Virus record (IMG/VR): IMGVR_UViG_2882284595_000003
Span: 1-64,000 of that record
DNA from: a virus
Taxonomy: Duplodnaviria > Caudoviricetes
Length of the DNA: 64,000 bases
Direction: 5' to 3' (one strand)
Shown: one piece after another, positions 1 to 64,000 of the stretch
Numbering within the stretch: the first letter of the stretch is position 1
Layout of the letters: every line of letters starts with the position of its first letter
The notes under the pieces: model-generated
What the model was told of the DNA's origin: nothing
The model's database searches: none
What the model saw: only the letters and a program-made list of their open reading frames with translations
Translations under genes and position numbers: made by a program

Positions 1-456
1 TCACGCGGCTTGCTCCTCGCGGCCAGTAGCCGCAACGGACAGCGGCTCGGCATGCAGCGGCAGGCCGCCGCGCAGTAGCTTGGCTTCAGCCAGGTCGCTG
101 TGGCTGAGCGCGATATCCATTTCATGCATCATCCAGCCCGGCTGCGTCAGCACCATGGCCCGCAATGGCAGGCGATGCATGGCGATTAGCTGATTGATGG
201 CGCGCTCCGCCACCGCCATGGTCTTGAGCGCGTCTTGAATGTCCTTCATCGCCTCCAATTGCGCCAAGTTCAGCAACTGCTCCTGCAACAGAGCTACCGA
301 CCCCGCGCTTGCGCGCCGCTCCGCATGGCGACGATCAAGGGCGGCGCCCACCAGGCGTATGGCTTGCTCGCGCGGGGTTTCCGGCCTGGGTGATCGGCAG
401 AGTTCGCCCAAAAATGGCATGACGTTGCGGGCGAAGTGTTCGTTGATGGCGTTCAT
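1..456 (-). CDS. Phage early hypothetical protein
   Basis: 151-aa ORF in the early operon with GAGG RBS; no recognisable motif. Confidence 0.65.
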   Translation of the reverse strand: MNAINEHFARNVMPFLGELCRSPRPETPREQAIRLVGAALDRRHAERRASAGSVALLQEQLLNLAQLEAMKDIQDALKTMAVAERAINQLIAMHRLPLRAMVLTQPGWMMHEMDIALSHSDLAEAKLLRGGLPLHAEPLSVAATGREEQAA

Positions 457-470
457 GGCTGAAACCTCGA

Positions 471-671
471 TCAGTGCAGCGGGATGAATTGCAAGACGAT
501 GACCAGCAGCAGCACGCCCCCGGCCAGCAGATCCACCACGGCGCGACGGTAGCCGGTAGGCCGGCGGCCCGCGGTGGAATAGCAGGCGGTGCCGTTGGCG
601 AAACGCACGTAGCGCATCTTGCGGATGCGTGGCGCGGCGTTCTGTTGCGGGGCGGTAGCGGGCTGATGCAT
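471..671 (-). CDS. Small hypothetical protein with C-terminal TM helix
   Basis: MHQPAT start after GGAG; hydrophobic LLAGGVLLLVIVLQFI tail. Confidence 0.55.
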   Translation of the reverse strand: MHQPATAPQQNAAPRIRKMRYVRFANGTACYSTAGRRPTGYRRAVVDLLAGGVLLLVIVLQFIPLH

Positions 672-766
672 GGCGTTCTCCAGGGTGGCGCTGCGTTTTT
701 TGGGCGTAAAAATCCCCCTCGCACTGCGCAAGTGCGATTTTCAGAGAGAGGGGGAGGGGGTAAGAC

Positions 767-1261
767 TTAGGCGGTCAGGCCGGGCAGCTCAAGCTGGTTT
801 TCCAGCTTCTTGCGGCGAAGCTCATGCTGCAATTCCGACAGCCGCTGCTTGGTCGCCATCGGTATGCTGACGCCTGCCTTGGGTAGCGCCGGCGGGCAAA
901 GCGTTTCGCGTACATAGCGATAGGTGGTGAAGGTGTGGCCGCAGGTGAGGTTGGAACACTGGAAGTATTCTTCCTGGGTCAAATTGCTGAGATAGCGACT
1001 AGTCCGGGTATAAGAAACTTGTTCGCAGTGTGGGCAGGTGAAGGCCATTTTTCCCTCCGGCAGATGGACTAGATACAGGGTTTCCCGCACAAAAAGCCTT
1101 GGCCTCACAACCTTGGTCAAAATTGCCCCCGCGCCGCATTCCTGCCTTTGGCAGCGAATAATGACTTTGCTGGTGCTAAACCCATGAACCACGCGCACAG
1201 GGCGGTAAGGCGTTTCGCAGACGGGGCCGCCGCAGTGATGGCAAACGATGGTGTCTTCCAT
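767..1261 (-). CDS. ogr: Ogr/Delta-like zinc-finger late activator with two C4 fingers
   Basis: CPHC...YFQCSNLTCGHTF is the Ogr signature; upstream CHHC...CQRQECG is a second finger. Confidence 0.85.
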   Translation of the reverse strand: MEDTIVCHHCGGPVCETPYRPVRVVHGFSTSKVIIRCQRQECGAGAILTKVVRPRLFVRETLYLVHLPEGKMAFTCPHCEQVSYTRTSRYLSNLTQEEYFQCSNLTCGHTFTTYRYVRETLCPPALPKAGVSIPMATKQRLSELQHELRRKKLENQLELPGLTA

Positions 1262-1263
1262 GA

Positions 1264-1710
1264 TCAGCTCCGGCAGAACACTTGAAAGGTCAGGTGGTTC
1301 ATCTGCGTCACCTTGGTGCAGATGGCATCGCGGATGCCTTCCAGGCGCTGGCGCTCTTTCCTGTCCACCTCGCCGTCGCGGGTGGCTTCGCGCCACTCGC
1401 GGGCCAGCTTGCCTACCTCGTCCACCAGTTCCATGTACACGCGCTGGATTTCCTTGTCGTCCACCACGTCAATTTCCGGCAGCGGGATGAACACGCCGTG
1501 AGACTCGGCGGCCACCGCTTCGGCAAAGCTGCTGCTGGCGCTGAAAGCTTGCATCTGCAAGGCTTCATGGACGCTGACGGATTGGCCCTTGCGTTCGTAC
1601 ACGCGGTTTTCCAGACCATCCTTGCTAAAGCCCAAGGCAGCGGCCATTGCCGGCCAACCGCCCGGCATGGCCTTGCACATCGTCTGGTATGCGGTTCTCA
1701 GTCTGTCCAT
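1264..1710 (-). CDS. YmfL/CII-like phage regulatory protein
   Basis: PGGWPAMAAALG...LENR N-terminus and DGEVDRKE C-terminus typical of the family. Confidence 0.8.
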   Translation of the reverse strand: MDRLRTAYQTMCKAMPGGWPAMAAALGFSKDGLENRVYERKGQSVSVHEALQMQAFSASSSFAEAVAAESHGVFIPLPEIDVVDDKEIQRVYMELVDEVGKLAREWREATRDGEVDRKERQRLEGIRDAICTKVTQMNHLTFQVFCRS

Positions 1711-1752
1711 CTGCTGCTCCTTCCGGCCACCGGCTAGTGGTGGTTCCGGTGG

Positions 1753-1998
1753 TTATGCGCCCAATCCGCTTGGGTTATCTTTTGTTTGGTTATTGAATTG
1801 CGATCTGAAACTGTCTAAACCGACACGAAAGAAAGCCCCTGATTGATTGCTTCTGGAAACGTTGAACTCTCGACATATGTCATTCAGCTCCCGGTCTTCT
1901 TCTTCGGTCAGGTACATCTGCACTCGCACCGTTGCGGAACCCCTGGCAACTCTGGCGGGGCCAGAGGAACGTCGTTTACGCTTCGGAATGTGTGTCAT
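1753..1998 (-). CDS. Cro/Cox-position DNA-binding protein (ribbon-helix-helix-like)
   Basis: Divergent from the repressor; VRVQMYLTEEEDREL...NVSRS pattern. Confidence 0.65.
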   Translation of the reverse strand: MTHIPKRKRRSSGPARVARGSATVRVQMYLTEEEDRELNDICREFNVSRSNQSGAFFRVGLDSFRSQFNNQTKDNPSGLGA

Positions 1999-2081
1999 TT
2001 GAGTTACTATGCCTACCATAGTGAGTCATGGCGTCATGATAGCTACTATTCTAGGAATGTCAACTAAAAAGCCTACTATTG
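1999..2081. promoter_or_regulatory. Lysis/lysogeny switch region with repeated CTACTATT-like boxes
   Basis: CTACTATT at 2043 and 2073, variants TTACTATG and CTACCATA, between divergent regulators. Confidence 0.45.
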
Positions 2082-2407
2082 TGAATATCGGGATACGCTT
2101 GCGTGATGAGCGCATGAGACTTGGCCTAACTCAATCGGATGCTGCAAAGGCCGCCGATGTAGGGTTTTCCACATATCAGACTTGGGAGAAGGACCGATCC
2201 CCCAATGCTGAGGCCCTTGCCAGGCTTCATTCCGTTGGATTCGACATTCTGTACGTTGTGACAGGAATCAAGGATGAGTCCACGCTTTCCAACGAAGACA
2301 GTAGCTTACTGGCTCGCCTCAATCAGCTTGATGACAAAGCTCGCCGTGCTTGGCTGGCGAGTGCGGCCGCGTTCGTTGAAAGCTACACGTCGAGTGACCT
2401 GTTATAA
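2057..2407 (+). CDS. XRE-family HTH prophage repressor
   Basis: IGIRLRDERMRLGLTQ...WEK...GFDILYVVTG; start uncertain (2009/2057/2081). Confidence 0.9.
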   Translation: MSTKKPTIVNIGIRLRDERMRLGLTQSDAAKAADVGFSTYQTWEKDRSPNAEALARLHSVGFDILYVVTGIKDESTLSNEDSSLLARLNQLDDKARRAWLASAAAFVESYTSSDLL

Positions 2408-2507
2408 AGTACAGGTATCGCCATTTTTTCCACTCTTTGCGATGCATTTTCGTTTGTGACTCACTAAGTGGGGCATAAAATTGCCAGAAATTTTCTGGTG
2501 ATGCTCC

Positions 2508-4031
2508 ATGAATCGATCCCGCAACGTCCTCGAATTTCTCTACCCCATCGCACCTGACATCCAGATGCGCTTCTCGCTTCTTCAATGGCATGAGTTTGGT
2601 TACTACCTTTCCGGCGTACATGATGGCGAGGAGCTGTTCTTCCGCAAGGATGCTGCTACATTCCTCGGAGGCTGCGAGCAATTGCTGTCTAGCCCCTTTG
2701 TAGCAGCACCGCCTTTACCTTCAGTGCAGCAGCGTTTGATAGAGATTCAGATTGATGGCCTGGCAGAGGACAAGAATCCTGAGGCATATCATGCATTGCT
2801 TGCCAAAGTACGAGATGAAGGATTCGCCGTTTATACAGCCCAAGATAAGCCAAGTAGCAAGAACTGCGAACCAGGTTTTCTACTGCGCACAGGGGTGACA
2901 AAAAATCTAAGCTATTATTTTTGCCACCCTTCGATTTCTCCAGATCGCTCAAAAATCAACGCTCTAAAAGCGCGGAAGCATGAGGACAAGAATCAGGCAG
3001 GTGAAGATTGTTCTGTTATTGTACAAAGCACAGACGCATTTATTGACTTTCTGAAGACTGGTTTCTTGCCAGTTCTAGAACCTTATTGGAAGTCGAGACG
3101 CATCGAAGTTACCGCACCCTTCGAAAATTCAGACGGATACTTAAACGGATGGGCTTTTCTGCTCGGTCGGTGGTTTTATTCGGCACTTGACCTAAAATCC
3201 CCCTCTGTGGCCGTTCCATATTGGACACAAACTGAGGTGCCAAATTTTTCATTTTCAGATGGTGACGTACTGAATTGCTACGATTACAGTGTGACCCTTC
3301 AAGTCGAATCCGCAATGAAAGGTTTCCATGGTGTAGTTGTCATGAAACGATTTGATGGAAATCGCCCAGCTGGATACTTCCGCTGCCAGCAACATGCGCT
3401 GGTAAAAACACTTCAAGATGGGAACCTTGCAAGGCTTAATCCCATCCTGAATGAGTCAGCAGTACGAATCGAAAAGATGCGTGCGGAAGCTGACTTGGAT
3501 TATGTAGGTTCTCAAGCCGGAGCAGGAAAAGAAATCAGCAGCAGTCCAGCCGTAATCAACCTGTCATTTCTATATCGCAAGGCTGATGGAGTTGAAGAAA
3601 AATACGAGCTGAGTAACTGGAAAGAGCAAGGTCGTTATCTTGTCGCCACCACCCCCGCTGGGCCTCGTACTTTTCGAAAGGACCGAGTGGTTGAATACTA
3701 TGGCAATGTCAAAGCAATGCTGACAGACCCCGATTCAATAGCCCCACCGCCACCAAAACCGAAGATGGTTTCACATATCGGACCTCAGATTCTATTCACT
3801 GGATATAGCCAAGCCGAGAGAGATAGACTTGAAGCGTTGGCAAGTAGTAACGGCATGACAGTTGTTAAGTCAGTTACGCAGTCTTTGTCATATCTTTGCG
3901 GTGGCCCGAATGCCGGTCCTTCTAAAGTTGAACAGGCAAGGGAGAAAGGCGTCTGGATTTTAAATGCGGCTGCGCTTGGTGCATTACTCCAAACAGGCGA
4001 GTTACCCGATGAAGATGTGAACTTCGCTTAA
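2508..4031 (+). CDS. Protein with unknown N-terminus, WYL-like domain and C-terminal BRCT domain
   Basis: FLYRKADG...RTFRKDRV (WYL-like); ILFTG...VTQSLSYLCGGPNAGPSKVEQA (BRCT); lower GC than flanks. Confidence 0.75.
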   Translation: MNRSRNVLEFLYPIAPDIQMRFSLLQWHEFGYYLSGVHDGEELFFRKDAATFLGGCEQLLSSPFVAAPPLPSVQQRLIEIQIDGLAEDKNPEAYHALLAKVRDEGFAVYTAQDKPSSKNCEPGFLLRTGVTKNLSYYFCHPSISPDRSKINALKARKHEDKNQAGEDCSVIVQSTDAFIDFLKTGFLPVLEPYWKSRRIEVTAPFENSDGYLNGWAFLLGRWFYSALDLKSPSVAVPYWTQTEVPNFSFSDGDVLNCYDYSVTLQVESAMKGFHGVVVMKRFDGNRPAGYFRCQQHALVKTLQDGNLARLNPILNESAVRIEKMRAEADLDYVGSQAGAGKEISSSPAVINLSFLYRKADGVEEKYELSNWKEQGRYLVATTPAGPRTFRKDRVVEYYGNVKAMLTDPDSIAPPPPKPKMVSHIGPQILFTGYSQAERDRLEALASSNGMTVVKSVTQSLSYLCGGPNAGPSKVEQAREKGVWILNAAALGALLQTGELPDEDVNFA

Positions 4032-4062
4032 AATTATAACGAGTAGGGGCGCATAGGTGAAA

Positions 4063-4389
4063 TCACCTGGAAGTCCAGTGTGTTGCAAATAACGCCGCCA
4101 TGCAGACCTCACGCGGTGCGCTGATCAACAGGACTTTATGCGGGCGGGTGCTGCCGCTGACCAAACAGGACAAGGCAGCATCGAAAGCGTCCCGCACCTC
4201 ATCGCCCCGATTCATGGCGATGTCCGACACGATCTTGGCCGACTCGAACCAGTCGCGGCAGTAGTTGGGATGATGGAAGTAGGGCGCGTCCCGCACTTCG
4301 TCGGGGATGCGCCAGTAGCTGGCGGCGATGGCTTCGTTCAAGTCATCGTCGGACAGGGCGGCATATTGGTTCAGGCGGCTAAAGTCCAT
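4063..4389 (-). CDS. Small phage protein, possibly NinX/ABA-sandwich-like
   Basis: LSDDDLNEAIA and PNYCRDW motifs; GGAG RBS. Confidence 0.5.
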   Translation of the reverse strand: MDFSRLNQYAALSDDDLNEAIAASYWRIPDEVRDAPYFHHPNYCRDWFESAKIVSDIAMNRGDEVRDAFDAALSCLVSGSTRPHKVLLISAPREVCMAALFATHWTSR

Positions 4390-4486
4390 GTGAGCGCTCC
4401 GGCATTTGGATGCGCCTACTGTAGCCGCGCCGGCGGCCTGGCGGTCGGCCGCTCTGTTGTGCCGCTCCCCGATACAACTTCCGCCC

Positions 4487-4520
4487 AAAAAATAAGCGCC
4501 TCCAGCAAGAGGCGCTTTTT
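4487..4520. terminator. Intrinsic terminator after hicB
   Basis: AAGCGCCTC-cagcaa-GAGGCGCTT with A/T tracts on both sides. Confidence 0.75.
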
Positions 4521-4575
4521 CATTGCCCTGGCGGCGGTTGCGCACAGGGTTATCCACTGGCGATGGTGGACAGCC

Positions 4576-4986
4576 CTATGCGGACTGCTGAAGTTCCTTC
4601 AGCGCGGACCGAGCCAGGAAGCCGGAGCGACTGTCGTACTCAGGATGGGCGCCAACAAAGTCATCAATGCGGCGGATCAAGTTTGCCGGGAGCGTGACAT
4701 TGATCTTGGTGGCCTTGCCCAAATAGCGGGTAATGTCCACCTCCACCACTGCCCAGATAAAGCCCTGGTACTCAGGATTGGCGGAGTGGGCCTGCACCGT
4801 CCCAGCAGTGGGGATGATGGCGTCGTCCTCGTCCAGCCCCTCCAGGTGCAGGTCGATGGCCTCTTTTGCGCTGCTCATGGCTTCATCCAGGGTATCACCC
4901 GCGGAGAAGCACCCTGGGATATCTGGCACGATCACGCCGTAGGCGTGGTCGGCGTCGCCCGGCTCGATGGCGATTGGAAACAACAT
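4576..4986 (-). CDS. hicB: HicB antitoxin
   Basis: YGVIVPDIPGCFSAGDTLDEA...KINVTLP...SRSGFL; alternative start at 5064. Confidence 0.95.
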   Translation of the reverse strand: MLFPIAIEPGDADHAYGVIVPDIPGCFSAGDTLDEAMSSAKEAIDLHLEGLDEDDAIIPTAGTVQAHSANPEYQGFIWAVVEVDITRYLGKATKINVTLPANLIRRIDDFVGAHPEYDSRSGFLARSALKELQQSA

Positions 4987-5060
4987 GGTCTTGGTTCCCT
5001 TGGTTGTAGCGGGCTGATGCTTGGCAGGAAAGCCAACCCCTTGCGGGGCTGGCTGCTTCA

Positions 5061-5243
5061 TCACTTCAATCCGGCTTGTTTCAGCATGCTATTCCACGTT
5101 CCGATTTTGTAATCTTTGGTGGGATGCTTGACTGTTACTCGGCCGGGTTTGGTGGGATGCTTGAACTGGTGGTGACTACCCTTGCAGGCAACTTCAAACC
5201 ACCCGTCATCCATCAGCATCCTTATGAACTCCCGACTATTCAT
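5061..5243 (-). CDS. hicA: HicA mRNA interferase toxin
   Basis: MNSREFIRML..DGW...KGSHHQFKHPTKPGRVTV.HP. Confidence 0.95.
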   Translation of the reverse strand: MNSREFIRMLMDDGWFEVACKGSHHQFKHPTKPGRVTVKHPTKDYKIGTWNSMLKQAGLK

Positions 5244-5273
5244 CCTGCCCCTTGTTTCGTTGTTGATGGGGTT

Positions 5274-5318
5274 ACTATAACTCTGAGAGGGTGGTGTGTC
5301 AATAACTCTGGGGTTATT
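5274..5318 (-). promoter_or_regulatory. sigma70 promoter of hicAB with palindromic operator
   Basis: TTGACA(5302-5297)-17 bp-TATAGT(5279-5274); AATAAC-N6-GTTATT palindrome at 5301-5318. Confidence 0.75.
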
Positions 5319-5320
5319 TG

Positions 5321-5419
5321 TCATCCGACCACATCTTCCAGCCGCTCCTCCAGCTCCAGCGCGGTGGTGTAGCCGCCACTGCCAGCTGATGCGTGATCAT
5401 CTTCAATACCCTGCCAGTG
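5321..5419 (-). pseudogene. Orphaned 3' end of gene D
   Basis: Encodes GGYTTALELEERLEDVVG*, matching the D C-terminus 930 bp away, with a 1-bp deletion. Confidence 0.85.
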
Positions 5420-5521
5420 ATTTGGATGGTTGGTTTTATGGGTTGGTGTGTGACAGAAGATGCTGAGGTGGTGACGATCAATCCGATTGGGCACAGCTTT
5501 TATGGTATTGGGGTGTGTCAA

Positions 5522-5565
5522 ATGAAAATTGCCGTTAACTTGTAAAAGTTAACGGCAATTTTCAT
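5522..5565. terminator. Perfect 20-bp inverted repeat downstream of the aegerolysin gene
   Basis: ATGAAAATTGCCGTTAACTT-gtaa-AAGTTAACGGCAATTTTCAT. Confidence 0.7.
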
Positions 5566-5593
5566 AACCAATCTGTGTGGTTTTTTTGGGGGT

Positions 5594-6025
5594 TCACGCT
5601 TGTTTTTGACGTTTTTTCTTCATGGTTTCAAGGGTCACATTGCCCAGCGCTCCGCTGTCCAAATTCGCGCCAGATGGCTCAGTGATGTAGCGGTTATAGG
5701 GAGGCTGAGCGCCGGCAGGGCTGAAGTTTGAACTATTTTCTTTTGATCCCCAGGGACAATCCCAAGTATATGTGCCAACCTTGGTTGATCCATCATAAAT
5801 ATCAAAAGACCCCTCAGTGCCAGATGAGGCATTTTCACGGCCACAAGCATAGATTGTGTAAGTGTCGTCTTCAGTAATTACTTGGCCTTCGATTTGACTG
5901 GCTGGAATTTCCTCGTCTTTATTGCCTTCTGCATAGAACTTACCCCAGGAATGGGCCACATTTTTGATAGTAACTGTATAGTTGTCAGGAACAATCGTAA
6001 TTGCCACCCACTGAGCATAGGCCAT
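5594..6025 (-). CDS. Aegerolysin-family protein (RahU/Asp-hemolysin-like)
   Basis: MAYAQWV...WGKFY..GNKD.E...CGRENASSGTEGSFD...WDCPWGSK.N family signature. Confidence 0.93.
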   Translation of the reverse strand: MAYAQWVAITIVPDNYTVTIKNVAHSWGKFYAEGNKDEEIPASQIEGQVITEDDTYTIYACGRENASSGTEGSFDIYDGSTKVGTYTWDCPWGSKENSSNFSPAGAQPPYNRYITEPSGANLDSGALGNVTLETMKKKRQKQA

Positions 6026-6099
6026 GGTAAATCCTTAAGAATAGTTGGAAAAGTCATGTGGGATTGATACCCCTGAACTTTTATAGATCATGCTGTTTG

Positions 6100-6143
6100 A
6101 TTATGCTGTAAGTGTATGTATTATACTGTACTAATTGGCAGGT
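6100..6143 (-). promoter_or_regulatory. Lux-box-like site and -10 upstream of the aegerolysin gene
   Basis: ACCTGCCAATTAGTACAGTA (6143-6124) and CATAAT (6105-6100). Confidence 0.45.
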
Positions 6144-6253
6144 TTTGTCATGGTCCTGCATTAGGTGCTTCAGTATCTAAATATTGATTCCGTTCTGAGT
6201 TGCACTCAGATGTCAATTTCGATTTGGAAAACCCATAAAGAAGTTTCATTAAG

Positions 6254-7468
6254 TTAGTCGATACTTTTCAGCCTTGCCTCCAGCTCCAGCGCCGTGGTGT
6301 AGCCGCCGTCTCCCAGCTGGTGGGTGACTTTCTTCAATACCCAGCCGGTGGCGTCGATGACGGGCTTGAAGCCTTGCACCTGGGCCGGCAGCTCGGGGAA
6401 TAGCTCCGGGCAGCCTTCGGCCAGGGTGATGGAGAATTCCGCTACGCCGCGCTGCAGCTTTTGCCAGGCGGCCTTGGCACCTTGCAGGGCAGTCGCCTCG
6501 CTGACGTAGACATGGCGCAGCACCTTCACGTTTTGGCTGCTCGGCTCCATCCCTTTCTGCTGTATCGCCGTCAGCTTGGTGCGCTTGCTCTTGCGGCCGA
6601 GCTTGGTGACGGTGGCGCGGCGTTCAAACTTGGTGTTCGCGTCCACGATCACCTCGCCCTTTTTCGCGCCGCGCACGTCATGCCAGTAGGCTTTGACGGC
6701 GGTATAGGCGTTGCGGTCGGCGACATTGAAGCGGTGGTTATCGCCGCTCCGGCGGCTGATCAGGCAGGCGGGGAAGGGGCGGCCGGTGACGGTTTCGGCG
6801 TCGCCGGCTTTGCAGAAGATCAGCCGACCGGCCTTCACGGTGGCGATGGCGTCGTACTGCTTGGCTAGGCGGGTCAGCAGATTGGCGTCGCTCTCGCTGG
6901 TCTGGTCGATATGCTCCACCTTCTGCCTGGCCAGCCAGGCGGGGATGGCCGGCGTCAGGCCGTTGGCTTTGGCGATGGCCTGCACGATGGCGCCCACGGT
7001 GGTTTTGTGCCAGCTCTTTTCCCGCTTGGTGGCGATGCCGGCGCGCAGATCGGTGGCGCGGGCGCGTAGCGTGAGGGTGTCCGGCGCCCCGGTGTGTTCC
7101 ACCTCGTCAACGATGTAGCTGCCCTTGTCCACCAGCGCCTGGCCGGCCCAGCCGATGGCCACGCTGACGGTGACGCCGCGTTCCGGGATGTCCAGCTTGC
7201 CGTCGCTGTCGTCCAGCACGATATCTAGCTGGTCCGCCTCGAATCCGCGGTTGTCGGTCAGGCTCAGGCTGATCAGCCGCGGCTCCAGCTTGGCGGTGAT
7301 GTCTTTGCCGGATAGCACGATGCGGCAGGCCGGCCGCTTGGGCTGGCCTAGCGCGCCGCCGATGCCGCCCAGGGTGTCGCCCAACATGTCACCGACGCCG
7401 CCCAGCATGTCGGCGCCCTGTTGGTAGAGCTGGCCACCGGCGCCGGCCGCGTCGTCTATCAGGCTCAT
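6254..7468 (-). CDS. gpD: Late control D / baseplate hub protein
   Basis: LTDNRGFEADQLDI, HIDQTSESDANLLTRLA. Confidence 0.95.
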   Translation of the reverse strand: MSLIDDAAGAGGQLYQQGADMLGGVGDMLGDTLGGIGGALGQPKRPACRIVLSGKDITAKLEPRLISLSLTDNRGFEADQLDIVLDDSDGKLDIPERGVTVSVAIGWAGQALVDKGSYIVDEVEHTGAPDTLTLRARATDLRAGIATKREKSWHKTTVGAIVQAIAKANGLTPAIPAWLARQKVEHIDQTSESDANLLTRLAKQYDAIATVKAGRLIFCKAGDAETVTGRPFPACLISRRSGDNHRFNVADRNAYTAVKAYWHDVRGAKKGEVIVDANTKFERRATVTKLGRKSKRTKLTAIQQKGMEPSSQNVKVLRHVYVSEATALQGAKAAWQKLQRGVAEFSITLAEGCPELFPELPAQVQGFKPVIDATGWVLKKVTHQLGDGGYTTALELEARLKSID

Positions 7469-7923
7469 GCCGCCAGCTCCAGCACGCTGCGGGTGAGCGC
7501 GCCCAGGGCGTCCAGCAGGCTGTCGTCGGTGCGTTTCAGCGACAGGGTGAAGTCGATGCAGCGCGCCTTGCCGTCGCTGAAAAACTCTTGTCGGGAAACC
7601 TCCAGGCTTTCCACCACGAAGAAGCCGTATATGGTGCCGGTGCCTTCGATCAGCGGCCAGGCTTTGCCCTGGTCCGCCATCAGCTTGAGCAGGGATAGCG
7701 CGGTGTCGCCGCCGGTCAGCTCCGGCATTAGCCTGCCGGACAGGGTAATGGTTTCCTCGTCCACGCCCAGGAACTGATAGGACGGCCGCGCGCCGACGCG
7801 GCTATTGGACGGCCAGCGCCAGCCGTAGCGCTGTTTGAAATCCTGATAGGGCAAGGTGTCCATCATGAAGACGAACAGCCCCAGCGCCATCATCGGCAAT
7901 TTGATCGGGCCAAGGGATAGCAT
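7465..7923 (-). CDS. gpU: Tail protein U
   Basis: MMALGLFVF...WRWPSNSRVG...GKAWPLIEGTG. Confidence 0.95.
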   Translation of the reverse strand: MLSLGPIKLPMMALGLFVFMMDTLPYQDFKQRYGWRWPSNSRVGARPSYQFLGVDEETITLSGRLMPELTGGDTALSLLKLMADQGKAWPLIEGTGTIYGFFVVESLEVSRQEFFSDGKARCIDFTLSLKRTDDSLLDALGALTRSVLELAA

Positions 7924-10900
7924 TTAGTCGAAGTCTCCCAGGCGGCTGCGCTGGCGCGCGGCTTGTTGGTTTTGGGCATTGGCCAGCGCCTGCGCTACTT
8001 GGCGTTGCACCAGCGCGGCCAGCTGCTGCTCGTTCATGCCGGGCGCGGCGTGAATGGTGATGTTGAAGCTGGCCGGCGCAGCGACGGCCGGCGCATGGGC
8101 GCGCAGCGGCGGGCGGGTGTCCAGCTGGCCGGCCATCGCCGGCGCGGTGGCCAGCACCATGCCGGCGCCGGCGGCGGTGATCTTCTTCGCCGCGGACTGC
8201 ACGGCGGCCAGCGGCCCGGCCTGGCCTTTGTCGATACCCTGTTCCAGCCCGGCCATGGTGTAGCCACCGATGGTGGCGAACACGCGGGACGGCGAATGGA
8301 TGTCCAGCTTCTTGCGCAGCCATTCCGGCAACAGCTCGCCCACGCCCAGGATGGCGTCCTTGACCCACACGATGCCCTTTTTGATGCCGCTGACGATGCC
8401 GGACATGATGTCCAGGCCCACTGTCACGAACTTGGCGGCCAGCTCCGCGCCGATGACGATCAGCCCCGCCAACATTTTGCCGAAGCCCTTGCCGGCGCCG
8501 GCGGCCTTGTCCAGGCTTTCCTTGCTGGCGTCCACTGGTCCCAACAACTTGGATACCCATTCCCATGCGGTCTTGAATGCGCCGACCAGCCAGTCCCATA
8601 CCGGGCGCAACGGTTCCAGCGCCGGGCCGATGGCGGCAAAGACTTGATCGAATATCGCCCCCAACGGCGCCAGCCCTTCTTTCAGCCCCTCCCAAAAGCC
8701 GCTGAACCATGCCTTGATTGGTTCCCAATACTTGTAGATGAGCAGGGCGGCCAGGCCAATGACTAGACCGATGGGGTTGGCCATGGCCAAGCGGCCGACG
8801 AATATCAGCGCCTGGCCAATGCCCATGATGGCGCTCACCGCGCCGGACCCGGCGGCAGCCAGACCGCCGCCAATCAGCTTGCCGCCGCCCTTGACGCCAT
8901 CCCAAGCCATGCCTTTGACGCCACGGGTTTTGACGTACTGCGTTACCGCGCCGAGTTTTGACCCTGCGCTGGCGCGCGCCAGCGCCAGCTGGGCGGCAAC
9001 GGCGCGCCACAGTGCGGCGGTGTACTTATAGACGGCGAGCTTGCCGGCCTTGAACTTGTTGCTGACGTTGCTGGCCAGTTCGCGGCTTTTGCTGATGCTG
9101 GCGCGCATCGCCGCCGGCAGGGTGGTTTTCAGCCCCTTGGTCATTTCCCACAGCCGTTTCAACGGCTCGCGCGGGTTGGAATTGCTCCAGGCGGTGGCGA
9201 TGACCTGGCCGGCGCCCTTGGCCGCTTTCGCCGCGGTGGCCCAGCCTGCCTTCATCGCATGGCCAGTCTTGCCGGCCGCGCCGCCCAGCCCGCCGAAGCG
9301 CGCGGCCAGGCCGCCGGCGCGAATGCCCAAGGTGGACAGGCTGAGGCGGGCCAGCGCGAGCGGGCCGAGTACGGCGGCAATCGCCAAGCCCAGCGTGCCC
9401 ACCACGGCCAGCAGCACGGACACGGCTGCGGCGATCCTCACCAGCGTGGCAGCCAGCGCCGGGTTGGCCTTGGTCCAGCCGGAGATACGCTGCAGGATGT
9501 CCGCCGTGGCGCTCATGATGTCCATCAGCGGCTGGCGCAGCGCCTGGCCCATGGCGGATGACTGATTGAACAGCCGGGTTTTCGTCATCTGCCACTGCGC
9601 GGACAGGGTGTCGCTCTTGGCATCGCCTTCACGCTGCATGCTGCCCTTGGCCTTGGCCTCGTTCACCAGTTGCAACTGCTTGCGGTATTCGCCCAGGTTG
9701 TCGGCCAGCTTGGCGGCGTCATCGCCGTATTCCTTGCCGAACAGATCCACCATCACGCCCATTTGTTTGGTTTTGGGCAGTTTATTGACCGCCTCCATCA
9801 CCTTCAGGATGGTGCCGGTGGAGTCCTTCGCCATTTGCGCTTCTATCGCCTTGGCGCTGAGGCTCAGCTCTTTCAGCCCCTTTTGGAAACGCTTGGGCTG
9901 CTTCTCGGCAATTTGCAGCTCGCGCACCATGGCCTTGGTGGCGGTGGCGGCGATCTCCGGCGATGATCCTAGCGACAAGAAGGTGGAGCCAAGCGCCGCG
10001 GCTTCCTTGTAGTTCATGCTGCCGACACTGCCAGCGATGCGCTGCATCACATTGATGATGTCGGCGCCCTTGGACTGCGCATTGTCATCCAGGTAGTTGA
10101 TGACGTCGCCCAGTTGTTGGATGTCCTTGATTGGGACTTTGTAGATGTTGGCGATCTTACCCATGTCTTCGGATAGCTGGTCCGCCGGCAGGTCAAACGC
10201 GGTCGAGGCTAGGGCGGCGACGCGGGCAAACTCCAGCAGATTGTCTTTGCCCTGAATGCCCATCCGCGCGCTGCCCTCCACCAGCGCGGCTATCTCGGTG
10301 GTGGCCATCGGGATTTTCTCGGCCATAGCCTTGATGGCGTCGCCCATCTGGTAATAGGTGGCGGTCAGTCGGCCATTGTCATCGCGCGCGCCATCCACCT
10401 GCTTGGCCACGCCCAGCATGGCGTCTTCGAAACTGCTGAAGTCGGCCACCATCTTGACCGCAGGCGCACCGATGGCCGCTCCGGTGGCGACGGTAGCGGC
10501 ACTGCCGCCGACCACCTTGTCGCGTGCCTCCAATTGACGGCTATAGCGCTGCTGGGCCTCGTTCAACTGGCGCTGCCGGCCGGCGACACGGCCCAGCGCC
10601 GCCTCCCGTGTCGCCAGCGCGGCATTGGTGGCGGCGATCTTGCCGGCCAGGCTGGCTTCGGTGGCGGAGAGTTGGCGGGTGTCGATGCCTTCGCGCTGCA
10701 TGGCGCTGGATGCGGCGCGGGCTGCATCCAGCTTTTTGCGGTGAGCAATGGCGAGCTTGTCCACCGCGCGCTCGGCGGCGGCGAACTGGCGGGCCAGCTT
10801 GTCGCTGGCGCCGCCGGTCTGTTGCATCTGCTTGCGCACTTCCTCCAGGCGCTGGCGCGCGCCCGTCAGGTTTTGGCCAACATCCTTGCTTTCTTTCGTC

Positions 10901-11070
10901 AGCTTGCGGAAGGCGTCAATGCTGCCCTGGGTGGCTTGCAGCGCCTTGAGCTGGTCGCGGCTTTCCTTCACGGCGCGCGCCAGCTCCTTGTTGCCGGCCA
11001 TCGCTTGTTTCAAGGGCCGGGTCAGCTTGTCCACGGCGGCGAGGACGACTTCCAGTTTTAGCTTGCTCAT
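7924..11070 (-). CDS. gpT: Tail tape measure protein
   Basis: 1048 aa, Ala-rich helical, ends in LDIHSPSRVF; synteny. Confidence 0.95.
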   Translation of the reverse strand: MSKLKLEVVLAAVDKLTRPLKQAMAGNKELARAVKESRDQLKALQATQGSIDAFRKLTKESKDVGQNLTGARQRLEEVRKQMQQTGGASDKLARQFAAAERAVDKLAIAHRKKLDAARAASSAMQREGIDTRQLSATEASLAGKIAATNAALATREAALGRVAGRQRQLNEAQQRYSRQLEARDKVVGGSAATVATGAAIGAPAVKMVADFSSFEDAMLGVAKQVDGARDDNGRLTATYYQMGDAIKAMAEKIPMATTEIAALVEGSARMGIQGKDNLLEFARVAALASTAFDLPADQLSEDMGKIANIYKVPIKDIQQLGDVINYLDDNAQSKGADIINVMQRIAGSVGSMNYKEAAALGSTFLSLGSSPEIAATATKAMVRELQIAEKQPKRFQKGLKELSLSAKAIEAQMAKDSTGTILKVMEAVNKLPKTKQMGVMVDLFGKEYGDDAAKLADNLGEYRKQLQLVNEAKAKGSMQREGDAKSDTLSAQWQMTKTRLFNQSSAMGQALRQPLMDIMSATADILQRISGWTKANPALAATLVRIAAAVSVLLAVVGTLGLAIAAVLGPLALARLSLSTLGIRAGGLAARFGGLGGAAGKTGHAMKAGWATAAKAAKGAGQVIATAWSNSNPREPLKRLWEMTKGLKTTLPAAMRASISKSRELASNVSNKFKAGKLAVYKYTAALWRAVAAQLALARASAGSKLGAVTQYVKTRGVKGMAWDGVKGGGKLIGGGLAAAGSGAVSAIMGIGQALIFVGRLAMANPIGLVIGLAALLIYKYWEPIKAWFSGFWEGLKEGLAPLGAIFDQVFAAIGPALEPLRPVWDWLVGAFKTAWEWVSKLLGPVDASKESLDKAAGAGKGFGKMLAGLIVIGAELAAKFVTVGLDIMSGIVSGIKKGIVWVKDAILGVGELLPEWLRKKLDIHSPSRVFATIGGYTMAGLEQGIDKGQAGPLAAVQSAAKKITAAGAGMVLATAPAMAGQLDTRPPLRAHAPAVAAPASFNITIHAAPGMNEQQLAALVQRQVAQALANAQNQQAARQRSRLGDFD

Positions 11071-11246
11071 TCGTCGGCGTTTCCTGATCGAAGGCGGGCG
11101 CGCTCGCGCCAGCTGGCCAGCTCGGCCAGCGGCATGGCGTCATAGGCGGCGGGCGGCCAGTGGAACACGGTAGCAATGTCGGCGATGGCGTCGTCTACGC
11201 TTGCGGAGATGGGATATCCTGCTGTTCCGATTTCTTCAGCAAAAAA
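11067..11246 (-). CDS. gpE': E' extension, -1 frameshift product of gene E
   Basis: ADIATVFHWPP...L.W motif in the -1 frame; P2-type slippery TTTTTTG at 11246-11240. Confidence 0.85.
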   Translation of the reverse strand, partial: FFAEEIGTAGYPISASVDDAIADIATVFHWPPAAYDAMPLAELASWRERARLRSGNADE

Positions 11247-11491
11247 GCCGCCACCATCGAGGCGCATTCGGTGAAGTCCGCCACGTCCATCTTGGTGACG
11301 TCTTGCTCGTTCAGCGCCGGGCTGGTGATGCGCGGCAGCACTTTGTGTAGCGCGCTGACGTCCATCTGCAGGAGGTCGGACAGCTTGATGCCGCGCAGCT
11401 CGCCGGCGCCGGGCTTGCGCAGCTCGATGGCGGTGATTTCGCTGTCGCCGCGCTTGATCGGGGTGTCCAGGGTGATGATGTTTTCGCTCAT
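11195..11491 (-). CDS. gpE: Tail assembly chaperone E
   Basis: ITLDTPIKRG...LRKP.AGELRG...VLPRIT. Confidence 0.93.
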   Translation of the reverse strand: MSENIITLDTPIKRGDSEITAIELRKPGAGELRGIKLSDLLQMDVSALHKVLPRITSPALNEQDVTKMDVADFTECASMVAAFLLKKSEQQDIPSPQA

Positions 11492-11543
11492 GATGATTCC
11501 TATGGAGTGTGTCGGCCCGCCGGCGGCAGGCCGTGAGGGTGAG

Positions 11544-12056
11544 TTACAGACCTACGTTTTTGCGGTGCTGGGCCTGGCGGTCCACGCCCATGACTTTGAA
11601 CACGTCGTTCACCACATCCAGCTCCATCCATTCCTTGCCGTTTACCACCAGCTTGAAATAGCTGAGGCTGGTTTTTACTTTGAAGCTGCCGTTGTCGCCG
11701 GCCTTGGCGTCGCCCAGGTCCAGCTCGTTGTGGCGGCCGCGCGCGACGACTTCCACCGCGTGGTCGCTGCCGTCGCTTTCATCGGCATAACTGCCCATCC
11801 AGCGCAGTTCTGACGCGTCGTGTTTGTCGGCGCCGAAGCTGGCGACGATTTCTTCAACCGGCCCGCTGTAGGTGTGTTCCATTTCCAGCTTGTCGATGCC
11901 CTTGAGCAGATCGACGGAACCGATCATGCCGGCGCCGCGGTACTCCTCGGTCTTCATGGCGAGCTTGGGCAGCTTCATTTCCAGACATTCGGCGACAAAG
12001 CTTTTGCGGTTGTTGAATACGTTGAATTTGCGCAGGGTGCGCGGCAGTCCTGCCAT
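11544..12056 (-). CDS. gpFII: Tail tube protein
   Basis: LPRTLRKFN...LPKL..K.EEYRGAGM. Confidence 0.95.
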   Translation of the reverse strand: MAGLPRTLRKFNVFNNRKSFVAECLEMKLPKLAMKTEEYRGAGMIGSVDLLKGIDKLEMEHTYSGPVEEIVASFGADKHDASELRWMGSYADESDGSDHAVEVVARGRHNELDLGDAKAGDNGSFKVKTSLSYFKLVVNGKEWMELDVVNDVFKVMGVDRQAQHRKNVGL

Positions 12057-12071
12057 GGGGTTCTCCTGGGG

Positions 12072-13244
12072 TTAGCGGTTGACCTGGTCGGCGAAATCCA
12101 TCAGGTAGCGGTCGGTGATGCGCTGGCGGAAGGTGAGGTTTTCCAGCGGCGGAACTTCGGTGTATTCGTAGTCGATGGCCAGCTTGCCGGTCTTTAGTCC
12201 TTCCTTGTCGTTGGCGCTCTCGTCGTACCAGGCGCGGAAGCCCAGCAGATAGCCGGCCGTCACCAGCTCGCGGCCCTTGGCGTTGATGCCCTCCACGATG
12301 TCTTTCACCAGTACCGGCGTCAGCGGCTTGTCCATCGCCCACATATGGGCCTCGGCGATGGTGTCGGCCAGCACCTGGGCGGTGCGGGTGGACGACTCGA
12401 ATGGGAACTGCGGGTCGCTGGAGCAATTGCGGCTTCCCCAAAAGCGGAAGCCTTCGCGGCGGATCAGGGTGGTGATGCCTTTTTCGTTGAGGTAGCCGGC
12501 GTCGGTGGCCGGGTGCTGCAAGTCCCAATACACATCGCGGCTGATGCCGCTGACGCCTTGCACCACGACGTTGGAAAGCGTCTTGTGCCAGCCTTCGGAC
12601 TCGTCCAGCGCGGCGCGCAGGCCCAGCGCGTGGGCGGTGGCCGGCGCGATGGCATCCTTGCCGGCGGCGCTATCCCAAACCAGGAAGTCCGGCCAGATCA
12701 GCATCAGCTCGCGCTGGCCAAAGTTGGCGCGGTAGGCGGCGACGTCTTCCTTGGTCTTGCAGCCCCAGGCGCTGATATAGGCCATGGCGCGCAGCTTGAC
12801 GGCGATGGCCGCCAGTTCGGTGGCAACCGGCAGCGTGTCCAGGCCGGGCGCGCCCAAGATGCGCGGACGCACGCCGACGCGCTGCTGGGCAGACAACAAC
12901 GCTTTCAGGCCGGTGTATTGGCCGGCCGCGGTGGTGGTGCCGATGACGAGGCCGTTTTGCTCGGCCTCGTCCTTGCCGGTCTTGATCCGCACCACCACCA
13001 CCAGCGGGCTGGCGTTGTCGGCGATGGCGTCGAGGCTGGCGGCCAGCGTGCCTTTGCTGCCGGCCTGGCCGATGGCGCGCTGAACATCGGTGATCAGTAC
13101 CGCGGTGTCGAGCGGGAAGGCGGCCGGGTCGGCATCGTCTGCGGTGCAGACCATGCCAATGACGGCGGTGGAAATCGTGCGAATGGGGCGCGTGCCGTTG
13201 GCGATTTCAAGCACGCGCACGCCGTGGTGGTAATCCTGGGGCAT
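12072..13244 (-). CDS. gpFI: Tail sheath protein
   Basis: YHHGVRV...GFRFWGSR...PPLENL. Confidence 0.97.
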   Translation of the reverse strand: MPQDYHHGVRVLEIANGTRPIRTISTAVIGMVCTADDADPAAFPLDTAVLITDVQRAIGQAGSKGTLAASLDAIADNASPLVVVVRIKTGKDEAEQNGLVIGTTTAAGQYTGLKALLSAQQRVGVRPRILGAPGLDTLPVATELAAIAVKLRAMAYISAWGCKTKEDVAAYRANFGQRELMLIWPDFLVWDSAAGKDAIAPATAHALGLRAALDESEGWHKTLSNVVVQGVSGISRDVYWDLQHPATDAGYLNEKGITTLIRREGFRFWGSRNCSSDPQFPFESSTRTAQVLADTIAEAHMWAMDKPLTPVLVKDIVEGINAKGRELVTAGYLLGFRAWYDESANDKEGLKTGKLAIDYEYTEVPPLENLTFRQRITDRYLMDFADQVNR

Positions 13245-13272
13245 GTCTCAGTCTCCGGGTGAGGTTCTGAGC

Positions 13273-13333
13273 ATGTTGCCGCGCTAAATCTGTCTGGTCA
13301 GCTGACGCTTGTTGTGTGGAAGGACGGCACAAC
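13273..13333 (-). promoter_or_regulatory. Ogr-dependent late promoter (pF equivalent)
   Basis: GTTGTG-N11-CACAAC dyad (13311-13333), 32 bp from -10-like CAACAT; same geometry upstream of V. Confidence 0.75.
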
Positions 13334-13364
13334 CTAGGATGAAATAATCCGTATTTTCACGTAA

Positions 13365-13799
13365 TTGCTCATGCCGTTTCCCGTCTCCGCCTTGGTCCAT
13401 CAATTTCTGGAACAAGCGGACGAGAGGGATATGCTGTCGTTGTTGAGCATGCTGGAGAAAATAGCCCGGCAGGATGTGCCGCTGCATATGCGGGCCGGGA
13501 TGGCTGTGGATTTGCGCGAGCTGTTGGCGGATGCGGCATTGCGCGACAGCGTGCAGGCCCGGCAATTGGGCCAGCTATCCGATTCCGAGGTATCCGTAGT
13601 TTTACTTATCGCCGCTGGGAAAAGCCACCGCCGGGCGGCGGAAATGCTGGACATCAGCGAGCGCACCATCCGCGCCCATATCGAAAATTCCATGAAAAAA
13701 CTGGGGCTTAAGCCGGCGGCGGGAGACAAGCGGCTGGATGCCCGCTTACTCATCGCGCACATATTTTTGCCTGATGTTATGCAGCGTATTAGCGATTAA
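13365..13799 (+). CDS. LuxR-type HTH regulator (moron)
   Basis: LSDSEVSVVLLIAAGKS...AEMLDISERTIRAHIEN.MKKLG; start uncertain. Confidence 0.85.
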   Translation: MLMPFPVSALVHQFLEQADERDMLSLLSMLEKIARQDVPLHMRAGMAVDLRELLADAALRDSVQARQLGQLSDSEVSVVLLIAAGKSHRRAAEMLDISERTIRAHIENSMKKLGLKPAAGDKRLDARLLIAHIFLPDVMQRISD

Positions 13800-13881
13800 G
13801 CCAATATGCAGCCGCGAGAAATTCCATAAAAATACTGTTTTGGAATTTTTCACCCAAAAGCAAAAACTAAAAGGCAAGAAA

Positions 13882-14106
13882 ATGCGCAATCGCTCTGAAG
13901 CTATTCATTTGAATCCCCTTATTGGAACCTCGCCGCGTGACACCCTAGAAAATCTCTGTTGCTGCCTAGATAAAATCGGCCACACCCTGGCATCCCATCA
14001 CGATGACCCATCGATTGGGTTTATCTCGGATGCGGCCGTCGCCGCCCTGAGATTTGAAGTCGATCAGATCGGCAAACGGCCACCGCCGCAAGGCAAGGCG
14101 GCATAA
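13882..14106 (+). CDS. Small hypothetical protein
   Basis: 74-aa ORF after an AT-rich spacer, followed by a terminator. Confidence 0.55.
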   Translation: MRNRSEAIHLNPLIGTSPRDTLENLCCCLDKIGHTLASHHDDPSIGFISDAAVAALRFEVDQIGKRPPPQGKAA

Positions 14107-14110
14107 ACAA

Positions 14111-14136
14111 ACAGCCCCGCGAATGCGGGGCTTTGT
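14111..14136. terminator. Terminator between convergent genes
   Basis: AGCCCCGC-gaat-GCGGGGCT. Confidence 0.75.
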
Positions 14137-14750
14137 CATAGTGCGGCTGGCGGTGCCGGCCAATTGACTGCGGCCGGGTAGCCTGGCTGCTGCGGCACGC
14201 GGGACAGCTCCACCCGGTAGCGCCGCCAGGCGGCCAACAGTTCGGCTTCAGCTGGCGTCGCCATGCCCAGGTCAGCCGCATCATGCAGCGGCACAATGGC
14301 CGCATCGGCCTGGCCGCGCCGCGCGGCGATTTCCGTTTCGACTGCGGCACGCTGTGCGGCCAACGCGGCGGCGTGGTCAACGCTCCAACCCGCGCCATCC
14401 CACACGCCAAACGGTGGCGGCGCCAGCTCGGTCGCGCCCAGCGCCTCCGGCGTGTCGCCCAGCTGCGCGGCAATCGGCTGCGCCGTGGCGGTGTCCCACA
14501 GCGGCACGCCGCGCCAATCCGGCAGCAGCTGCCAGCCGCCACCCAGGATGCAATGGGCGGGGATGCTGCCGTCGGCCGCGCGCCAGGCGGCCGCGTGGCG
14601 CGGGCCGGCCGCCGGAGGGGCAGCTTCTGCCGCCCAGGCGGGAATCAGATAGACCTCGTCCACATCCAGCGGCGAGCGTTGCGCCGTGGTTTGCCCGGTG
14701 CATTCGCCGGTCGCGGCGCTGTAGCAATACACTATTTTTTGTTCGTTCAT
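14136..14750 (-). CDS. Tail fibre assembly chaperone
   Basis: VYCYSAATGE...LIPAWA...L.AWRRYRVELSRV..WP (Tfa-like). Confidence 0.92.
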   Translation of the reverse strand: MNEQKIVYCYSAATGECTGQTTAQRSPLDVDEVYLIPAWAAEAAPPAAGPRHAAAWRAADGSIPAHCILGGGWQLLPDWRGVPLWDTATAQPIAAQLGDTPEALGATELAPPPFGVWDGAGWSVDHAAALAAQRAAVETEIAARRGQADAAIVPLHDAADLGMATPAEAELLAAWRRYRVELSRVPQQPGYPAAVNWPAPPAAL

Positions 14751-15738
14751 TGGTACCCCCTCAGACTTTGATGCAGGCCAGCAGCGCGACGTTGCGGGGC
14801 CGGGACTCGTTGCCGCCGGTGCTGTATGTCGCGTAACGCAAATACCTGCCGCTGCCGTTCCACTCTCCCAACAATTCATTTGACGCCTGCCGCGCGCCCA
14901 AATCCAGCGGCGCGCCGCCATTGTCCACGAGGACAGTGTCCTGGCCGGCAATATTGCCTGCCGGTGTCGGGATGGCGTGATCGTGTGCCAGATTCTGAGA
15001 GGCCTGGCGGCTACCAAAACTGCGGCCGGCGACGTCTACACCGCCCCCAGCATCCCAGCCGCGGATAAACTCGCCGCGTAGATCTGGCACGCCGAATGTG
15101 GTTTTGCCATCGCCAGCGCCGAATCGCTCACCAATGGCCGCAAACAGTGCGGCGTAGGTTGCGCGCGATACATCCTGCGCGCCGTTGCAGATGATCCAGC
15201 CCGGCGGCGGCGTGTCGCGGGCGAAATAGGCAATCTGCCCAGGCGGCGCGGCGGCGGTGATGCCATCCTGCGTGGTGGCGGCATCCGCCAGCTGGCGCCA
15301 CACAGTCCAGCGGCCCTGATAGCGGCAGCGGTGCCAGAATCCCCCATCGGCAAACGCCTGATAGGTGTGATAGACCATCTCGCCGGTCGCCCTCACGGTC
15401 AGTTGGCCGGCCTGTGGGCAGGGCCAATTCTTGCCCTTGATCGCATTATCGTTGGCGGGATTGTGGTAAATGCCGGTGATAGTGAGGGTGTCCAGATCTA
15501 CCGCCGATGCAATATCCGCCCGCAGTGGCAATGCATCGGCGATGCCATAACCGTCCAGCGTGGCGGCCTTGTCGGCCTTGGTGGCCAGCTTCTTGGTCAG
15601 GTTGGCCGCAAAACTGGCGTCATTGTCCAGCGCGGCCGCCAGCTCTTGCAGGGTGTCCAGGGCGCCCGGTGCGCCGGCGATGACGTTACTGATAGCCGCT
15701 TGCAGCTCGGCCTTGGTGGCGGCGTCGGTGATGCCGTA
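14200..15738. repeat. Copy 1 of ~1.54-kb near-identical direct repeat (fibre tip + chaperone)
   Basis: Aligns to 25056-26594 at a constant offset of 10,856. Confidence 0.95.
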
Positions 15739-16365
15739 GCCAGCCAAGGTGCTGGCTTTGTCGGCTTTGCCGGCCAGCTTCTTGGTCAGGTTGGCGGCGA
15801 AGCTGGCGTCATTGTCCAGTGCCGTCGCCAGCTTTTGCAGGGTGTTGAGCGCGCCGGGCGCACCGGCCACCACGCCATCAATGGCGGCTTGCAATTCGGC
15901 CTTGCTGGCGGCGTCGGCGATGCCGTAGCCGGCGAGGGTGGATGGCTTGCCGCTGGCAATCTTGTTCCAGTCCAGCGCTGGCACGTCCGCCGCCGTCATC
16001 TGTCGCCCAGCTGCCACGCGGCCTTTCGCATCCACCGTCACCATGCCGTAACTACCGGCGGTCACGCCGCTGTTTGCCAGCGTCAGCGCGCCGCTGACAT
16101 TGCCGCTGCCGTCGAACGTCACGCTCCAGCTACCATCCCCGGTCATGGCGAGGTTGCGCGGGGTCTTGAGGCGGTCGGCGTACTCGGCCACCAGCGCGCC
16201 GGACACGATGTCGTCTATCTGCTTCTTCAGGTACTCGGTGCGCTCCAGCAACTCGGACGGCGCACGGTTGAGCGGGCCGCCGTCGCCGCCCAGCAATCGC
16301 TCCGTTACCTCGTAGCGGGTGACGCCGGGCCAACCGGGCGTAGCGGGGATGGGAAGGGCTGTCAT
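14761..16365 (-). CDS. Tail fibre protein with collar domain
   Basis: TLAGYGI repeats, PDLRGEFIRGWD collar, RPRNVALLACIK end; internal 189-bp tandem repeat at ~15541-15940. Confidence 0.95.
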   Translation of the reverse strand: MTALPIPATPGWPGVTRYEVTERLLGGDGGPLNRAPSELLERTEYLKKQIDDIVSGALVAEYADRLKTPRNLAMTGDGSWSVTFDGSGNVSGALTLANSGVTAGSYGMVTVDAKGRVAAGRQMTAADVPALDWNKIASGKPSTLAGYGIADAASKAELQAAIDGVVAGAPGALNTLQKLATALDNDASFAANLTKKLAGKADKASTLAGYGITDAATKAELQAAISNVIAGAPGALDTLQELAAALDNDASFAANLTKKLATKADKAATLDGYGIADALPLRADIASAVDLDTLTITGIYHNPANDNAIKGKNWPCPQAGQLTVRATGEMVYHTYQAFADGGFWHRCRYQGRWTVWRQLADAATTQDGITAAAPPGQIAYFARDTPPPGWIICNGAQDVSRATYAALFAAIGERFGAGDGKTTFGVPDLRGEFIRGWDAGGGVDVAGRSFGSRQASQNLAHDHAIPTPAGNIAGQDTVLVDNGGAPLDLGARQASNELLGEWNGSGRYLRYATYSTGGNESRPRNVALLACIKV

Positions 16366-16928
16366 GTTCGTATCACTCCTGCGGTATAGGCGCCGTTGGC
16401 GCTGGCGTAGCCGTTGGCGATCAGTGTGGCGCCGGTGAAGTCCAAGCCCCACAGCACGCAACGTGCCGGGGCCACATCATTGAGAATTCTGCGGGCAGCG
16501 GCGGCCTGCTCCAGGCTCAGCATCTTGTCGATCTGCACCCGGTATTCAGGCCAGCCGGCGGGATCGCCTGCGGTGCCGAAGCCATCGGCCACCAGTTCGC
16601 CGTCTGCCTGGTAGTGGTGGTTGCCCTCGTTGATTCGCACTTCGCCCAGACCGAGGTCGCGGAACACCTGGCGCACAGCCGAGAGGGTTCCCTTGCGGCG
16701 GTGGACGGCGACGGAGGAGGCAATCAGGGCGCGTTGTTGCTCCTCGGTGGCGGCGGCGTCGAAGTTTGCCACGCTGCGGGACCACGCCAGCCAGGGCAGC
16801 AGCGGCGCCGGGCAGCGGCGGCTGTCGGCCAGGCCACGAATCGGCGATGGGTCCAGCGTCAGCGCGCAGGCATCGGCCAGCGCGGCTTCAAGCGGCGTGC
16901 GGTTGGGCGGCAGCAGTTGGCGGCTCAT
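16362..16928 (-). CDS. gpI: Tail protein I
   Basis: LLPPNRTPLE...LLPWLAW..SV...HRRKGT. Confidence 0.92.
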   Translation of the reverse strand: MSRQLLPPNRTPLEAALADACALTLDPSPIRGLADSRRCPAPLLPWLAWSRSVANFDAAATEEQQRALIASSVAVHRRKGTLSAVRQVFRDLGLGEVRINEGNHHYQADGELVADGFGTAGDPAGWPEYRVQIDKMLSLEQAAAARRILNDVAPARCVLWGLDFTGATLIANGYASANGAYTAGVIRT

Positions 16929-17815
16929 TGCGGCGTCACCGTGATGGCGGCGCAGTCGGGAAACTGGCCAACGCCGCACAGCACGTCCGCCGCCGGACTG
17001 GCGATGCTGACACGGTCCACGCCTGGCACATGCAATGCGGCGTCAATGGCGGAGCGCGGCACGCTGCCGCCGATTTTGCGGCGCTCGGCAAGCATCCGGT
17101 CCAGTCGGTCGCGGGCGCCGGCCAGTCCGCCGCTGGCGGCCTCGCCGCCAGGCTGGTACAGGATGCGGGCATCGATAGCGAATGCCAGCGGCTGGCTGGC
17201 GCAGACCTGCACCGTGTCGCACAGCGGACGCACGTCCTCGGCGCTCAACGCGGCGGCGACGGTATCGCATAGCGCTGGGCTGGCGATGCCGTCACGGCCC
17301 AGCAGCCACACCCGCACCACGCCGCCGGCCGGGGTATCCACATCGGCATCCAGCACCTCGGCGCTGGCGCTCAAGGCATGAAACAAGTACGCGCCGCGCG
17401 GCCCGCCGCTGGCCAGCCCTTCCAGCGCCATCTGGCAGCGATAGCGCAGCCGGCTGTCGTCTTCCCATAGCGCCTCGGTTGGCGGGGTGACGTCCGGGTT
17501 GGCTGGCTGGATCAGCAGCCGCTGCACGCCGTAGTCTGCGGCGCGGTTGTCGAGATCGGCGCCGGCGGCGTAGGCCAGCAGGCTGGCGCGGGCGGCTTCG
17601 TTGACGCGCTGGCGCAGCAGCATTTCGCGGTAGCTGGCCAGCTGCAGCGCCATGGTGATCGGCTCGCTTTCCAGTTGCAGCGCGGCGGCGTAGCTCGCGC
17701 GCTGCTCAGGCGGGACCCGCGCAAGAAAACCGGATTTGTAGGCCTCAAGCAGAGTTTCGTAATCGATGGCATCCACGATGGTCGGCGCGGGCAGGCGGGT
17801 CAGGTCTATGGCCAT
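16925..17815 (-). CDS. gpJ: Baseplate J protein
   Basis: IDLTRLPAP...LESEP...VRPLCD.V. Confidence 0.95.
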   Translation of the reverse strand: MAIDLTRLPAPTIVDAIDYETLLEAYKSGFLARVPPEQRASYAAALQLESEPITMALQLASYREMLLRQRVNEAARASLLAYAAGADLDNRAADYGVQRLLIQPANPDVTPPTEALWEDDSRLRYRCQMALEGLASGGPRGAYLFHALSASAEVLDADVDTPAGGVVRVWLLGRDGIASPALCDTVAAALSAEDVRPLCDTVQVCASQPLAFAIDARILYQPGGEAASGGLAGARDRLDRMLAERRKIGGSVPRSAIDAALHVPGVDRVSIASPAADVLCGVGQFPDCAAITVTPQ

Positions 17816-17819
17816 GCGG

Positions 17820-18176
17820 TCAGCTCCTCAAGGGAATGGCAAATTGCAGCGGCTGGCCGCCGGCCCGGCGCCTGGCGTCGATGTCGATGGTCAGCGCGCC
17901 AGCCGCGGCGCCGGTTCCGGTCTGCAAGAGGACGCGTGTCAGTTCTATCCGCGGCTCCCAGGCGGCCAGCGCCATGACGGTGGTGGCCATCGCCTGCATG
18001 CGGGTCTTGCCGTTTAGCGGGCGGTCGATCAGGTCCGGCAGGATGCTGCCGAACTCGCGCCGCTCGATGCGCGAGCCGCGCGGGGTGGTGAGGATGCGGG
18101 CGATGGATTGGCGGATGTGGTCGTCATCGTGGATGGCGCGGCCGGTAGCGGCGTCCATGCCGGTGTAGCTGCTCAT
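17820..18176 (-). CDS. gpW: Baseplate W (gp25-like)
   Basis: HIRQSI..IL.TP.GSR..RR.FGS...WEPR. Confidence 0.95.
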   Translation of the reverse strand: MSSYTGMDAATGRAIHDDDHIRQSIARILTTPRGSRIERREFGSILPDLIDRPLNGKTRMQAMATTVMALAAWEPRIELTRVLLQTGTGAAAGALTIDIDARRRAGGQPLQFAIPLRS

Positions 18177-18844
18177 CGGGGTGGCTCCGTATTGCCGCCG
18201 TGCGGGTCGGGGTGGGTGTGGCTGTGCAGCGTCACGCCGTTGGACGACAACGCGCCGCCGCTATGGTTGATGTTGCCGCTGATGGTGGTGGACGCGCCGC
18301 CGGCGCCGCCCGATCCCGCCATGCCGGCGAGGTAACTGAACAGGCCGGACACGGTAGCTTTCGCCCTGGCTATCACGTCGCCCAGCACGGTCAAGCGGCC
18401 CAGGATCGTGACGTTGCCGGTGATGACGGTTTCCGGGCAACTCACGGTGACGAGTACGGCGGCCTGCACCGTGGCGGTCTGGATGCCGGACACGCTGAGC
18501 GCGCCGGCGGCGTGGTTGTAGAGGATGCGGGCGCCGTCCGGGTAGACGCGCAAATGTTCGTCGGGGCTGTGGGAGGGCGCCGGCCGCTGATCGGAATACA
18601 GGCCCAGCAGCACAATGGCGGTCGCCGGGTCGCCGCTGGGACAGAGCAATATCACCTGCTCGCCCTCGGTGGGCGGGTTCCAGTCGCGGGTCTGGCCAGC
18701 GCGCGGCGCGAGCCAGGGTAGCCAGTGGCTGGTGAGGTCGCCGGATTGCACGCGCACGCGCTCGGCGTCGTGATCCACCTGGGCGATGGTGCCCAGGCGG
18801 ATCAGCGACTCAATGCGGCGGGAGAGGTCTGCGTAATCGTCCAT
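18173..18844 (-). CDS. gpV: Baseplate spike V
   Basis: LIRLGTI...WLPW...GEQV; C-terminal HTH iron-binding motif. Confidence 0.95.
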   Translation of the reverse strand: MDDYADLSRRIESLIRLGTIAQVDHDAERVRVQSGDLTSHWLPWLAPRAGQTRDWNPPTEGEQVILLCPSGDPATAIVLLGLYSDQRPAPSHSPDEHLRVYPDGARILYNHAAGALSVSGIQTATVQAAVLVTVSCPETVITGNVTILGRLTVLGDVIARAKATVSGLFSYLAGMAGSGGAGGASTTISGNINHSGGALSSNGVTLHSHTHPDPHGGNTEPPR

Positions 18845-18851
18845 GCCGGGC

Positions 18852-18912
18852 AGTTTGCACGGGCCGGCATGGGGTGTCGCGGGGTGGGTGTTGTGTGGTG
18901 AACCCTCACAAC
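18852..18912 (-). promoter_or_regulatory. Ogr-dependent late promoter (pV equivalent)
   Basis: GTTGTG-N11-CACAAC (18890-18912), 32 bp from CAAACT. Confidence 0.75.
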
Positions 18913-19008
18913 TGACTAGATTGTGATACTGATCATTTTGTCAGTTACCACCTGTCATAAGTGACGTGAAAATCGAATCTCAGATTAATAAAATTTTGGA
19001 GTGTTGAG

Positions 19009-19500
19009 ATGTTGAGAAAGCTCATTGCTGGTTTATTAGTTCTTGGGATTTCCAGCGCCGCGTGCGCGGCAGTAACCGTCAATATTAAAAATATTAGCGA
19101 TCCGTTCTATCTTGAAAAGGAAGGCAAGGACTATATGTCGTTCAGTCCGCATCTTCCGGCGACACTGCCAGCAAAAAGCACAGTGTCAACCTATGTATAC
19201 TCTTTGTTGCCGGCAAACATTGGCATTGACAGTGTGGATATCATTTACCGTAGTAAGCCTTTGACTGGTGTGACGAGTAATGCTCCTGGGTGTGAGATTA
19301 GCTTTGTATCCAATATTGACCCCCGTACTCAGCTTTCTATTCCGAAGCTGACAATTACACCGTTGAATTATGAGTATTCAACATATCTGAATTGCCAAGG
19401 TAAGCTGACGTCGTTCAATCCTTACACCGGTGTGGGTGTGGTTGATGTCAGTATAAGCACTTACAAGCTGTTCCCAAGCTCTCCCAAGTTGCCTTTCTGA
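19009..19500 (+). CDS. Secreted hypothetical protein (low-GC moron)
   Basis: Signal peptide MLRKLIAGLLVLGISSAACA; GGAG RBS; beta-rich with two further Cys. Confidence 0.8.
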   Translation: MLRKLIAGLLVLGISSAACAAVTVNIKNISDPFYLEKEGKDYMSFSPHLPATLPAKSTVSTYVYSLLPANIGIDSVDIIYRSKPLTGVTSNAPGCEISFVSNIDPRTQLSIPKLTITPLNYEYSTYLNCQGKLTSFNPYTGVGVVDVSISTYKLFPSSPKLPF

Positions 19501-19549
19501 GCTACAATTAACCATTGTCAATTCAATGCGTGATGCTTAGGAGCCGATC

Positions 19550-19867
19550 ATGGGGCCAATGGGATATGCGGTAGCTTACAATGAGCGAATGTCAGTTATT
19601 GGCACGGTTCAGTCCAATATCATCGCATTCCAGAAAATAGCTGATACAACGACAGATCCTGATGTCAAGGCTAGGTATTCTGATTCAGTTGAGGAAATGA
19701 AAAAAAACCTTCCACTGATAGAGCGCCAAGCTAAGCAGTATGCAGCTAATGCTGGAATTGGCGCTGAAGATTTTGGCCATATTGTTGATCCTACGAAGTA
19801 TGATGGCTATGGCAAGAACGGCAAAGGAGTCAAGTTTCCGATAGTGAATCTGTTCGACTCTGCTTGA
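19550..19867 (+). CDS. Hypothetical protein (moron)
   Basis: 105 aa, AGGAG RBS, low GC. Confidence 0.7.
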   Translation: MGPMGYAVAYNERMSVIGTVQSNIIAFQKIADTTTDPDVKARYSDSVEEMKKNLPLIERQAKQYAANAGIGAEDFGHIVDPTKYDGYGKNGKGVKFPIVNLFDSA

Positions 19868-19967
19868 CGGTGTACTTTGAGGATTGACCTTAATTTATGA
19901 TGGGGGAAATCGTCCAGGGGCGTGCTGTATTGAATTTTTTAAGTATTTTTTGAGTTAAGTTTGATGC

Positions 19968-20009
19968 AAAAGTGGGGGCGCTTTTCCAAAAAGCGCCCCC
20001 ACTTTTTTT
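19968..20009. terminator. Bidirectional terminator
   Basis: AAAAGTGGGGGCGCTTTT-cca-AAAAGCGCCCCCACTTTT. Confidence 0.85.
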
Positions 20010-20099
20010 GAGCGGGCTGCTATGCAGGTTGATCTTGATGCAATTGGTATTGCGTAGACTGATTTGCGTGTGTTGCATGGTGCTTCCTTGTGGCGGGTG

Positions 20100-20546
20100 T
20101 TACTTGGATAGATGGGCCAGCATCTGGTCGCGGATAACTTCGATATCGGCGGCGGCGAAGCCCAGCAGCTCGCGCGCCGGATATTGCGTTTCGCGGCGGC
20201 TGCGCCGGCTGACGCGGTCGCGCAGGCCGTATTGATGGACGCGGGCGATGCGTTCCACCTGGCCGACGAAAGCAACGGCGGCGCCGTTGGTGGTGGCTTC
20301 CACCTTCAGCCACTTGGCGGCGCGCAACTTGCTGAACATCTGGCGGCGGATTTTGCCCTTCTTTGCGCGGAATTGCGGCTTGCGTGGCGTGAACTCGCTG
20401 CCGTCCGGGTTGAGCTGGTCGCGGATGCGTTGCTGCTGGCTGGCGCGCAGCGCTTTGGCGATGTCGCGAGCCAGCGCGCGGCGGGCCGCCGGCTCCACCC
20501 GCTGCAACAGGCCGGACAGCTCGGTTTCAAGCTGCATCATGTTCAT
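20100..20546 (-). CDS. gpS: Tail completion/virion morphogenesis protein S
   Basis: QQRI..Q.NPDG...ARVHQYG...YPARELLG. Confidence 0.93.
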   Translation of the reverse strand: MNMMQLETELSGLLQRVEPAARRALARDIAKALRASQQQRIRDQLNPDGSEFTPRKPQFRAKKGKIRRQMFSKLRAAKWLKVEATTNGAAVAFVGQVERIARVHQYGLRDRVSRRSRRETQYPARELLGFAAADIEVIRDQMLAHLSK

Positions 20547-20973
20547 TTTTCACCGTGATATCCCAGGCCCATGGCTCGGGCGGCTCGCCGCGGTGGGTGG
20601 CGGTAATGCTGCCGTCTGCCTCTGTCTGAACTTTGACCCCTTCGGTCAGTTGGAGCGTGATCTCTACATCCATCGCGGCTAGGCTGGTCAGCTCGGCTTC
20701 AAAGCGGAATCCTTTTTCCAGCCGTTCCGGGTTCTGGATCAGCGGCGGCTCGTTGGCTTCGATCCAGCCGCGCAGCGGGATGATGAGCTGGTCGAGGTGG
20801 CCGGCGTAGTCGGTGACGATCAGTTTGACGGTGTAGCGATAGCCGAACGACAGCCGGCCGGGGGCGGCGACGATGCCGCCATCTTCAATGAACATCAGCA
20901 GCCGGTCGGGGTTGTCGCGCAGCTCCGGCAGCGCCGCTTCCAGCGCCTGGCGCAGGCTAGCGGGCTTGTTCAT
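20527..20973 (-). CDS. gpR: Tail completion protein R
   Basis: MNKPASLR...NPDRL.MFIE.G. Confidence 0.93.
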   Translation of the reverse strand: MNKPASLRQALEAALPELRDNPDRLLMFIEDGGIVAAPGRLSFGYRYTVKLIVTDYAGHLDQLIIPLRGWIEANEPPLIQNPERLEKGFRFEAELTSLAAMDVEITLQLTEGVKVQTEADGSITATHRGEPPEPWAWDITVKNEHDAA

Positions 20974-21172
20974 AGCGTTCGAATTCCTGTTGGCACTGCA
21001 CGCAGCGCGAGCAGCCGGCGACGATGCGCTGGCGGGCGTCGGGTATCGGCTCGGCGCAATCCTCGCAATGGCTGAGGCTGGCGCGGTGGGTGATGTTGGC
21101 GAGCTGGCGGGCCAGCGCGGCATCGCGCTGGAGTTGTTCCAGCGCCTGGGCGCGGTCGTAGAAATCGGTCAT
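20957..21172 (-). CDS. TraR/DksA C4 zinc-finger protein
   Basis: D..DRAQ...CEDCAEPIPDARQ...C.RCVQCQ. Confidence 0.9.
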   Translation of the reverse strand: MTDFYDRAQALEQLQRDAALARQLANITHRASLSHCEDCAEPIPDARQRIVAGCSRCVQCQQEFERYEQAR

Positions 21173-21429
21173 GGCGTGTTCTGTTGGCAATGGATGATGT
21201 GATCGATCTGCGCGGCGCAGGATTCAAGCGCCGCCCGGTGCTGCTGCCAGCTGTCGGCCAGTTGCTGGTTGGTGGTTGGCGCCAGCGCCGGCAGCGGACA
21301 GGCCGTCACCGCCGGGCAGCGTTGCAGCAGCAGCGGGCGCGGCGCCGGCTGGCGCGGTGGTGTCGAACAGGCGGGCAAGGTCAGCAGGAATAGCAGCGCT
21401 GCCCCAGGCAGCGGCGGCAGGCGTGGCAT
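21169..21429 (-). CDS. lysC: o-spanin LysC/Rz1-like lipoprotein
   Basis: Lipobox LPAC, CPAVTAC.LP, overlaps the i-spanin. Confidence 0.88.
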   Translation of the reverse strand: MPRLPPLPGAALLFLLTLPACSTPPRQPAPRPLLLQRCPAVTACPLPALAPTTNQQLADSWQQHRAALESCAAQIDHIIHCQQNTP

Positions 21430-21727
21430 GGATGGCGGCCTCCAGTTTGGCCGCGGCGGCGGCGTGTTTGCGGGATAGGGCGGTCACCTGTTCGGCCAGC
21501 TCGCGGCTGGCGGCGGCCTGCAACTTGATGTCGATAGCCTGGGCCGCCAGCTGCTCGGCTTGCAGCTGGTTGAGCGTGGCCAAGCGGGCGCTGTCTTGCG
21601 TGGCGGTGGCCAGCTCTGCGGCCTGGCGCTGGAGCTGGTCGCGCTGCTGCCACAGTGTGAAGCCGGCGAGCAGCGCCAGCGCGATCAGCAGAGTGCCGGC
21701 GAAGCGGCGGGCGAGGGCGGCCATCAT
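21224..21727 (-). CDS. lysB: i-spanin LysB-like
   Basis: N-terminal TM, coiled coil, W...IP..LARL. Confidence 0.82.
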   Translation of the reverse strand: MMAALARRFAGTLLIALALLAGFTLWQQRDQLQRQAAELATATQDSARLATLNQLQAEQLAAQAIDIKLQAAASRELAEQVTALSRKHAAAAAKLEAAIHATPAAAAWGSAAIPADLARLFDTTAPAGAAPAAAATLPGGDGLSAAGAGANHQPATGRQLAAAPGGA

Positions 21728-22524
21728 GCGCTCAGCCTTTCCGCGCGGGCGTAGGCCGCCGCCAGCTTGCTGTCGTAGAGGTTTTCCTTGTAGGCCGGGC
21801 CGTTGTAGAGCTTGGCCACGTCGGCCCAGCGCTTGGCCTGCAGGGCCTTGAGCAGCGCCGGCTCGGCTTCGATGAAACGGGCGAAGGCTTCCAGCTGGGC
21901 GGCCTCGCCCGATTCCATCGCGGCGCGGAATGTTGCGGCGCTGGCGTAGCCCAGCCGCTGCCAGTGATAGCCCATGATCTGGAATAGCCCCCAGCTGCAA
22001 GACTCGATGGCGACAAGGTCGCCGGCCACCGCCGCCAGGCTGGCGAAGCGCACCCACTCGGCCGCGCCGCCGGCGTAGCCGCCGCGGGCGGGATTGCAGA
22101 TGGCCGGATAACGGGTGGCCAGCTGTGCCGCATCTTGGTGGGCGACGCCGGCGCGCTGGTAGGCGACATGCCGTTCCAGCAGGATGACGGGCCGGCCATC
22201 GGCCTGAAATCCGCTGCCGCGCGACTCCACCGCGTGGATAGCCTTGATGCTGGCCAGCGCCACGCCCAGGCGGGCGGCGGCGGCCTGCAGGTCGGCTTCG
22301 GTCAGCCGGCGCGGGTCGCGTACGCCGCGCAGCGCCGCCAAGGTCTTGCGGCCGGCGATGCCGTCCACCACCAGCCCGGCGCGGCGCTGCGCCTGGGCGA
22401 TGGCGGTTTCGGTGGCTTCGCCAAACCAGCCATCTATCGCCAGCGCTGCGCCCTGGGCGCGGAGCTGGGCTTGCAGGTCTTGCACCGCCTGGCCGTGGTC
22501 GCCCTTCTTCAAGATCAGATCCAT
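21724..22524 (-). CDS. Endolysin: PG-binding domain + N-acetylmuramidase (DUF3380-type)
   Basis: DGWFG..T, DGIAG; VESRG.GF, SWGLFQIMG, YNGPAY. Confidence 0.93.
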   Translation of the reverse strand: MDLILKKGDHGQAVQDLQAQLRAQGAALAIDGWFGEATETAIAQAQRRAGLVVDGIAGRKTLAALRGVRDPRRLTEADLQAAAARLGVALASIKAIHAVESRGSGFQADGRPVILLERHVAYQRAGVAHQDAAQLATRYPAICNPARGGYAGGAAEWVRFASLAAVAGDLVAIESCSWGLFQIMGYHWQRLGYASAATFRAAMESGEAAQLEAFARFIEAEPALLKALQAKRWADVAKLYNGPAYKENLYDSKLAAAYARAERLSA

Positions 22525-22826
22525 GTCTCCCTCCTCAGCAGGATGGCCAGCCGCGATTGGCGCGGGCCGCTGGCGCGGAACAGCTCCACCACGTTGCCGC
22601 GCTGGGCCAGCAACGCCAGCAGCCATACGGCGTTGAGAAACAGCTGCGGGCCGTCGGCCAGCTGCGGCAGGCCGAACAGGTGCAGCACCGCCACCGCGCC
22701 GGCGGCGACGATCAGCAGGTAAGCCAACAGGCTGGCAATGGGGCGGTGCTGGCTGTCGCCGCGCTGGAAGGCCAGCAGGACCAGGGCAAGGGCGACGGCC
22801 AGCACGATGTGGGCATGGGCGATCAT
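22515..22826 (-). CDS. Phage holin-family membrane protein
   Basis: Three TM segments, RGNV motif, lysis-cassette position. Confidence 0.8.
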   Translation of the reverse strand: MIAHAHIVLAVALALVLLAFQRGDSQHRPIASLLAYLLIVAAGAVAVLHLFGLPQLADGPQLFLNAVWLLALLAQRGNVVELFRASGPRQSRLAILLRRETWI

Positions 22827-23191
22827 TGGCCGCCCCCTTTCAGCGTGCGCAACGCCTTGGCCGGGTCGTCGGCCAGGCGGATCAGGTACAGCAAGACCTT
22901 GACGGCTAGGGCGGCGGCGATCAGCGCGCCGACGCCGGGGCTCGCCTCGATCGGCATCCATTTGGCCAGCAGGCCGGCGACGGAGGCGGCGGCCAGACAA
23001 CCGGCGATGAAGCTGGCAATGAAGAACATCGCGCGCTTGGCCAGGCCCAGGCTGTCGGAACTCAGCACGAACACCGCGGCGCCGGCGAAGGCTCCCAAAA
23101 CGGTGGCGGCGTCGATGCCGGGGAACAGGGCCAGCCCGGCGACGGCGGCCAGGGTGGCGGTGGTGGCGGTACTGCTTACGGGTTCGGCCAT
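22823..23191 (-). CDS. Putative holin
   Basis: MAEP...GAFAGAAVFV, multiple TM segments. Confidence 0.82.
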   Translation of the reverse strand: MAEPVSSTATTATLAAVAGLALFPGIDAATVLGAFAGAAVFVLSSDSLGLAKRAMFFIASFIAGCLAAASVAGLLAKWMPIEASPGVGALIAAALAVKVLLYLIRLADDPAKALRTLKGGGQ

Positions 23192-23196
23192 GTGAT

Positions 23197-23409
23197 TCAG
23201 TCCCATAGGTTGATGAGGGTTTGCGCCGGCGCGGGGTCGGTCGGCAAGTCGGGCAGCTGCACCAGCGTTCCCATGGGCAGCACCGCGCCCAGGTCGGCCA
23301 GTCCGGGGTTGGCGCTGAGAATCCGCTCCACCACGCCGCGGGTTGTGCCGTAGGCGCGCCAGGCGATGGCGTCCACGGTGTCGCCCTGGTCGGCGCGGAT
23401 GGCGCGCAT
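23197..23409 (-). CDS. gpX: Tail protein X
   Basis: QGDTVD...ANPGLA..G..LP.GT...LWD. Confidence 0.95.
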   Translation of the reverse strand: MRAIRADQGDTVDAIAWRAYGTTRGVVERILSANPGLADLGAVLPMGTLVQLPDLPTDPAPAQTLINLWD

Positions 23410-23888
23410 CAGATCAGCTCCACCGTGGCGCGGCCCACCGCCAAAATGGCGCGGATGGCGGCGCGGGCATCGGCGCGCAGGTCGTCGGCGGTGCTGTCCA
23501 GATCGTCGGCGCGTTGGCGGCCGGCGCCGGTGGTGTCAAAGCTGCGGTAGCGTTCGGCCAGCTCGGCGGCGGCGGTGGCGTAGACCGCGCGGCGCCAGCG
23601 TTGCATCAGCACCGACTCGCCGTCGATCTGTTCGGCCGCCACCTCGGCTAGCTGGCTGGCGCCGGCGGCGGTGCGGATTTGCCGCCAGCCGCTCAGCTCT
23701 TGATTGACGCCGGCGACGGCCTCCACCAGCGCATGGCGCAGCCGCGGCGCGGTGACGGTGCCGTCCAGCCGCATGGCGGCGCGGGCGTGGGCCGGGTCGA
23801 TCTCCGGCCAGAAGTAAGCGGCCTTGATCGGCTGGTCATCGTTGGCGATGGGCGCAGCGGTGGCCGGGGCAGTGCTGTTGATGATCAT
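23409..23888 (-). CDS. gpL: Head completion protein L
   Basis: FWPEID...MRLDGTVT..RL...TVELI; AGGA RBS before 23888. Confidence 0.93.
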   Translation of the reverse strand: MIINSTAPATAAPIANDDQPIKAAYFWPEIDPAHARAAMRLDGTVTAPRLRHALVEAVAGVNQELSGWRQIRTAAGASQLAEVAAEQIDGESVLMQRWRRAVYATAAAELAERYRSFDTTGAGRQRADDLDSTADDLRADARAAIRAILAVGRATVELI

Positions 23889-23929
23889 TGTGTGTCCTGG
23901 GCTGGGTGACGGTGGAGGGGGCTTCGGCT

Positions 23930-23935
23930 GTCGGC
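23930..23935 (+). repeat. Left copy of 6-bp target-site duplication GTCGGC
   Basis: GTCGGC|TGAAG; matches 63198-63203. Confidence 0.9.
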
Positions 23936-24027
23936 TGAAGCGCGGCGCGAAAACTGTGCGCCATTTTGCGCGATAAATGGTGATCAACCCATTTTCCAGC
24001 ATCCGCAAAAGAATTTCACTTCCCACA

Positions 24028-24051
24028 CGAAGGGGCCGGCTGGCCCCTTCG
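24028..24051. terminator. Hairpin downstream of the methylase near the phage end
   Basis: CGAAGGGGCC-ggct-GGCCCCTTCG; poor U-tract on the minus strand. Confidence 0.5.
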
Positions 24052-24067
24052 CTCTTTCGGTGGACGA

Positions 24068-24844
24068 TCACCAGTTACGGATGATCAGTTCCCCCTTCTT
24101 GTCCTTGCTGCGGCCGGCGCCACCCACCGTGTAGGCAATGTCTACTCGCTCCATGCTCAGCCCATCAAAAGCCTGGCGCATCTCTGGGATGTCATTGACC
24201 GAGATGATCATCCGCCCCTTCATCGATTTGGCCAGTTCTGCCATGCGCTGATACTGGTGCAAACCGAAGTCTACGCCATAGCCCTCAGTGCCCCAGTATG
24301 GCGGGTCGCAGTAGACCAGCGTGTGCTCCCGGTCGTACTTCTTGATGCAGTCAGTCCAGTCCAAGTTTTCGATATAGGTGCGGCTCAGGCGTAGGTGGGC
24401 GGCAGACAAGTCTTCTTCTAGGCGCAACAGGTTGAGCTTGGGGGGACTGGTGGTGGCCGTCCCGAAGCTTTGGTTGTCCACCTTGCCGCCGAAGGCCATC
24501 TTCTGGAGGTAGAAGAACCTGGCAGCCCGCTGGATGTCGGTCAGCGTCTCCTCCGGGGTGATCTGCAACCACTTGAAGATTTGCCGCGATGTCAGCGACC
24601 ATTTGAATTGCCGGACAAACTCTTCCATGTGGTGGCGTACGACTCGGTAAAGGTTGACCAGCTCCCCGTTGACGTCGTTGATTACCTCTACCTTGACCGG
24701 TTCCTTCAGGAAATAGAGCGCGGCCGCGCCGCAGAAGGGTTCGACATAGCAGATATGCTCGGGAAACAGAGGAAGGATGTGCTTGGCCAGACGGCGCTTG
24801 CCGCCAATCCATGGAACGATGGGTGCTGCTGTGATTTGTAACAT
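24068..24844 (-). CDS. D12-class DNA adenine methyltransferase (mom position)
   Basis: PWIGGK, YVEPFCG, INDVN, DPPY. Confidence 0.95.
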   Translation of the reverse strand: MLQITAAPIVPWIGGKRRLAKHILPLFPEHICYVEPFCGAAALYFLKEPVKVEVINDVNGELVNLYRVVRHHMEEFVRQFKWSLTSRQIFKWLQITPEETLTDIQRAARFFYLQKMAFGGKVDNQSFGTATTSPPKLNLLRLEEDLSAAHLRLSRTYIENLDWTDCIKKYDREHTLVYCDPPYWGTEGYGVDFGLHQYQRMAELAKSMKGRMIISVNDIPEMRQAFDGLSMERVDIAYTVGGAGRSKDKKGELIIRNW

Positions 24845-24879
24845 CTGCAAGACTCTTTCCTGATGCGAAATATCCCGAT

Positions 24880-24984
24880 AGGCTTGTTTCACCGTTGGCC
24901 AACGGCAATGACAGCCTTGGGATGACTTGCAGGTCTGCTCTGCGGGTCAGCTAGTCGAGCGGGTGCTCCAACACCTGCTCGACT
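24880..24984 (-). ncRNA. Candidate structured 5' leader of the methylase gene
   Basis: Three consecutive stem-loops in the intergenic region. Confidence 0.45.
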
Positions 24985-24997
24985 GCTGTTTTCTGCA

Positions 24998-25606
24998 CTA
25001 TGCCGGGATCAGCGGCCAATCAATTTGGTTCGGAAAGCCTGGCTGATTCGACACTCGGGACAGCTCCACCCGGTAGCGCCGCCAGGCTGCCAGCAGCACG
25101 GACTCGGCTGGCGTCGCCATGCCCAGGTCAGCCGCATCATGCAGCGGCACAATGGCCGCATCGGCCTGGCCGCGCCGCGCGGCGATTTCCGTTTCGACTG
25201 CGGCACGCTGTGCGGCCAACTCGGCGACCTGGTCAACGCTCCAGCTCATGCCATCCCACACGCCAAACGGCGGCGGCGGCAGCTCGGTGGCGCCCAGCGT
25301 CTCCGGCGTGTCACCCAACTGCGCGACAATCGGCTGCGCCGTGGCGGTATCCCACAGCGGCACGCCGCGCCAATCCGGCAGCAGCTGCCAGCCGCCACCC
25401 AGGATGCAATGGGCGGGGATGCTGCCGTCGGCCGCGCGCCAGGCGGCCGCGTGGCGCGGGCCGGCCGCCGGAGGGGCAGCTTCTGCCGCCCAGGCGGGAA
25501 TCAGATAGACCTCGTCCACATCCAGCGGCGAGCGTTGCGCCGTGGTTTGCCCGGTGCATTCGCCGGTCGCGGCGCTGTAGCAATACACTATTTTTTGTTC
25601 GTTCAT
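24998..25606 (-). CDS. Tail fibre assembly chaperone
   Basis: Near-identical to 14136-14750. Confidence 0.92.
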   Translation of the reverse strand: MNEQKIVYCYSAATGECTGQTTAQRSPLDVDEVYLIPAWAAEAAPPAAGPRHAAAWRAADGSIPAHCILGGGWQLLPDWRGVPLWDTATAQPIVAQLGDTPETLGATELPPPPFGVWDGMSWSVDQVAELAAQRAAVETEIAARRGQADAAIVPLHDAADLGMATPAESVLLAAWRRYRVELSRVSNQPGFPNQIDWPLIPA

Positions 25607-26594
25607 TGGTACCCCCTCAGACTTTGATGCAGGCCAGCAGCGCGACGTTGCGGGGCCGGGATTCGTTGCCGCCGGTGCTGTATGTCGCGTAGCGCAAATA
25701 CCTGCCGCTGCCGTTCCACTCTCCCAACAATTCATTTGACGCCTGCCGCGCGCCCAAATCCAGCGGCGCGCCGCCATTGTCCACGAGGACAGTGTCCTGG
25801 CCGGCAATATTGCCTGCCGGTGTCGGGATGGCGTGATCGTGTGCCAGATTCTGAGAGGCCTGGCGGCTACCAAAACTGCGGCCGGCGACGTCCACACCGC
25901 CCCCAGCATCCCAGCCGCGGATAAACTCGCCGCGTAGATCTGGCACGCCGAATGTGGTTTTGCCATCGCCAGCGCCGAATCGCTCACCAATGGCCGCAAA
26001 CAGTGCGGCGTAGGTTGCGCGCGATACATCCTGCGCGCCGTTGCAGATGATCCAGCCCGGCGGCGGCGTGTCGCGGGCGAAATAGGCAATCTGCCCAGGC
26101 GGCGCGGCGGCGGTGATGCCATCCTGCGTGGTGGCGGCATCCGCCAGCTGGCGCCACACAGTCCAGCGGCCCTGATAGCGGCAGCGGTGCCAGAATCCCC
26201 CATCGGCAAACGCCTGATAGGTGTGATAGACCATCTCGCCGGTCGCCCTCACGGTCAGTTGGCCGGCCTGTGGGCAGGGCCAATTCTTGCCCTTGATCGC
26301 ATTATCGTTGGCGGGATTGTGGTAAATGCCGGTGATAGTGAGGGTGTCCAGATCTACCGCCGATGCAATGTCCGCCCGCAGTGGCAATGCATCGGCGATG
26401 CCATAACCGTCCAGCGTGGCGGCCTTGTCGGCCTTGGTGGCCAGCTTCTTGGTCAGGTTGGCCGCAAAACTGGCGTCATTGTCCAGCGCGGCCGCCAGCT
26501 CTTGCAGGGTGTCCAGGGCGCCCGGTGCGCCGGCGATGACGTTACTGATAGCCGCTTGCAGCTCGGCCTTGGTGGCGGCGTCGGTGATGCCGTA
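25056..26594. repeat. Copy 2 of ~1.54-kb direct repeat
   Basis: Aligns to 14200-15738. Confidence 0.95.
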
Positions 26595-27398
26595 TTCGGC
26601 CAGCGTGCTTTGCCGCCCGGCTTTCAGACTCTTGACCCAGGGTTTCCAGATGCCGTTTTCCAGCCGCTGCTCATACGTGTCGCCGCCCCACATCCAGTAG
26701 ACCTGATTGCCCCATTGGTCGTTGAGGAAGTGGGTTAGCAGCATGCCATTGCATTTTACCGGCGCGTCGGCAACCTGCCCGACGGCATTCACGTGATATA
26801 GGCCGTTGGGGCGAATGGTTTGCAGCGAGCCGCTGGTGATGTTCTTGGCGCGGCCAGCCAGGCCAACGGCATTCAATGCCTGCGCCACCTTCAGCGGCGT
26901 CATTGCCAGGCTGTTGTCGCTGCCGGCTTCAGCCTCTGCCTGGCTGGCGATGGCGATGCCGTAACCATCCAGCGTTGACGGCCGGCCGCTGGCGATCTTG
27001 CTCCAGTCCAGTGCCGGCACGTCCGCTGCCGCCATCTGCCGGCCGCTGGTGATACGCCCCTTGGCGTCCACCGTTACCATGCCGTAGTTGCCCGCAGCTA
27101 CGCCGGTATTGGCCAGCGTCATGGCGGCACTGACATTGTCGTTGCCGTCAAAGTTCACACTCCAGGCTCCATCGCCTGTCATGGCCAAGGTCCGCGAGGT
27201 TTTGAGGCGGTCGGCGTACTCGGCAGTCAACGCACCGGAGACCAGGTCGTCCACCTGCTTCTTCAGGTAGGCGGTGCGGTTGGCCAGCTGTTTGCCCTGC
27301 AGGTTGTCGATACCATCCGGCCCGGCCAGCACGGGGTCGGAGGTTTCCAGCTGATAGATGCCCGTCTCCCAGACGGGTTTTTCCTGCAAATTGGCCAT
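25617..27398 (-). CDS. Tail fibre protein
   Basis: IYQLETSDPV..G.DG..N.Q..QLANRT.YLK N-terminus; collar domain. Confidence 0.95.
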   Translation of the reverse strand: MANLQEKPVWETGIYQLETSDPVLAGPDGIDNLQGKQLANRTAYLKKQVDDLVSGALTAEYADRLKTSRTLAMTGDGAWSVNFDGNDNVSAAMTLANTGVAAGNYGMVTVDAKGRITSGRQMAAADVPALDWSKIASGRPSTLDGYGIAIASQAEAEAGSDNSLAMTPLKVAQALNAVGLAGRAKNITSGSLQTIRPNGLYHVNAVGQVADAPVKCNGMLLTHFLNDQWGNQVYWMWGGDTYEQRLENGIWKPWVKSLKAGRQSTLAEYGITDAATKAELQAAISNVIAGAPGALDTLQELAAALDNDASFAANLTKKLATKADKAATLDGYGIADALPLRADIASAVDLDTLTITGIYHNPANDNAIKGKNWPCPQAGQLTVRATGEMVYHTYQAFADGGFWHRCRYQGRWTVWRQLADAATTQDGITAAAPPGQIAYFARDTPPPGWIICNGAQDVSRATYAALFAAIGERFGAGDGKTTFGVPDLRGEFIRGWDAGGGVDVAGRSFGSRQASQNLAHDHAIPTPAGNIAGQDTVLVDNGGAPLDLGARQASNELLGEWNGSGRYLRYATYSTGGNESRPRNVALLACIKV

Positions 27399-27973
27399 CA
27401 GGCACTCCCTCGGTTGAATTGACGATTACGGTGGATGGCGCCGTTGTGGCGATTGGCTACGGCCTGGTACTCCAGGCTGGCTAGGTGGCAGCGAGCCGGC
27501 GCATACGCGGTCAGCGCGGCGCGCAGCTGGTCGGCCTGGTCGTTGGTGATCGGTCTCTGCAGTAACACGCGGTACTTGGCCCAGGCATCCGGGTCGCCAT
27601 GGACATAGAAGCCATTGCGCTGGATGAAACCGTCGCGGCGCTGGCCGGATAAGCCCTCAAGCAGCGTGGCCTCGCCCATGTCCAGGCGCCGCACTACCTC
27701 GCGGACCGCCCAGGGCGTTCCCTTGTAGCGGTGCAGCTCGATAGCGCTCTTGATCAACGCGCGGCGCGCGTCGTCGGACTCGGCCAGTTCCCAGCCATCT
27801 CCGACCAGGCTGAATTGCTCGGCCAAGTGCGGCAGCGCGGAGGCGCTGACGGTGTCCGCCAGGTAGACCAGTAATGCCGAGAGATCGACATCGCTGATCC
27901 GGGCCGCCAGCTTGGCCAACACCTGGCTGCGGGCATCGCCCGCCAGCGATGGCGGCAACGGTAGGTCAGCCAT
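27398..27973 (-). CDS. Tail protein I-like
   Basis: LPHLAEQF...IELHRYKGTPWAV. Confidence 0.92.
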   Translation of the reverse strand: MADLPLPPSLAGDARSQVLAKLAARISDVDLSALLVYLADTVSASALPHLAEQFSLVGDGWELAESDDARRALIKSAIELHRYKGTPWAVREVVRRLDMGEATLLEGLSGQRRDGFIQRNGFYVHGDPDAWAKYRVLLQRPITNDQADQLRAALTAYAPARCHLASLEYQAVANRHNGAIHRNRQFNRGSA

Positions 27974-29072
27974 TGGTGGCCTCCGTGATGGCGAGCTTGA
28001 TTGCGGTGCAGCGTGCCCACTGGTGCGCGGCCAGCGCCAACCGTTGCGGGCTGGTCAGATTGACCTCGTAGACGCCGTCGACCTGTAGCGCGGCGATGAC
28101 CTGGCTCGGCACGATATCCCGGCCCAGAGTTGCCGCGTTCTTGGCCGCGAAGGCTTCGGCACCGCGCTGGGCCTGTACCCGCACGTTGGCCGCATCCACC
28201 TTGCTGTACAGCTTCAGCTGTGCCTCGATGATGTAGTCCACGGCGGCCGGCGCCAGCGCCTCCACCCGGTCGGTCAACGGCCGCACCCGCTCGGACGAGC
28301 AGGTTGCCTGCACCAGCGCCAGCATCTCGGCATTGGGTAGCCCAGTGGCCAGCAACGGGTACAGTTGCACTACGCCCGGCCGAGGCGACAGCACCGCCAC
28401 ATCCACAATGCTTTGGTGGGCGCGCAGCGCATGGAAGCGGTACGCCTGGCTGCTACCCGCATTGGAAAACGACTCGGGCGCCAGCGTGACCCGCTCGCGC
28501 AGTCGTTCGTCCTCTTCCTCGTCGATGCCACCAGACGCGGTCGCAATATTGGCGACTCCCACATCCACATCACCCAGGTCATCCATCAAGCTGGCAATTT
28601 GCCCGCTCTGCCAGCCATTTCCGGCAGTGCCAGGCTCTTGGCATGTGGCGGCGGCATCGACCGATAAGCGGCCGGCCGGCAGGCTCACATCGTCGTCGGT
28701 GGCGAAGGTGACGGCGCCGTCGCCGCTTTCTACGCGGGTGCCGGCGGGGATCAACAAGCTGTTGGCCTGCGCCGCGTCCACAGTAAAGCGCAACGTGGTG
28801 CGGGCCGGTTGCGCCGGCAGTCGGGTCACGCCCACCAGCTGGCCCAGGTAGTCCAGCATCGGCGCGCGGGCATAGGCCACCAGGTTTTGCTTCGCTGCCT
28901 CCTGGATGCCGATGCGCACCAGGGACTCGCGGTAGGCGATTACGTCGATCAGCAGCCGCTCCACCTGGGCCGGGTACAGCGTTTTGCCCGACAGCTGCTC
29001 ATACTGCGCGATGATTTCGGTGGTAATGGCGTCCGGGTCGCGGGCGATAAAGTTGGGTTCGGGCAAGGTCAT
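27966..29072 (-). CDS. Baseplate J/gp47-like
   Basis: LYPAQVERLL...FSNAGS..AY...VRPLTDRV. Confidence 0.93.
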   Translation of the reverse strand: MTLPEPNFIARDPDAITTEIIAQYEQLSGKTLYPAQVERLLIDVIAYRESLVRIGIQEAAKQNLVAYARAPMLDYLGQLVGVTRLPAQPARTTLRFTVDAAQANSLLIPAGTRVESGDGAVTFATDDDVSLPAGRLSVDAAATCQEPGTAGNGWQSGQIASLMDDLGDVDVGVANIATASGGIDEEEDERLRERVTLAPESFSNAGSSQAYRFHALRAHQSIVDVAVLSPRPGVVQLYPLLATGLPNAEMLALVQATCSSERVRPLTDRVEALAPAAVDYIIEAQLKLYSKVDAANVRVQAQRGAEAFAAKNAATLGRDIVPSQVIAALQVDGVYEVNLTSPQRLALAAHQWARCTAIKLAITEATNG

Positions 29073-29416
29073 AGCGGCAGCTCCGTGATGTGTTGCACGC
29101 CGTTGGCCAGACGCCAGGTCACGCGCAAGGTGATGCGCGAGCCATCAAATAGCGGTGAGACCTTGACCAGCTGGCAACGTGGTTCCCATTGCCGGATGGC
29201 CTCGACGCTCTCGCGCACCAGGTGCGGCACGGCCTGATCAACGGGGTTGTCGAGATAGAGGTGGACGTTGGAGCCGAAGTCCGGCCGCAATGGGTCGCTG
29301 CCCTTGGGCGTGGTGAGGATGATTCGGATGGCCTGGTCGATATCCGCTTCCGCCTCGACCAAGTCGGGGCGGTGCAGTGCGGGTTGCCAGTGAAGGGAGT
29401 CAGATAGCCGAGTCAT
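29069..29416 (-). CDS. Baseplate W/gp25-like
   Basis: DIDQAIRIILTTPKGSDP.RP.FG...WEPR. Confidence 0.93.
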   Translation of the reverse strand: MTRLSDSLHWQPALHRPDLVEAEADIDQAIRIILTTPKGSDPLRPDFGSNVHLYLDNPVDQAVPHLVRESVEAIRQWEPRCQLVKVSPLFDGSRITLRVTWRLANGVQHITELPL

Positions 29417-29423
29417 GCATGCT

Positions 29424-29468
29424 ATGGTGCCGCATGCCCCGGCCGGGGGACTTTAAAGGGGATTAATT
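29424..29468 (-). promoter_or_regulatory. Late promoter (Mor/C-type) upstream of W
   Basis: AATTAATCCCCTTTAAAG-21 bp-CACCAT. Confidence 0.65.
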
Positions 29469-29714
29469 CTAGAAAAGAATGGCCAAAGACTGATCAGCTC
29501 CGTCAAGGTAGCGATCTATTTTTTGGTGAGCTGCGATCAAAGCATGCTCTTTAGCATCCTCGCTTGAGTGGTATGAACGATCAAGCGAGAACGGTACTTC
29601 TCGGACCCCTTCGTTAGTGTGACGACCAACGAAGTAACGCACTCCCCATGAAGCATCCGCATGCCGATATCCGGCAAACCAGATCATGAACCCTCGGTAC
29701 TCGATACTTTCCAA
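29469..29714 (-). CDS. Small hypothetical moron
   Basis: 81 aa, TTG start with GAGG RBS, lower GC. Confidence 0.6.
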   Translation of the reverse strand: MESIEYRGFMIWFAGYRHADASWGVRYFVGRHTNEGVREVPFSLDRSYHSSEDAKEHALIAAHQKIDRYLDGADQSLAILF

Positions 29715-29728
29715 AATATGCCCTCAAC

Positions 29729-30334
29729 TCAATGTGAATGATGGTTGGAGTTTCCTCCGGCATCCATAATAGTACCGCTGGCGCTCATATTCCCATCCAC
29801 CTTCATGTCGCCGGCTACGCTGGCACCACCCCCGCCCGAGATCGCCATCCCGCCTTGCCCCACCAGTTTGCCCTTCACCAGGACATTGCCACTGAACTCG
29901 GTATCCGGTGCGTCGACGGTTACCTTGGCCCCAGCCTGCACCAGGACAGTGGCGCTTGCCTCAACCACCACTTTTTGCACGCCGGACACGATCAATACAT
30001 GGCTGGCCCGGTCATACTCCAGTAGCGCGCCATCCTTGAAGCGCACCATGAACTTGTCCGGGCTGCTGGTAGGCGGCGTGTCCGCCTCGGAGTACACCGC
30101 GCCCAGGATTACGCCGTCCTCTCCGCGCGCGTCCAGCAATACCGCCACCTGTTCGCCGCTATCGTAGGTCCAGCAGGCTTTGTCGTCCTGGGTCTTGGCA
30201 TACGCTATCGGCAGCCACATGGTGCGCATATTGTCGAGGTCCGGCAGGCGCACGCGGGCAAAGCCGGGCTTGCTGGCGCTGACGGTGCCAAACCTCACCG
30301 TGGCGCCGAACTCTTCCAGGGTCTCCAAGTTCAT
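29729..30334 (-). CDS. Baseplate spike V-like
   Basis: GEQVAVLLD..GEDGV.LGA.YS; ends NHHSH. Confidence 0.93.
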   Translation of the reverse strand: MNLETLEEFGATVRFGTVSASKPGFARVRLPDLDNMRTMWLPIAYAKTQDDKACWTYDSGEQVAVLLDARGEDGVILGAVYSEADTPPTSSPDKFMVRFKDGALLEYDRASHVLIVSGVQKVVVEASATVLVQAGAKVTVDAPDTEFSGNVLVKGKLVGQGGMAISGGGGASVAGDMKVDGNMSASGTIMDAGGNSNHHSH

Positions 30335-31506
30335 TTCTTCTTGCCCTTCTGCGGCGTGGTGCCAACCACCTGCACCTGGTTGTCCTTTATCCCGTACACC
30401 TTCAAGCCTGATGCCGGCTTCTTGCCCGCCGTTCCTTTGCCTTGCTGCACGGCCAGGGCGGCGCGCTTGACCTCCAGGTCGGTGGTGTAGCCGCCACTGC
30501 GGTCTATCCTGTGGCGCGCAGACTCCACCAGGTAACGGCCGGATAGCTTCCCGCAGTCGACCAGGTCAAAGGTGCTGCCGGCCACCAAGCGCGGCGTGCC
30601 CGGCAAGGTCAGGCTACCGGCGGTCTGCTCCAGGTTGCTCTGATCCAGCGCTGCTTGCACCTTCGCCTGGGCCGTCGCACGGGATGAGGCGCGACCCGAC
30701 ATCTTCAGCGAGTCGCTGCTGCTTGGGTTCTTGCCAGACTTGGCCGTCGTCGTGGTGTGGCCTGTAGCCGCCACCTCGCCATTCTTGACGCCATATACCA
30801 CCAGCTTCTTGGTCTTGGGGTTGTGGTGCTTGAGCTTTGCCTCCTGGTAAATCTCCTTGATCTTGTCCCGCAGTCGGATCGATATCAGATCGCCAGGCCG
30901 CAGCGTCATCACCGGCTGGCCGTCGCGCAGGTCCGCCAGTTCGCTGAAAACCAGCTTGCTGCCAACGATCTTGAACGCGTAACCGAACTCCCGCGCCAGC
31001 CGAGTCAGGAACGCGACATCACGCTCCTGGTACTGAGTCACCCGGTCAATGCGGATGTCGCGGACTTTGCCAGTCAGCGTGAGGTGGTTGCGTTTGGCGA
31101 TACGCTGGGCAATGGCCGCCAGGGTGGTGTTTTCATATGCGCGGCCGACTCGGGAGCGGACCAACTTCTTGACGCCGGTAGCCAGCGCGCGGATGGACAC
31201 CGTGGTCGGTGGGAAGGCGAATTCAATCTCGTCAATTTCAAAGCCGCCACAAGGCAGCAGCGGCTCGCCGGCATAGCCGATCTTGAGCGTCAACTGGTCG
31301 CCATGGCCGGGATACCAGGCGCGAATCCAGCGGCCGTCGCTGTCCTCCAATTCCACCTCCAGCTCGTCGGACTGGCCCGACAGGTAATCGGTATAGGTAA
31401 CCGACAGCACATACGGGGAGATGTCGCTGGTGATGCTGTGCTGGCCATAGGCCAGCTGAAATACCGGATGCGGCACCTTGGCCTGGGCATTGCTCATCGC
31501 ATCCAT
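30331..31506 (-). CDS. Late control D-like hub protein
   Basis: YTD...GQSDEL.V.LED, FEIDEIE, Q..E.D..FL.RLA. Confidence 0.92.
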   Translation of the reverse strand: MDAMSNAQAKVPHPVFQLAYGQHSITSDISPYVLSVTYTDYLSGQSDELEVELEDSDGRWIRAWYPGHGDQLTLKIGYAGEPLLPCGGFEIDEIEFAFPPTTVSIRALATGVKKLVRSRVGRAYENTTLAAIAQRIAKRNHLTLTGKVRDIRIDRVTQYQERDVAFLTRLAREFGYAFKIVGSKLVFSELADLRDGQPVMTLRPGDLISIRLRDKIKEIYQEAKLKHHNPKTKKLVVYGVKNGEVAATGHTTTTAKSGKNPSSSDSLKMSGRASSRATAQAKVQAALDQSNLEQTAGSLTLPGTPRLVAGSTFDLVDCGKLSGRYLVESARHRIDRSGGYTTDLEVKRAALAVQQGKGTAGKKPASGLKVYGIKDNQVQVVGTTPQKGKKK

Positions 31507-31700
31507 AGTGGCAGCTCCTCGGCCAGATCGGCCTGCTCGATCACGGGAATGGACAGCACCAGTCCGCTCGGCAGCGTGGTGACTAAGGGGATATGGGGAT
31601 TGGCGGTGATGATGCGCTCATAGGCCAGCGGATCGCCGTAATAGCGGCTGGCCAGTTGGTCCCAGCGCTCGCCCTGGGTGGTGACGTGGGTCAGAAACAT
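31494..31700 (-). CDS. Tail protein X-like
   Basis: GERWD.LA..YYGD...ANP...LP.W. Confidence 0.92.
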   Translation of the reverse strand: MFLTHVTTQGERWDQLASRYYGDPLAYERIITANPHIPLVTTLPSGLVLSIPVIEQADLAEELPLWMR

Positions 31701-32599
31701 CAGATGGCCCTCGTGATGACTTTGCCGGCCAGCTTGCTGATGGCTGGTGAGGCGGACTCCAGCGCGCTGCTGGCGGCGCCCAGGTAGCCGCCCGCCACAT
31801 CCAGCTTGCCGGAGACGTTGCTGGCATTGGTCGATGACAGCGTGTCCTGAACACTGAGGATGGCACCCAGCGCATTGCTGCTGGCGCGGGCGATGACGGC
31901 GGCTTCCGGCAACTGGCCGCTTAGCTCGTTCAGCGAGGGCAGCATCTTCTGCAGCGGCGCTGCCGCCTGCTTCGCATTGGTCAGCAGGCCCGGCACCCGC
32001 CCCAAGGCCGCCTGTGGATTGCTGCGCAGCTGTTGGGCGAGCTGGGTCGAGTCCTGCGCCGTCTTCATCGCTGCCTGCGCCTGGTTGGCATAGGCCACCA
32101 TCTGGCGGATGTTGTCGCGCACCGAGCCGGCCGCCGCCTTCAATTTGTTGGCGGCCAGGGAGGCCGTAGCAGCAACCGGCGGGGATTTGGGCTGGACAGC
32201 AGGTGGCGCCAGCGGAGCTTTCTTGTCTCCAACGAACTCGCGCAGCGTGATGTTGGCGTCCATGGCTATCAGCGTGCCAGCCTTGTCGGTCTGTTTGCTG
32301 GTGGCGGTCACATCAGTCAGGACGAACCAGCCCTTGTAATCGCCATTGCCTAGCACCAGGGCCATGGCCTGGTGCGCCGCGAGCGCGCTGCGCAGCTTCA
32401 GCAGCTCCTGCTCCGGGTCGCAGTACTGGCTATGGAAGGACAGCTGGATGCGGATTTCGTCCAGCTTGTCGCCTATGTGCTGCAGGCGTGGCTTGCCGTC
32501 GATCAGGGCATGCTCGGCATAGTCCGCGCCGAACTGCGACTCGAAGCCATCGAAATACGTGATGAGGTCAAACTGGACCTCGCCCAATAGCGCAAACAT
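31700..32599 (-). CDS. Tail protein U-like with C-terminal extension
   Basis: MFALLG...YAEHALIDGKPRLQ..G. Confidence 0.9.
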   Translation of the reverse strand: MFALLGEVQFDLITYFDGFESQFGADYAEHALIDGKPRLQHIGDKLDEIRIQLSFHSQYCDPEQELLKLRSALAAHQAMALVLGNGDYKGWFVLTDVTATSKQTDKAGTLIAMDANITLREFVGDKKAPLAPPAVQPKSPPVAATASLAANKLKAAAGSVRDNIRQMVAYANQAQAAMKTAQDSTQLAQQLRSNPQAALGRVPGLLTNAKQAAAPLQKMLPSLNELSGQLPEAAVIARASSNALGAILSVQDTLSSTNASNVSGKLDVAGGYLGAASSALESASPAISKLAGKVITRAI

Positions 32600-35310
32600 C
32601 AGTTGTATGCCCTCCGGTCCTGTTGCGCCATGATGCGGCGGATCATCTGTTCCAGCTCATGAATGGATAGTTTCAAGGTCTCTTGCAGCGCGCCCTTGGT
32701 GGCTTCCGGCGTGCCGGCCGGCAAGTGGATGACCGGGTTGAAGTGGATTGCCATCGGCTGCGGCGCCTTACCGGCCGGCACCGCGTTACCGCGCTCGCCA
32801 GCCTGCAGCCGCTGGAACGTCTCGATGCGGGTCGGCCCGACATCGCGGCCGCGCAGTTGCATCGTCTGAAGAGCCTGCGCCTGGTCCTGGATAGCCGGCG
32901 TCTGCAGCCGCGGCTTGCCCCAAGCGTTGGCGGTGGCTTTGGCCATCGCCCCGGAGGCGCGGACGGCGCCGCCGGCGCTACGGTCTATGCCGATGGCCGC
33001 GCCCTGGGCAATGTTGTCGCCAAAGCCCATGAAGACACGGCTGGGGGACTTGATGCCCAGCGTGCTGGCAAACCAGCCCTTGATGTCCTTGCCAAGACCG
33101 ACGATGGCCTCTTTGGCGGCGCCGATCTTGGCCTTGATGCCATTGACCAGCCCCATCACCAGGTCTTTGCCAGCGGTCAGGAATTTGCCAGGCAGCTCAC
33201 CGGCAAAGCGGATCACCGGCAACCAGAACACAATCCAGCTGGCCACCTTCATCTTCATCCACCCCCACAAGCTGGTCATGGATTGCTTGATGCCTTCCCA
33301 CAGCCCGCTAAAGAAGGTTTTGATGCGGCTCCAGTTGGCGATGATCAGACGCGGGATGCCGATGATGGGGAAGATGTAGTTCAGGATCGGGTAGCGCTTG
33401 AACACTCCGTCCACCGCCGACCACACTTTGCCGAAAAACGCCTTGATCGGCTCCCAATAGCGATAGATCAGGTATGCCGCCCCCGCTATTGCCATCACGG
33501 CCAGGCCAATCGGGTTCATCATTACTGCGCGGCCCAGCCACAACACCGTGCGGCCGACAGTCAACAAACTGCTGCCGAGCAGACGCCCCAGACGCACCGC
33601 ACCGCCGCCAAGTTTCCCCAGCACCGCAGTCAGCCGACCGGCACGCTCAGCGCTCATGCCGAAAAACTGCAGCAGCAGAGAGAAGCGCGACGAACCGCCA
33701 GCCAGCAATGCCTTGATCAGCGTGACGCGGGTGGAAAGTACCGTCCAGGCGGTTGCCACCGAGTTGGCCGGGGCCAGGAACATGAAGTTGCCCAGGAACT
33801 TCAGTCCGAACAGCGCAGTACGTAGAGCGACCACGCCGCCGACCATGCCAATAATGCCGCGCAGCATGCCAGGGTTCTGCTCAGCCCAGGCACCGAAACT
33901 CTTGATGACCGGCGTTAGCTCGTCCAGGGTGCTGGAAATGGACGGCAACAGGGTATTGCCTATGGTGATGGCCACGTCTGTGACTTGCGTGGAGAAGCGC
34001 TGCCAAGCTTTTTCCGCCGTCTCCACACGCTTGGCATAGTCGACGTCGATGGTGCTTGGCTTATCTTTGCTGCCCAACGCCTCCTCGCTGCCCATTTTCT
34101 GCTTGTTTTCTTTGTACTTGTCCCAGCCTTGACGCATGGAAAGCAGGTGGTTGATGGTCTGGATGTCTTGGAACACCTCGTTCAGGCCGAACGATTCCAT
34201 CAACTTGCGCTGGGCCTCCTGGTCGCCCTTGGCGCCTGCGGCCTTCCACTGCTTCATGAAGCCGTCGCCCTTGCCTTTGATGAAGTTGTTGGCAATCTCC
34301 AGAGACGCCTCATAGCTAGAGAAGCCGCCAGCCACCAGGTTCTGCATGCTGCCCTGGTAATCGACGCCGGCCTTCTTGTAAGCGTCTATGGTCGGCTTGG
34401 CATTCATGTGTGACAGCCAGTTGCGCAGGTTGGTCACGGCTTCGTCGCCTGATCCGGCTCCCTCGCGGCCAACCTCCAGGCTGGCCACGATCTGAGTAAC
34501 CGCCTGCTGCCCCTTGATGCCTTTGGCCGCAAACGCGGCAGTCATCTCGGGCAGCGCCTTCGCCATGTCCTTCAGTTCGAAACGGCCCAGCTTGCCACCA
34601 TACGCCGCGCGGTTGAATGCCTCCTTCAGCCCGTCCTCGGTCTTGATGCCCAGCGTTTCGGTGAAGCTGTACACCATGCTTGCCACGTCCTTCATGTCGG
34701 CATTGGTGGCGGTGGAGACGCGGCCAAGCAGTTTGGAGCGCTTGCCGGCCTCCTGGGCGTCCATGCCGGCCGCGACCAAGGTACCCACACCGTCCAGGAT
34801 CGCAGCGTGCCCCTGATTGGTGGTAAGTGCCGCCTGGCGAATTGCTGCGCCGACCTGCAGCTCTTGCTGCTTGGTCAGGTTGCCGGTGATGGTGATGTCG
34901 CGCAGGCCGGCCTCGAACTTTGCAGCCTGCTTCGCCGAGCCGAAGATAGGCGCTCCTACCGCCACGGCGGTGGCCGCGCTTTCCTTCATCCCGGACCAGC
35001 TTTCTTGCCGTGCCGCCTTCAATTCGCCACCACGAGCCATGCTGGCGGCCAGCTTTTCCTGCTTCAGCCGCAGCGCGTCCACCGCTCGGCCCAGCCTCTC
35101 ATAATCACGGTTCAATGCAGCCAGGCTGCCGTCGCTCAGGGTGCCCATGGCGCGCTTCATCGCCTGGCCCAGGGCATCCTGTTGGCCTTTGAGCTGTTTG
35201 GTTGTGGCGTCCAGCACTTCCATTGAGCGCTTGGCGCCTGCGAAAGCGGCCAGGTAGGAGCCTTGCAGCACCGCGCCAATTGCTACACTGACCAGCATGT
35301 TGTTCGCCAT
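32599..35310 (-). CDS. Tail tape measure protein
   Basis: 903 aa; G.FELKDMA..LP, LGIKSPSRVF. Confidence 0.93.
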   Translation of the reverse strand: MANNMLVSVAIGAVLQGSYLAAFAGAKRSMEVLDATTKQLKGQQDALGQAMKRAMGTLSDGSLAALNRDYERLGRAVDALRLKQEKLAASMARGGELKAARQESWSGMKESAATAVAVGAPIFGSAKQAAKFEAGLRDITITGNLTKQQELQVGAAIRQAALTTNQGHAAILDGVGTLVAAGMDAQEAGKRSKLLGRVSTATNADMKDVASMVYSFTETLGIKTEDGLKEAFNRAAYGGKLGRFELKDMAKALPEMTAAFAAKGIKGQQAVTQIVASLEVGREGAGSGDEAVTNLRNWLSHMNAKPTIDAYKKAGVDYQGSMQNLVAGGFSSYEASLEIANNFIKGKGDGFMKQWKAAGAKGDQEAQRKLMESFGLNEVFQDIQTINHLLSMRQGWDKYKENKQKMGSEEALGSKDKPSTIDVDYAKRVETAEKAWQRFSTQVTDVAITIGNTLLPSISSTLDELTPVIKSFGAWAEQNPGMLRGIIGMVGGVVALRTALFGLKFLGNFMFLAPANSVATAWTVLSTRVTLIKALLAGGSSRFSLLLQFFGMSAERAGRLTAVLGKLGGGAVRLGRLLGSSLLTVGRTVLWLGRAVMMNPIGLAVMAIAGAAYLIYRYWEPIKAFFGKVWSAVDGVFKRYPILNYIFPIIGIPRLIIANWSRIKTFFSGLWEGIKQSMTSLWGWMKMKVASWIVFWLPVIRFAGELPGKFLTAGKDLVMGLVNGIKAKIGAAKEAIVGLGKDIKGWFASTLGIKSPSRVFMGFGDNIAQGAAIGIDRSAGGAVRASGAMAKATANAWGKPRLQTPAIQDQAQALQTMQLRGRDVGPTRIETFQRLQAGERGNAVPAGKAPQPMAIHFNPVIHLPAGTPEATKGALQETLKLSIHELEQMIRRIMAQQDRRAYN

Positions 35311-35339
35311 CTGAAACCGTCCTCGCTATACTGCGGCCT

Positions 35340-35591
35340 ATGAAAACCGATACCCGTGACATCGGCGAAACCACCGCTGAAATTGTCCAACTTGTTGGCG
35401 CTGTCATCGCCTGCATGATTGCCGTTTGGTGGGCATGGTCGCTGTCTGACGGAAATCTGCTCGGCTTTGTTTTGCTGTTGCTACTGGCCGCGCTATTCAT
35501 TGCGCCCCTTGTCGCATGGGGACTACCAGTAGTCGCACTGATTTTCGGCATCTTCGCCCGAGCGATGCGTCCTGGACGCTCCCAGCGATAA
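35340..35591 (+). CDS. Small inner-membrane protein (moron)
   Basis: Strongly hydrophobic 83 aa, opposite strand, terminator at 35609-35637. Confidence 0.7.
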   Translation: MKTDTRDIGETTAEIVQLVGAVIACMIAVWWAWSLSDGNLLGFVLLLLLAALFIAPLVAWGLPVVALIFGIFARAMRPGRSQR

Positions 35592-35646
35592 CCCGGTTTT
35601 TGCCAGACAGGCCGCCGATCCTCCGGCGGCCTTTTGTTTGCCGACT

Positions 35647-35829
35647 TCACGAAAAAGCCTGCTGCAAGCGGGCCTGCCGGCGTTTAAGTTCGCGCTCTGC
35701 CTCGCCCATCCACCGCCAGTAGTCCTCCATATCCAGGCCGTCGATTTCCGAGGGCTGTATTTGCAGCACAGTCAGCAGGAACGCATCAAGCTCGCCCAGG
35801 CTCTTCTCCGATGCCCACCATCTCGCGAA
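35647..35829 (-). CDS. E'-like tail chaperone extension
   Basis: QPSEIDGLDMEDY.RW motif; +1 frame relative to the upstream chaperone. Confidence 0.7.
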   Translation of the reverse strand, partial: FARWWASEKSLGELDAFLLTVLQIQPSEIDGLDMEDYWRWMGEAERELKRRQARLQQAFS

Positions 35830-36049
35830 ATCGGTCTGCCAACACCTTGCTATCCGCAATGTCCAACTGGTCGATATCCTCCAGCGTCAAACTGGTCATG
35901 CGGGAAAACAAGAAGTCCTCCTGGTCAGCGTCATCTTTGCTGTAGCGGCTGGCCGCTTTAAGGTCGGCCCGCTTCAAGCGGGACACGGTCAGGGTTTCGA
36001 TACGTTGGCCGGCAGCGTTGGTGAACGGGTATTGCAGCTTGATTTCCAT
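35786..36049 (-). CDS. Tail assembly chaperone (gp41/E-like)
   Basis: I.L.YP....G...LT..R.K..DL...EDIDQLD.AD. Confidence 0.9.
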   Translation of the reverse strand: MEIKLQYPFTNAAGQRIETLTVSRLKRADLKAASRYSKDDADQEDFLFSRMTSLTLEDIDQLDIADSKVLADRFREMVGIGEEPGRA

Positions 36050-36090
36050 CTGACATCCTTCGTGTGGATTGAACGGTTACTACGCGATGG

Positions 36091-36135
36091 ATTGTCGTCG
36101 GAGTGAGCTGGGATAGCCGTTAAACGGCTTTAAAG
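36091..36135 (-). promoter_or_regulatory. Late promoter upstream of the tail chaperone
   Basis: CTTTAAAGCCGTTTAACG-21 bp-GACAAT. Confidence 0.65.
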
Positions 36136-36213
36136 AAAGGCATTTGCACATATAGCCAGGAGAAAGCGTCAAGCAGCTATGCTAATGTGCGCGCTTTGCC
36201 TGATTTTGCAGCT

Positions 36214-36738
36214 ATGAAACCCGTTATTCGATTGGGCGACCCCACCAGCCACGGCGGCAGGGTGGTCAGCGCTTCCAGTACCACCACCATGTTCGGCAAG
36301 GCTGTCGCCGTGGTAGGCGACTCTGTCACTTGCCCGAAGCAAGGCCACGTCAACTGCACCATCGTGGAAGGCGATCCGTCTTGGACAATCGATGGAAAAG
36401 GCATCGCGCTGGACGGCCACAAGGTCAGCTGTGGTGCAACGCTGATTTCCACCCTCAGTAATGTGACGCGCAGCTATGAGGGTAGCGGCGTGGCCAGCAC
36501 TGGAGGCGGCGCAGCCGCCGACCAGGCGATGGCCATCGGCAAACCTCACCCGCCGGAGGCATTCAACCAGCACTTTCAGGTTGTTGACCAGGATGGCCAG
36601 CCACTGACCGATCTGCCCGTCCATCTGGAAATGCCCGATGGCACGATCTCAGCCGTTACCACTTCCGCCGCCGGCAAGACCGAGATTATTGGCGGCCAGG
36701 CCGCGCAAAAGATTGTCCTGCATCTGTTCAAGGAGTAA
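36214..36738 (+). CDS. PAAR-domain protein with C-terminal extension
   Basis: IRLGDPTSHGG.V...GD.VTCP..GH...I.EG...GH..SCGA.LI; extension FQVVDQDGQP...G.T. Confidence 0.92.
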   Translation: MKPVIRLGDPTSHGGRVVSASSTTTMFGKAVAVVGDSVTCPKQGHVNCTIVEGDPSWTIDGKGIALDGHKVSCGATLISTLSNVTRSYEGSGVASTGGGAAADQAMAIGKPHPPEAFNQHFQVVDQDGQPLTDLPVHLEMPDGTISAVTTSAAGKTEIIGGQAAQKIVLHLFKE

Positions 36739-36740
36739 GC

Positions 36741-37541
36741 GTGGACGCAGTAGACCAAATCGTCGCCAAGCTCACACACAAGAGCGACACCCAGCCTCAC
36801 GTCGTCAAGATGAAGGTGTTCTGGAAAACCACCCGCAAATGGACGGACAGCGATATTGCGGACTTCCAGAGCAGCGTGCCGGCCATCGTGGAAATTCTGC
36901 GCAACGAGCAGTACTGGACCAAGGATGGCGCTGTGGCTCAGGACAGGTTTACCTGTGAGGACTTCGCCATCCGGGTGTTGGCGCAGTATGCCGCGTCCAA
37001 GGGCCTGCCGGTGAAGCTAAAGACCGATGTACGCACCTATCGCAACATGGAGCTGTATAAGGCTGACGAGCATGATCGCTACGTCAGCGACATGTGGGGC
37101 TTCGCGGAAATGGCCATGCTGACCTACGGCGCACCGGACATGCAGAGGGTCGGGGTCAATACCGTTAAGGTGAGCGTGGCTGAAGCGTTGCGACCTGGTG
37201 ATATCCTGGCACTGGCTCACGATGCCAAAGGCGCAGTAAACGGCGGCCGCGCTCACCACATCCAAGTGGTATCTGCCGTAAATCCAGCTTCCATCCATAT
37301 ATATCAGGGCAACTCAAACAACACTATCCACTGGCCTATGACGTGGATTTACCGCGCCGTAGGCAAGAACATTGCCGACCCACAGCAAACCGCCTATGGT
37401 GGCCTCCCGGTTGAAACCGGGGAGTACACCAGGGCAAAATCAGGCTGGGATTACAGGAACTTCAAGACGGGAAACCGCAGCAGCGATGCCCTGAAAGCCT
37501 TTGAGCTTTACCGCTGGAACTTTATGGAATTCAACAAATGA
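36741..37541 (+). CDS. Putative secreted effector, possible Cys/His (NlpC/P60-CHAP-like) hydrolase
   Basis: TCEDF, LRPGDIL, HHIQVV, IYQGN; directly follows the PAAR gene. Confidence 0.55.
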   Translation: MDAVDQIVAKLTHKSDTQPHVVKMKVFWKTTRKWTDSDIADFQSSVPAIVEILRNEQYWTKDGAVAQDRFTCEDFAIRVLAQYAASKGLPVKLKTDVRTYRNMELYKADEHDRYVSDMWGFAEMAMLTYGAPDMQRVGVNTVKVSVAEALRPGDILALAHDAKGAVNGGRAHHIQVVSAVNPASIHIYQGNSNNTIHWPMTWIYRAVGKNIADPQQTAYGGLPVETGEYTRAKSGWDYRNFKTGNRSSDALKAFELYRWNFMEFNK

Positions 37542-37759
37542 AAGACTTTGCCTTGCTGTTCTTCACCAAGTGGGGGCTACTGAATGATACGACCTGGATG
37601 GGTATTTTCAATCTGCTGGTCATCCCCTTGTTTGCCCTGGGAATGATGAAGCGGGTCTGGACATCGAAGGCCTACCGGATCGCCGTACTCGCACTATTTG
37701 CTGTCTGCATTGTTTGCAGCTTCGCTGGCTTCTATTTCGTTGCTCAGCCTCCGGCCTGA
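37538..37759 (+). CDS. Small two-TM protein, putative immunity
   Basis: ATGA overlap with the effector; 73 aa, hydrophobic. Confidence 0.55.
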   Translation: MKDFALLFFTKWGLLNDTTWMGIFNLLVIPLFALGMMKRVWTSKAYRIAVLALFAVCIVCSFAGFYFVAQPPA

Positions 37760-37786
37760 GCTGGCAATCCGCCCAAGTGAAATGAA

Positions 37787-37811
37787 GAAAGGCCCGCAAA
37801 GCGGGCCTTTC
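37787..37811. terminator. Bidirectional terminator
   Basis: GAAAGGCCCGC-aaa-GCGGGCCTTTC. Confidence 0.85.
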
Positions 37812-37827
37812 TCATGTGGTGCAGCGG

Positions 37828-38352
37828 TCAGCCACCGATGTTGCTCCGGTAGACGGACAGCATGTCCTCGCCTCCCACCCGGAAGATGTTCGCCAGGTAG
37901 TCCAGCTCCAGCACCTCCTCGCCGTCGATCACCTGCTTGATGTAGGTGGCGGCGAAGGCCGAGCTGAATTCGGCATTCTCATGCTGCTTGAAGGTGCCCA
38001 GCGGGTTCTTCTTGAACATCACGGTCAGGTAGGTCACCAGACTGACCTCCTGCAGGCGGCCCTGGGCACCGTAGGTTTCAATGCTGGACCGGCATTGCAG
38101 CTGTGCTGCCTTGAACGGATTGGCCATCGTCTTGGCCACGTCCTTGTACAACGAGTTCCACTTGATCTCGCCTTCCAGCTTGTCGAAGCCGGCCGGCAGC
38201 TCAATCTTGCCGACCATGCCCAGCGCCTTGTGTTCCTGCATGATGGCCGACACGTCCGGCAGCTTCACCTCGTCGGCCCGGCCGAGAAGCGAGGCGCCGT
38301 TGACATAGATGTTGGCGTTGGTGATGCGGTTGATTTCAATTTTGCCCGCCAT
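37828..38352 (-). CDS. Tail tube protein
   Basis: ITNANIY.NG..LLGRA.EVKLP...LGMVG. Confidence 0.93.
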   Translation of the reverse strand: MAGKIEINRITNANIYVNGASLLGRADEVKLPDVSAIMQEHKALGMVGKIELPAGFDKLEGEIKWNSLYKDVAKTMANPFKAAQLQCRSSIETYGAQGRLQEVSLVTYLTVMFKKNPLGTFKQHENAEFSSAFAATYIKQVIDGEEVLELDYLANIFRVGGEDMLSVYRSNIGG

Positions 38353-38354
38353 GG

Positions 38355-39785
38355 TCAGTTACCCCCCTTCAGGCTCAGCAGGTATTCCGAGGTGATCTCG
38401 GTTTCAAAGGTCAGGCGCTCCAGCGGCGGCGGCACCGTGTACTTGTAGCTGATCAGCAAATGGCCGTTGGCCAGCTCGGTCTGCTCGTTGCGTGCCGGGT
38501 CGAACCAGGCTTTGAAGCCCAGCAAGGCGCCGTCGCCGATCAGCTTGCGGCCGTAGCCGTTTACCGACTCCACCAGTGCGTCGATGGTGGCCTGGTTGAG
38601 CGGCATGTCGATGAACTGCTGGCTGAAGTAGCGGATCGACTCGTTGATCACGTCGCCGGTACGGCGCACGTTTTCAAAGTTGCGCATGTGGCTGACGGTG
38701 GGCCAGGCTGCGGTACGGTTGCCCCATAGACGGTAGCCGGACCCATAGCTGGAAAACACCGTGGTGATGCCTTGTTCGTTGAGCAAGTTCACCTCGGACT
38801 GCGGGTCGTCGATCATTGCCGACAGCTGCCGTTCCACCCCGGTGATTCCAGCCAGCTCCTGGTTGGAGCTGGACCACCAGAACCCCTTATCGATGTCCAC
38901 CTTGGCGCGCAGGCCGGCGGCGCGTGCCGACAGCGGCTCCAGTCGTTCCGCGTTCGTGATCGGGTCGTACACCTTGACGTGCGGATAGCACAGGCGCGCG
39001 CGGTCGCTGGAGGTGTTGAAGTTGATGGTGCCGGCCGGGCCTCGGCCGGCCAGCGCCTGGGCGTAAGTGGTGCCAATCGGCGCATCCAGGTACGCCACGG
39101 CACCGAGCTGGCCAGCCATGGCGATCAACTCGGCGGCCACCGAGTTCTGCGTGCAGAAGGCCGGCGCGATCAGGATTTTGGCGAAGAAGCCAAACAGGTT
39201 GTACGTATCCTTCAACGCTTTCAACCCCGTGCGAACACCGGCCGCATTGATGGTGCCGAGGATGTCGGCCAGCGTCACCTTGGCCGGGTCGGCGTAGTCA
39301 TAGGCCGCCTTGAGGCTGGCAGCCACCGCGATCTTGCCCCCTTTGACGCGCAGCACCTCGCCGGTCATGGCGTTAACGGTGTAGTCGGCGCCTTCGGCAT
39401 AGGTGGCGTTGCCATCCGCGCTTCTCAGCACCAGGTTGCTGATGGCGCCGCGCGCCAGCATTGCCCGGTCGGTGGCCTTGTCCAGGGTAACGTTCTCGCC
39501 AGCAGCGCTGCTTTTGTGAATCGCCGGGTCCAGCACATTGATCACAATGACAGTGCCGGCGCCGTGGTCGTAAATCGCGTCCAGCGCCTGGGGGATGGTG
39601 AAGCCCGGCAGCTGCGGACCGAAACCGGCGGCATCCTTCTCCGACAAGCTCAGTACCGGCGTATTGATGGCGCCAACCGGAGCCGTGCCAATCAGCCCGA
39701 TCACCGCCGACTTGACGGTACGCACCGGGCGCGGGCCGCGCTCGACCTCAATCGTTTCCACTCCATGCAGATAGTTTGCAGCCAT
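38355..39785 (-). CDS. Tail sheath protein
   Basis: YLHGVETIE...RLWGNRT...PPLERLTF. Confidence 0.96.
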   Translation of the reverse strand: MAANYLHGVETIEVERGPRPVRTVKSAVIGLIGTAPVGAINTPVLSLSEKDAAGFGPQLPGFTIPQALDAIYDHGAGTVIVINVLDPAIHKSSAAGENVTLDKATDRAMLARGAISNLVLRSADGNATYAEGADYTVNAMTGEVLRVKGGKIAVAASLKAAYDYADPAKVTLADILGTINAAGVRTGLKALKDTYNLFGFFAKILIAPAFCTQNSVAAELIAMAGQLGAVAYLDAPIGTTYAQALAGRGPAGTINFNTSSDRARLCYPHVKVYDPITNAERLEPLSARAAGLRAKVDIDKGFWWSSSNQELAGITGVERQLSAMIDDPQSEVNLLNEQGITTVFSSYGSGYRLWGNRTAAWPTVSHMRNFENVRRTGDVINESIRYFSQQFIDMPLNQATIDALVESVNGYGRKLIGDGALLGFKAWFDPARNEQTELANGHLLISYKYTVPPPLERLTFETEITSEYLLSLKGGN

Positions 39786-39787
39786 GC

Positions 39788-40018
39788 TTAGGCTCCCTTG
39801 CCTACGGTTTCATCACTGGGGGTGCTGCGCGAGGCAGTCCGTCCCGGTCTGGCCTGGCCATCCACTGCCACCAGGTAGTCCAGCGCCTGAAGCGTCTGGG
39901 TGTATTCGTTGCTTTCCGGCAGGTCCACCTCGCAGCCGGGGTAGAACATCACCTCGCGGGCGGCGCCGTCGACTTGCAGGGTGACCCCGCTTACGGGACC
40001 GGAATACAGGTATTTCAT
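39788..40018 (-). CDS. Small hypothetical protein preceding the sheath gene
   Basis: Y.YSGP.SGVTL; tightly packed in the operon. Confidence 0.75.
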   Translation of the reverse strand: MKYLYSGPVSGVTLQVDGAAREVMFYPGCEVDLPESNEYTQTLQALDYLVAVDGQARPGRTASRSTPSDETVGKGA

Positions 40019-40479
40019 GGTTGTTCCTCATGATTGACTTGGGTGAGCCGAGGGTCGGCGTCAGAGTCAGCATCCTCAATCTGCATGGCCTGGGCGGTGA
40101 AGTCGGCGGCGTATTGCCACAGGCCTGCGGATTGCCCCAGGAAGCGCTCGCCCGCGGCCTGCAGCTTGCGGCAATCCGGCAGCCGGTAACCCACCAGCGC
40201 GCGGCGGACGTCGTCCAGCACCGCCACCGCGCCTGTGCGGCCATTCAGCTGCCGCAGCACCACTGTCACCGACAGCTTGAGCGTGCGCGGCTGAACCACC
40301 GCGCCGGCATCCACCGGGGCGCCAAACTGGCTGCTCAGGTAGCTGACCAGCAGCGCGCCGGCCGGGTGATTGAGCCGATACTCGGCCGGCCGCTCCGGGA
40401 AGTACTCGACCAGTAGACCGGGCAGCCTGGCCTGCAGCCGCGCCACTAGGGCGTCGATGATCTCGACGGTGGAGCCCAT
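40015..40479 (-). CDS. Gp37-like tail terminator
   Basis: VEYFPERP.EYRLNHP.GALLVSY. Confidence 0.85.
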   Translation of the reverse strand: MGSTVEIIDALVARLQARLPGLLVEYFPERPAEYRLNHPAGALLVSYLSSQFGAPVDAGAVVQPRTLKLSVTVVLRQLNGRTGAVAVLDDVRRALVGYRLPDCRKLQAAGERFLGQSAGLWQYAADFTAQAMQIEDADSDADPRLTQVNHEEQP

Positions 40480-40928
40480 CAGCGGTAACGCTCCAGCATC
40501 GATGCGCTGAACAGCTGCCGCCGCGCCCGGACCTTCACCTCGCCCGGCTCCGGCGCGGCTTCTCCGGTGGGCAAGCCTATGGTCAGCTTGCCGTCGCGGA
40601 TGGATTCCAGGATCTGCAGCGCCGCCTTGTAGGTGCGGGTGACAGCATCCGGCAGCTCGTTCCCCTCCGGCCGCCGCGCATACAGCCAATGCCGCGCCAG
40701 GTTAACGGTGTTGTCCTTGATCACCGATGGCACCGTGGCCAGCGGCAGCACATAGCGGCCGCGCAGATGCGCATCCACCAGCTCCTCGGCCTGGCGCACC
40801 GCTTCCTCCACCACGGCCAGGTTCGGCTCCGGCGCCATGTGGTAGTCGGTGGGGGCGTCGTTGGTGAGCTGAACCAGCGTGGCCTGGGGGATGGCCAGCT
40901 GCAGGTCGGCCAGGGTGCAGTAGCGCAT
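40479..40928 (-). CDS. Mu gp36-like (DUF1320) head-tail adaptor
   Basis: Y.TLADL...D.HLRGRY.LPL...LY.RR. Confidence 0.92.
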   Translation of the reverse strand: MRYCTLADLQLAIPQATLVQLTNDAPTDYHMAPEPNLAVVEEAVRQAEELVDAHLRGRYVLPLATVPSVIKDNTVNLARHWLYARRPEGNELPDAVTRTYKAALQILESIRDGKLTIGLPTGEAAPEPGEVKVRARRQLFSASMLERYR

Positions 40929-40929
40929 G

Positions 40930-41262
40930 TCAGATGCCCCGCAAGATGCGGATCACGTCGCCAGCCGCGGAGGCGGCGTCCAGGGCGATGCCGCTGGCCT
41001 GGCCGGCCGCCTTGGCCACAGCCTGGCCAGCGGCGTTCGACTGCACGTCTGCGCCGGCCGCAATGGCGCCGCCAGCCTCCACCAGGATGGCGCCCAGCAC
41101 GTTGGCCGGCGCCATGTTGTCGGCCTCGGTGTCCACCTCCACCACGCCCAGCGCCTTGGCGCCGTCGCCGCAGGTCTTGCCGTCTAGGCCGACAAAGCGG
41201 CGCGCCTGCAGGTCAGCCGCGGCCAGCACCGACAGGGTCAAAACCACGTTCTGTCCTCTCAT
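40930..41262 (-). CDS. Capsid cement/decoration protein (DUF2190-like)
   Basis: VEAGGAIAAG..V.S...G.A...ALDAA.AAGD. Confidence 0.85.
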   Translation of the reverse strand: MRGQNVVLTLSVLAAADLQARRFVGLDGKTCGDGAKALGVVEVDTEADNMAPANVLGAILVEAGGAIAAGADVQSNAAGQAVAKAAGQASGIALDAASAAGDVIRILRGI

Positions 41263-41498
41263 TTGCCTTCTCCTTTCTTGCCCGCTTTGGCGGTGTCGCC
41301 TGCAGGCAGCGTGTCTTCGCCCTCGGTGTTGGCCTGCTGGTCGGTATTGCTATCGGCCTTCTGCCCGCTGGCCAGGGTGGTTTTTACCTCCACCAGCCAG
41401 GGAGACGACTGTGGTTCGTCCAACTCGATGGTCTGGCCTTCCGCCAACAGTTCTCCGTCGTGCTGCAGGGCGATGCCCTGAATGCGATAGATCGGCAT
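41259..41498 (-). CDS. Small head-region protein
   Basis: L.HDG....G..IEL; position after the capsid gene. Confidence 0.7.
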   Translation of the reverse strand: MPIYRIQGIALQHDGELLAEGQTIELDEPQSSPWLVEVKTTLASGQKADSNTDQQANTEGEDTLPAGDTAKAGKKGEGK

Positions 41499-41508
41499 AT
41501 GCCCTCCG

Positions 41509-42435
41509 TCACGCCACGTCGGCGATCAGATAGCCGGCATCGGCGCCGACCACCACCAGCTTGTAGATATCGGTGTGCCGGACGTAACGCACCTTGCCGC
41601 CTTCGCCGTCGTACTTATCGGTTTCCGGCATGTTGCGCTTGCGCAGGGTGTAGCCGAAGGACGGGATGTCGGCGTCGCCATCGGTGCCGGCTGCGGGCTT
41701 GGCCACGTAGGCCAGCACCACGTTGTCGCCCCAGATATCGCCCGTCGCGCTGCGGCCGTCCGATGCCAGCGCTTCGCCGATAAAGATGTCCTCGACACCC
41801 CACAGCGCCTTCAAATGCTCCAGCGTGATCAGCTTGCGCTCTTGAGTGCCGAGGGCCGCAGCCAGCCCCTTGTGGAATTTCAACGTGGCGTAGGTGGCAG
41901 CGCCGATGACGCCAGTATTGGGGCGCATGCCGGTGCGTTGGCGGATGACTTCCTTGCCGTCTTCCACGTCCTTGATCGGGTCGCCGCCGCTGTTTGCCCA
42001 TTTGCTGGAGCCGGACAGCGCCACCTTGGCGCCGGGCAGATAGGTCTTGGGGTTTTGCGCCAGGATGGCGGCGGCCACTTCGCGCCGCAGGTCGATAGCG
42101 TCTTTGACCCGCTTGGCGGCCTTGGCCTCTTCGTTGAACATCGATTCGGCTTGCTCGCGATAGTCCACCGGATAGGACAGGTCATGCTCGCGCAGTACCA
42201 CGTCCAGGGTGTTCGGGTCGTCGGCGATCATCACATTGGTGCGGCCGCGGATGGCGCGTTCGGTTTCCCACAGCATGAAGGCTTCTTTGCCGAACAGCGG
42301 GATGATGCCGGCCTCCTTGTCCATCGGCGCAATTGGAAACAAGCTCTCGCCAATGTATTGCGCGTTGCGGTAGCCGCGCGCCAGGCTGGTCAGTACCGGG
42401 TCGACCACCCGGAGTTTCTTCAAACGGTCGCTCAT
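41509..42435 (-). CDS. Major capsid protein
   Basis: VDPVLT.LARGY.N...PSFGYT...AGYLI; follows the protease. Confidence 0.9.
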   Translation of the reverse strand: MSDRLKKLRVVDPVLTSLARGYRNAQYIGESLFPIAPMDKEAGIIPLFGKEAFMLWETERAIRGRTNVMIADDPNTLDVVLREHDLSYPVDYREQAESMFNEEAKAAKRVKDAIDLRREVAAAILAQNPKTYLPGAKVALSGSSKWANSGGDPIKDVEDGKEVIRQRTGMRPNTGVIGAATYATLKFHKGLAAALGTQERKLITLEHLKALWGVEDIFIGEALASDGRSATGDIWGDNVVLAYVAKPAAGTDGDADIPSFGYTLRKRNMPETDKYDGEGGKVRYVRHTDIYKLVVVGADAGYLIADVA

Positions 42436-42447
42436 GGCGGCTCCTTA

Positions 42448-43560
42448 TCAGTTGGGACGGGATTTCAGCAACTGGCGCACGGCCTGCTCGTAGGGAATGC
42501 CCTTCTCGGTGGCCAGGGCGGTGGCTCGGTTGTGCAACTGCAGCCGCTCCGGATCGGCGCGCTCGCCAAACTCCAGCGAGCCGTCCTGCTCCCACTGGTT
42601 AGCCTTGTCCTTGGTAGCGGCCTCGCTGAAATCGATCACCTTCGGCATGTCGCCCAGGAAGCCTTTGAAGGCGCTGGCCAGCGCTTGCTTGGCATCGCCC
42701 TCGCCGAACTCGACGGAGGCTTCACCGTCCGCAAAGTCCAGGAAAGCCACCACGGCGTCCTTGTGTTTCGGCACCAACTTGCCTTCGCCGATCAACTGCT
42801 CGGCATAGGCCAGGTGTTCGCTGTGGCGCGCAACCGCGGCCGTGGCCTTCTTCTCGGCCGCGGCCGTCGCCAGTTGCTGCTTCAGCCTGGCGTTTTCCGC
42901 CTCCAGGGCGGCTTGCTGTTCAGGGGTCACTTCAGGGGTCTCCTTGGGTTGGGATGGATCGGCAAAGGAAGAGGAAGAGGAGTCATCCTGGCGGGCGTCG
43001 TCCTCCAGGCTGGCCACGGCATAGTCGGGAATGACCTTGTCGGCGGCATCGAGGCCGAACTGGCTGATCAGCCACTCGCGCATGCGGCGCCAGAGGCTGG
43101 CGTTCTGGACGTCGCCCCAGTCGCCGAACTCGACCACGTCGTCGTCGGCCTCGCCGAACTCCACCGGACGCAGCCCCTTCACGGCGGGCGGCTGCGCGCC
43201 CAGGAAACCGACATGGCGCAGGTAGTAGACGCCGGGCACCGGGTTGTTCGGCGAGTCGGGACGGTAGAAAGAGGCGGAGATTTTCTTGTGGCGGCCGGTT
43301 GCCACCTGTTCGGCGAATGCCGGGTCCACTTGGTGCGGCTCGGCCAAAAGGTCGATGCCGCTGGCGGCAAGAGACTTCACCCAGCCATAGGCCGGCGCGT
43401 CGTGCCTGGGATGACCGATGACGATGGGTGCCTCATGCAGGGCCGGATCGTAAGCGCGGGCACAGGCCGCGAGGTCGGACTCGGAAAAGTCCAGCACGTC
43501 GCCAGACATCGCTGTCTGGCGGCCGGACTTGAATATGTGCAGGGATTGGGTCGCGTTCAT
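42448..43560 (-). CDS. Prohead protease/scaffold
   Basis: YDPALHEAPIVIGHP...PAYGWV...YLRHVGFLGAQPPAVKGL. Confidence 0.92.
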   Translation of the reverse strand: MNATQSLHIFKSGRQTAMSGDVLDFSESDLAACARAYDPALHEAPIVIGHPRHDAPAYGWVKSLAASGIDLLAEPHQVDPAFAEQVATGRHKKISASFYRPDSPNNPVPGVYYLRHVGFLGAQPPAVKGLRPVEFGEADDDVVEFGDWGDVQNASLWRRMREWLISQFGLDAADKVIPDYAVASLEDDARQDDSSSSSFADPSQPKETPEVTPEQQAALEAENARLKQQLATAAAEKKATAAVARHSEHLAYAEQLIGEGKLVPKHKDAVVAFLDFADGEASVEFGEGDAKQALASAFKGFLGDMPKVIDFSEAATKDKANQWEQDGSLEFGERADPERLQLHNRATALATEKGIPYEQAVRQLLKSRPN

Positions 43561-43566
43561 GCCGTC

Positions 43567-43611
43567 ATGGTGAACGGCGTCAGCGGGCGGGACGTTTAAT
43601 CGGCTTTAAAG
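43567..43611 (-). promoter_or_regulatory. Late promoter (PI equivalent)
   Basis: CTTTAAAGCCGATTAAAC-21 bp-CACCAT. Confidence 0.7.
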
Positions 43612-43632
43612 TTTCGCCGAGTCAAGAATGGA

Positions 43633-44235
43633 TTAACGCGGGCTACCGGGTTTGACTGTTGCTGAATGAAAGCCCGACCCAAAAGCAAAGAGCCTTTCTG
43701 GCTCTCCAGGCAACTGTTTATGAATGATACGTAGCAGGGCTTCAACATCCTCTCGGCAGCGTAGCGCAAATTCATCACTTCTGATACGTAGCTCCCAATC
43801 ATCCAACAACTCATCATGGAAACCATCCAGGTAAGCGTCAGTGGTCTTTGTGTCACTCTTTTCAAGGCTCTTGGATCGGCCATGTGCAATTGTGTTGCGG
43901 AATTTGAATAGTTCACTCAGTGTCTGCCAAGGACGCCCACCTTTCGCATTCGGCACACTTATCTCAAGCCGATCAATGATCAAATCAAATTTAGCAAGTG
44001 GCGAGAGTCGATCAAGATGCTCCCAATGAGCAAACAGGCAAGGTCCTATATGGTTTTGGTAGGCCTCAAAGGCAAAGGCAGTCAATAGTATTGACGAGAG
44101 AAATTGCCATGACGAACCCTCTGGATTCTGGCGCGCTTTTTCCAATACACAATCACTTGCATGCCAAAGCTCTGAGTACATGATCATCTGCCGTTCTTTT
44201 TTTACCTCGACAAAGACCTTGCCTGTCTTGCTCAT
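43633..44235 (-). CDS. HEPN-motif protein (low-GC moron)
   Basis: AFAFEAY.N helix and RNTIAH (R-x4-H) motif. Confidence 0.65.
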   Translation of the reverse strand: MSKTGKVFVEVKKERQMIMYSELWHASDCVLEKARQNPEGSSWQFLSSILLTAFAFEAYQNHIGPCLFAHWEHLDRLSPLAKFDLIIDRLEISVPNAKGGRPWQTLSELFKFRNTIAHGRSKSLEKSDTKTTDAYLDGFHDELLDDWELRIRSDEFALRCREDVEALLRIIHKQLPGEPERLFAFGSGFHSATVKPGSPR

Positions 44236-44427
44236 GATGGATCACTTCCTTAGTCGTTAAGCGCTATCGTGGTCGACCTCACTCGCAGGGAACCAGTGGG
44301 CCTCATCTCCAATCAGTAAAGCCTTTATAAAGCTTTACACCTTCACTACGCCAGCTGTGGGCCATCATCGGGCGCAGGAAAATAAAAAACCGGCCCTGCG
44401 GCTTCTACACCGCAGGGGAGATTTGGC

Positions 44428-44550
44428 TTAGTCTGGCGCCATCGCCAGCAACTCGAACCACAGCAACACTGCCAACACCCAGAGCCAACGCCACTTGGTC
44501 AACGCAGCCAACACCACCACGCCGCCAGTTACTGCTATTACCAACCTCAT
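44428..44550 (-). CDS. 40-aa hydrophobic peptide not in the ORF track
   Basis: MRLVIAVTGGVVVLAALTKWRWLWVLAVLLWFELLAMAPD; GGAG RBS; hairpin at 44394-44417 then a T-tract. Confidence 0.5.
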   Translation of the reverse strand: MRLVIAVTGGVVVLAALTKWRWLWVLAVLLWFELLAMAPD

Positions 44551-44630
44551 GCAGGTCTCCCAAATACGGGCTGGGGCTGGTGCCCCATGCACCCGCAAGG
44601 GATATGCCGAACATGCTCTTATAAAAACGG

Positions 44631-45083
44631 TCAGCCAGCCGCCGCATGTTGCAGGTGGCGCATCACGGCGCCGATGACAGCCTCGCCGGCCTCTGGCTGC
44701 AGCTCGCCGTCCTCGTTCATCGGCAGGTACGGCCGCGCCTCCAGCTCCACCGCCTGGTTGCGGCCGGCCTGGCCGCCCAGATGCTGGATGCGCGCATATG
44801 GCAGATTGCTGCCGATGACCGAGGAGTGCGGGTCATAGTCGGTGACCACCGAAGCCGCCAGCTGGCCGCGGTCTTGCAGCGTCACGCCGCCGTCCCGGCT
44901 GGCGCGCTGGCTGGGCGTCCAGCTCGGCCGCCCCTCGGCCTCGAAGTTTTCCTCGGTGATGAACGCCAACGAGGCGGCGATGGCGCGCATGGCCGGCGTC
45001 ATGTCAGCCACAGATGACTCCAGCCGGCGCAGCGCGCGTTGTACCTGGTCGTCCTGGATGACGATGCTGACGAAGTCGCTCAT
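44631..45083 (-). CDS. Virion morphogenesis protein (Mu gpG-like)
   Basis: L.D.G.L..S...GSN.PYA.IQH.GG...ARPYL. Confidence 0.92.
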   Translation of the reverse strand: MSDFVSIVIQDDQVQRALRRLESSVADMTPAMRAIAASLAFITEENFEAEGRPSWTPSQRASRDGGVTLQDRGQLAASVVTDYDPHSSVIGSNLPYARIQHLGGQAGRNQAVELEARPYLPMNEDGELQPEAGEAVIGAVMRHLQHAAAG

Positions 45084-45916
45084 GCTCTTAGCTCCTTGTT
45101 GGCCAGCTTGGCCAGGTCACCGGTATAGCGCGCCAGGTCTGGCGTCCAGGCCGCGGCGCCGGGGTTGTAGCTCCAGCCTACGTCCGGCGAAATGCTGACC
45201 TCGCGCCGGGTCACCGGGTCAATGCTGCGGAAGGTGGCCACCTCTCGTTGCTCGCCGGTTCGCTCGGATACCGTGCGCAGCGCAGTGCCCAGCCGGCCGG
45301 CCGAGGACTCAACCTGGATGCCGCGCGCCTTCAGATCATCGGCCGACAGCGCGACGATGCGGCAGCGGCAGCCCCAGCCGTTCGGCGTGTAATAGGACTG
45401 CCAGAACGGGTCGTCGTAGCGAAACACCTTGCCGTGTAGGGCGCGATGGCTGGGGCGGGTCTTGCTGTCCCGGATGGCGACATACATCCAGTACGGCCGG
45501 TCGGCCACGTTTTCGATCTGGGTCTGCCAACGGCCGGCCATGTACGCGGTCTGCAGGTTGGTGCGGTAGATGGTCTCCAGCCGCCTGGGGCTGCCCAGCT
45601 GCACCTCGCGCACTTCGCCAGTGTCTTCGTCCAGCACTTCCTGTTTGCCCCACCAGCCCTTGGCCTTGAGGACCGGCGTCAGCTCTTTCTTGAACCAGGC
45701 AAAGGTCTTGCCCTCGGCCAGCGCCTTCTCCACGGCGTCGCGGATGTCCTGCAGGATGTCCAGCCGCGACACCTTGGCCACCGTGAACGCCTGGGCCTGG
45801 GCGTCCTGCCACAGCTCCTCCCAGTCCCAGGTAATGGCGTAGCCCTTGTTCTTCAGGTACTGGATGGCCTTTTCCGGGGGCAGTTTCATGCAGTACGCGA
45901 GGTCGAAGTCAGCCAT
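45080..45916 (-). CDS. Head morphogenesis protein (Mu gpF-like)
   Basis: AFTVAK...RL.TIYRTN...D..TR..H...PNGWGCRC. Confidence 0.93.
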   Translation of the reverse strand: MADFDLAYCMKLPPEKAIQYLKNKGYAITWDWEELWQDAQAQAFTVAKVSRLDILQDIRDAVEKALAEGKTFAWFKKELTPVLKAKGWWGKQEVLDEDTGEVREVQLGSPRRLETIYRTNLQTAYMAGRWQTQIENVADRPYWMYVAIRDSKTRPSHRALHGKVFRYDDPFWQSYYTPNGWGCRCRIVALSADDLKARGIQVESSAGRLGTALRTVSERTGEQREVATFRSIDPVTRREVSISPDVGWSYNPGAAAWTPDLARYTGDLAKLANKELRA

Positions 45917-47381
45917 GCAGCCGCCCCCAGACTTTGGCGGTGAAGATGGCGCGGGCCAAGCGCTCCTGCAGGCCGCTGGCGTCCATGTCAGGGTATAGCT
46001 CGGCCAGACTGCCCAGCAGCTCATCCGGCTGCGCGCCGGCCTGGATGCGGTCGAACAGCGGCTGCAGCATAGCGGCGGTGTCCGCCTGCAGCTCGTTGGC
46101 CGACAGCGCATCCAGCGCCGCGTCCAGCGCATCCTGGTCCGGCGCTTCTTCGTCGGCTTCGGCAAACTCGGCGCTGGTCGTGGCCTCTGGCTTGTTGGTT
46201 TCCACCAGGTCGCCGTCCTGCAGGTTGTAGGCGCGCTTGAAATAGGCGGAAGTGAACTGGGCGCCGGCGCGGGTCAGCTTCTCGTCGCGGCCGGCCTGGA
46301 CTTCGTCCACCTGCTCCTGCTCCCACATCTCAAAGCGCGGGCGGTCGCCGCCGTTGAAGTTCAGCTCGCAAACCCAGCGCACCAGCTGGTTCAGCGCCTC
46401 CTCGATCACCTCCTTGTCACCATCGCGGATGTCGCGCGTCACCTCCAGCCCGGCCTGGGCCGAGGCGCGGTTGGCGCTGGCCTCGGTGGTCTGGTTTTGA
46501 CCCAGCAGCGCGATGGAGACCTCGGAGCGGCAGAAGTGCAGCAGCCGCTCGTAGACGTCGGCATTGTTGGCGCCGTTGGCGGCCTCCTTGATCTCCACGG
46601 AGGAGTCATCCGGGACGACTGCCACCGCGTCCTGCACCATGGCTTCCAGGCTGTCCAGCAACAGGTCGGTTTCCTGGGTACTGGCCGAGCGTGGATGTTT
46701 GCCGACCAACCAGGGCGAACCGTACTTCTCGGTGAACTGCACCCAGAATTTGAGGCCGCCTTTTTTGAAGGTGGTAGGCCAGAAGCACATGGACAGATCG
46801 GCGAAGCCGTAGGGATTGTCGTAGCTGGCATCCTGGCGCGGCACCAGGAACTTGCGCTCGGGCAGCTCCTCGCCTTTGAGCGGGGCTTGCTTGGTGCGCA
46901 GGCGCAGCTGGTTGTCTTCGTCAAAGACAAACCAGTCGGCCGGCTTGCCCACGATGTCCACCGGCACCAGGTAGCTGCCCACCTTGCCCCACATGATCTC
47001 CATCGGCTGGTAGCCGTAGAGCATGGCGTCCAGCATCTCGCCGATGATCCGTGACAGGTTGAGGTCGTTGAAGATGTCGGTGATCGACTTGGCTACCCGG
47101 CTTTTGGACGCGCCGCGGTCCAGCCCCCACTCCAGCGCCTTTACCGCCGCCTTGCGGCGCCGGATGCAGCCGCCCACATGGGCGTCGGCGCGCAGCTCGC
47201 GGTAGACCTTGATGTCCTTGCCCAACGCTTTCAGCACCGGGTCCGGGTTGGGCAGATACATGCCCAGGCCGTAGAAGTCGATGCTCTTGGAGCGGGTGGC
47301 GATCTGGCTGGACAGCGACTGGCGCGGCTCGCCGAACTGGACGAACTCGGTGGGGCTGACCCACATGCCCTTTGCTTTCAT
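45909..47381 (-). CDS. Portal protein (DUF935/Mu gp29)
   Basis: W..F.EKYG.P...K...SIALLGQ..T. Confidence 0.93.
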   Translation of the reverse strand: MKAKGMWVSPTEFVQFGEPRQSLSSQIATRSKSIDFYGLGMYLPNPDPVLKALGKDIKVYRELRADAHVGGCIRRRKAAVKALEWGLDRGASKSRVAKSITDIFNDLNLSRIIGEMLDAMLYGYQPMEIMWGKVGSYLVPVDIVGKPADWFVFDEDNQLRLRTKQAPLKGEELPERKFLVPRQDASYDNPYGFADLSMCFWPTTFKKGGLKFWVQFTEKYGSPWLVGKHPRSASTQETDLLLDSLEAMVQDAVAVVPDDSSVEIKEAANGANNADVYERLLHFCRSEVSIALLGQNQTTEASANRASAQAGLEVTRDIRDGDKEVIEEALNQLVRWVCELNFNGGDRPRFEMWEQEQVDEVQAGRDEKLTRAGAQFTSAYFKRAYNLQDGDLVETNKPEATTSAEFAEADEEAPDQDALDAALDALSANELQADTAAMLQPLFDRIQAGAQPDELLGSLAELYPDMDASGLQERLARAIFTAKVWGRLHG

Positions 47382-48982
47382 GCGTACCCCTGTGTGATGC
47401 GGGTGGCGGCGCGGCGGCGGCGGGACTTCACTGCCACCGGGCCTTTGTTGAGTTCGCGGCTGGCGTAGTAGGCCAAAGCGATGGCCACCGCGGCGTCGCC
47501 GTGGCGCTTGCCCTTGTCTTCGCCAGTGGTGCGCGCATCCGGGATGCGCGGCACGCCCTTGACCACCTGGACAGCGCGCAAGTCAGCCAGGATGTCTGCG
47601 TCCTTGGGCAAATCCACCAGGTCACCGTCTTCCAGCGCGGCCTTCAGCGGCGGCATGTGCTCGCGATACCAACTCTCGGTCAACATCACCTGCTGGATGC
47701 GGCTGGCGCCGTAGCGCTGCATGGCGAACTCGGCCAAGGAATGGCCGTTGCCGCGGGCGTCGAAGGCGCCGCCCATGAAGCGTGGCAAGCGGTCCATCAG
47801 GTAGAAGGCGATCTGTTCTTGCTGGCGAAACGGCACATTGCGCAGCTCCAGGATGAACGGCACCCGCCGAACGAGGTTTTGCTGCTGGATCAGCGGCACA
47901 TGCACGGACAAGTCGCCCGTGCGGCCGAAGTCCTCGCCATTGAAGCTGATGGCATCGGCGGGCAGAGCAGCCAGCAGCGGCGCCAGCTTGGCCTCCAACC
48001 AGTCGCTGCACTCGGCATGGCGGACGTGATCGGACAGCAGCTCGAAGCCATTCGGGCAGGCATAGCGCAGTACCGGCGTGTCCGCCGACATGCGCGATTC
48101 GATCAGCGCCCTGGACAGCCAGGCGCCGCCGCTGTTCTTCGGGATGCAGCCATATTCTTCATCAGCGGATTCGGTATTGGGCGCGTTGCGGTACAGGTCG
48201 TCGCGCCATTTCTTTTCCGCTTCCGGCGACCAGGTCTGGCCGGTAACGTAGCAGATGCGCTTGTACAGGCCGTCGGCGATGGCGTCATCCAGGGTGATAC
48301 GGTGAATGCTGTAGTCCTTGCGCCCCTCGCGCGCCTCCTGGATGTACTGATTGAACAGGTTTTCGACGCCGTTGTGGGTGCTGATCAGCCGCACCTTGTT
48401 GCCCCACATGGTCAGTGCCAGCGCCGCTTTCAGCAGCTCCTCCAGCGAGTCATGGAAGGCCGCCTCGTCAATCACCACATCGCCCTGCAGGCCGCGCAGG
48501 TTGGATGGCCGGCTGGACAGCGCCTGGATTTTGAAACCGCTCTTGGGGAAGCGGATCATGTACGCGAGGATTTCCTCCTGCCGGCCCTCATCCCAGAAGC
48601 TTTGCTCGTAGACATCAGCCTGGGCCAGCTCGTTGAAGGCCTTGGCGAACAAGGCGCAGGCGGCGATGTACTCCAGCGCCATTTCCTTCTTGCTGCCGAC
48701 GTAGAAGGTATTGCAGCCCTGGCGACGGCGTGGCCGCGCCGCCTTGACCACGTTGCGGCCGGCCTCGGCCCAGGTCAGGCCGGTGCGGCGGCTCTTCTCC
48801 GCGAACATGATCTGGGCTTCGTCTTCAAACCAGCGCTGCTGGTACGGCAGAAACACCGGTTGTTCGGCCGGGATGGCATCGGACACGTCTTGCGGCACCA
48901 CCACGCCGGCCAGCTCCAGCTCTTCGGCCAGGTCAATCTTGCGCGGCGTGCCCAACGGCTTGAGCGGTGGCTGTGCCATCAT
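47378..48982 (-). CDS. Terminase large subunit (Mu gp28-like)
   Basis: LPYQ, EKSRRTGLTW, IDEAAFH, ISTHNG, HGD. Confidence 0.95.
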   Translation of the reverse strand: MMAQPPLKPLGTPRKIDLAEELELAGVVVPQDVSDAIPAEQPVFLPYQQRWFEDEAQIMFAEKSRRTGLTWAEAGRNVVKAARPRRRQGCNTFYVGSKKEMALEYIAACALFAKAFNELAQADVYEQSFWDEGRQEEILAYMIRFPKSGFKIQALSSRPSNLRGLQGDVVIDEAAFHDSLEELLKAALALTMWGNKVRLISTHNGVENLFNQYIQEAREGRKDYSIHRITLDDAIADGLYKRICYVTGQTWSPEAEKKWRDDLYRNAPNTESADEEYGCIPKNSGGAWLSRALIESRMSADTPVLRYACPNGFELLSDHVRHAECSDWLEAKLAPLLAALPADAISFNGEDFGRTGDLSVHVPLIQQQNLVRRVPFILELRNVPFRQQEQIAFYLMDRLPRFMGGAFDARGNGHSLAEFAMQRYGASRIQQVMLTESWYREHMPPLKAALEDGDLVDLPKDADILADLRAVQVVKGVPRIPDARTTGEDKGKRHGDAAVAIALAYYASRELNKGPVAVKSRRRRAATRITQGYA

Positions 48983-49548
48983 TCTTTACCCAGCAGAATG
49001 CGACGGATACGGGACTCCATCTGCTCGCTCATGCCATCGGCGCCGCGCAGCGCTTCCAGCTTTTCCTCCTGCTCGGCCAGCAGCTTGGTGCGGGCCTCGC
49101 GCTCGATGCGGGCCTGCTCGTCCAGGCGGAAGCGCTTCTGATTGACGCTGGCGCGGGCAAGCGTGGCGATGTTCTTGGCGGCCTTGGATAGCAGCGCGAT
49201 GCGGTCTTCCGGCTTGGTGTCTTCCTCGTTGGCTTCCTGCAGGCTGACGATGGACTCGAACATCTCGGTTTGCACCAGGGCGATCACCGCCTCGGAGCGG
49301 GCGTCCTGGTCGTCCGCCGCGCCTTCGGTCAGCAAGCGGGCGGCCTCGGTACTGGCCTTGATGGCGGCGAAGCGGCGCTCGATCTTCTGGCCGTAGCGGT
49401 GGATGGCTGATTTGCTGATGGCGAAGCCCTTGTCGCGCAATGCCCCCTCCAGCAGCTGGTAGCCGCTGAAGTTGCCGTCCATCAAGGCCTTGTCCAGCCA
49501 GTCGCGCACGGCTGTCGGCAGCTGTTCTACGCTGTTGCGACGGGCCAT
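48979..49548 (-). CDS. Mu gp27-like (DUF3486) putative small terminase
   Basis: MARR.SV..LP...ISKSAIHRYG. Confidence 0.9.
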   Translation of the reverse strand: MARRNSVEQLPTAVRDWLDKALMDGNFSGYQLLEGALRDKGFAISKSAIHRYGQKIERRFAAIKASTEAARLLTEGAADDQDARSEAVIALVQTEMFESIVSLQEANEEDTKPEDRIALLSKAAKNIATLARASVNQKRFRLDEQARIEREARTKLLAEQEEKLEALRGADGMSEQMESRIRRILLGKE

Positions 49549-49549
49549 G

Positions 49550-49861
49550 TCACTGGCTCCAGTACTGCGCCGGACGGGCGATGCCCGGCGCGCAGTCTAT
49601 GGTGTACTCGGCAATGTCCACACCGTAGCGGGTCAGGTCGCCCCACCAGCGGCCAGAAGGCTCCTTGCGCAGCTTCACCAGCGCGCGGTCTGCCAGGTAG
49701 TCCAGCTCCTTGCGGACTTCCAGCGGCGTCACATCCGGGTAGATGGCGCGCATGGTCATCTGGATCACGTCCTCGCACACCTCCTCGGGCCGAGCATTGT
49801 TCAGCGCCAGCAGCAGATACCAGCGCAAGCTTTCCCGGCGCACCTTGGCCTGGTCGATCAT
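49550..49861 (-). CDS. Mu gp26-like winged-helix protein
   Basis: RRE.LRW..L...ELDYL..R.LV...PGIARP. Confidence 0.85.
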   Translation of the reverse strand: MIDQAKVRRESLRWYLLLALNNARPEEVCEDVIQMTMRAIYPDVTPLEVRKELDYLADRALVKLRKEPSGRWWGDLTRYGVDIAEYTIDCAPGIARPAQYWSQ

Positions 49862-50199
49862 CGTTGAGCACCTTTCAGTTGGATGTTCTCGATCTTGAGC
49901 GCCACGGCATCCAACTTGGCCTCAATCACGGTCTGGTTGCGGACATAGTCTTCGCGGCGGACATAGGACAGCGGCAGGTCTGCCTGGAACTTCAGAAAGT
50001 CCCGCTCCAGGCGATGCACGCTCTCTGCCTCCTTGGCGATCTGGGCCAGCAGCGCGGCGATCTGCGCCTCTTGCTTGGCGTCGCGCTCGCTCTGCCGCTG
50101 GTCGATCTGCGCCAGCAACATCTTGCCGGCGCCAAACAGAAAGCCCAGAAAGGCCAGGATTAGCGTTACCACCATGCCCAGCTCCATCTGGATGGTCAT
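49858..50199 (-). CDS. TM/coiled-coil protein (gp25 position)
   Basis: N-terminal TM; LP..YVRREDY...EAKLD. Confidence 0.8.
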   Translation of the reverse strand: MTIQMELGMVVTLILAFLGFLFGAGKMLLAQIDQRQSERDAKQEAQIAALLAQIAKEAESVHRLERDFLKFQADLPLSYVRREDYVRNQTVIEAKLDAVALKIENIQLKGAQR

Positions 50200-50414
50200 A
50201 GGCCACCCCGTTTTCGTTGTTCCGCGCGGGCCTGGCAGTCCATGCAGCGGGTGCAGCCTGGCGCTGCCAAGCGGCGCGCTTCCGGGATGGGCTCGCCGCA
50301 GTCGTCGCACTGCGACAGGCTGGCGCCCAGCGGCCGGCTGGCGGCGGCCTGAGCCGCCAGAGATGCCGCCAGATACAGCGCCTCCAGTTCCTGGGCGCGG
50401 TCAAACTCATCCAT
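50196..50414 (-). CDS. TraR/DksA C4 zinc-finger protein
   Basis: D.FDRAQ...CDDCGEPIPEARR.A.PGC.RC.DCQ. Confidence 0.92.
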   Translation of the reverse strand: MDEFDRAQELEALYLAASLAAQAAASRPLGASLSQCDDCGEPIPEARRLAAPGCTRCMDCQARAEQRKRGGL

Positions 50415-51000
50415 GGCTGGCCTCCTGGTACAGCCGGATGAAACCATCCACGCGGGTTTCCAGCTCCTGGCACCAGCGGCCGTAATCGGCGGCGTGGTTC
50501 AGTAAGTCTGCGGGCGGTAGCCCGCGCTCGGCGGCGCCGGCTTGGCTGGCTTCACCAGCATTTCCGGCGTCGGCTGCGGGCAGACCCGGATCACGTTCGG
50601 GATAGCCGAGGGCGGCGCGGTAGAGCCGCAGGCTGTCAGGACCAAGGCCAGTCCAAGCCTGGCCATCGTTGCGAGTCGCATCGGCTATCCTTTCCTTGAG
50701 TTGGACCTGGCTGCGCGCCAGCTGGCCCTGGGTTTGCAACAGCTGCCAGCCCACCTGGTGGGCCAGGTCGGTCAAGCGCGCTTGCTCTGCATTGGCCGCC
50801 GCCAGCGCCTGGCTTTGTTTCTCTGCCTTCTGCAGCAGCTCGGCAGCGTGCGCGGCTTCTTGCTTGGCCATCTTGGCCTCGTAGACGCGGGTGGCTTGGC
50901 CTTGGCCGCTGCCGTAACCGACGAAACCCGCCACGCCCAGGGTGACGCCGCACAGTGCTACGCGCAGGACATTGAGCAGCAAGGGGCTGGCGCTAAGCAT
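50407..51000 (-). CDS. i-spanin (Rz-like)
   Basis: N-terminal TM + coiled coil in the lysis cassette. Confidence 0.7.
   Translation of the reverse strand: MLSASPLLLNVLRVALCGVTLGVAGFVGYGSGQGQATRVYEAKMAKQEAAHAAELLQKAEKQSQALAAANAEQARLTDLAHQVGWQLLQTQGQLARSQVQLKERIADATRNDGQAWTGLGPDSLRLYRAALGYPERDPGLPAADAGNAGEASQAGAAERGLPPADLLNHAADYGRWCQELETRVDGFIRLYQEASHG
50499..50681 (-). CDS. Embedded o-spanin (Rz1-like lipoprotein)
   Basis: Lipobox LTAC, Pro-rich, nested in another frame of the i-spanin. Confidence 0.65.
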   Translation of the reverse strand: MRLATMARLGLALVLTACGSTAPPSAIPNVIRVCPQPTPEMLVKPAKPAPPSAGYRPQTY

Positions 51001-51223
51001 TGTTGGCCTCCTTGCTGTCGCGCTTGGTGGCGATCCAGCTGCGAGCCGCGGAGTAGCCGCCCACCACGCCCAGGTAGATCAGCCAGACCTCGGCGGTCAG
51101 CGTGCCGGCCACGCCTTGGTAAACGAACATGCCGGTGGCGGCCGCGCAGGCCACATTGGCCCACAGCTTGCTATGGCTGAGTCGCCCTGTGGTCGGATTG
51201 GTGAAGAGGTCGGCCAGGGTCAT
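50993..51223 (-). CDS. Putative holin (DUF2644-like)
   Basis: TGRLSHSKLWANV; two TM segments. Confidence 0.8.
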   Translation of the reverse strand: MTLADLFTNPTTGRLSHSKLWANVACAAATGMFVYQGVAGTLTAEVWLIYLGVVGGYSAARSWIATKRDSKEANNA

Positions 51224-51630
51224 TGGTATCCCCGCGCCAGAGCGAAGTGCGGAAATTCGCGGAACGGCGCGCCTGGGCGGCCGTACCAGTTGAGGCCCAG
51301 CTCCATGCCGATGCGGCCGGCGGTTTGCCAAGCGGGGTGCCGGTCTTCCCACATCGGCTTGCCATTCACCAGCGGGACGATGTCGAAGGCGCGCGCGGCG
51401 GGCTTGCCGTTGATCATCACGTTGTGTTCGGACTGGCCGCCTTTGGCATTGGTGACGCGCGGGCCAGGATTGCCGTTACGGCCCTGGGCGTAGAGCTGGT
51501 CCTGCTCGGCCGGCGAGCGCCAGGTGCAGGTGATGAGGATGTCGAGGCCGGCAGCCTGGCAGCGCTGCAGGAACGTCCGGCAAAGCGGCTGCAGGTCCGG
51601 GTGAAGGTCTTCGATCTTGCGGCTGGGCAT
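51220..51630 (-). CDS. M15-family peptidase endolysin
   Basis: RS.AEQ..LYAQGR...VTNA..GQS.HN...AFD...E.PHF. Confidence 0.93.
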   Translation of the reverse strand: MPSRKIEDLHPDLQPLCRTFLQRCQAAGLDILITCTWRSPAEQDQLYAQGRNGNPGPRVTNAKGGQSEHNVMINGKPAARAFDIVPLVNGKPMWEDRHPAWQTAGRIGMELGLNWYGRPGAPFREFPHFALARGYQ

Positions 51631-51663
51631 GGTTCCCTCCTGTCAAAATGAAACATGCCACCC

Positions 51664-51708
51664 ATTGTGGGGTGGCATGTTTGGAGGGGCGTTTAATGCG
51701 CTTTAAAG
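51664..51708 (-). promoter_or_regulatory. Late promoter (Plys equivalent)
   Basis: CTTTAAAGCGCATTAAAC-21 bp-CACAAT. Confidence 0.7.
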
Positions 51709-51736
51709 CATGGACTTACAGGGCAGAAATGGCTTG

Positions 51737-52549
51737 CTAGGTTGATTTCTTGCAATGCGCAGGTTTGGCTTGCTCTACTATTTGCCCGGTTTGCTTATCA
51801 ACGTCATACACAGTCAAGCATTCTCGTCCGCCGAATTTCTTTTTCAGCTCAGCATCTTCTGCGGCGACAGCCGATTTGATTTGACTATCCGTTGCGCGAA
51901 GCTGTTGCTCACACTTCTGCTTGGCCTTGTGATAAGCCGCTTCATCCTTACGCAGGTATTTCGTACTCTCTACAGTTCTCTCTCGCGTCGCCGAATAAGA
52001 CAGCGACTGGAGCTGTAGCGCGGCATCTTGGCAATATGCAAAATGCTCACGTTGATCATCAGGCTGACGCTCTATCAAGGTCGGCCAACGTTCAAGCTCT
52101 GCTTGCAGTGGCTTCTGCACATGTTTGATGATGCCAGTGCCATCTCCTAACTGAATACCATCAATTAACGACTGTTCCGCTTCATTGATCACCCGCAAAG
52201 TGCCTTTGGCAAACTGCCGGGCTTCGGTCAGCCCCATCGGCTTGACATGCTCTGGTATGGCTTGCTTTGCTTCAACTTGTGTGAGCTTTTTCTGACTGGG
52301 AGCAGATGCAACAGTAGGTGCCGTCGATTCCTGGAGAGTGGATGCCGTTGAAGCGCCTTCCGGGGCGAAAAAACCTGCTGCTACTAGCGCAACTAATGAC
52401 AGCATTCCCCCACCCAGCAAAAAGTGAAGCCGCTTTGGCACTTCCTCCGTTTTTTTTCCTTTGAATAAGGATGGGGCAACCGTGCCAATGATCGCTATCA
52501 GTGAAAAAAACAAGCCGATCAGCCCAAAAATACTTGCCACCATAGACAT
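51737..52549 (-). CDS. Membrane-anchored hypothetical protein
   Basis: Two N-terminal TM segments; soluble domain with four Cys; lower GC. Confidence 0.8.
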   Translation of the reverse strand: MSMVASIFGLIGLFFSLIAIIGTVAPSLFKGKKTEEVPKRLHFLLGGGMLSLVALVAAGFFAPEGASTASTLQESTAPTVASAPSQKKLTQVEAKQAIPEHVKPMGLTEARQFAKGTLRVINEAEQSLIDGIQLGDGTGIIKHVQKPLQAELERWPTLIERQPDDQREHFAYCQDAALQLQSLSYSATRERTVESTKYLRKDEAAYHKAKQKCEQQLRATDSQIKSAVAAEDAELKKKFGGRECLTVYDVDKQTGQIVEQAKPAHCKKST

Positions 52550-52649
52550 GGACCTCTCCCGACATGAGTAGTATTAGGAAACCTGCTGATGAACGCAGCA
52601 GGTTAGGTTTCATACGAATACCGCAACAGTACGGCATCTGGGAACAGAC

Positions 52650-53405
52650 TCAGCGTTTGCGCAGCTTATGGGCAACGTGCAATGGTTGCCAATATGCCAC
52701 TTGACCATTCTGGCCTGCTAAACACTGGATGTCTGGCGCATTTGGAAAGTCGATAATGCTGCCCAGCCGATACATTTGGCCTTGGTAGTTGCACTCATGC
52801 TGCTGACTCTGCAACTGCGCCTTAAGCGCGCTGGCCTGGGCTGATGAAGTATGGCTTAGATAGCCTAGGGAAATTGAAATCCCTATTGCCAGCACACTGA
52901 TGGCAATCAAAACTTTCACACTGCGCTGCGCTTCGCTTAATGCCTGGGCACTGGCCACGCAATCCTCGCAAACAGTCTTATACCTGAGAGCCGGCTGCGT
53001 ATAAGCGCTATAAGATGGCGCGGCTACATCATTGGCCGTTTTTTTGCTGGCCTTGTGTTCTGCAGCGTAAATTTCTTTCTTTAGCCAGCTATAGGCTTCT
53101 CGGAACCACTCAATCGGCAAGTCTTTGTACATCTTGCCGTGGAACTGGTTGGAAAAGCTGCGCCATACTTTTTCCATGTCACGTCCGCTGGCATTGGCAA
53201 GTTGCCGTACTAAATCCCGTATTTCATTTTGTTGTTGGAGTGTTAGCAGTTCCCCTGAGAGCAACTCTTCTCCACTACGGTCAACGTGGAGATTAATCAC
53301 GTTATTATTATTGAAAAACGGGGATTGATTGGTGATATCCCCGTTAATGTTTTGCTCGTTGTAGTCGTTCTGGGCTACTCGATTGTTACTGCCCTCGGTC
53401 TTCAT
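52650..53405 (-). CDS. Single-pass membrane protein with Asn-rich N-terminus
   Basis: ATG at 53405 with AAGGA RBS overlapping the repressor end; TM VLIAISVLAIGISISLGYL; C-terminal CNYQGQMY..G..I. Confidence 0.75.
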   Translation of the reverse strand: MKTEGSNNRVAQNDYNEQNINGDITNQSPFFNNNNVINLHVDRSGEELLSGELLTLQQQNEIRDLVRQLANASGRDMEKVWRSFSNQFHGKMYKDLPIEWFREAYSWLKKEIYAAEHKASKKTANDVAAPSYSAYTQPALRYKTVCEDCVASAQALSEAQRSVKVLIAISVLAIGISISLGYLSHTSSAQASALKAQLQSQQHECNYQGQMYRLGSIIDFPNAPDIQCLAGQNGQVAYWQPLHVAHKLRKR

Positions 53406-53862
53406 CGTCCTTGCTGCCTTTCGCACCGTGATACTCGCGGTAATTCTGGCCAGCCACCCGGTTGCCAGAACCACTCACGACAATTCCCTTGGCATTATCA
53501 TCGCACGGGACTGTACTAACTGGCACTGACCTAAGGGCTAGTTTCGTGACGGCTTTGGCCAACTGGTTGGCATCCACCTTCTTTTCCAACGACAGCAAAT
53601 CGATCGCGTCCAGCACCGCTTGATGGACAGCGGATTCGCCTATGCCCTGGCCTTGGCGTTGGCCTAGAAGGACATATTGCACATCAACGCCAGCTGCCGC
53701 CAAAGCTGCCAGCTGTACGGCTGTTGGAGATGAAACCCCTTTTTCCCAGTCGACAAGAGTACGCCTCTTCGCGCCTGCCTTATCTGCAAAAACCTCTTGC
53801 GTAAGGCCGAGACGTTCACGCTCTTCTTTGAGTCTCAACTCAATCAAAGTGCAAATCTCCAC
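53386..53862 (-). CDS. XRE-family repressor of the transposable phage
   Basis: RLKEERERLGLTQ..FA...WEKG.SSP...GVDVQYVL.G. Confidence 0.92.
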   Translation of the reverse strand: MEICTLIELRLKEERERLGLTQEVFADKAGAKRRTLVDWEKGVSSPTAVQLAALAAAGVDVQYVLLGQRQGQGIGESAVHQAVLDAIDLLSLEKKVDANQLAKAVTKLALRSVPVSTVPCDDNAKGIVVSGSGNRVAGQNYREYHGAKGSKDDEDRGQ

Positions 53863-53902
53863 TCAAAATAATGTTGACATGTGCAGATTTCTGCACAATA
53901 CT
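53848..53902 (+). promoter_or_regulatory. Early promoter with repressor operators
   Basis: TTGACA(53874)-17 bp-AATACT; palindrome TGTGCAGA-TT-TCTGCACA (53880-53897); related site at 53848-53863. Confidence 0.75.
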
Positions 53903-53982
53903 CAACTCACACCGTCCCACCACGAACGGCAACTTAAGCGGCACTCTCCCAAGCGCCGCCGCCCCTTGAATAGGAGCTAACC

Positions 53983-54225
53983 ATGCAACTACGTACCCCA
54001 GCCCAGGCTCGCAAGGAGCTTCAGGACAAAGGGATTTCTATTACCCAATGGGCCATCGCCAACAAGTTCTCGCCCAACCTGGTTTTTGAAGTCTTGGGCG
54101 GCCGCAAGAAGTGCGTGCGCGGCCAAGCTCATGAGATCGCAGTCAAGTTGGGCATCAAGGCTGGTGAAATCTGCACCGACCCGGCCAATGCCTTGGCTCA
54201 GTCCCGTCGCCGCGTCGCAGCGTGA
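53983..54225 (+). CDS. Ner/Cro-like DNA-binding protein (BcepMu gp16 family)
   Basis: RTP.Q.R......G.SI..WA...V..VL.GR....RG.AH.IAVKLG.K. Confidence 0.88.
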   Translation: MQLRTPAQARKELQDKGISITQWAIANKFSPNLVFEVLGGRKKCVRGQAHEIAVKLGIKAGEICTDPANALAQSRRRVAA

Positions 54226-54473
54226 GGCCCGCCATGACTAAGTCACTACTTACTGATTCACACGAACCCGGCGCCATCCAAACCAGCATCGACGCGCTGT
54301 TTCTGCCTGAATCCCTGACCTCGCTACGCGCTCAGTCGGCTTTACGGCAGAGGCTAGAGCTAACTGCCGCGCAACACGAAGAGGCGGAACGCCTGTCTCC
54401 GTACCTGGGCATCAGCGTGCAGCAGGTTTACCGCAGACTGCGCTCCGGCGAGCTGTCCTTAACCTCCAAGTAA
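54222..54473 (+). CDS. Hypothetical protein with possible HTH
   Basis: GTGA overlap; LGISVQQVYRRL. Confidence 0.55.
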   Translation: MRPAMTKSLLTDSHEPGAIQTSIDALFLPESLTSLRAQSALRQRLELTAAQHEEAERLSPYLGISVQQVYRRLRSGELSLTSK

Positions 54474-54700
54474 CGGCCACTGATCATGTCTGCCCACGCA
54501 TCCACTTCACTCATTACCGCAGCGATCTCGTCAGGGTCCGCAACGCTGGCCTTGGGCGCGGAGATGAATTGTTCCAGCTTATCGACCAGCGAGCGCGGGT
54601 CCAATTGGCCCGCCCGGATGGCGGCATCCAGCAGCGCCTCAATCATCAGGTTCTGCGCGGTGATTTGCGCTTGCAGCCGGGTTTCCAGGTCCATCGTCAT
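54428..54700 (-). CDS. Hypothetical protein antisense to the early operon
   Basis: AAAGGA RBS; 90 aa helical. Confidence 0.55.
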   Translation of the reverse strand: MTMDLETRLQAQITAQNLMIEALLDAAIRAGQLDPRSLVDKLEQFISAPKASVADPDEIAAVMSEVDAWADMISGRYLEVKDSSPERSLR

Positions 54701-54811
54701 GGTTTGCTTCCTTTCGTGGATTATCCGCTGTTCATGCTATGCGGCGCAAACCCGTTGCACCAGTTGCAAAACGCCATTTTGTTTGGAATGTCGGCCCTGG
54801 AGGGCATTCCA

Positions 54812-55285
54812 ATGAGCCGCCGAAACTGGAAGCGCCTGCAGCCCAGCTCGCTGCGCCACGCGCTGGAGCTGTGCAAGGACTACGCCAAGGAAAAGCACAA
54901 CCTGTCGGTGGAGCGGATCGCCGAACGGATGGGCCTGGCCGACCACTGGACGCTTTACAAGTGGATTCAAAACGGCCGCATGCCGATCTGCCTGGTTCGC
55001 GCCTATGAGGCCGTATGCGGCATCAACTACGCCACCCGCTGGCTGGCTGCCAGCGGCGGCTACCTGCTGATCGACATGCCCACCGGCCGCAATGCCTCGG
55101 CCGAGGACATCCAAGTACTTCAGCAGACCCTGAATGATGCGGTCGGCCTGCTGTTGCAGTTTCATGCCGGCAAAGGCCAGGAGGCCGACACGCTGGCCGC
55201 GCTGCAGCAGGGACTGGAGGGCTTGGCCTGGCACCACCGCAACGTCAAACGGCACCTGCAGCCGGAACTGGAGCTGAACCCATGA
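54812..55285 (+). CDS. CII-like phage regulatory protein
   Basis: SVERIAERMG...LYKW...GRMP. Confidence 0.75.
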   Translation: MSRRNWKRLQPSSLRHALELCKDYAKEKHNLSVERIAERMGLADHWTLYKWIQNGRMPICLVRAYEAVCGINYATRWLAASGGYLLIDMPTGRNASAEDIQVLQQTLNDAVGLLLQFHAGKGQEADTLAALQQGLEGLAWHHRNVKRHLQPELELNP

Positions 55286-55584
55286 GCGCGCAAACCAATA
55301 AAAGCTCCGAGAAGGTGCTGGACGTGCTGACGGTGCTGCTAAGCCATTTTGCCCACGGCCTGACACCGGGTGAGCTGGCCAAGGCCACCGACCTGTCGCC
55401 GTCCAGCATCACCCGCTACGTGGCCACGCTGGAAGAAGCGGGCTTCGCGGAACGCATCCCCGAAACCGGTCGCATCCGTCCCTCGGTCCGGCTGGCCCAG
55501 CACGCGGTGGCGATCCTGCGCAGCCTGGAAGCCGCCCGCAGCCGGCTGGATGAACTAACCACCAGCATCACGCTTGAACGATAA
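55282..55584 (+). CDS. IclR-type HTH protein
   Basis: KVLDVL..L...GLT..ELAKA..LSPS.ITR...TL. Confidence 0.85.
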   Translation: MSAQTNKSSEKVLDVLTVLLSHFAHGLTPGELAKATDLSPSSITRYVATLEEAGFAERIPETGRIRPSVRLAQHAVAILRSLEAARSRLDELTTSITLER

Positions 55585-55598
55585 GAGGAGTTCCCCGC

Positions 55599-56591
55599 AT
55601 GGCACGCACCAAAACCACAGAAACCCCCGCAATCGCCCCAGCCGTTGAGCTGCGCCAGGACGTAGTGGACGCCGCGAACGTGATGGCCATCGCTCAAGCG
55701 AGCTATGGCGAAGAGCGCGACCTCGTCAATCAGCTGCTTGGCCAGGCTCAAATGGCCGAGGCATTTGGCAAGTTTTCCCAAACGGTTTGGAGTTCCAAAC
55801 TGGCCTACGTCAAGGAAAACAAGCTGTACCGGGCATTGGCAGGCAAGAAAAGTCCAAACGGTTTGGAGTTGCAAGGCACATGGCAAGAGTTCTGCGGCCT
55901 GCTTGGCGTTTCGGATGAAAAGGCGAATCAGGACATCGCCAACCTTCGAACCTTCGGCGAGGAAGCCCTGGAAAGTATGTCCCGCATGGGCATCGGCTAC
56001 CGGGAGCTGCGCCAGTTCCGAAAGTTGCCGGAAGACCAAAAAACTGCGCTGATCGAAGTGGCCAAGGCCGGCGATAAGGAGTCGTTCGTGGAGCTGGCCG
56101 AGGAGATCATTGCCAAGCACACCAAGGAAAAAGAGGCGCTGGCGCAGCGTGTGGAAGAGGCCGAGGCGAACCTGGAGGCGCGGTCGCGAGTGCTGCAGGA
56201 CAAGAGCAGCAAGATAGACCAGCTGACCGAGGAAGTGGCCAAACTCTCCAACCCCTTGAAGACGCTCCCCTGGGACAAGCGCGTGGCGCCGTTCCAGCAG
56301 GAAATCACCCAGCGGCAATCGGTGCTGGATGCCGCCATCGCCAAGCACCTGGAAGCGGTGCAGGCGCTGGATGCCTGGCTGACCTCTGAAATCACCCAGG
56401 CCCCCGACTATGACCCGGAAATGCCGGCGCCGCTGCCGCCTGAGGTGCGCGCGGTGCTGCTGCACCTGGACGACGCCGTTACCCGCACCGCCATGCTGGC
56501 GGCAGAGCTGCGCGACGAGCTGGGCCGCCGCTTCGCCGCGGACATTGAGGACGCCCGCCGGAATGTCCTGACCGAAGGCAGCGAGGCGTAA
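55599..56591 (+). CDS. DUF3102-like protein preceding the transposase
   Basis: GTWQEFC..LG; coiled coil; synteny. Confidence 0.65.
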   Translation: MARTKTTETPAIAPAVELRQDVVDAANVMAIAQASYGEERDLVNQLLGQAQMAEAFGKFSQTVWSSKLAYVKENKLYRALAGKKSPNGLELQGTWQEFCGLLGVSDEKANQDIANLRTFGEEALESMSRMGIGYRELRQFRKLPEDQKTALIEVAKAGDKESFVELAEEIIAKHTKEKEALAQRVEEAEANLEARSRVLQDKSSKIDQLTEEVAKLSNPLKTLPWDKRVAPFQQEITQRQSVLDAAIAKHLEAVQALDAWLTSEITQAPDYDPEMPAPLPPEVRAVLLHLDDAVTRTAMLAAELRDELGRRFAADIEDARRNVLTEGSEA

Positions 56592-56602
56592 GGGAGACGG
56601 CC

Positions 56603-58390
56603 ATGTCCATGACACCGGAAATACGCGAGGTATTGCGCGGCCTGGCAGGCAAGCTGGACGCGGCGCGGCACGGCGAGCAAACCGCGCTGGTGCAAGAGGC
56701 GGCGGTATTCCTGGGCTGGTCGCCGCAGACGGTTTACCGCCAGTTAAAGCAGGCTGTGGGCTGGCAGTCCGGCCGCAAGCCGCGCGCTGACAAAGGCAGC
56801 ACCGTGGTGGCAGAGGACGCCCTGGTGATGCTGGGCGCGGTGCAGCGCGAGGCCATCCGCGACAACGGCAAGCAGACGCTGTTCACCACCACCGCGCGCG
56901 GGATGCTGGAGCAGAACGGCATTGAGCTGAAAGTGAGCAACAGCCAACTGAACCGCCTGATCCGCGACCGCAAGCTGAACGTGGCCGCCCAGCGCTGCGC
57001 GGACCCGGTGCAGGCGCTGCGCGCGCCACATCCCAACCACACCCACGAAATCGACCCGTCGCTGTGCCTGGTGTACTACCTGAAGGGGCGTCAGCACATC
57101 ATGCGGGACCGCGATTTCTACAAGAACAAGCTGGAAAACTTCGCCAAGGTGAAGTTCAAGGTGTGGCGCTATGTGCTGTACGACAAGGCCAGCGGCGTGA
57201 TCGTGCCCTGGTACTGCGAATCGGCCGGCGAGAACCAGCACAAGTTGTTCGAGTTCCTGATGTTCGCCTGGGGCGAGCAGCCGGGCCGGCTGTTCCAGGG
57301 TCTGCCGCGCTTCCTGTTGTGGGACAAGGGCAGCGCCAACACCTCGGCCGCCATCAAGAACCTGTGCCGTGCCCTGGGCGTGGAGACGCTGGAACACCAG
57401 GCCGGCCAAGCCCGCGTCAAGGGCGGCGTGGAAGGCGCCAACAACATCGTCGAAACCCAGTTCGAGAGCCGGCTGCGCTTTGAGCCGGTGGAAAGCATCG
57501 AGCAGCTGAACCGGGCCGCCTTCGCCTGGAGCCGGGCCTGGAATGCCAACCTGATTCCCGGCCAGGACAGCCGGCTGCGTCGCACCGGCTTGGCCGACGC
57601 CATTGCGCGCATCGACCTGTGGCAGTTGATCCAGCCGCAACAGCTGCTGTTGCTGCCCCCGGTGGAGGTGTGCAAAGCGTTCATGACGGCCAAGGAGGAG
57701 ACCCGCAAGGTTCGCCCTGACCTGACCATTTCGTTCAAGCATCCGCAGGCCGAACGCACCGCAGCCTACAGCCTGCGCGGCTTGGACGGGGTCAACGTGG
57801 GCGACGAGGTGCGCGTCAACGCCATGGTGTTCGGCGACTGCGCCATTCAGGTAACGGTGTCGGTCTACAACGGCGCCGACCGCGTCTACCAGGTGGAGCC
57901 GGAGCGCGGTTACGACGCCTATGGCCAGCTGCTGTCGGCCCCGGTGATCGGCGAAGCGTACCAGTCGATGCCGCAGACTGCGATAGAGCATGCCGCCAGC
58001 GCCATGGATGGCCAGGCCTACCCAGGCATGAGCGCCGAGGAGGTCAAGGCCGCGCGAGCCAAGAAGGCGACACCGTTCGACGGCGCGCTGAACACCCACA
58101 GCTATCTGCAGGACATCGAGTTGCCGGCCTATCTGCCGCGCCGCGGCACCGAGCACGCGCTGGCCGCGCCGGCTATCGAATACCCGCCGCTAACCCTGAT
58201 TGAAGCCGCCAAGCAGCTAAAGCAGCGCGTCACCGCGGCCGGCGGCGAATGGACGCAAGACCGTTTCCAATGGCTGGCCCAGCGCTATACGGCCGGCGTA
58301 CCCGAAGACCAGCTCGCCGCCATTGTGGCCGAGCTGACCAGCCCGGCAGCGGGCACCAAGACGCCGCTTCGCGTGGTGAAGTCGGCATAG
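56603..58390 (+). CDS. DDE transposase
   Basis: HPNH..EIDPS, WDKGSAN, KGGVE catalytic motifs; N-terminal HTH. Confidence 0.93.
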   Translation: MSMTPEIREVLRGLAGKLDAARHGEQTALVQEAAVFLGWSPQTVYRQLKQAVGWQSGRKPRADKGSTVVAEDALVMLGAVQREAIRDNGKQTLFTTTARGMLEQNGIELKVSNSQLNRLIRDRKLNVAAQRCADPVQALRAPHPNHTHEIDPSLCLVYYLKGRQHIMRDRDFYKNKLENFAKVKFKVWRYVLYDKASGVIVPWYCESAGENQHKLFEFLMFAWGEQPGRLFQGLPRFLLWDKGSANTSAAIKNLCRALGVETLEHQAGQARVKGGVEGANNIVETQFESRLRFEPVESIEQLNRAAFAWSRAWNANLIPGQDSRLRRTGLADAIARIDLWQLIQPQQLLLLPPVEVCKAFMTAKEETRKVRPDLTISFKHPQAERTAAYSLRGLDGVNVGDEVRVNAMVFGDCAIQVTVSVYNGADRVYQVEPERGYDAYGQLLSAPVIGEAYQSMPQTAIEHAASAMDGQAYPGMSAEEVKAARAKKATPFDGALNTHSYLQDIELPAYLPRRGTEHALAAPAIEYPPLTLIEAAKQLKQRVTAAGGEWTQDRFQWLAQRYTAGVPEDQLAAIVAELTSPAAGTKTPLRVVKSA

Positions 58391-58401
58391 AGGAGCAAGT
58401 C

Positions 58402-59598
58402 ATGTTGAAGCTGAAGAGCGTGCTGCAAAAGGTGGGCCGTAAGCAGGCTGACCTGGCTGAGCACTTGAATGTCTCCCAGGCCACCGTGGCCCAGATCGTC
58501 AATCACGGCGAGTGGCCCAAGAGCCTGGATGAAGTTGACCTGCAGAAGAGCATCCGCCGCTATCTGCAGGCGCATGGCGCCAGCGATGGGGACATCGAAG
58601 GCGTATTTGAAGAGGTGAGCGAGCCGCGCGCCAACGCGGCCCGCTCGGTCTCCCAGACGAAAACCGACCAGGAATCCAACCAGGAGGAAACCATGTTACT
58701 ACGCAAACAGACTTTGCTGCCCGCCACTCGCAAACATTTCAGCCTGTTCCGCGACCCGTTTGCAGATGACGCCATTCAGTCCAACGAGGACATGTTCATC
58801 AGCCCGGACATCCGCTACGTGCGGGAAGCCATGTTGCAGACGGCCAAGCACGGCGGCCTGCTGGCGGTGGTGGCGGAGTCCGGCGCCGGCAAGACCACGC
58901 TGCTGCGCGATCTGGAGGACCGCATTCAGCGCGAGGCCCAGCCGATCCAGATCATCAAGCCCTACGTGTTGGCGATGGAGGACAACGACAAGCAAGGCAA
59001 AACGCTCAAGTCGACACACCTCGCCGAGGCCATCATGGCCGCCGTGGCCCCGCTGGAGAAGCCCAAGAGCAGCCCCGAGGCCCGCTTTGCCCAACTGCAC
59101 AAGGCCCTGCGCGGAAGCCATGCCGCAGGGTACCGCCACTGCCTGGTGATTGATGAGGCGCATTCCCTACCCATCGCGACTCTCAAGCATTTGAAGCGCT
59201 TCTTCGAGCTGGAGCAGGGTTTCAAGAAGCTGCTGTCCATCATCTTGATTGGCCAGCCGGAACTGAAGCTGAAACTGTCCGAGCGCGACGCGGCAGTGCG
59301 CGAGGTGGTGCAGCGCTGCGAGATGGTGGAGCTGGCGCCGCTGGAAGGCGCACGCCTGGAGGAGTACCTGAAGTTCAAGCTGGAGCGGCTGAACAAGCCG
59401 GTGGCGGAAGTGATCGACGAAGGCGGCATCAACGCGCTACGCGCCAGGCTGACCATCAACACCAAGCGGCTGGACCGGCCGGAATCCGTATCCCTGTTGT
59501 ACCCGCTGGCTATCGGCAATTTGCTGACCGCGTGCATGAACCTGGCCGCCGAGATCGGCGCCCCGTTGGTGACTGCCGACGTAGTGCGGGAGGTGTGA
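58402..59598 (+). CDS. HTH + ExeA-like AAA ATPase (transposition B protein)
   Basis: ESGAGKTT, LVIDEAH, LIGQPEL. Confidence 0.93.
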   Translation: MLKLKSVLQKVGRKQADLAEHLNVSQATVAQIVNHGEWPKSLDEVDLQKSIRRYLQAHGASDGDIEGVFEEVSEPRANAARSVSQTKTDQESNQEETMLLRKQTLLPATRKHFSLFRDPFADDAIQSNEDMFISPDIRYVREAMLQTAKHGGLLAVVAESGAGKTTLLRDLEDRIQREAQPIQIIKPYVLAMEDNDKQGKTLKSTHLAEAIMAAVAPLEKPKSSPEARFAQLHKALRGSHAAGYRHCLVIDEAHSLPIATLKHLKRFFELEQGFKKLLSIILIGQPELKLKLSERDAAVREVVQRCEMVELAPLEGARLEEYLKFKLERLNKPVAEVIDEGGINALRARLTINTKRLDRPESVSLLYPLAIGNLLTACMNLAAEIGAPLVTADVVREV

Positions 59599-59599
59599 G

Positions 59600-59905
59600 A
59601 TGCAAACCGCCCCGATTCAGGCCAGGCGCCCGCCGTTCAATGCCCAGATGATGGCCGGCGCGCTGAAGGTTGCCTCTGCCATAGAGGCGCTGACCCAGAA
59701 CAATTTCACGGTGGTGTCGGTGGAGCTGAACACCCCGACCCGGCCGACCATCAATATCCAGACCTGCGGCAACTGCCGCCGGATGATTGAAAACGGCGAG
59801 GCCGTGTACTTCAGCTTTGGCCGGGATACCTACTTTGGCCCGTACCGCCAGGGGCAGTTTGAGCTGGGCGGATGCCGGATTGTTTGGACGGAGATGGGGA
59901 ACTGA
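59600..59905 (+). CDS. Hypothetical early protein
   Basis: GGAGG RBS; GCRIVW ending. Confidence 0.75.
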   Translation: MQTAPIQARRPPFNAQMMAGALKVASAIEALTQNNFTVVSVELNTPTRPTINIQTCGNCRRMIENGEAVYFSFGRDTYFGPYRQGQFELGGCRIVWTEMGN

Positions 59906-59935
59906 CCCCGTTACTCAAAATTCAAGGAGCCAGTC

Positions 59936-60268
59936 ATGAACCTGAATCGCGAAGTGGCCTCGTTGCAACGCATCGCGCAATACACCTCTGCAAACATCAC
60001 CCGCGCCTCGGCAGCCGGCCGCAGCTTCATCGAAATCACCCGCGCCAGCCCGGCCGCTCTGGAGCTGGTGGCGGATATCTACTCGGTGCGGTTCGAGCGC
60101 GAGGAGCGGATCGATACCAGCGTGCCGTTTGATACGGCGGCATGGGAGCAGGAAATGCTGGTGATGTCCGCCCCGGCCAATCGCCCGGCGTGGCGCCAGC
60201 TGTACCGAATGGCGCGGCAGATGATCAACGGCAAGCGCCAGCTGTTGCAGGCCGAGGCTGCATGCTGA
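59936..60268 (+). CDS. Hypothetical early protein
   Basis: AAGGAG RBS; operon packing. Confidence 0.7.
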   Translation: MNLNREVASLQRIAQYTSANITRASAAGRSFIEITRASPAALELVADIYSVRFEREERIDTSVPFDTAAWEQEMLVMSAPANRPAWRQLYRMARQMINGKRQLLQAEAAC

Positions 60269-60636
60269 AGCCAGCCGCGCCCGAGCTGGACGCTGCTACC
60301 AAGCAGCGTCTGGCCGAGGAGGTGGAGCGACTGGTGGCGATGGGCACCGACCGCAAGCAGGCCAGGCAGATCGTCTGGCTGGACTACCAGGACGAGCTGC
60401 AGCAGTGCCAGGTGGCTGCCCAGGCGGAAGTATCCGCCCCGGCCGAGATGGAGACAGAGGGGCCGGCCGCTCACGCGGAGGAGATGCCCGGCCCCGAACC
60501 GCCGCCGCCGACATTGTCGCCCAGACGATTTTGGCGGGCTGCGGACGAGGTGCCGCTGACGCCGGAATGGCTGGAAAGAAACCGGGCCGAGTTGGCCAAG
60601 GTGAAACGATTGGTAGGACTGAGGAGTGAGGAATGA
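60262..60636 (+). CDS. Hypothetical early protein
   Basis: GAGG RBS; overlaps both neighbours. Confidence 0.65.
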   Translation: MLKPAAPELDAATKQRLAEEVERLVAMGTDRKQARQIVWLDYQDELQQCQVAAQAEVSAPAEMETEGPAAHAEEMPGPEPPPPTLSPRRFWRAADEVPLTPEWLERNRAELAKVKRLVGLRSEE

Positions 60637-61244
60637 ACGCTATCCCCGAAGGGTACAAGCAGGACGGCAAGGGCCGGCTGGTGCCGATCAGCATCATCAA
60701 GCCGATAGACATCGCCCGCGACGAGTTTGTCGCCGAGGCGCTGCAGAAAGCCGTGGCCATGCAAGACCAACTGGCCCAATTCAAGGCTGGCTTGTTCGCC
60801 GACATTGAGGCGTTTGTCAGCCTGTCGGCCGAACGCTACCAGGCCGATGTCGGCGGGCAAAAGGGCAATGTCACCCTGACCAGCTTTGACGGCAATACTC
60901 GCGTACTGCGGGCCATCGCCGACACGCTGACATTTGATGAAGGCCTGCAGGCGGCCAAGGCGCTGATTGATGAATGCGTCCACGAATGGACCGAGGACGC
61001 ACGGCCGGAGGTGAAGGCGCTGATTGCCGACGCCTTTCAGACCGACAAGGCCGGCAACATCTCGACTGGCCGAGTGCTGGGCTTGCGACGGCTCGACATC
61101 CAGGACGAGAAGTGGCAGCGCGCGATGCGGGCGCTATCCGAATCGGTTCGGGTGCAGTGCTCCAAGGCCTATGTCCGCATCGAACGGCGCAGCGAAGGCA
61201 CTGGCAAGTTCGAAGCGGTACGGCTGGATTTGGCGGGGGTGTGA
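60633..61244 (+). CDS. DUF3164-family protein
   Basis: D.KGRLVP...GG.KGNVTL.SFDG...L.AAK.LIDEC. Confidence 0.9.
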   Translation: MNAIPEGYKQDGKGRLVPISIIKPIDIARDEFVAEALQKAVAMQDQLAQFKAGLFADIEAFVSLSAERYQADVGGQKGNVTLTSFDGNTRVLRAIADTLTFDEGLQAAKALIDECVHEWTEDARPEVKALIADAFQTDKAGNISTGRVLGLRRLDIQDEKWQRAMRALSESVRVQCSKAYVRIERRSEGTGKFEAVRLDLAGV

Positions 61245-61245
61245 G

Positions 61246-61506
61246 ATGCAGACAGATGATCAAGAGTTCATTGGTTTTGTGGAGCAATTGCAGGAATGGC
61301 ATGCGGGCCAAGTCGCTCAGCTGCGGCTCATTACCGAGAACCGCACAGTAGACCTCAGGCTGAACGATTTGGAAGTCTCGGCTGGTAGTGACATAGCCAA
61401 GGGGCTTCGTCTAGGCATTGAGATCGCTCTGCAGAAGCTGGGAACGCTGCCATTTACCGTCAGAGAAGAAGAGATCGAGGAGGATTCGGATGGGCAAGCT
61501 GATTAA
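61246..61506 (+). CDS. Hypothetical early protein
   Basis: WH...V.QL...G.LPF; operon packing. Confidence 0.7.
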   Translation: MQTDDQEFIGFVEQLQEWHAGQVAQLRLITENRTVDLRLNDLEVSAGSDIAKGLRLGIEIALQKLGTLPFTVREEEIEEDSDGQAD

Positions 61507-61711
61507 CCCGTTTGAGTGGGACAAAACCACGCTGCGAGATGTGTTTGAAGAAGCTGAAGCCACGGTTAACAACCAGTTCGACATCGTGGAAATGGAGCTG
61601 GCAGATGGTCGTTCAGTCGTGATGGCCCTTATCGCAGGAACGAGTGCGCAGCCAATCGCCCAGATATTGCGGGAGGCCAAAGAGACCGCAAGCGATGTGC
61701 GAGCGGATTAA
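61490..61711 (+). CDS. Hypothetical early protein
   Basis: GGAGG RBS; 73 aa. Confidence 0.6.
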   Translation: MGKLINPFEWDKTTLRDVFEEAEATVNNQFDIVEMELADGRSVVMALIAGTSAQPIAQILREAKETASDVRAD

Positions 61712-61757
61712 ACACTACGCCGCTTTGACAATTTCTTTTACCCGCAAGGAGCAAACC

Positions 61758-62030
61758 ATGACCAAGCAAGACCTGATCAAACACCTGGCCGCCCACGCGG
61801 ATGTCACCAACAAGCAAGCCGAATCCGTTCTCAATGCGCTAACCACCGCGGTGCTGGATACCGTGAGGGCGGGTGGCGAGCTGACGATCTCTGACCTCGG
61901 CAAGTTTGGTACCACCCAGCGCGCAGCTAAGACCGGCCGCAATCCAAAAACCGGCGAAGCCATCCAGATCGCCGCCAAGCGCGCGCCCAAGTTCTCCCCG
62001 GCCAAGGCGCTGAAGGACGCCGCCGCATAA
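61758..62030 (+). CDS. HU-family DNA-binding protein
   Basis: MTKQDLI...G.F....RAA..GRNPKTGE.I.I.A...PKF...K.LKDA. Confidence 0.95.
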   Translation: MTKQDLIKHLAAHADVTNKQAESVLNALTTAVLDTVRAGGELTISDLGKFGTTQRAAKTGRNPKTGEAIQIAAKRAPKFSPAKALKDAAA

Positions 62031-62104
62031 AGCGAAACCGCGCACATAGAAATATGTGTGCGGTCTGCCCGGCGTGGTTGCCGGGTACTGATGAGCAGCC
62101 AACG

Positions 62105-62707
62105 ATGAACGCAAAGACTCAAGACCGACAGCGATTGATCCGCCTGATCCACGTAGCCAAGCGTGATCTGGCCCTGGATGACGACAGCTACCGAGCCATT
62201 CTCCAGCGGATTGGAAAGAAGGCATCCGCGGCTGACCTGGCCGTTCCAGAGCTAAACCAGGTGTTGGAATACCTGAAGCGCAGCGGATTCAAGGTGCGTT
62301 CCAAAGCGCAGCCCGCCACTCAGTCGCGTCCGCTGGCTCAGGACGAGCAGCACAAGAAGATACGCGCGCTGTGGTTGTTTCTGCATCAGATCGGCGTGGT
62401 CAAGAACCCCGCCGAGAGCGCGCTGGCCGCGTATGTAAAGCGGATTACCGGGCGCGATGCTATGCAGTGGCTGGCCGGAGATCAACTGGAGCAGGTGATC
62501 GAATCATTGAAGAAGTGGGCGATGCGTTCGCTGCCCGATTTGGTACAGAAGCTGGCGGCCGAGGTGCAACACCTTCCGCTGACAGCTACGCAGCGCAACG
62601 AGCTAAACCAGCGGATGGCTACGGCCATGGCGCGCAAGACGTTCGAGCCAATGTTGAGCGCCTGGGAAGGTCTGACCGCCACCCTCAAGGCGAAGGAGAA
62701 AGCATGA
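62105..62707 (+). CDS. gemA: GemA/gp16-family protein
   Basis: LIHVAK..L.LDDD.YR..L...KIRALW. Confidence 0.9.
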   Translation: MNAKTQDRQRLIRLIHVAKRDLALDDDSYRAILQRIGKKASAADLAVPELNQVLEYLKRSGFKVRSKAQPATQSRPLAQDEQHKKIRALWLFLHQIGVVKNPAESALAAYVKRITGRDAMQWLAGDQLEQVIESLKKWAMRSLPDLVQKLAAEVQHLPLTATQRNELNQRMATAMARKTFEPMLSAWEGLTATLKAKEKA

Positions 62708-63057
62708 AGCCCATCCATACCCGCAGCAAAGGCCCGGAGCTGCTGTCCGATCTGGCCGACCACATCGCCGAGGCTCTGCAGGAGCTGGCCAGCATTGAAC
62801 GGGAAATCGGTGAGCAACTGGGCAGCGAGATCGCCAATCGAATGGCGGCGCACTGGGGCGGACAGAACATCTACTTTCCGATGGGGCTGTCGGTCAGGTT
62901 GTCGAAGCGGGACCGGAAGATATTCGAGGAGTTCACCGGAGACAACCACGGCGACCTGGCACGCAAATACGGTGTCAGCCTGCAGTGGATTTACAAGATC
63001 GTGAAGGCCGTCCGGCGCGAGGAAATAGAGAGCCGCCAGGGCGACATGTTCGGCTGA
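62704..63057 (+). CDS. mor: Mor/C transcription activator
   Basis: WGGQ.IYFP...RD..I..EF.G.N...LARKY.VS.QWIY.I. Confidence 0.93.
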   Translation: MKPIHTRSKGPELLSDLADHIAEALQELASIEREIGEQLGSEIANRMAAHWGGQNIYFPMGLSVRLSKRDRKIFEEFTGDNHGDLARKYGVSLQWIYKIVKAVRREEIESRQGDMFG

Positions 63058-63197
63058 AAGTGGTGGGCCGACCGGCTCACCACCCTTTGCAATACGTGAA
63101 ATAGATTTCCAAACTGCCATCCATCATCTTCCCGTATCATCCCAGCTGGTCCCGATTATCACGTTACTATCTGGTGGGTTTATCCCTCACCCCTTCA

Positions 63198-63203
63198 GTC
63201 GGC
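63198..63203 (+). repeat. Right copy of target-site duplication GTCGGC
   Basis: CTTCA|GTCGGC. Confidence 0.9.
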
Positions 63204-63252
63204 GCAATGCCTGGCGTCCACCCCCTGCCGTCAGTCGCGCGGGGTCGCTCGG

Positions 63253-63927
63253 TTATGCCTCGCCGCCATCGGGCGGCGGGACAGTGTTTTTCAGGGTGCG
63301 GATGACGCGCTCGATGTCTTTTTTGACGCCGGCGTTGCCGTCCAGCTGCTGGGCGCGGCGTAGATGTTCCAGCGCCGCGGCCGGGTCGGCGGCCTCGATG
63401 GCCAGACCGCTTTCCTTGTGCAACTTGGCGCGCACTTGGTCGGGCATGTCGTGGCCGTCGGTCAGCTCGGCGGTGTAGGTCAGCACCTGGCAAGCAAAAG
63501 ACTCGCCGCCAACGCGGGCGCGCTTGGCGGCGTCGGCGATTTCCTCGGCGATGGTGGTGGCGGTGGTGCGATTGAACCGGTCGGGCAGCGGCAGGCCGTG
63601 CGCCAGCACGTACTCGGCGATGTCCAGCGCGCCGCCGTAGTCGCCGGCGTCGATGCGCCACAGCATCACCGTCACCAGCACTTCATCGGGCTGGCCCTTG
63701 CCGCCGGACAGCGCGCCCTCCACCCACGGCAGGTAGTCGGGCAGGATCTCGCGCTTGACCTCGGCCTTGCGTTCCATCGACTGCACCTGTTTCAGGCGGC
63801 GGCGGTCCTCGGCCAGCTTGTGCAGCATCAGCTCATAGCCGGTGCAGTGTTCCAGCCCGCCGGCGGCCGAAGCCGAAGCCTCGGCCGCCGTCACGCGCAG
63901 GAAGTGGGCGCGGGCGGGGCTGGTCAT
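63253..63927 (-). CDS. gpM: Terminase endonuclease subunit M
   Basis: MTSPAR.H...D.RRLK.VQS.ERK...W.IDAGD...DMPDQVRAKL...GVKKDI. Confidence 0.95.
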   Translation of the reverse strand: MTSPARAHFLRVTAAEASASAAGGLEHCTGYELMLHKLAEDRRRLKQVQSMERKAEVKREILPDYLPWVEGALSGGKGQPDEVLVTVMLWRIDAGDYGGALDIAEYVLAHGLPLPDRFNRTTATTIAEEIADAAKRARVGGESFACQVLTYTAELTDGHDMPDQVRAKLHKESGLAIEAADPAAALEHLRRAQQLDGNAGVKKDIERVIRTLKNTVPPPDGGEA

Positions 63928-64000
63928 TTGTCGGCCTCGTCCTTTGCTTGCGGCGGCGGGGGCGGCAGCTGCTCGATGTTTTCAATCACGCAGCCGGCCT
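63924..64000 (-). CDS. gpN: Major capsid protein N, C-terminal fragment (runs off the window)
   Basis: ...AGCVIENIEQL...* with ATGA overlap into M. Confidence 0.75.
   Translation of the reverse strand, partial: AGCVIENIEQLPPPPPQAKDEADK

What the first reader, a model, noticed from the sequence alone, without database searches (positions are those of the whole stretch)
52650..53490. Matched motif links the repressor C-tail to the N-terminus of the overlapping membrane protein: candidate transmembrane control of lysogeny
Seen: the repressor ends ...VSGSGNRVAGQNYRE and the next protein begins MKTEGSNNRVAQNDYNE, i.e. GSxNRVAxxxYxE with 8 of 13 identical. The NRVA codons all differ synonymously (aac cgg gtg gct vs aat cga gta gcc), pointing to protein-level selection rather than recent duplication. 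The second protein continues with an Asn-rich stretch, a helical domain, one TM helix and a small Cys-containing external domain. The repressor lacks an S24 autocleavage domain. Known: adjacent genes sharing short G/N/Q-rich terminal motifs are the hallmark of amyloid-type signalling pairs (HET-s/NWD2, RHIM, bacterial BASS). Inference: homotypic beta-strand co-assembly lets a membrane sensor sequester or tune the repressor, giving SOS-independent induction. Speculative.
Basis: partly seen in the sequence, partly recalled or inferred. Interest (0 to 1): 0.8.

Follow-up and report, generated by a model that had tools for sequence, protein, structure and literature searches.

The report
Matched peptide tag links repressor, membrane protein
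A prophage repressor and the membrane protein encoded just after it carry the same short glycine/asparagine-rich peptide at their facing ends, and this pairing is kept and co-varies across about a hundred related phages, which points to an undescribed physical link between the lysogeny switch and the cell membrane.

Summary
The XRE-type repressor (53386-53862, minus strand) carries GSGNRVAGQNYRE near its C-terminus, with 15 more residues after it. The overlapping membrane protein (ATG 53405 to 52650) starts MKTEGSNNRVAQNDYNE. That is 8 of 13 identical, with no DNA-level repeat.

Alone this is weak: 16 of 20000 shuffles reach the score. Comparison makes it strong. The window is a BcepMu-like prophage of Chromobacterium sphagni. 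In 99 related Mu-like and P2-like prophage loci, the repressor tail and the N-terminus of the downstream membrane protein carry one ~20-residue motif family. Cognate pairs are more alike than non-cognate ones (21 types, z=8, p<=1e-5). Control segments show no such excess, and codon identity shows no sign of gene conversion.

One relative (L150) has NRTA in both proteins where the window has NRVA in both. The tag also heads other downstream membrane proteins.

Most likely the tag couples repressor and membrane partner by homotypic beta-strand pairing. I found no description in print.

The parts
53386..53862 (-). Prophage repressor gene (158 aa), XRE/HTH_3 type, no S24 domain. It occupies the position of BcepMu gp17.
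53692..53835 (-). Helix-turn-helix DNA-binding domain of the repressor (residues 10-57).
   Evidence: HTH_3, E 4e-10; P22 C2 and 434 repressor N-terminal domains
53434..53484 (-). Repressor tail tag (residues 127-143, IVVSGSGNRVAGQNYRE). G131 is one of only three invariant columns among 31 repressors.
53389..53433 (-). Fifteen residues after the tag, charged and Gly/Lys-rich. This stretch overlaps the ribosome-binding region and start of the next gene.
53386..53405 (-). 20-nt overlap between the repressor stop and the membrane-protein start. Relatives show 4-nt overlaps or short gaps.
52650..53405 (-). Membrane protein gene (251 aa), family phrog_6521 / BcepMu gp18.
53355..53405 (-). N-terminal tag of the membrane protein (residues 1-17).
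53283..53354 (-). Asn/Gln-rich continuation of the tag region (residues 18-41), including the conserved NxNV(I/V)NL strand.
53061..53273 (-). Cytoplasmic helical domain (residues 45-115). Sub-threshold likeness to Flk and to an Ant phrog.
52959..52970 (-). Juxtamembrane CxxC (C146-E-D-C149).
52857..52919 (-). Single transmembrane segment (residues 163-183).
   Evidence: crude hydrophobicity scan
52653..52856 (-). C-terminal, presumably periplasmic domain with conserved C205, C228 and W239. Weakly DUF1496-like in relatives.
51737..52549 (-). Third gene of the same strand block (270 aa, N-terminal TM segment). A homologue follows the membrane protein in L005. It carries no tag.
53863..53982 (.). 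Divergent control region between the repressor and the Ner-like gene, with one promoter-like site on the + strand (53874-53902).
53983..54225 (+). Ner/Cro-like small HTH gene (phrog_925; BcepMu gp16 homologue), divergent from the repressor.

Best explanation
The repressor C-tail and the cytoplasmic N-terminus of the downstream single-pass membrane protein carry the same co-evolving peptide tag of about 20 residues (up to about 35), rich in Gly, Asn, Gln and Val. Its general form is Q-x-F-x-G-x-V-G-Q-x-V-x-G-D-V, followed by a second short strand. The window holds a divergent subtype, (V)-x-G-x-x-N-R-V-A-x-x-x-Y-x-E.

I read the tag as a homotypic beta-strand pairing module that physically couples the repressor to the membrane protein. 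The most likely mechanism is that the membrane protein, made from the same transcript, captures the repressor tail at the inner membrane. It would thereby withdraw, inactivate or release repressor according to the state of its own helical, TM and periplasmic Cys-containing parts. In effect it would be a membrane-anchored, immunity-specific anti-repressor or titrator for a repressor that has no LexA-type self-cleavage domain.

Shown: the tags exist, are translated, sit at the facing termini, are conserved, co-vary between cognate partners, and travel together in recombinants.

Inferred: that they bind each other, the direction of control, and the link to induction.
For: 1. Same arrangement in BcepMu (gp17/gp18) and phiE255, with a different but again matched motif.

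2. Dataset: 99 loci, 85 distinct pairs. Of 79 loci fetched through the membrane protein, 76 have an HTH repressor-like ORF upstream; two of the other three lie at contig ends.

3. Cognate against non-cognate similarity: for 21 motif types the sum is 914 against 580 +/- 42, z=8.0, p<=1e-5. For 8 coarse types it is 283 against 194 +/- 21, z=4.2, p=3.7e-4.

4. The excess is specific to tail versus tag. Four control segment pairs give z from -0.6 to 1.3.

5. No gene-conversion signal: of 196 identical residues in cognate alignments, 72 use the same codon against 82.8 expected, z=-1.6.

6. Direct covariation of the window's own subtype: L150 has ...SGNNNRTAGRDYDE in the repressor and ...EGEGNRTAGEVYIE in the membrane protein, while both protein bodies are divergent. 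Rare variants are shared in other loci: His in both tags in L039, and the QN(I/V)(Y/F)GN form in L035, L042 and L050.

7. Recombinants: the window and L022 repressor bodies are 84% identical but their tails 22%. L011 and L027 bodies are 89% identical, tails 28%. L024 and L011 bodies are 30% identical, tails 72% and tags 64%.

8. Profile-profile comparison finds only tail columns against tag columns, E 1.2e-4 to 1.5e-4.

9. The tag also heads other downstream membrane proteins: small two-TM proteins, a zinc-ribbon TM protein and others. L130 has three tagged proteins.

10. The match persists when a secreted-protein gene or an IS lies between the two genes.

11. Composition of the first 30 residues against the rest of the protein: G 11.1 vs 5.9%, N 10.2 vs 3.1%, V 11.5 vs 6.2%.

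12. The repressor lacks S24.

13. In Bab/Agp the sensor carries the motif N-terminally and the effector C-terminally. That polarity matches membrane protein acting on repressor.
Against: - No binding, fold or localisation evidence of any kind. Complex and structure prediction could not be run.

- Tail and tag are coded within about 80-250 bp of each other. Their co-segregation in recombinants therefore also follows from linkage alone; only the similarity excess argues for coupling.

- In two motif types (L118/L128, and L120-L124: 7 of 22 assessable loci of the repressor-centred scan) tail-tag similarity is at noise level for Smith-Waterman. L005, L006 and L023 rank poorly.

- The partners are diverse membrane proteins, some without any periplasmic domain. 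That fits an effector or an anchor better than a dedicated sensor.

- In BASS pairs, double motifs sit on the effector side (figure legend). Here the double tags sit on the membrane protein, which argues for the opposite direction.

- The general tag HMM does not detect the window's repressor tail.
Confidence: 0.4

Rival explanations
1. Reverse direction. The repressor is the trigger and the tagged membrane proteins are effectors: an abortive-infection, exclusion or membrane-permeabilising device in the manner of HET-S/NWD2 or Bab/Agp. Clustering or unfolding of repressor tails would template the membrane protein's tag and switch it on.
For: - Partner diversity: the tag heads several unrelated small membrane proteins. 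This is what is seen for effectors in amyloid signalling.
- Tandem tags occur on the membrane-protein side, as double motifs do on the Bell/effector side.
- The genes sit in the immunity-region moron slot, like rexAB after cI in lambda (recalled).
- Bab/Agp shows that amyloid signalling works in a proteobacterial Abi system located in prophage hotspots.
Against: - The polarity is opposite to known pairs, where the effector motif is C-terminal and the sensor motif N-terminal.
- The repressor is present constitutively in lysogens, so a trigger would need extra control.
- No PADLOC match for the membrane protein or the third gene.
- The conserved periplasmic Cys domain (138 of 151 representatives) has no obvious role in a pure effector.
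Confidence: 0.2
2. The two tags do not pair with each other. Both bind a common third site. That site could be the membrane protein's own helical domain, with the N-terminal tag acting as an intramolecular mimic that competes with the repressor tail. Or it could be a phage or host factor such as a protease adaptor or chaperone.
For: - Covariation of two peptides is equally expected if both co-evolve with one receptor surface.
- The helical domain follows the tag in most partners, and in L130 protein 2 it occurs without a TM segment.
- C-terminal tails of Mu-type repressors govern ClpXP degradation (recalled).
Against: - Several tagged partners lack the helical domain altogether (L133, L126, L005 zinc-ribbon protein).
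- A host factor would not explain rapid subtype turnover among phages of one host.
- A tag HMM found no further tagged protein in three host genomes or in the window.
Confidence: 0.15
3. No functional link. An old local duplication left a similar low-complexity segment at the end of one gene and the start of the next. Each is kept for its own reason: repressor oligomerisation or a spacer, and translation initiation or membrane targeting.
For: - The window's match alone is not exceptional among all window ORFs.
- Some types show only generic similarity.
- The extreme repressor C-terminus is constrained by the overlapping ribosome-binding site and start.
Against: - The cognate-specific excess (z=8) is absent from control segments.
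- Rare variants are shared within loci.
- No codon-identity excess despite high residue identity.
- The match is conserved across Mu-like and P2-like phages and across inserted genes.
- G131 is invariant in the tail.
Confidence: 0.1

Closest known systems
Amyloid signalling motif pairs: fungal HET-s/NWD2, bacterial BASS1-10 (Bell/NLR), BASS11 in E. coli Bab/Agp
   Same: - A short motif is shared by the products of adjacent genes.
- It is placed at a C-terminus in one protein and an N-terminus in the other.
- It is rich in Gly, Asn, Gln and hydrophobic residues.
- Partner domains are exchangeable, and motifs are sometimes doubled.
- One partner acts at the membrane, and the pair lies in a prophage (this work).
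   Different: - The partners here are an XRE repressor and single- or double-pass membrane proteins, not an NLR/TPR sensor with a Bell, HeLo or Bab effector.
- The context is the lysogeny switch, not a defence island.
- The G-phi-Q-phi-G signature quoted for BASS3/RHIM is not evident.
- No fibril, prion or cross-seeding data exist.
- None of the four papers I searched by terms mentions repressors or HTH proteins in this role.
Burkholderia phage BcepMu gp17/gp18, phiE255 gp46/gp47, KS5 gp11/gp12, phiRSA1 ORF35/ORF33 (annotated repressor or regulator plus 'membrane protein')
   Same: Homologous gene pair in the same place in the immunity region. The membrane protein is 25.5-29% identical to the BcepMu and phiE255 proteins and belongs to the same phrog.
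   Different: These records and the KS5 paper (Table 1 and passages read) only name the genes. The shared tag is not annotated. The window carries a rare tag subtype and a low-GC cassette.
Anti-repressors and sequestration of repressors: Ant/Tum-type anti-repressors, Qtip of vibriophage VP882 (search listing only), Mlc held at the membrane by PtsG, BlaR1/BlaI (last two recalled)
   Same: A protein inactivates or withdraws a repressor without LexA-type cleavage. Mlc-PtsG and BlaR1/BlaI couple a repressor to a membrane protein.
   Different: None of these is reported to use a matched homotypic terminal motif. The Ant likeness here is one sub-threshold phrog match, found in 1 of 90 family members.
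Flk (flagellar regulator, C-terminally anchored inner-membrane protein)
   Same: Cytoplasmic domain followed by a C-terminal TM anchor. There is weak likeness of the helical domain (E 2.5e-3 for the window protein, E 6e-5 for L130 protein 2; Flk_N in 10% of the nearest Atlas cluster).
   Different: The scores are far below the family cut-off (17 and 22 bits against 353). No tag is known in Flk, and no relation to phage repressors. This is a lead only.

Membership tests
Amyloid signalling motif pair (BASS/FASS type) | A short motif shared by the products of adjacent or neighbouring genes | tested here: met
Amyloid signalling motif pair (BASS/FASS type) | The motif is terminal: N-terminal in one partner, C-terminal in the other | tested here: met
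   The repressor motif is followed by 5-20 mostly basic residues.
Amyloid signalling motif pair (BASS/FASS type) | Partners are an NLR/STAND or TPR sensor and a Bell, HeLo or Bab-type cell-death domain | tested here: not met
   Pfam gives HTH_3 only for the repressor and no family for the membrane protein. Across 90 relatives there are only weak DUF1496 and coiled-coil hits.
Amyloid signalling motif pair (BASS/FASS type) | The sequence matches one of the described BASS/FASS motif profiles | not testable with these tools
   No BASS profile is in the libraries held, and the consensus logos are figures that are not held.
Amyloid signalling motif pair (BASS/FASS type) | The motif forms amyloid fibrils or heritable foci, and partners cross-seed | not testable with these tools
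   Needs ThT/EM/ssNMR and GFP-foci assays as.
XRE/434-type phage repressor | HTH_3 DNA-binding domain | tested here: met
   E 4e-10; P22 C2, E 1.3e-8
XRE/434-type phage repressor | Divergent from a cro/ner-like gene in the immunity region of a temperate phage | tested here: met
LexA/lambda cI-type SOS-cleavable repressor | C-terminal Peptidase_S24 domain | tested here: not met
   no S24 match at E<=0.1
phrog_6521 / BcepMu gp18 membrane protein family | Full-length profile match, with the TM segment and C-terminal C...C...W domain | tested here: met
   E 1.1e-24; 373 representatives at E<=1e-3; 89 of 90; TM in 146 of 151; at least 2 Cys after the TM in 138
Ant-type anti-repressor | Significant match to an Ant/KilAC family | tested here: inconclusive
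   phrog_245, E 6.3e-6 over residues 54-160 only; 1 of 90 relatives; no Pfam Ant domain
Flk | Score above the NCBIfam cut-off (353 bits) | tested here: not met
   17.2 bits; 14.4 bits
Known anti-phage defence systems (PADLOC) | Match of the membrane protein or the third gene to a defence-system model | tested here: not met
   0 families for both

The most novel reading that the evidence does not exclude
The tag is a true prion-like or amyloid templating element, and this is a lysogeny switch run by amyloid signalling. The membrane protein, on an envelope or redox cue sensed through its Cys-containing outer domain, nucleates a cross-beta fold at its N-terminal tag. That fold propagates to the tails of the whole repressor pool and removes repression in an all-or-none, SOS-independent way. 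The fast-evolving, co-varying tag subtypes would act as immunity-specific barcodes, keeping co-resident heteroimmune prophages from inducing each other.
Probability: 0.15. Interest if true: 0.92.

Novelty: new variant of a known kind. Interest (0 to 1): 0.78.

Why it matters
Many temperate phages have repressors without a LexA-like cleavage domain, and how they are induced is mostly unknown. For BcepMu itself, early genes rise about 10-fold after H2O2, and the authors state that the mechanism is not elucidated (passages read).

A conserved, co-varying tag that ties the repressor to a membrane protein gives a concrete and easily testable handle on that question. It also defines a specificity determinant that recombines separately from the DNA-binding domain.

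If the pairing is amyloid-like, it would extend amyloid signalling from cell-death and defence pathways to transcriptional control of lysogeny.

The module is widespread. There are 373 clusters at 50% identity. It occurs in Mu-like and P2-like phages of Burkholderia, Ralstonia, Chromobacterium and Collimonas. Yet it is annotated only as 'membrane protein', 'hypothetical' or, wrongly, 'alpha/beta hydrolase'.

Tried and rejected
No fold or binding evidence was obtained.
- Recent duplication or gene conversion is rejected: there is no codon-identity excess and no DNA repeat.
- Shared composition or GC bias as the cause of the cognate excess is rejected by four control segment pairs.
- RNA element: no Rfam family in 51500-54300.
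- Defence system: no PADLOC match.
- A third tagged partner in the window was sought with an HMM and a motif scan. Only the two genes were found. In three host genomes only membrane-protein N-termini were found.
- Close relatives of the window's subtype: the word-index search gave 3 proteins. The two metagenome scans gave nothing useful.
- The class-level genome sample gave only the window's own host (1 of 400). Order level gave 9 of 401 and family level 5 of 68.
- Alignments A2 and A8 were too diverse for the search for related loci, so I used sub-alignments.
- Expression: no RNA holder listed; read laying was not used.
- Solved structures: nothing for the membrane protein, with the best hit at E 0.049 being a designed coiled coil.
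- The Flk and Ant likenesses are sub-threshold.
- My first automated downstream-gene scan had a frame bug and was redone.
- Literature searches for a prior description found none. Subscription journals, including the original BcepMu paper (Summer et al. 2004), are not in the library and were not seen.
Full report
**What is in the window**

On the minus strand lie three consecutive genes:
- an XRE-type repressor (53386-53862, 158 aa);
- a 251-aa protein starting at ATG 53405 (ORF end 52650), which overlaps the repressor by 20 nt;
- a 270-aa protein (51737-52549).

A Ner-like HTH gene runs divergently (53983-54225).

Pfam finds only HTH_3 in the repressor and no S24 peptidase domain. It finds nothing significant in the second protein. 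PHROGs places the second protein in phrog_6521, 'membrane protein' (E 1.1e-24). PADLOC finds nothing for it.

The window is an IMG/VR provirus record. It is 100% identical over the membrane-protein match to a Chromobacterium sphagni contig. The Ner-like gene and the membrane protein tie it to BcepMu-like transposable phages. In those phages gp16 (HTH), gp17 (repressor) and gp18 (membrane protein) have the same layout. The cassette from about 51600 to 53600 has 46-52% GC against 65-68% around it.

**The observation**

The two motifs are as described, with 8 of 13 residues identical. All four NRVA codons differ at the third base. The coding stretches share 22 of 45 nt and are not a DNA repeat.

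One detail is wrong: 15 residues follow the motif in the repressor.

Within the window the match is only moderately unusual. Sixteen of 20000 shuffles reach its score, and the tail finds equal scores in unrelated ORF segments.

**Comparative evidence**

BcepMu and phiE255 show a different motif that is again shared between repressor tail and membrane-protein N-terminus.

I collected loci in two ways. Through the membrane protein I ran viral scans, a genome scan and a family-level genome search. Through the repressor I ran one scan.

An exhaustive profile search finds 373 cluster representatives at E<=1e-3, 169 at E<=1e-10 and 43 at E<=1e-30. By eye most of the best 150 begin with a tag of this kind; a loose core pattern finds it in the first 60 residues of 103 of 151 representatives.

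Of the 79 loci L035-L113, 76 have an HTH repressor-like ORF upstream. The three without are two at contig ends and one that is itself a repressor tail.

The statistic used 99 loci, giving 85 distinct tail/tag pairs. Rows dropped before counting were:
- duplicates of the window's own locus or of loci already held (L004, L015, L016, L018-L020, L026);
- the orphan L021;
- the truncated L034;
- L064, L065 and L067.

**Covariation**

I grouped the pairs by single linkage into 21 motif types and took one representative of each. The summed Smith-Waterman score of cognate tail/tag pairs is 914, against 580 +/- 42 for permuted partners (z=8.0, p<=1e-5). With 8 coarse types it is 283 against 194 +/- 21 (z=4.2, p=3.7e-4).

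The excess is confined to tail versus tag. Four control segment pairs from the same proteins give z between -0.6 and 1.3, so shared composition does not explain it. In a joint alignment, cognate identity is 36% and non-cognate 24%. Profile-profile comparison of repressors and membrane proteins aligns only the tail columns with the tag columns (E 1.2e-4 to 1.5e-4, probability 51-55%).

At 196 identical residues in cognate alignments, 72 use the same codon where 82.8 are expected (z=-1.6). The likeness is therefore kept at the protein level and is not a recent copy.

For the window's own rare subtype, the one relative whose locus could be fetched (L150) carries NRTA in both proteins where the window has NRVA in both. 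Its repressor body and membrane-protein body are otherwise divergent. Other loci share rare variants within the pair, for example His in place of Gln in L039.

**Results that weaken the case**

- In the repressor-centred scan, 22 of 24 loci were assessable. The best-scoring downstream N-terminus was a tagged gene in 15: the next gene in 14 and the second gene downstream in L130. In 7 loci, belonging to two motif types, the tail/tag likeness is generic only.
- L005, L006 and L023 rank poorly in the permutation matrix.
- The general tag HMM does not detect the window's repressor tail.
- Tail and tag are adjacent in DNA. That they move together in recombinants therefore also follows from linkage. 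Examples: window vs L022, repressor bodies 84% identical and tails 22%; L011 vs L027, 89% and 28%; L024 vs L011, bodies 30%, tails 72%, tags 64%.

**Modularity**

The tag also heads other proteins encoded after the repressor:
- small two-TM proteins (L133, L134, L126, L130 protein 3);
- a zinc-ribbon TM protein (L005);
- a 182-aa TM protein (L132);
- a tag-plus-helical-domain protein without a TM segment (L130 protein 2).

L130 and L005 have three tagged proteins each. BcepMu-type membrane proteins carry two tags in tandem.

The pairing survives insertion of a secreted-protein gene (L036, L038, L046, L050, L052) or of an IS (phiRSA1). One orphan membrane protein lies in a decayed prophage beside an integrase fragment. 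No further tagged protein was found in the window or in three host genomes.

The module occurs in Mu-like and P2-like phages: BcepMu, phiE255, KS5 gp11/gp12, AP3, phiE202, phiE52237 and phiRSA1. It is sporadic in genomes: 5 of 68 in the family and 9 of 401 in the order sample.

**Mechanism**

Shown: a conserved, translated, co-varying terminal tag on both proteins.

Inferred: the tags pair as beta-strands. This inference rests on three things:
- the tag alternates hydrophobic residues with Gly/Asn/Asp turns;
- it is enriched in G, N, V and Q;
- it is followed by a second short strand in both proteins.

I commit, at 0.4, to capture or titration of the repressor by its co-transcribed membrane partner. 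This would give a repressor without S24 a route to inactivation.

Two analogies to known amyloid-signalling pairs pull in opposite directions. Motif polarity (sensor N-terminal, effector C-terminal) favours membrane protein acting on repressor. The side that carries doubled motifs (the effector side) and the diversity of partners favour repressor acting on membrane effector. The rivals are scored accordingly.

One lead, not evidence: in B. cenocepacia J2315, H2O2 raises the BcepMu early operon up to 10-fold by an unexplained route, and H2O2 also damages DNA.

**Comparison with what is known**

The nearest principle is amyloid signalling between adjacent genes: BASS, and Bab/Agp with BASS11.
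- For the Bab/Agp preprint I read the abstract and section 4 and ran a term search.
- For the Dyrka et al. 2020 preprint I read passages only.
- For the 2025 deep-learning paper I ran a term search only, with no hits.

Membership fails on partner domains and is untestable on fibril formation.

None of these texts mentions repressors or HTH proteins. Two further searches found no relevant paper: 'amyloid signaling' + repressor + prophage gave 0 papers, and 'amyloid signaling motif' + helix-turn-helix gave 1 unrelated paper.

The KS5 paper only lists gene 11 as repressor and gene 12 as membrane protein. The original BcepMu paper is not in the library. Supplements were not consulted.

The statements on HET-s/NWD2, Mlc-PtsG, BlaR1/BlaI, Mu repressor with ClpXP, and Flk function are recalled, not tested.

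**Verdict**

The amyloid and SOS-independence claims remain open.

Noticed in passing
window 51600-53600: The repressor tail, membrane protein and third gene form a low-GC island (46-52% against 65-68% in the flanking prophage). This suggests the cassette was acquired separately from the rest of the phage.
   Followed up: no
window 51737-52549 (-); L005 3253-3906: The third gene encodes a 270-aa protein with an N-terminal TM segment and no tag. A homologue with a lipoprotein-like N-terminus follows the membrane protein in L005. It matches only PHROGs of unknown function. It could be a periplasmic partner of the membrane protein's outer domain.
   Followed up: partly
L130 2468-4037: One prophage has three tagged proteins in a row, all of the VAGRDI subtype: the repressor (C-terminal tag), a tag-plus-helical-domain protein without a TM segment, and a small two-TM protein.
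   Followed up: partly
L007 2357-2480; L057, L058, L061; G002:C3:279817-280008: BcepMu-type membrane proteins carry two tags in tandem. The repressor tail resembles the first one.
   Followed up: partly
L160 (phiRSA1) 175-1395: An IS transposase gene (ORF34) sits between the regulator ORF35 and the tagged membrane protein ORF33. In L036, L038, L046, L050 and L052 a signal-peptide protein gene is inserted at the same place.
   Followed up: partly
L159 3497-4887: An orphan membrane-protein gene with an intact tag lies next to an integrase fragment and host genes. This looks like a decayed P2-like prophage that has lost the repressor.
   Followed up: partly
window 62054-62707 (+): A 217-aa ORF gives a weak sub-threshold match to the Flk model (E 7.2e-4), as does the membrane protein's helical domain. 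Its identity was not examined.
   Followed up: no
phage records (e.g. AP3, vB_SR4, vB_E555): Homologues of the tagged membrane protein are annotated 'alpha/beta hydrolase' in several GenBank phage records. No hydrolase family was found in 90 relatives, so this is probably a propagated misannotation.
   Followed up: partly
L005 3971-4822: Downstream of the cassette lies a 283-aa ORF of unknown family. It was not scanned. The slot after the immunity genes seems to hold variable cargo.
   Followed up: no
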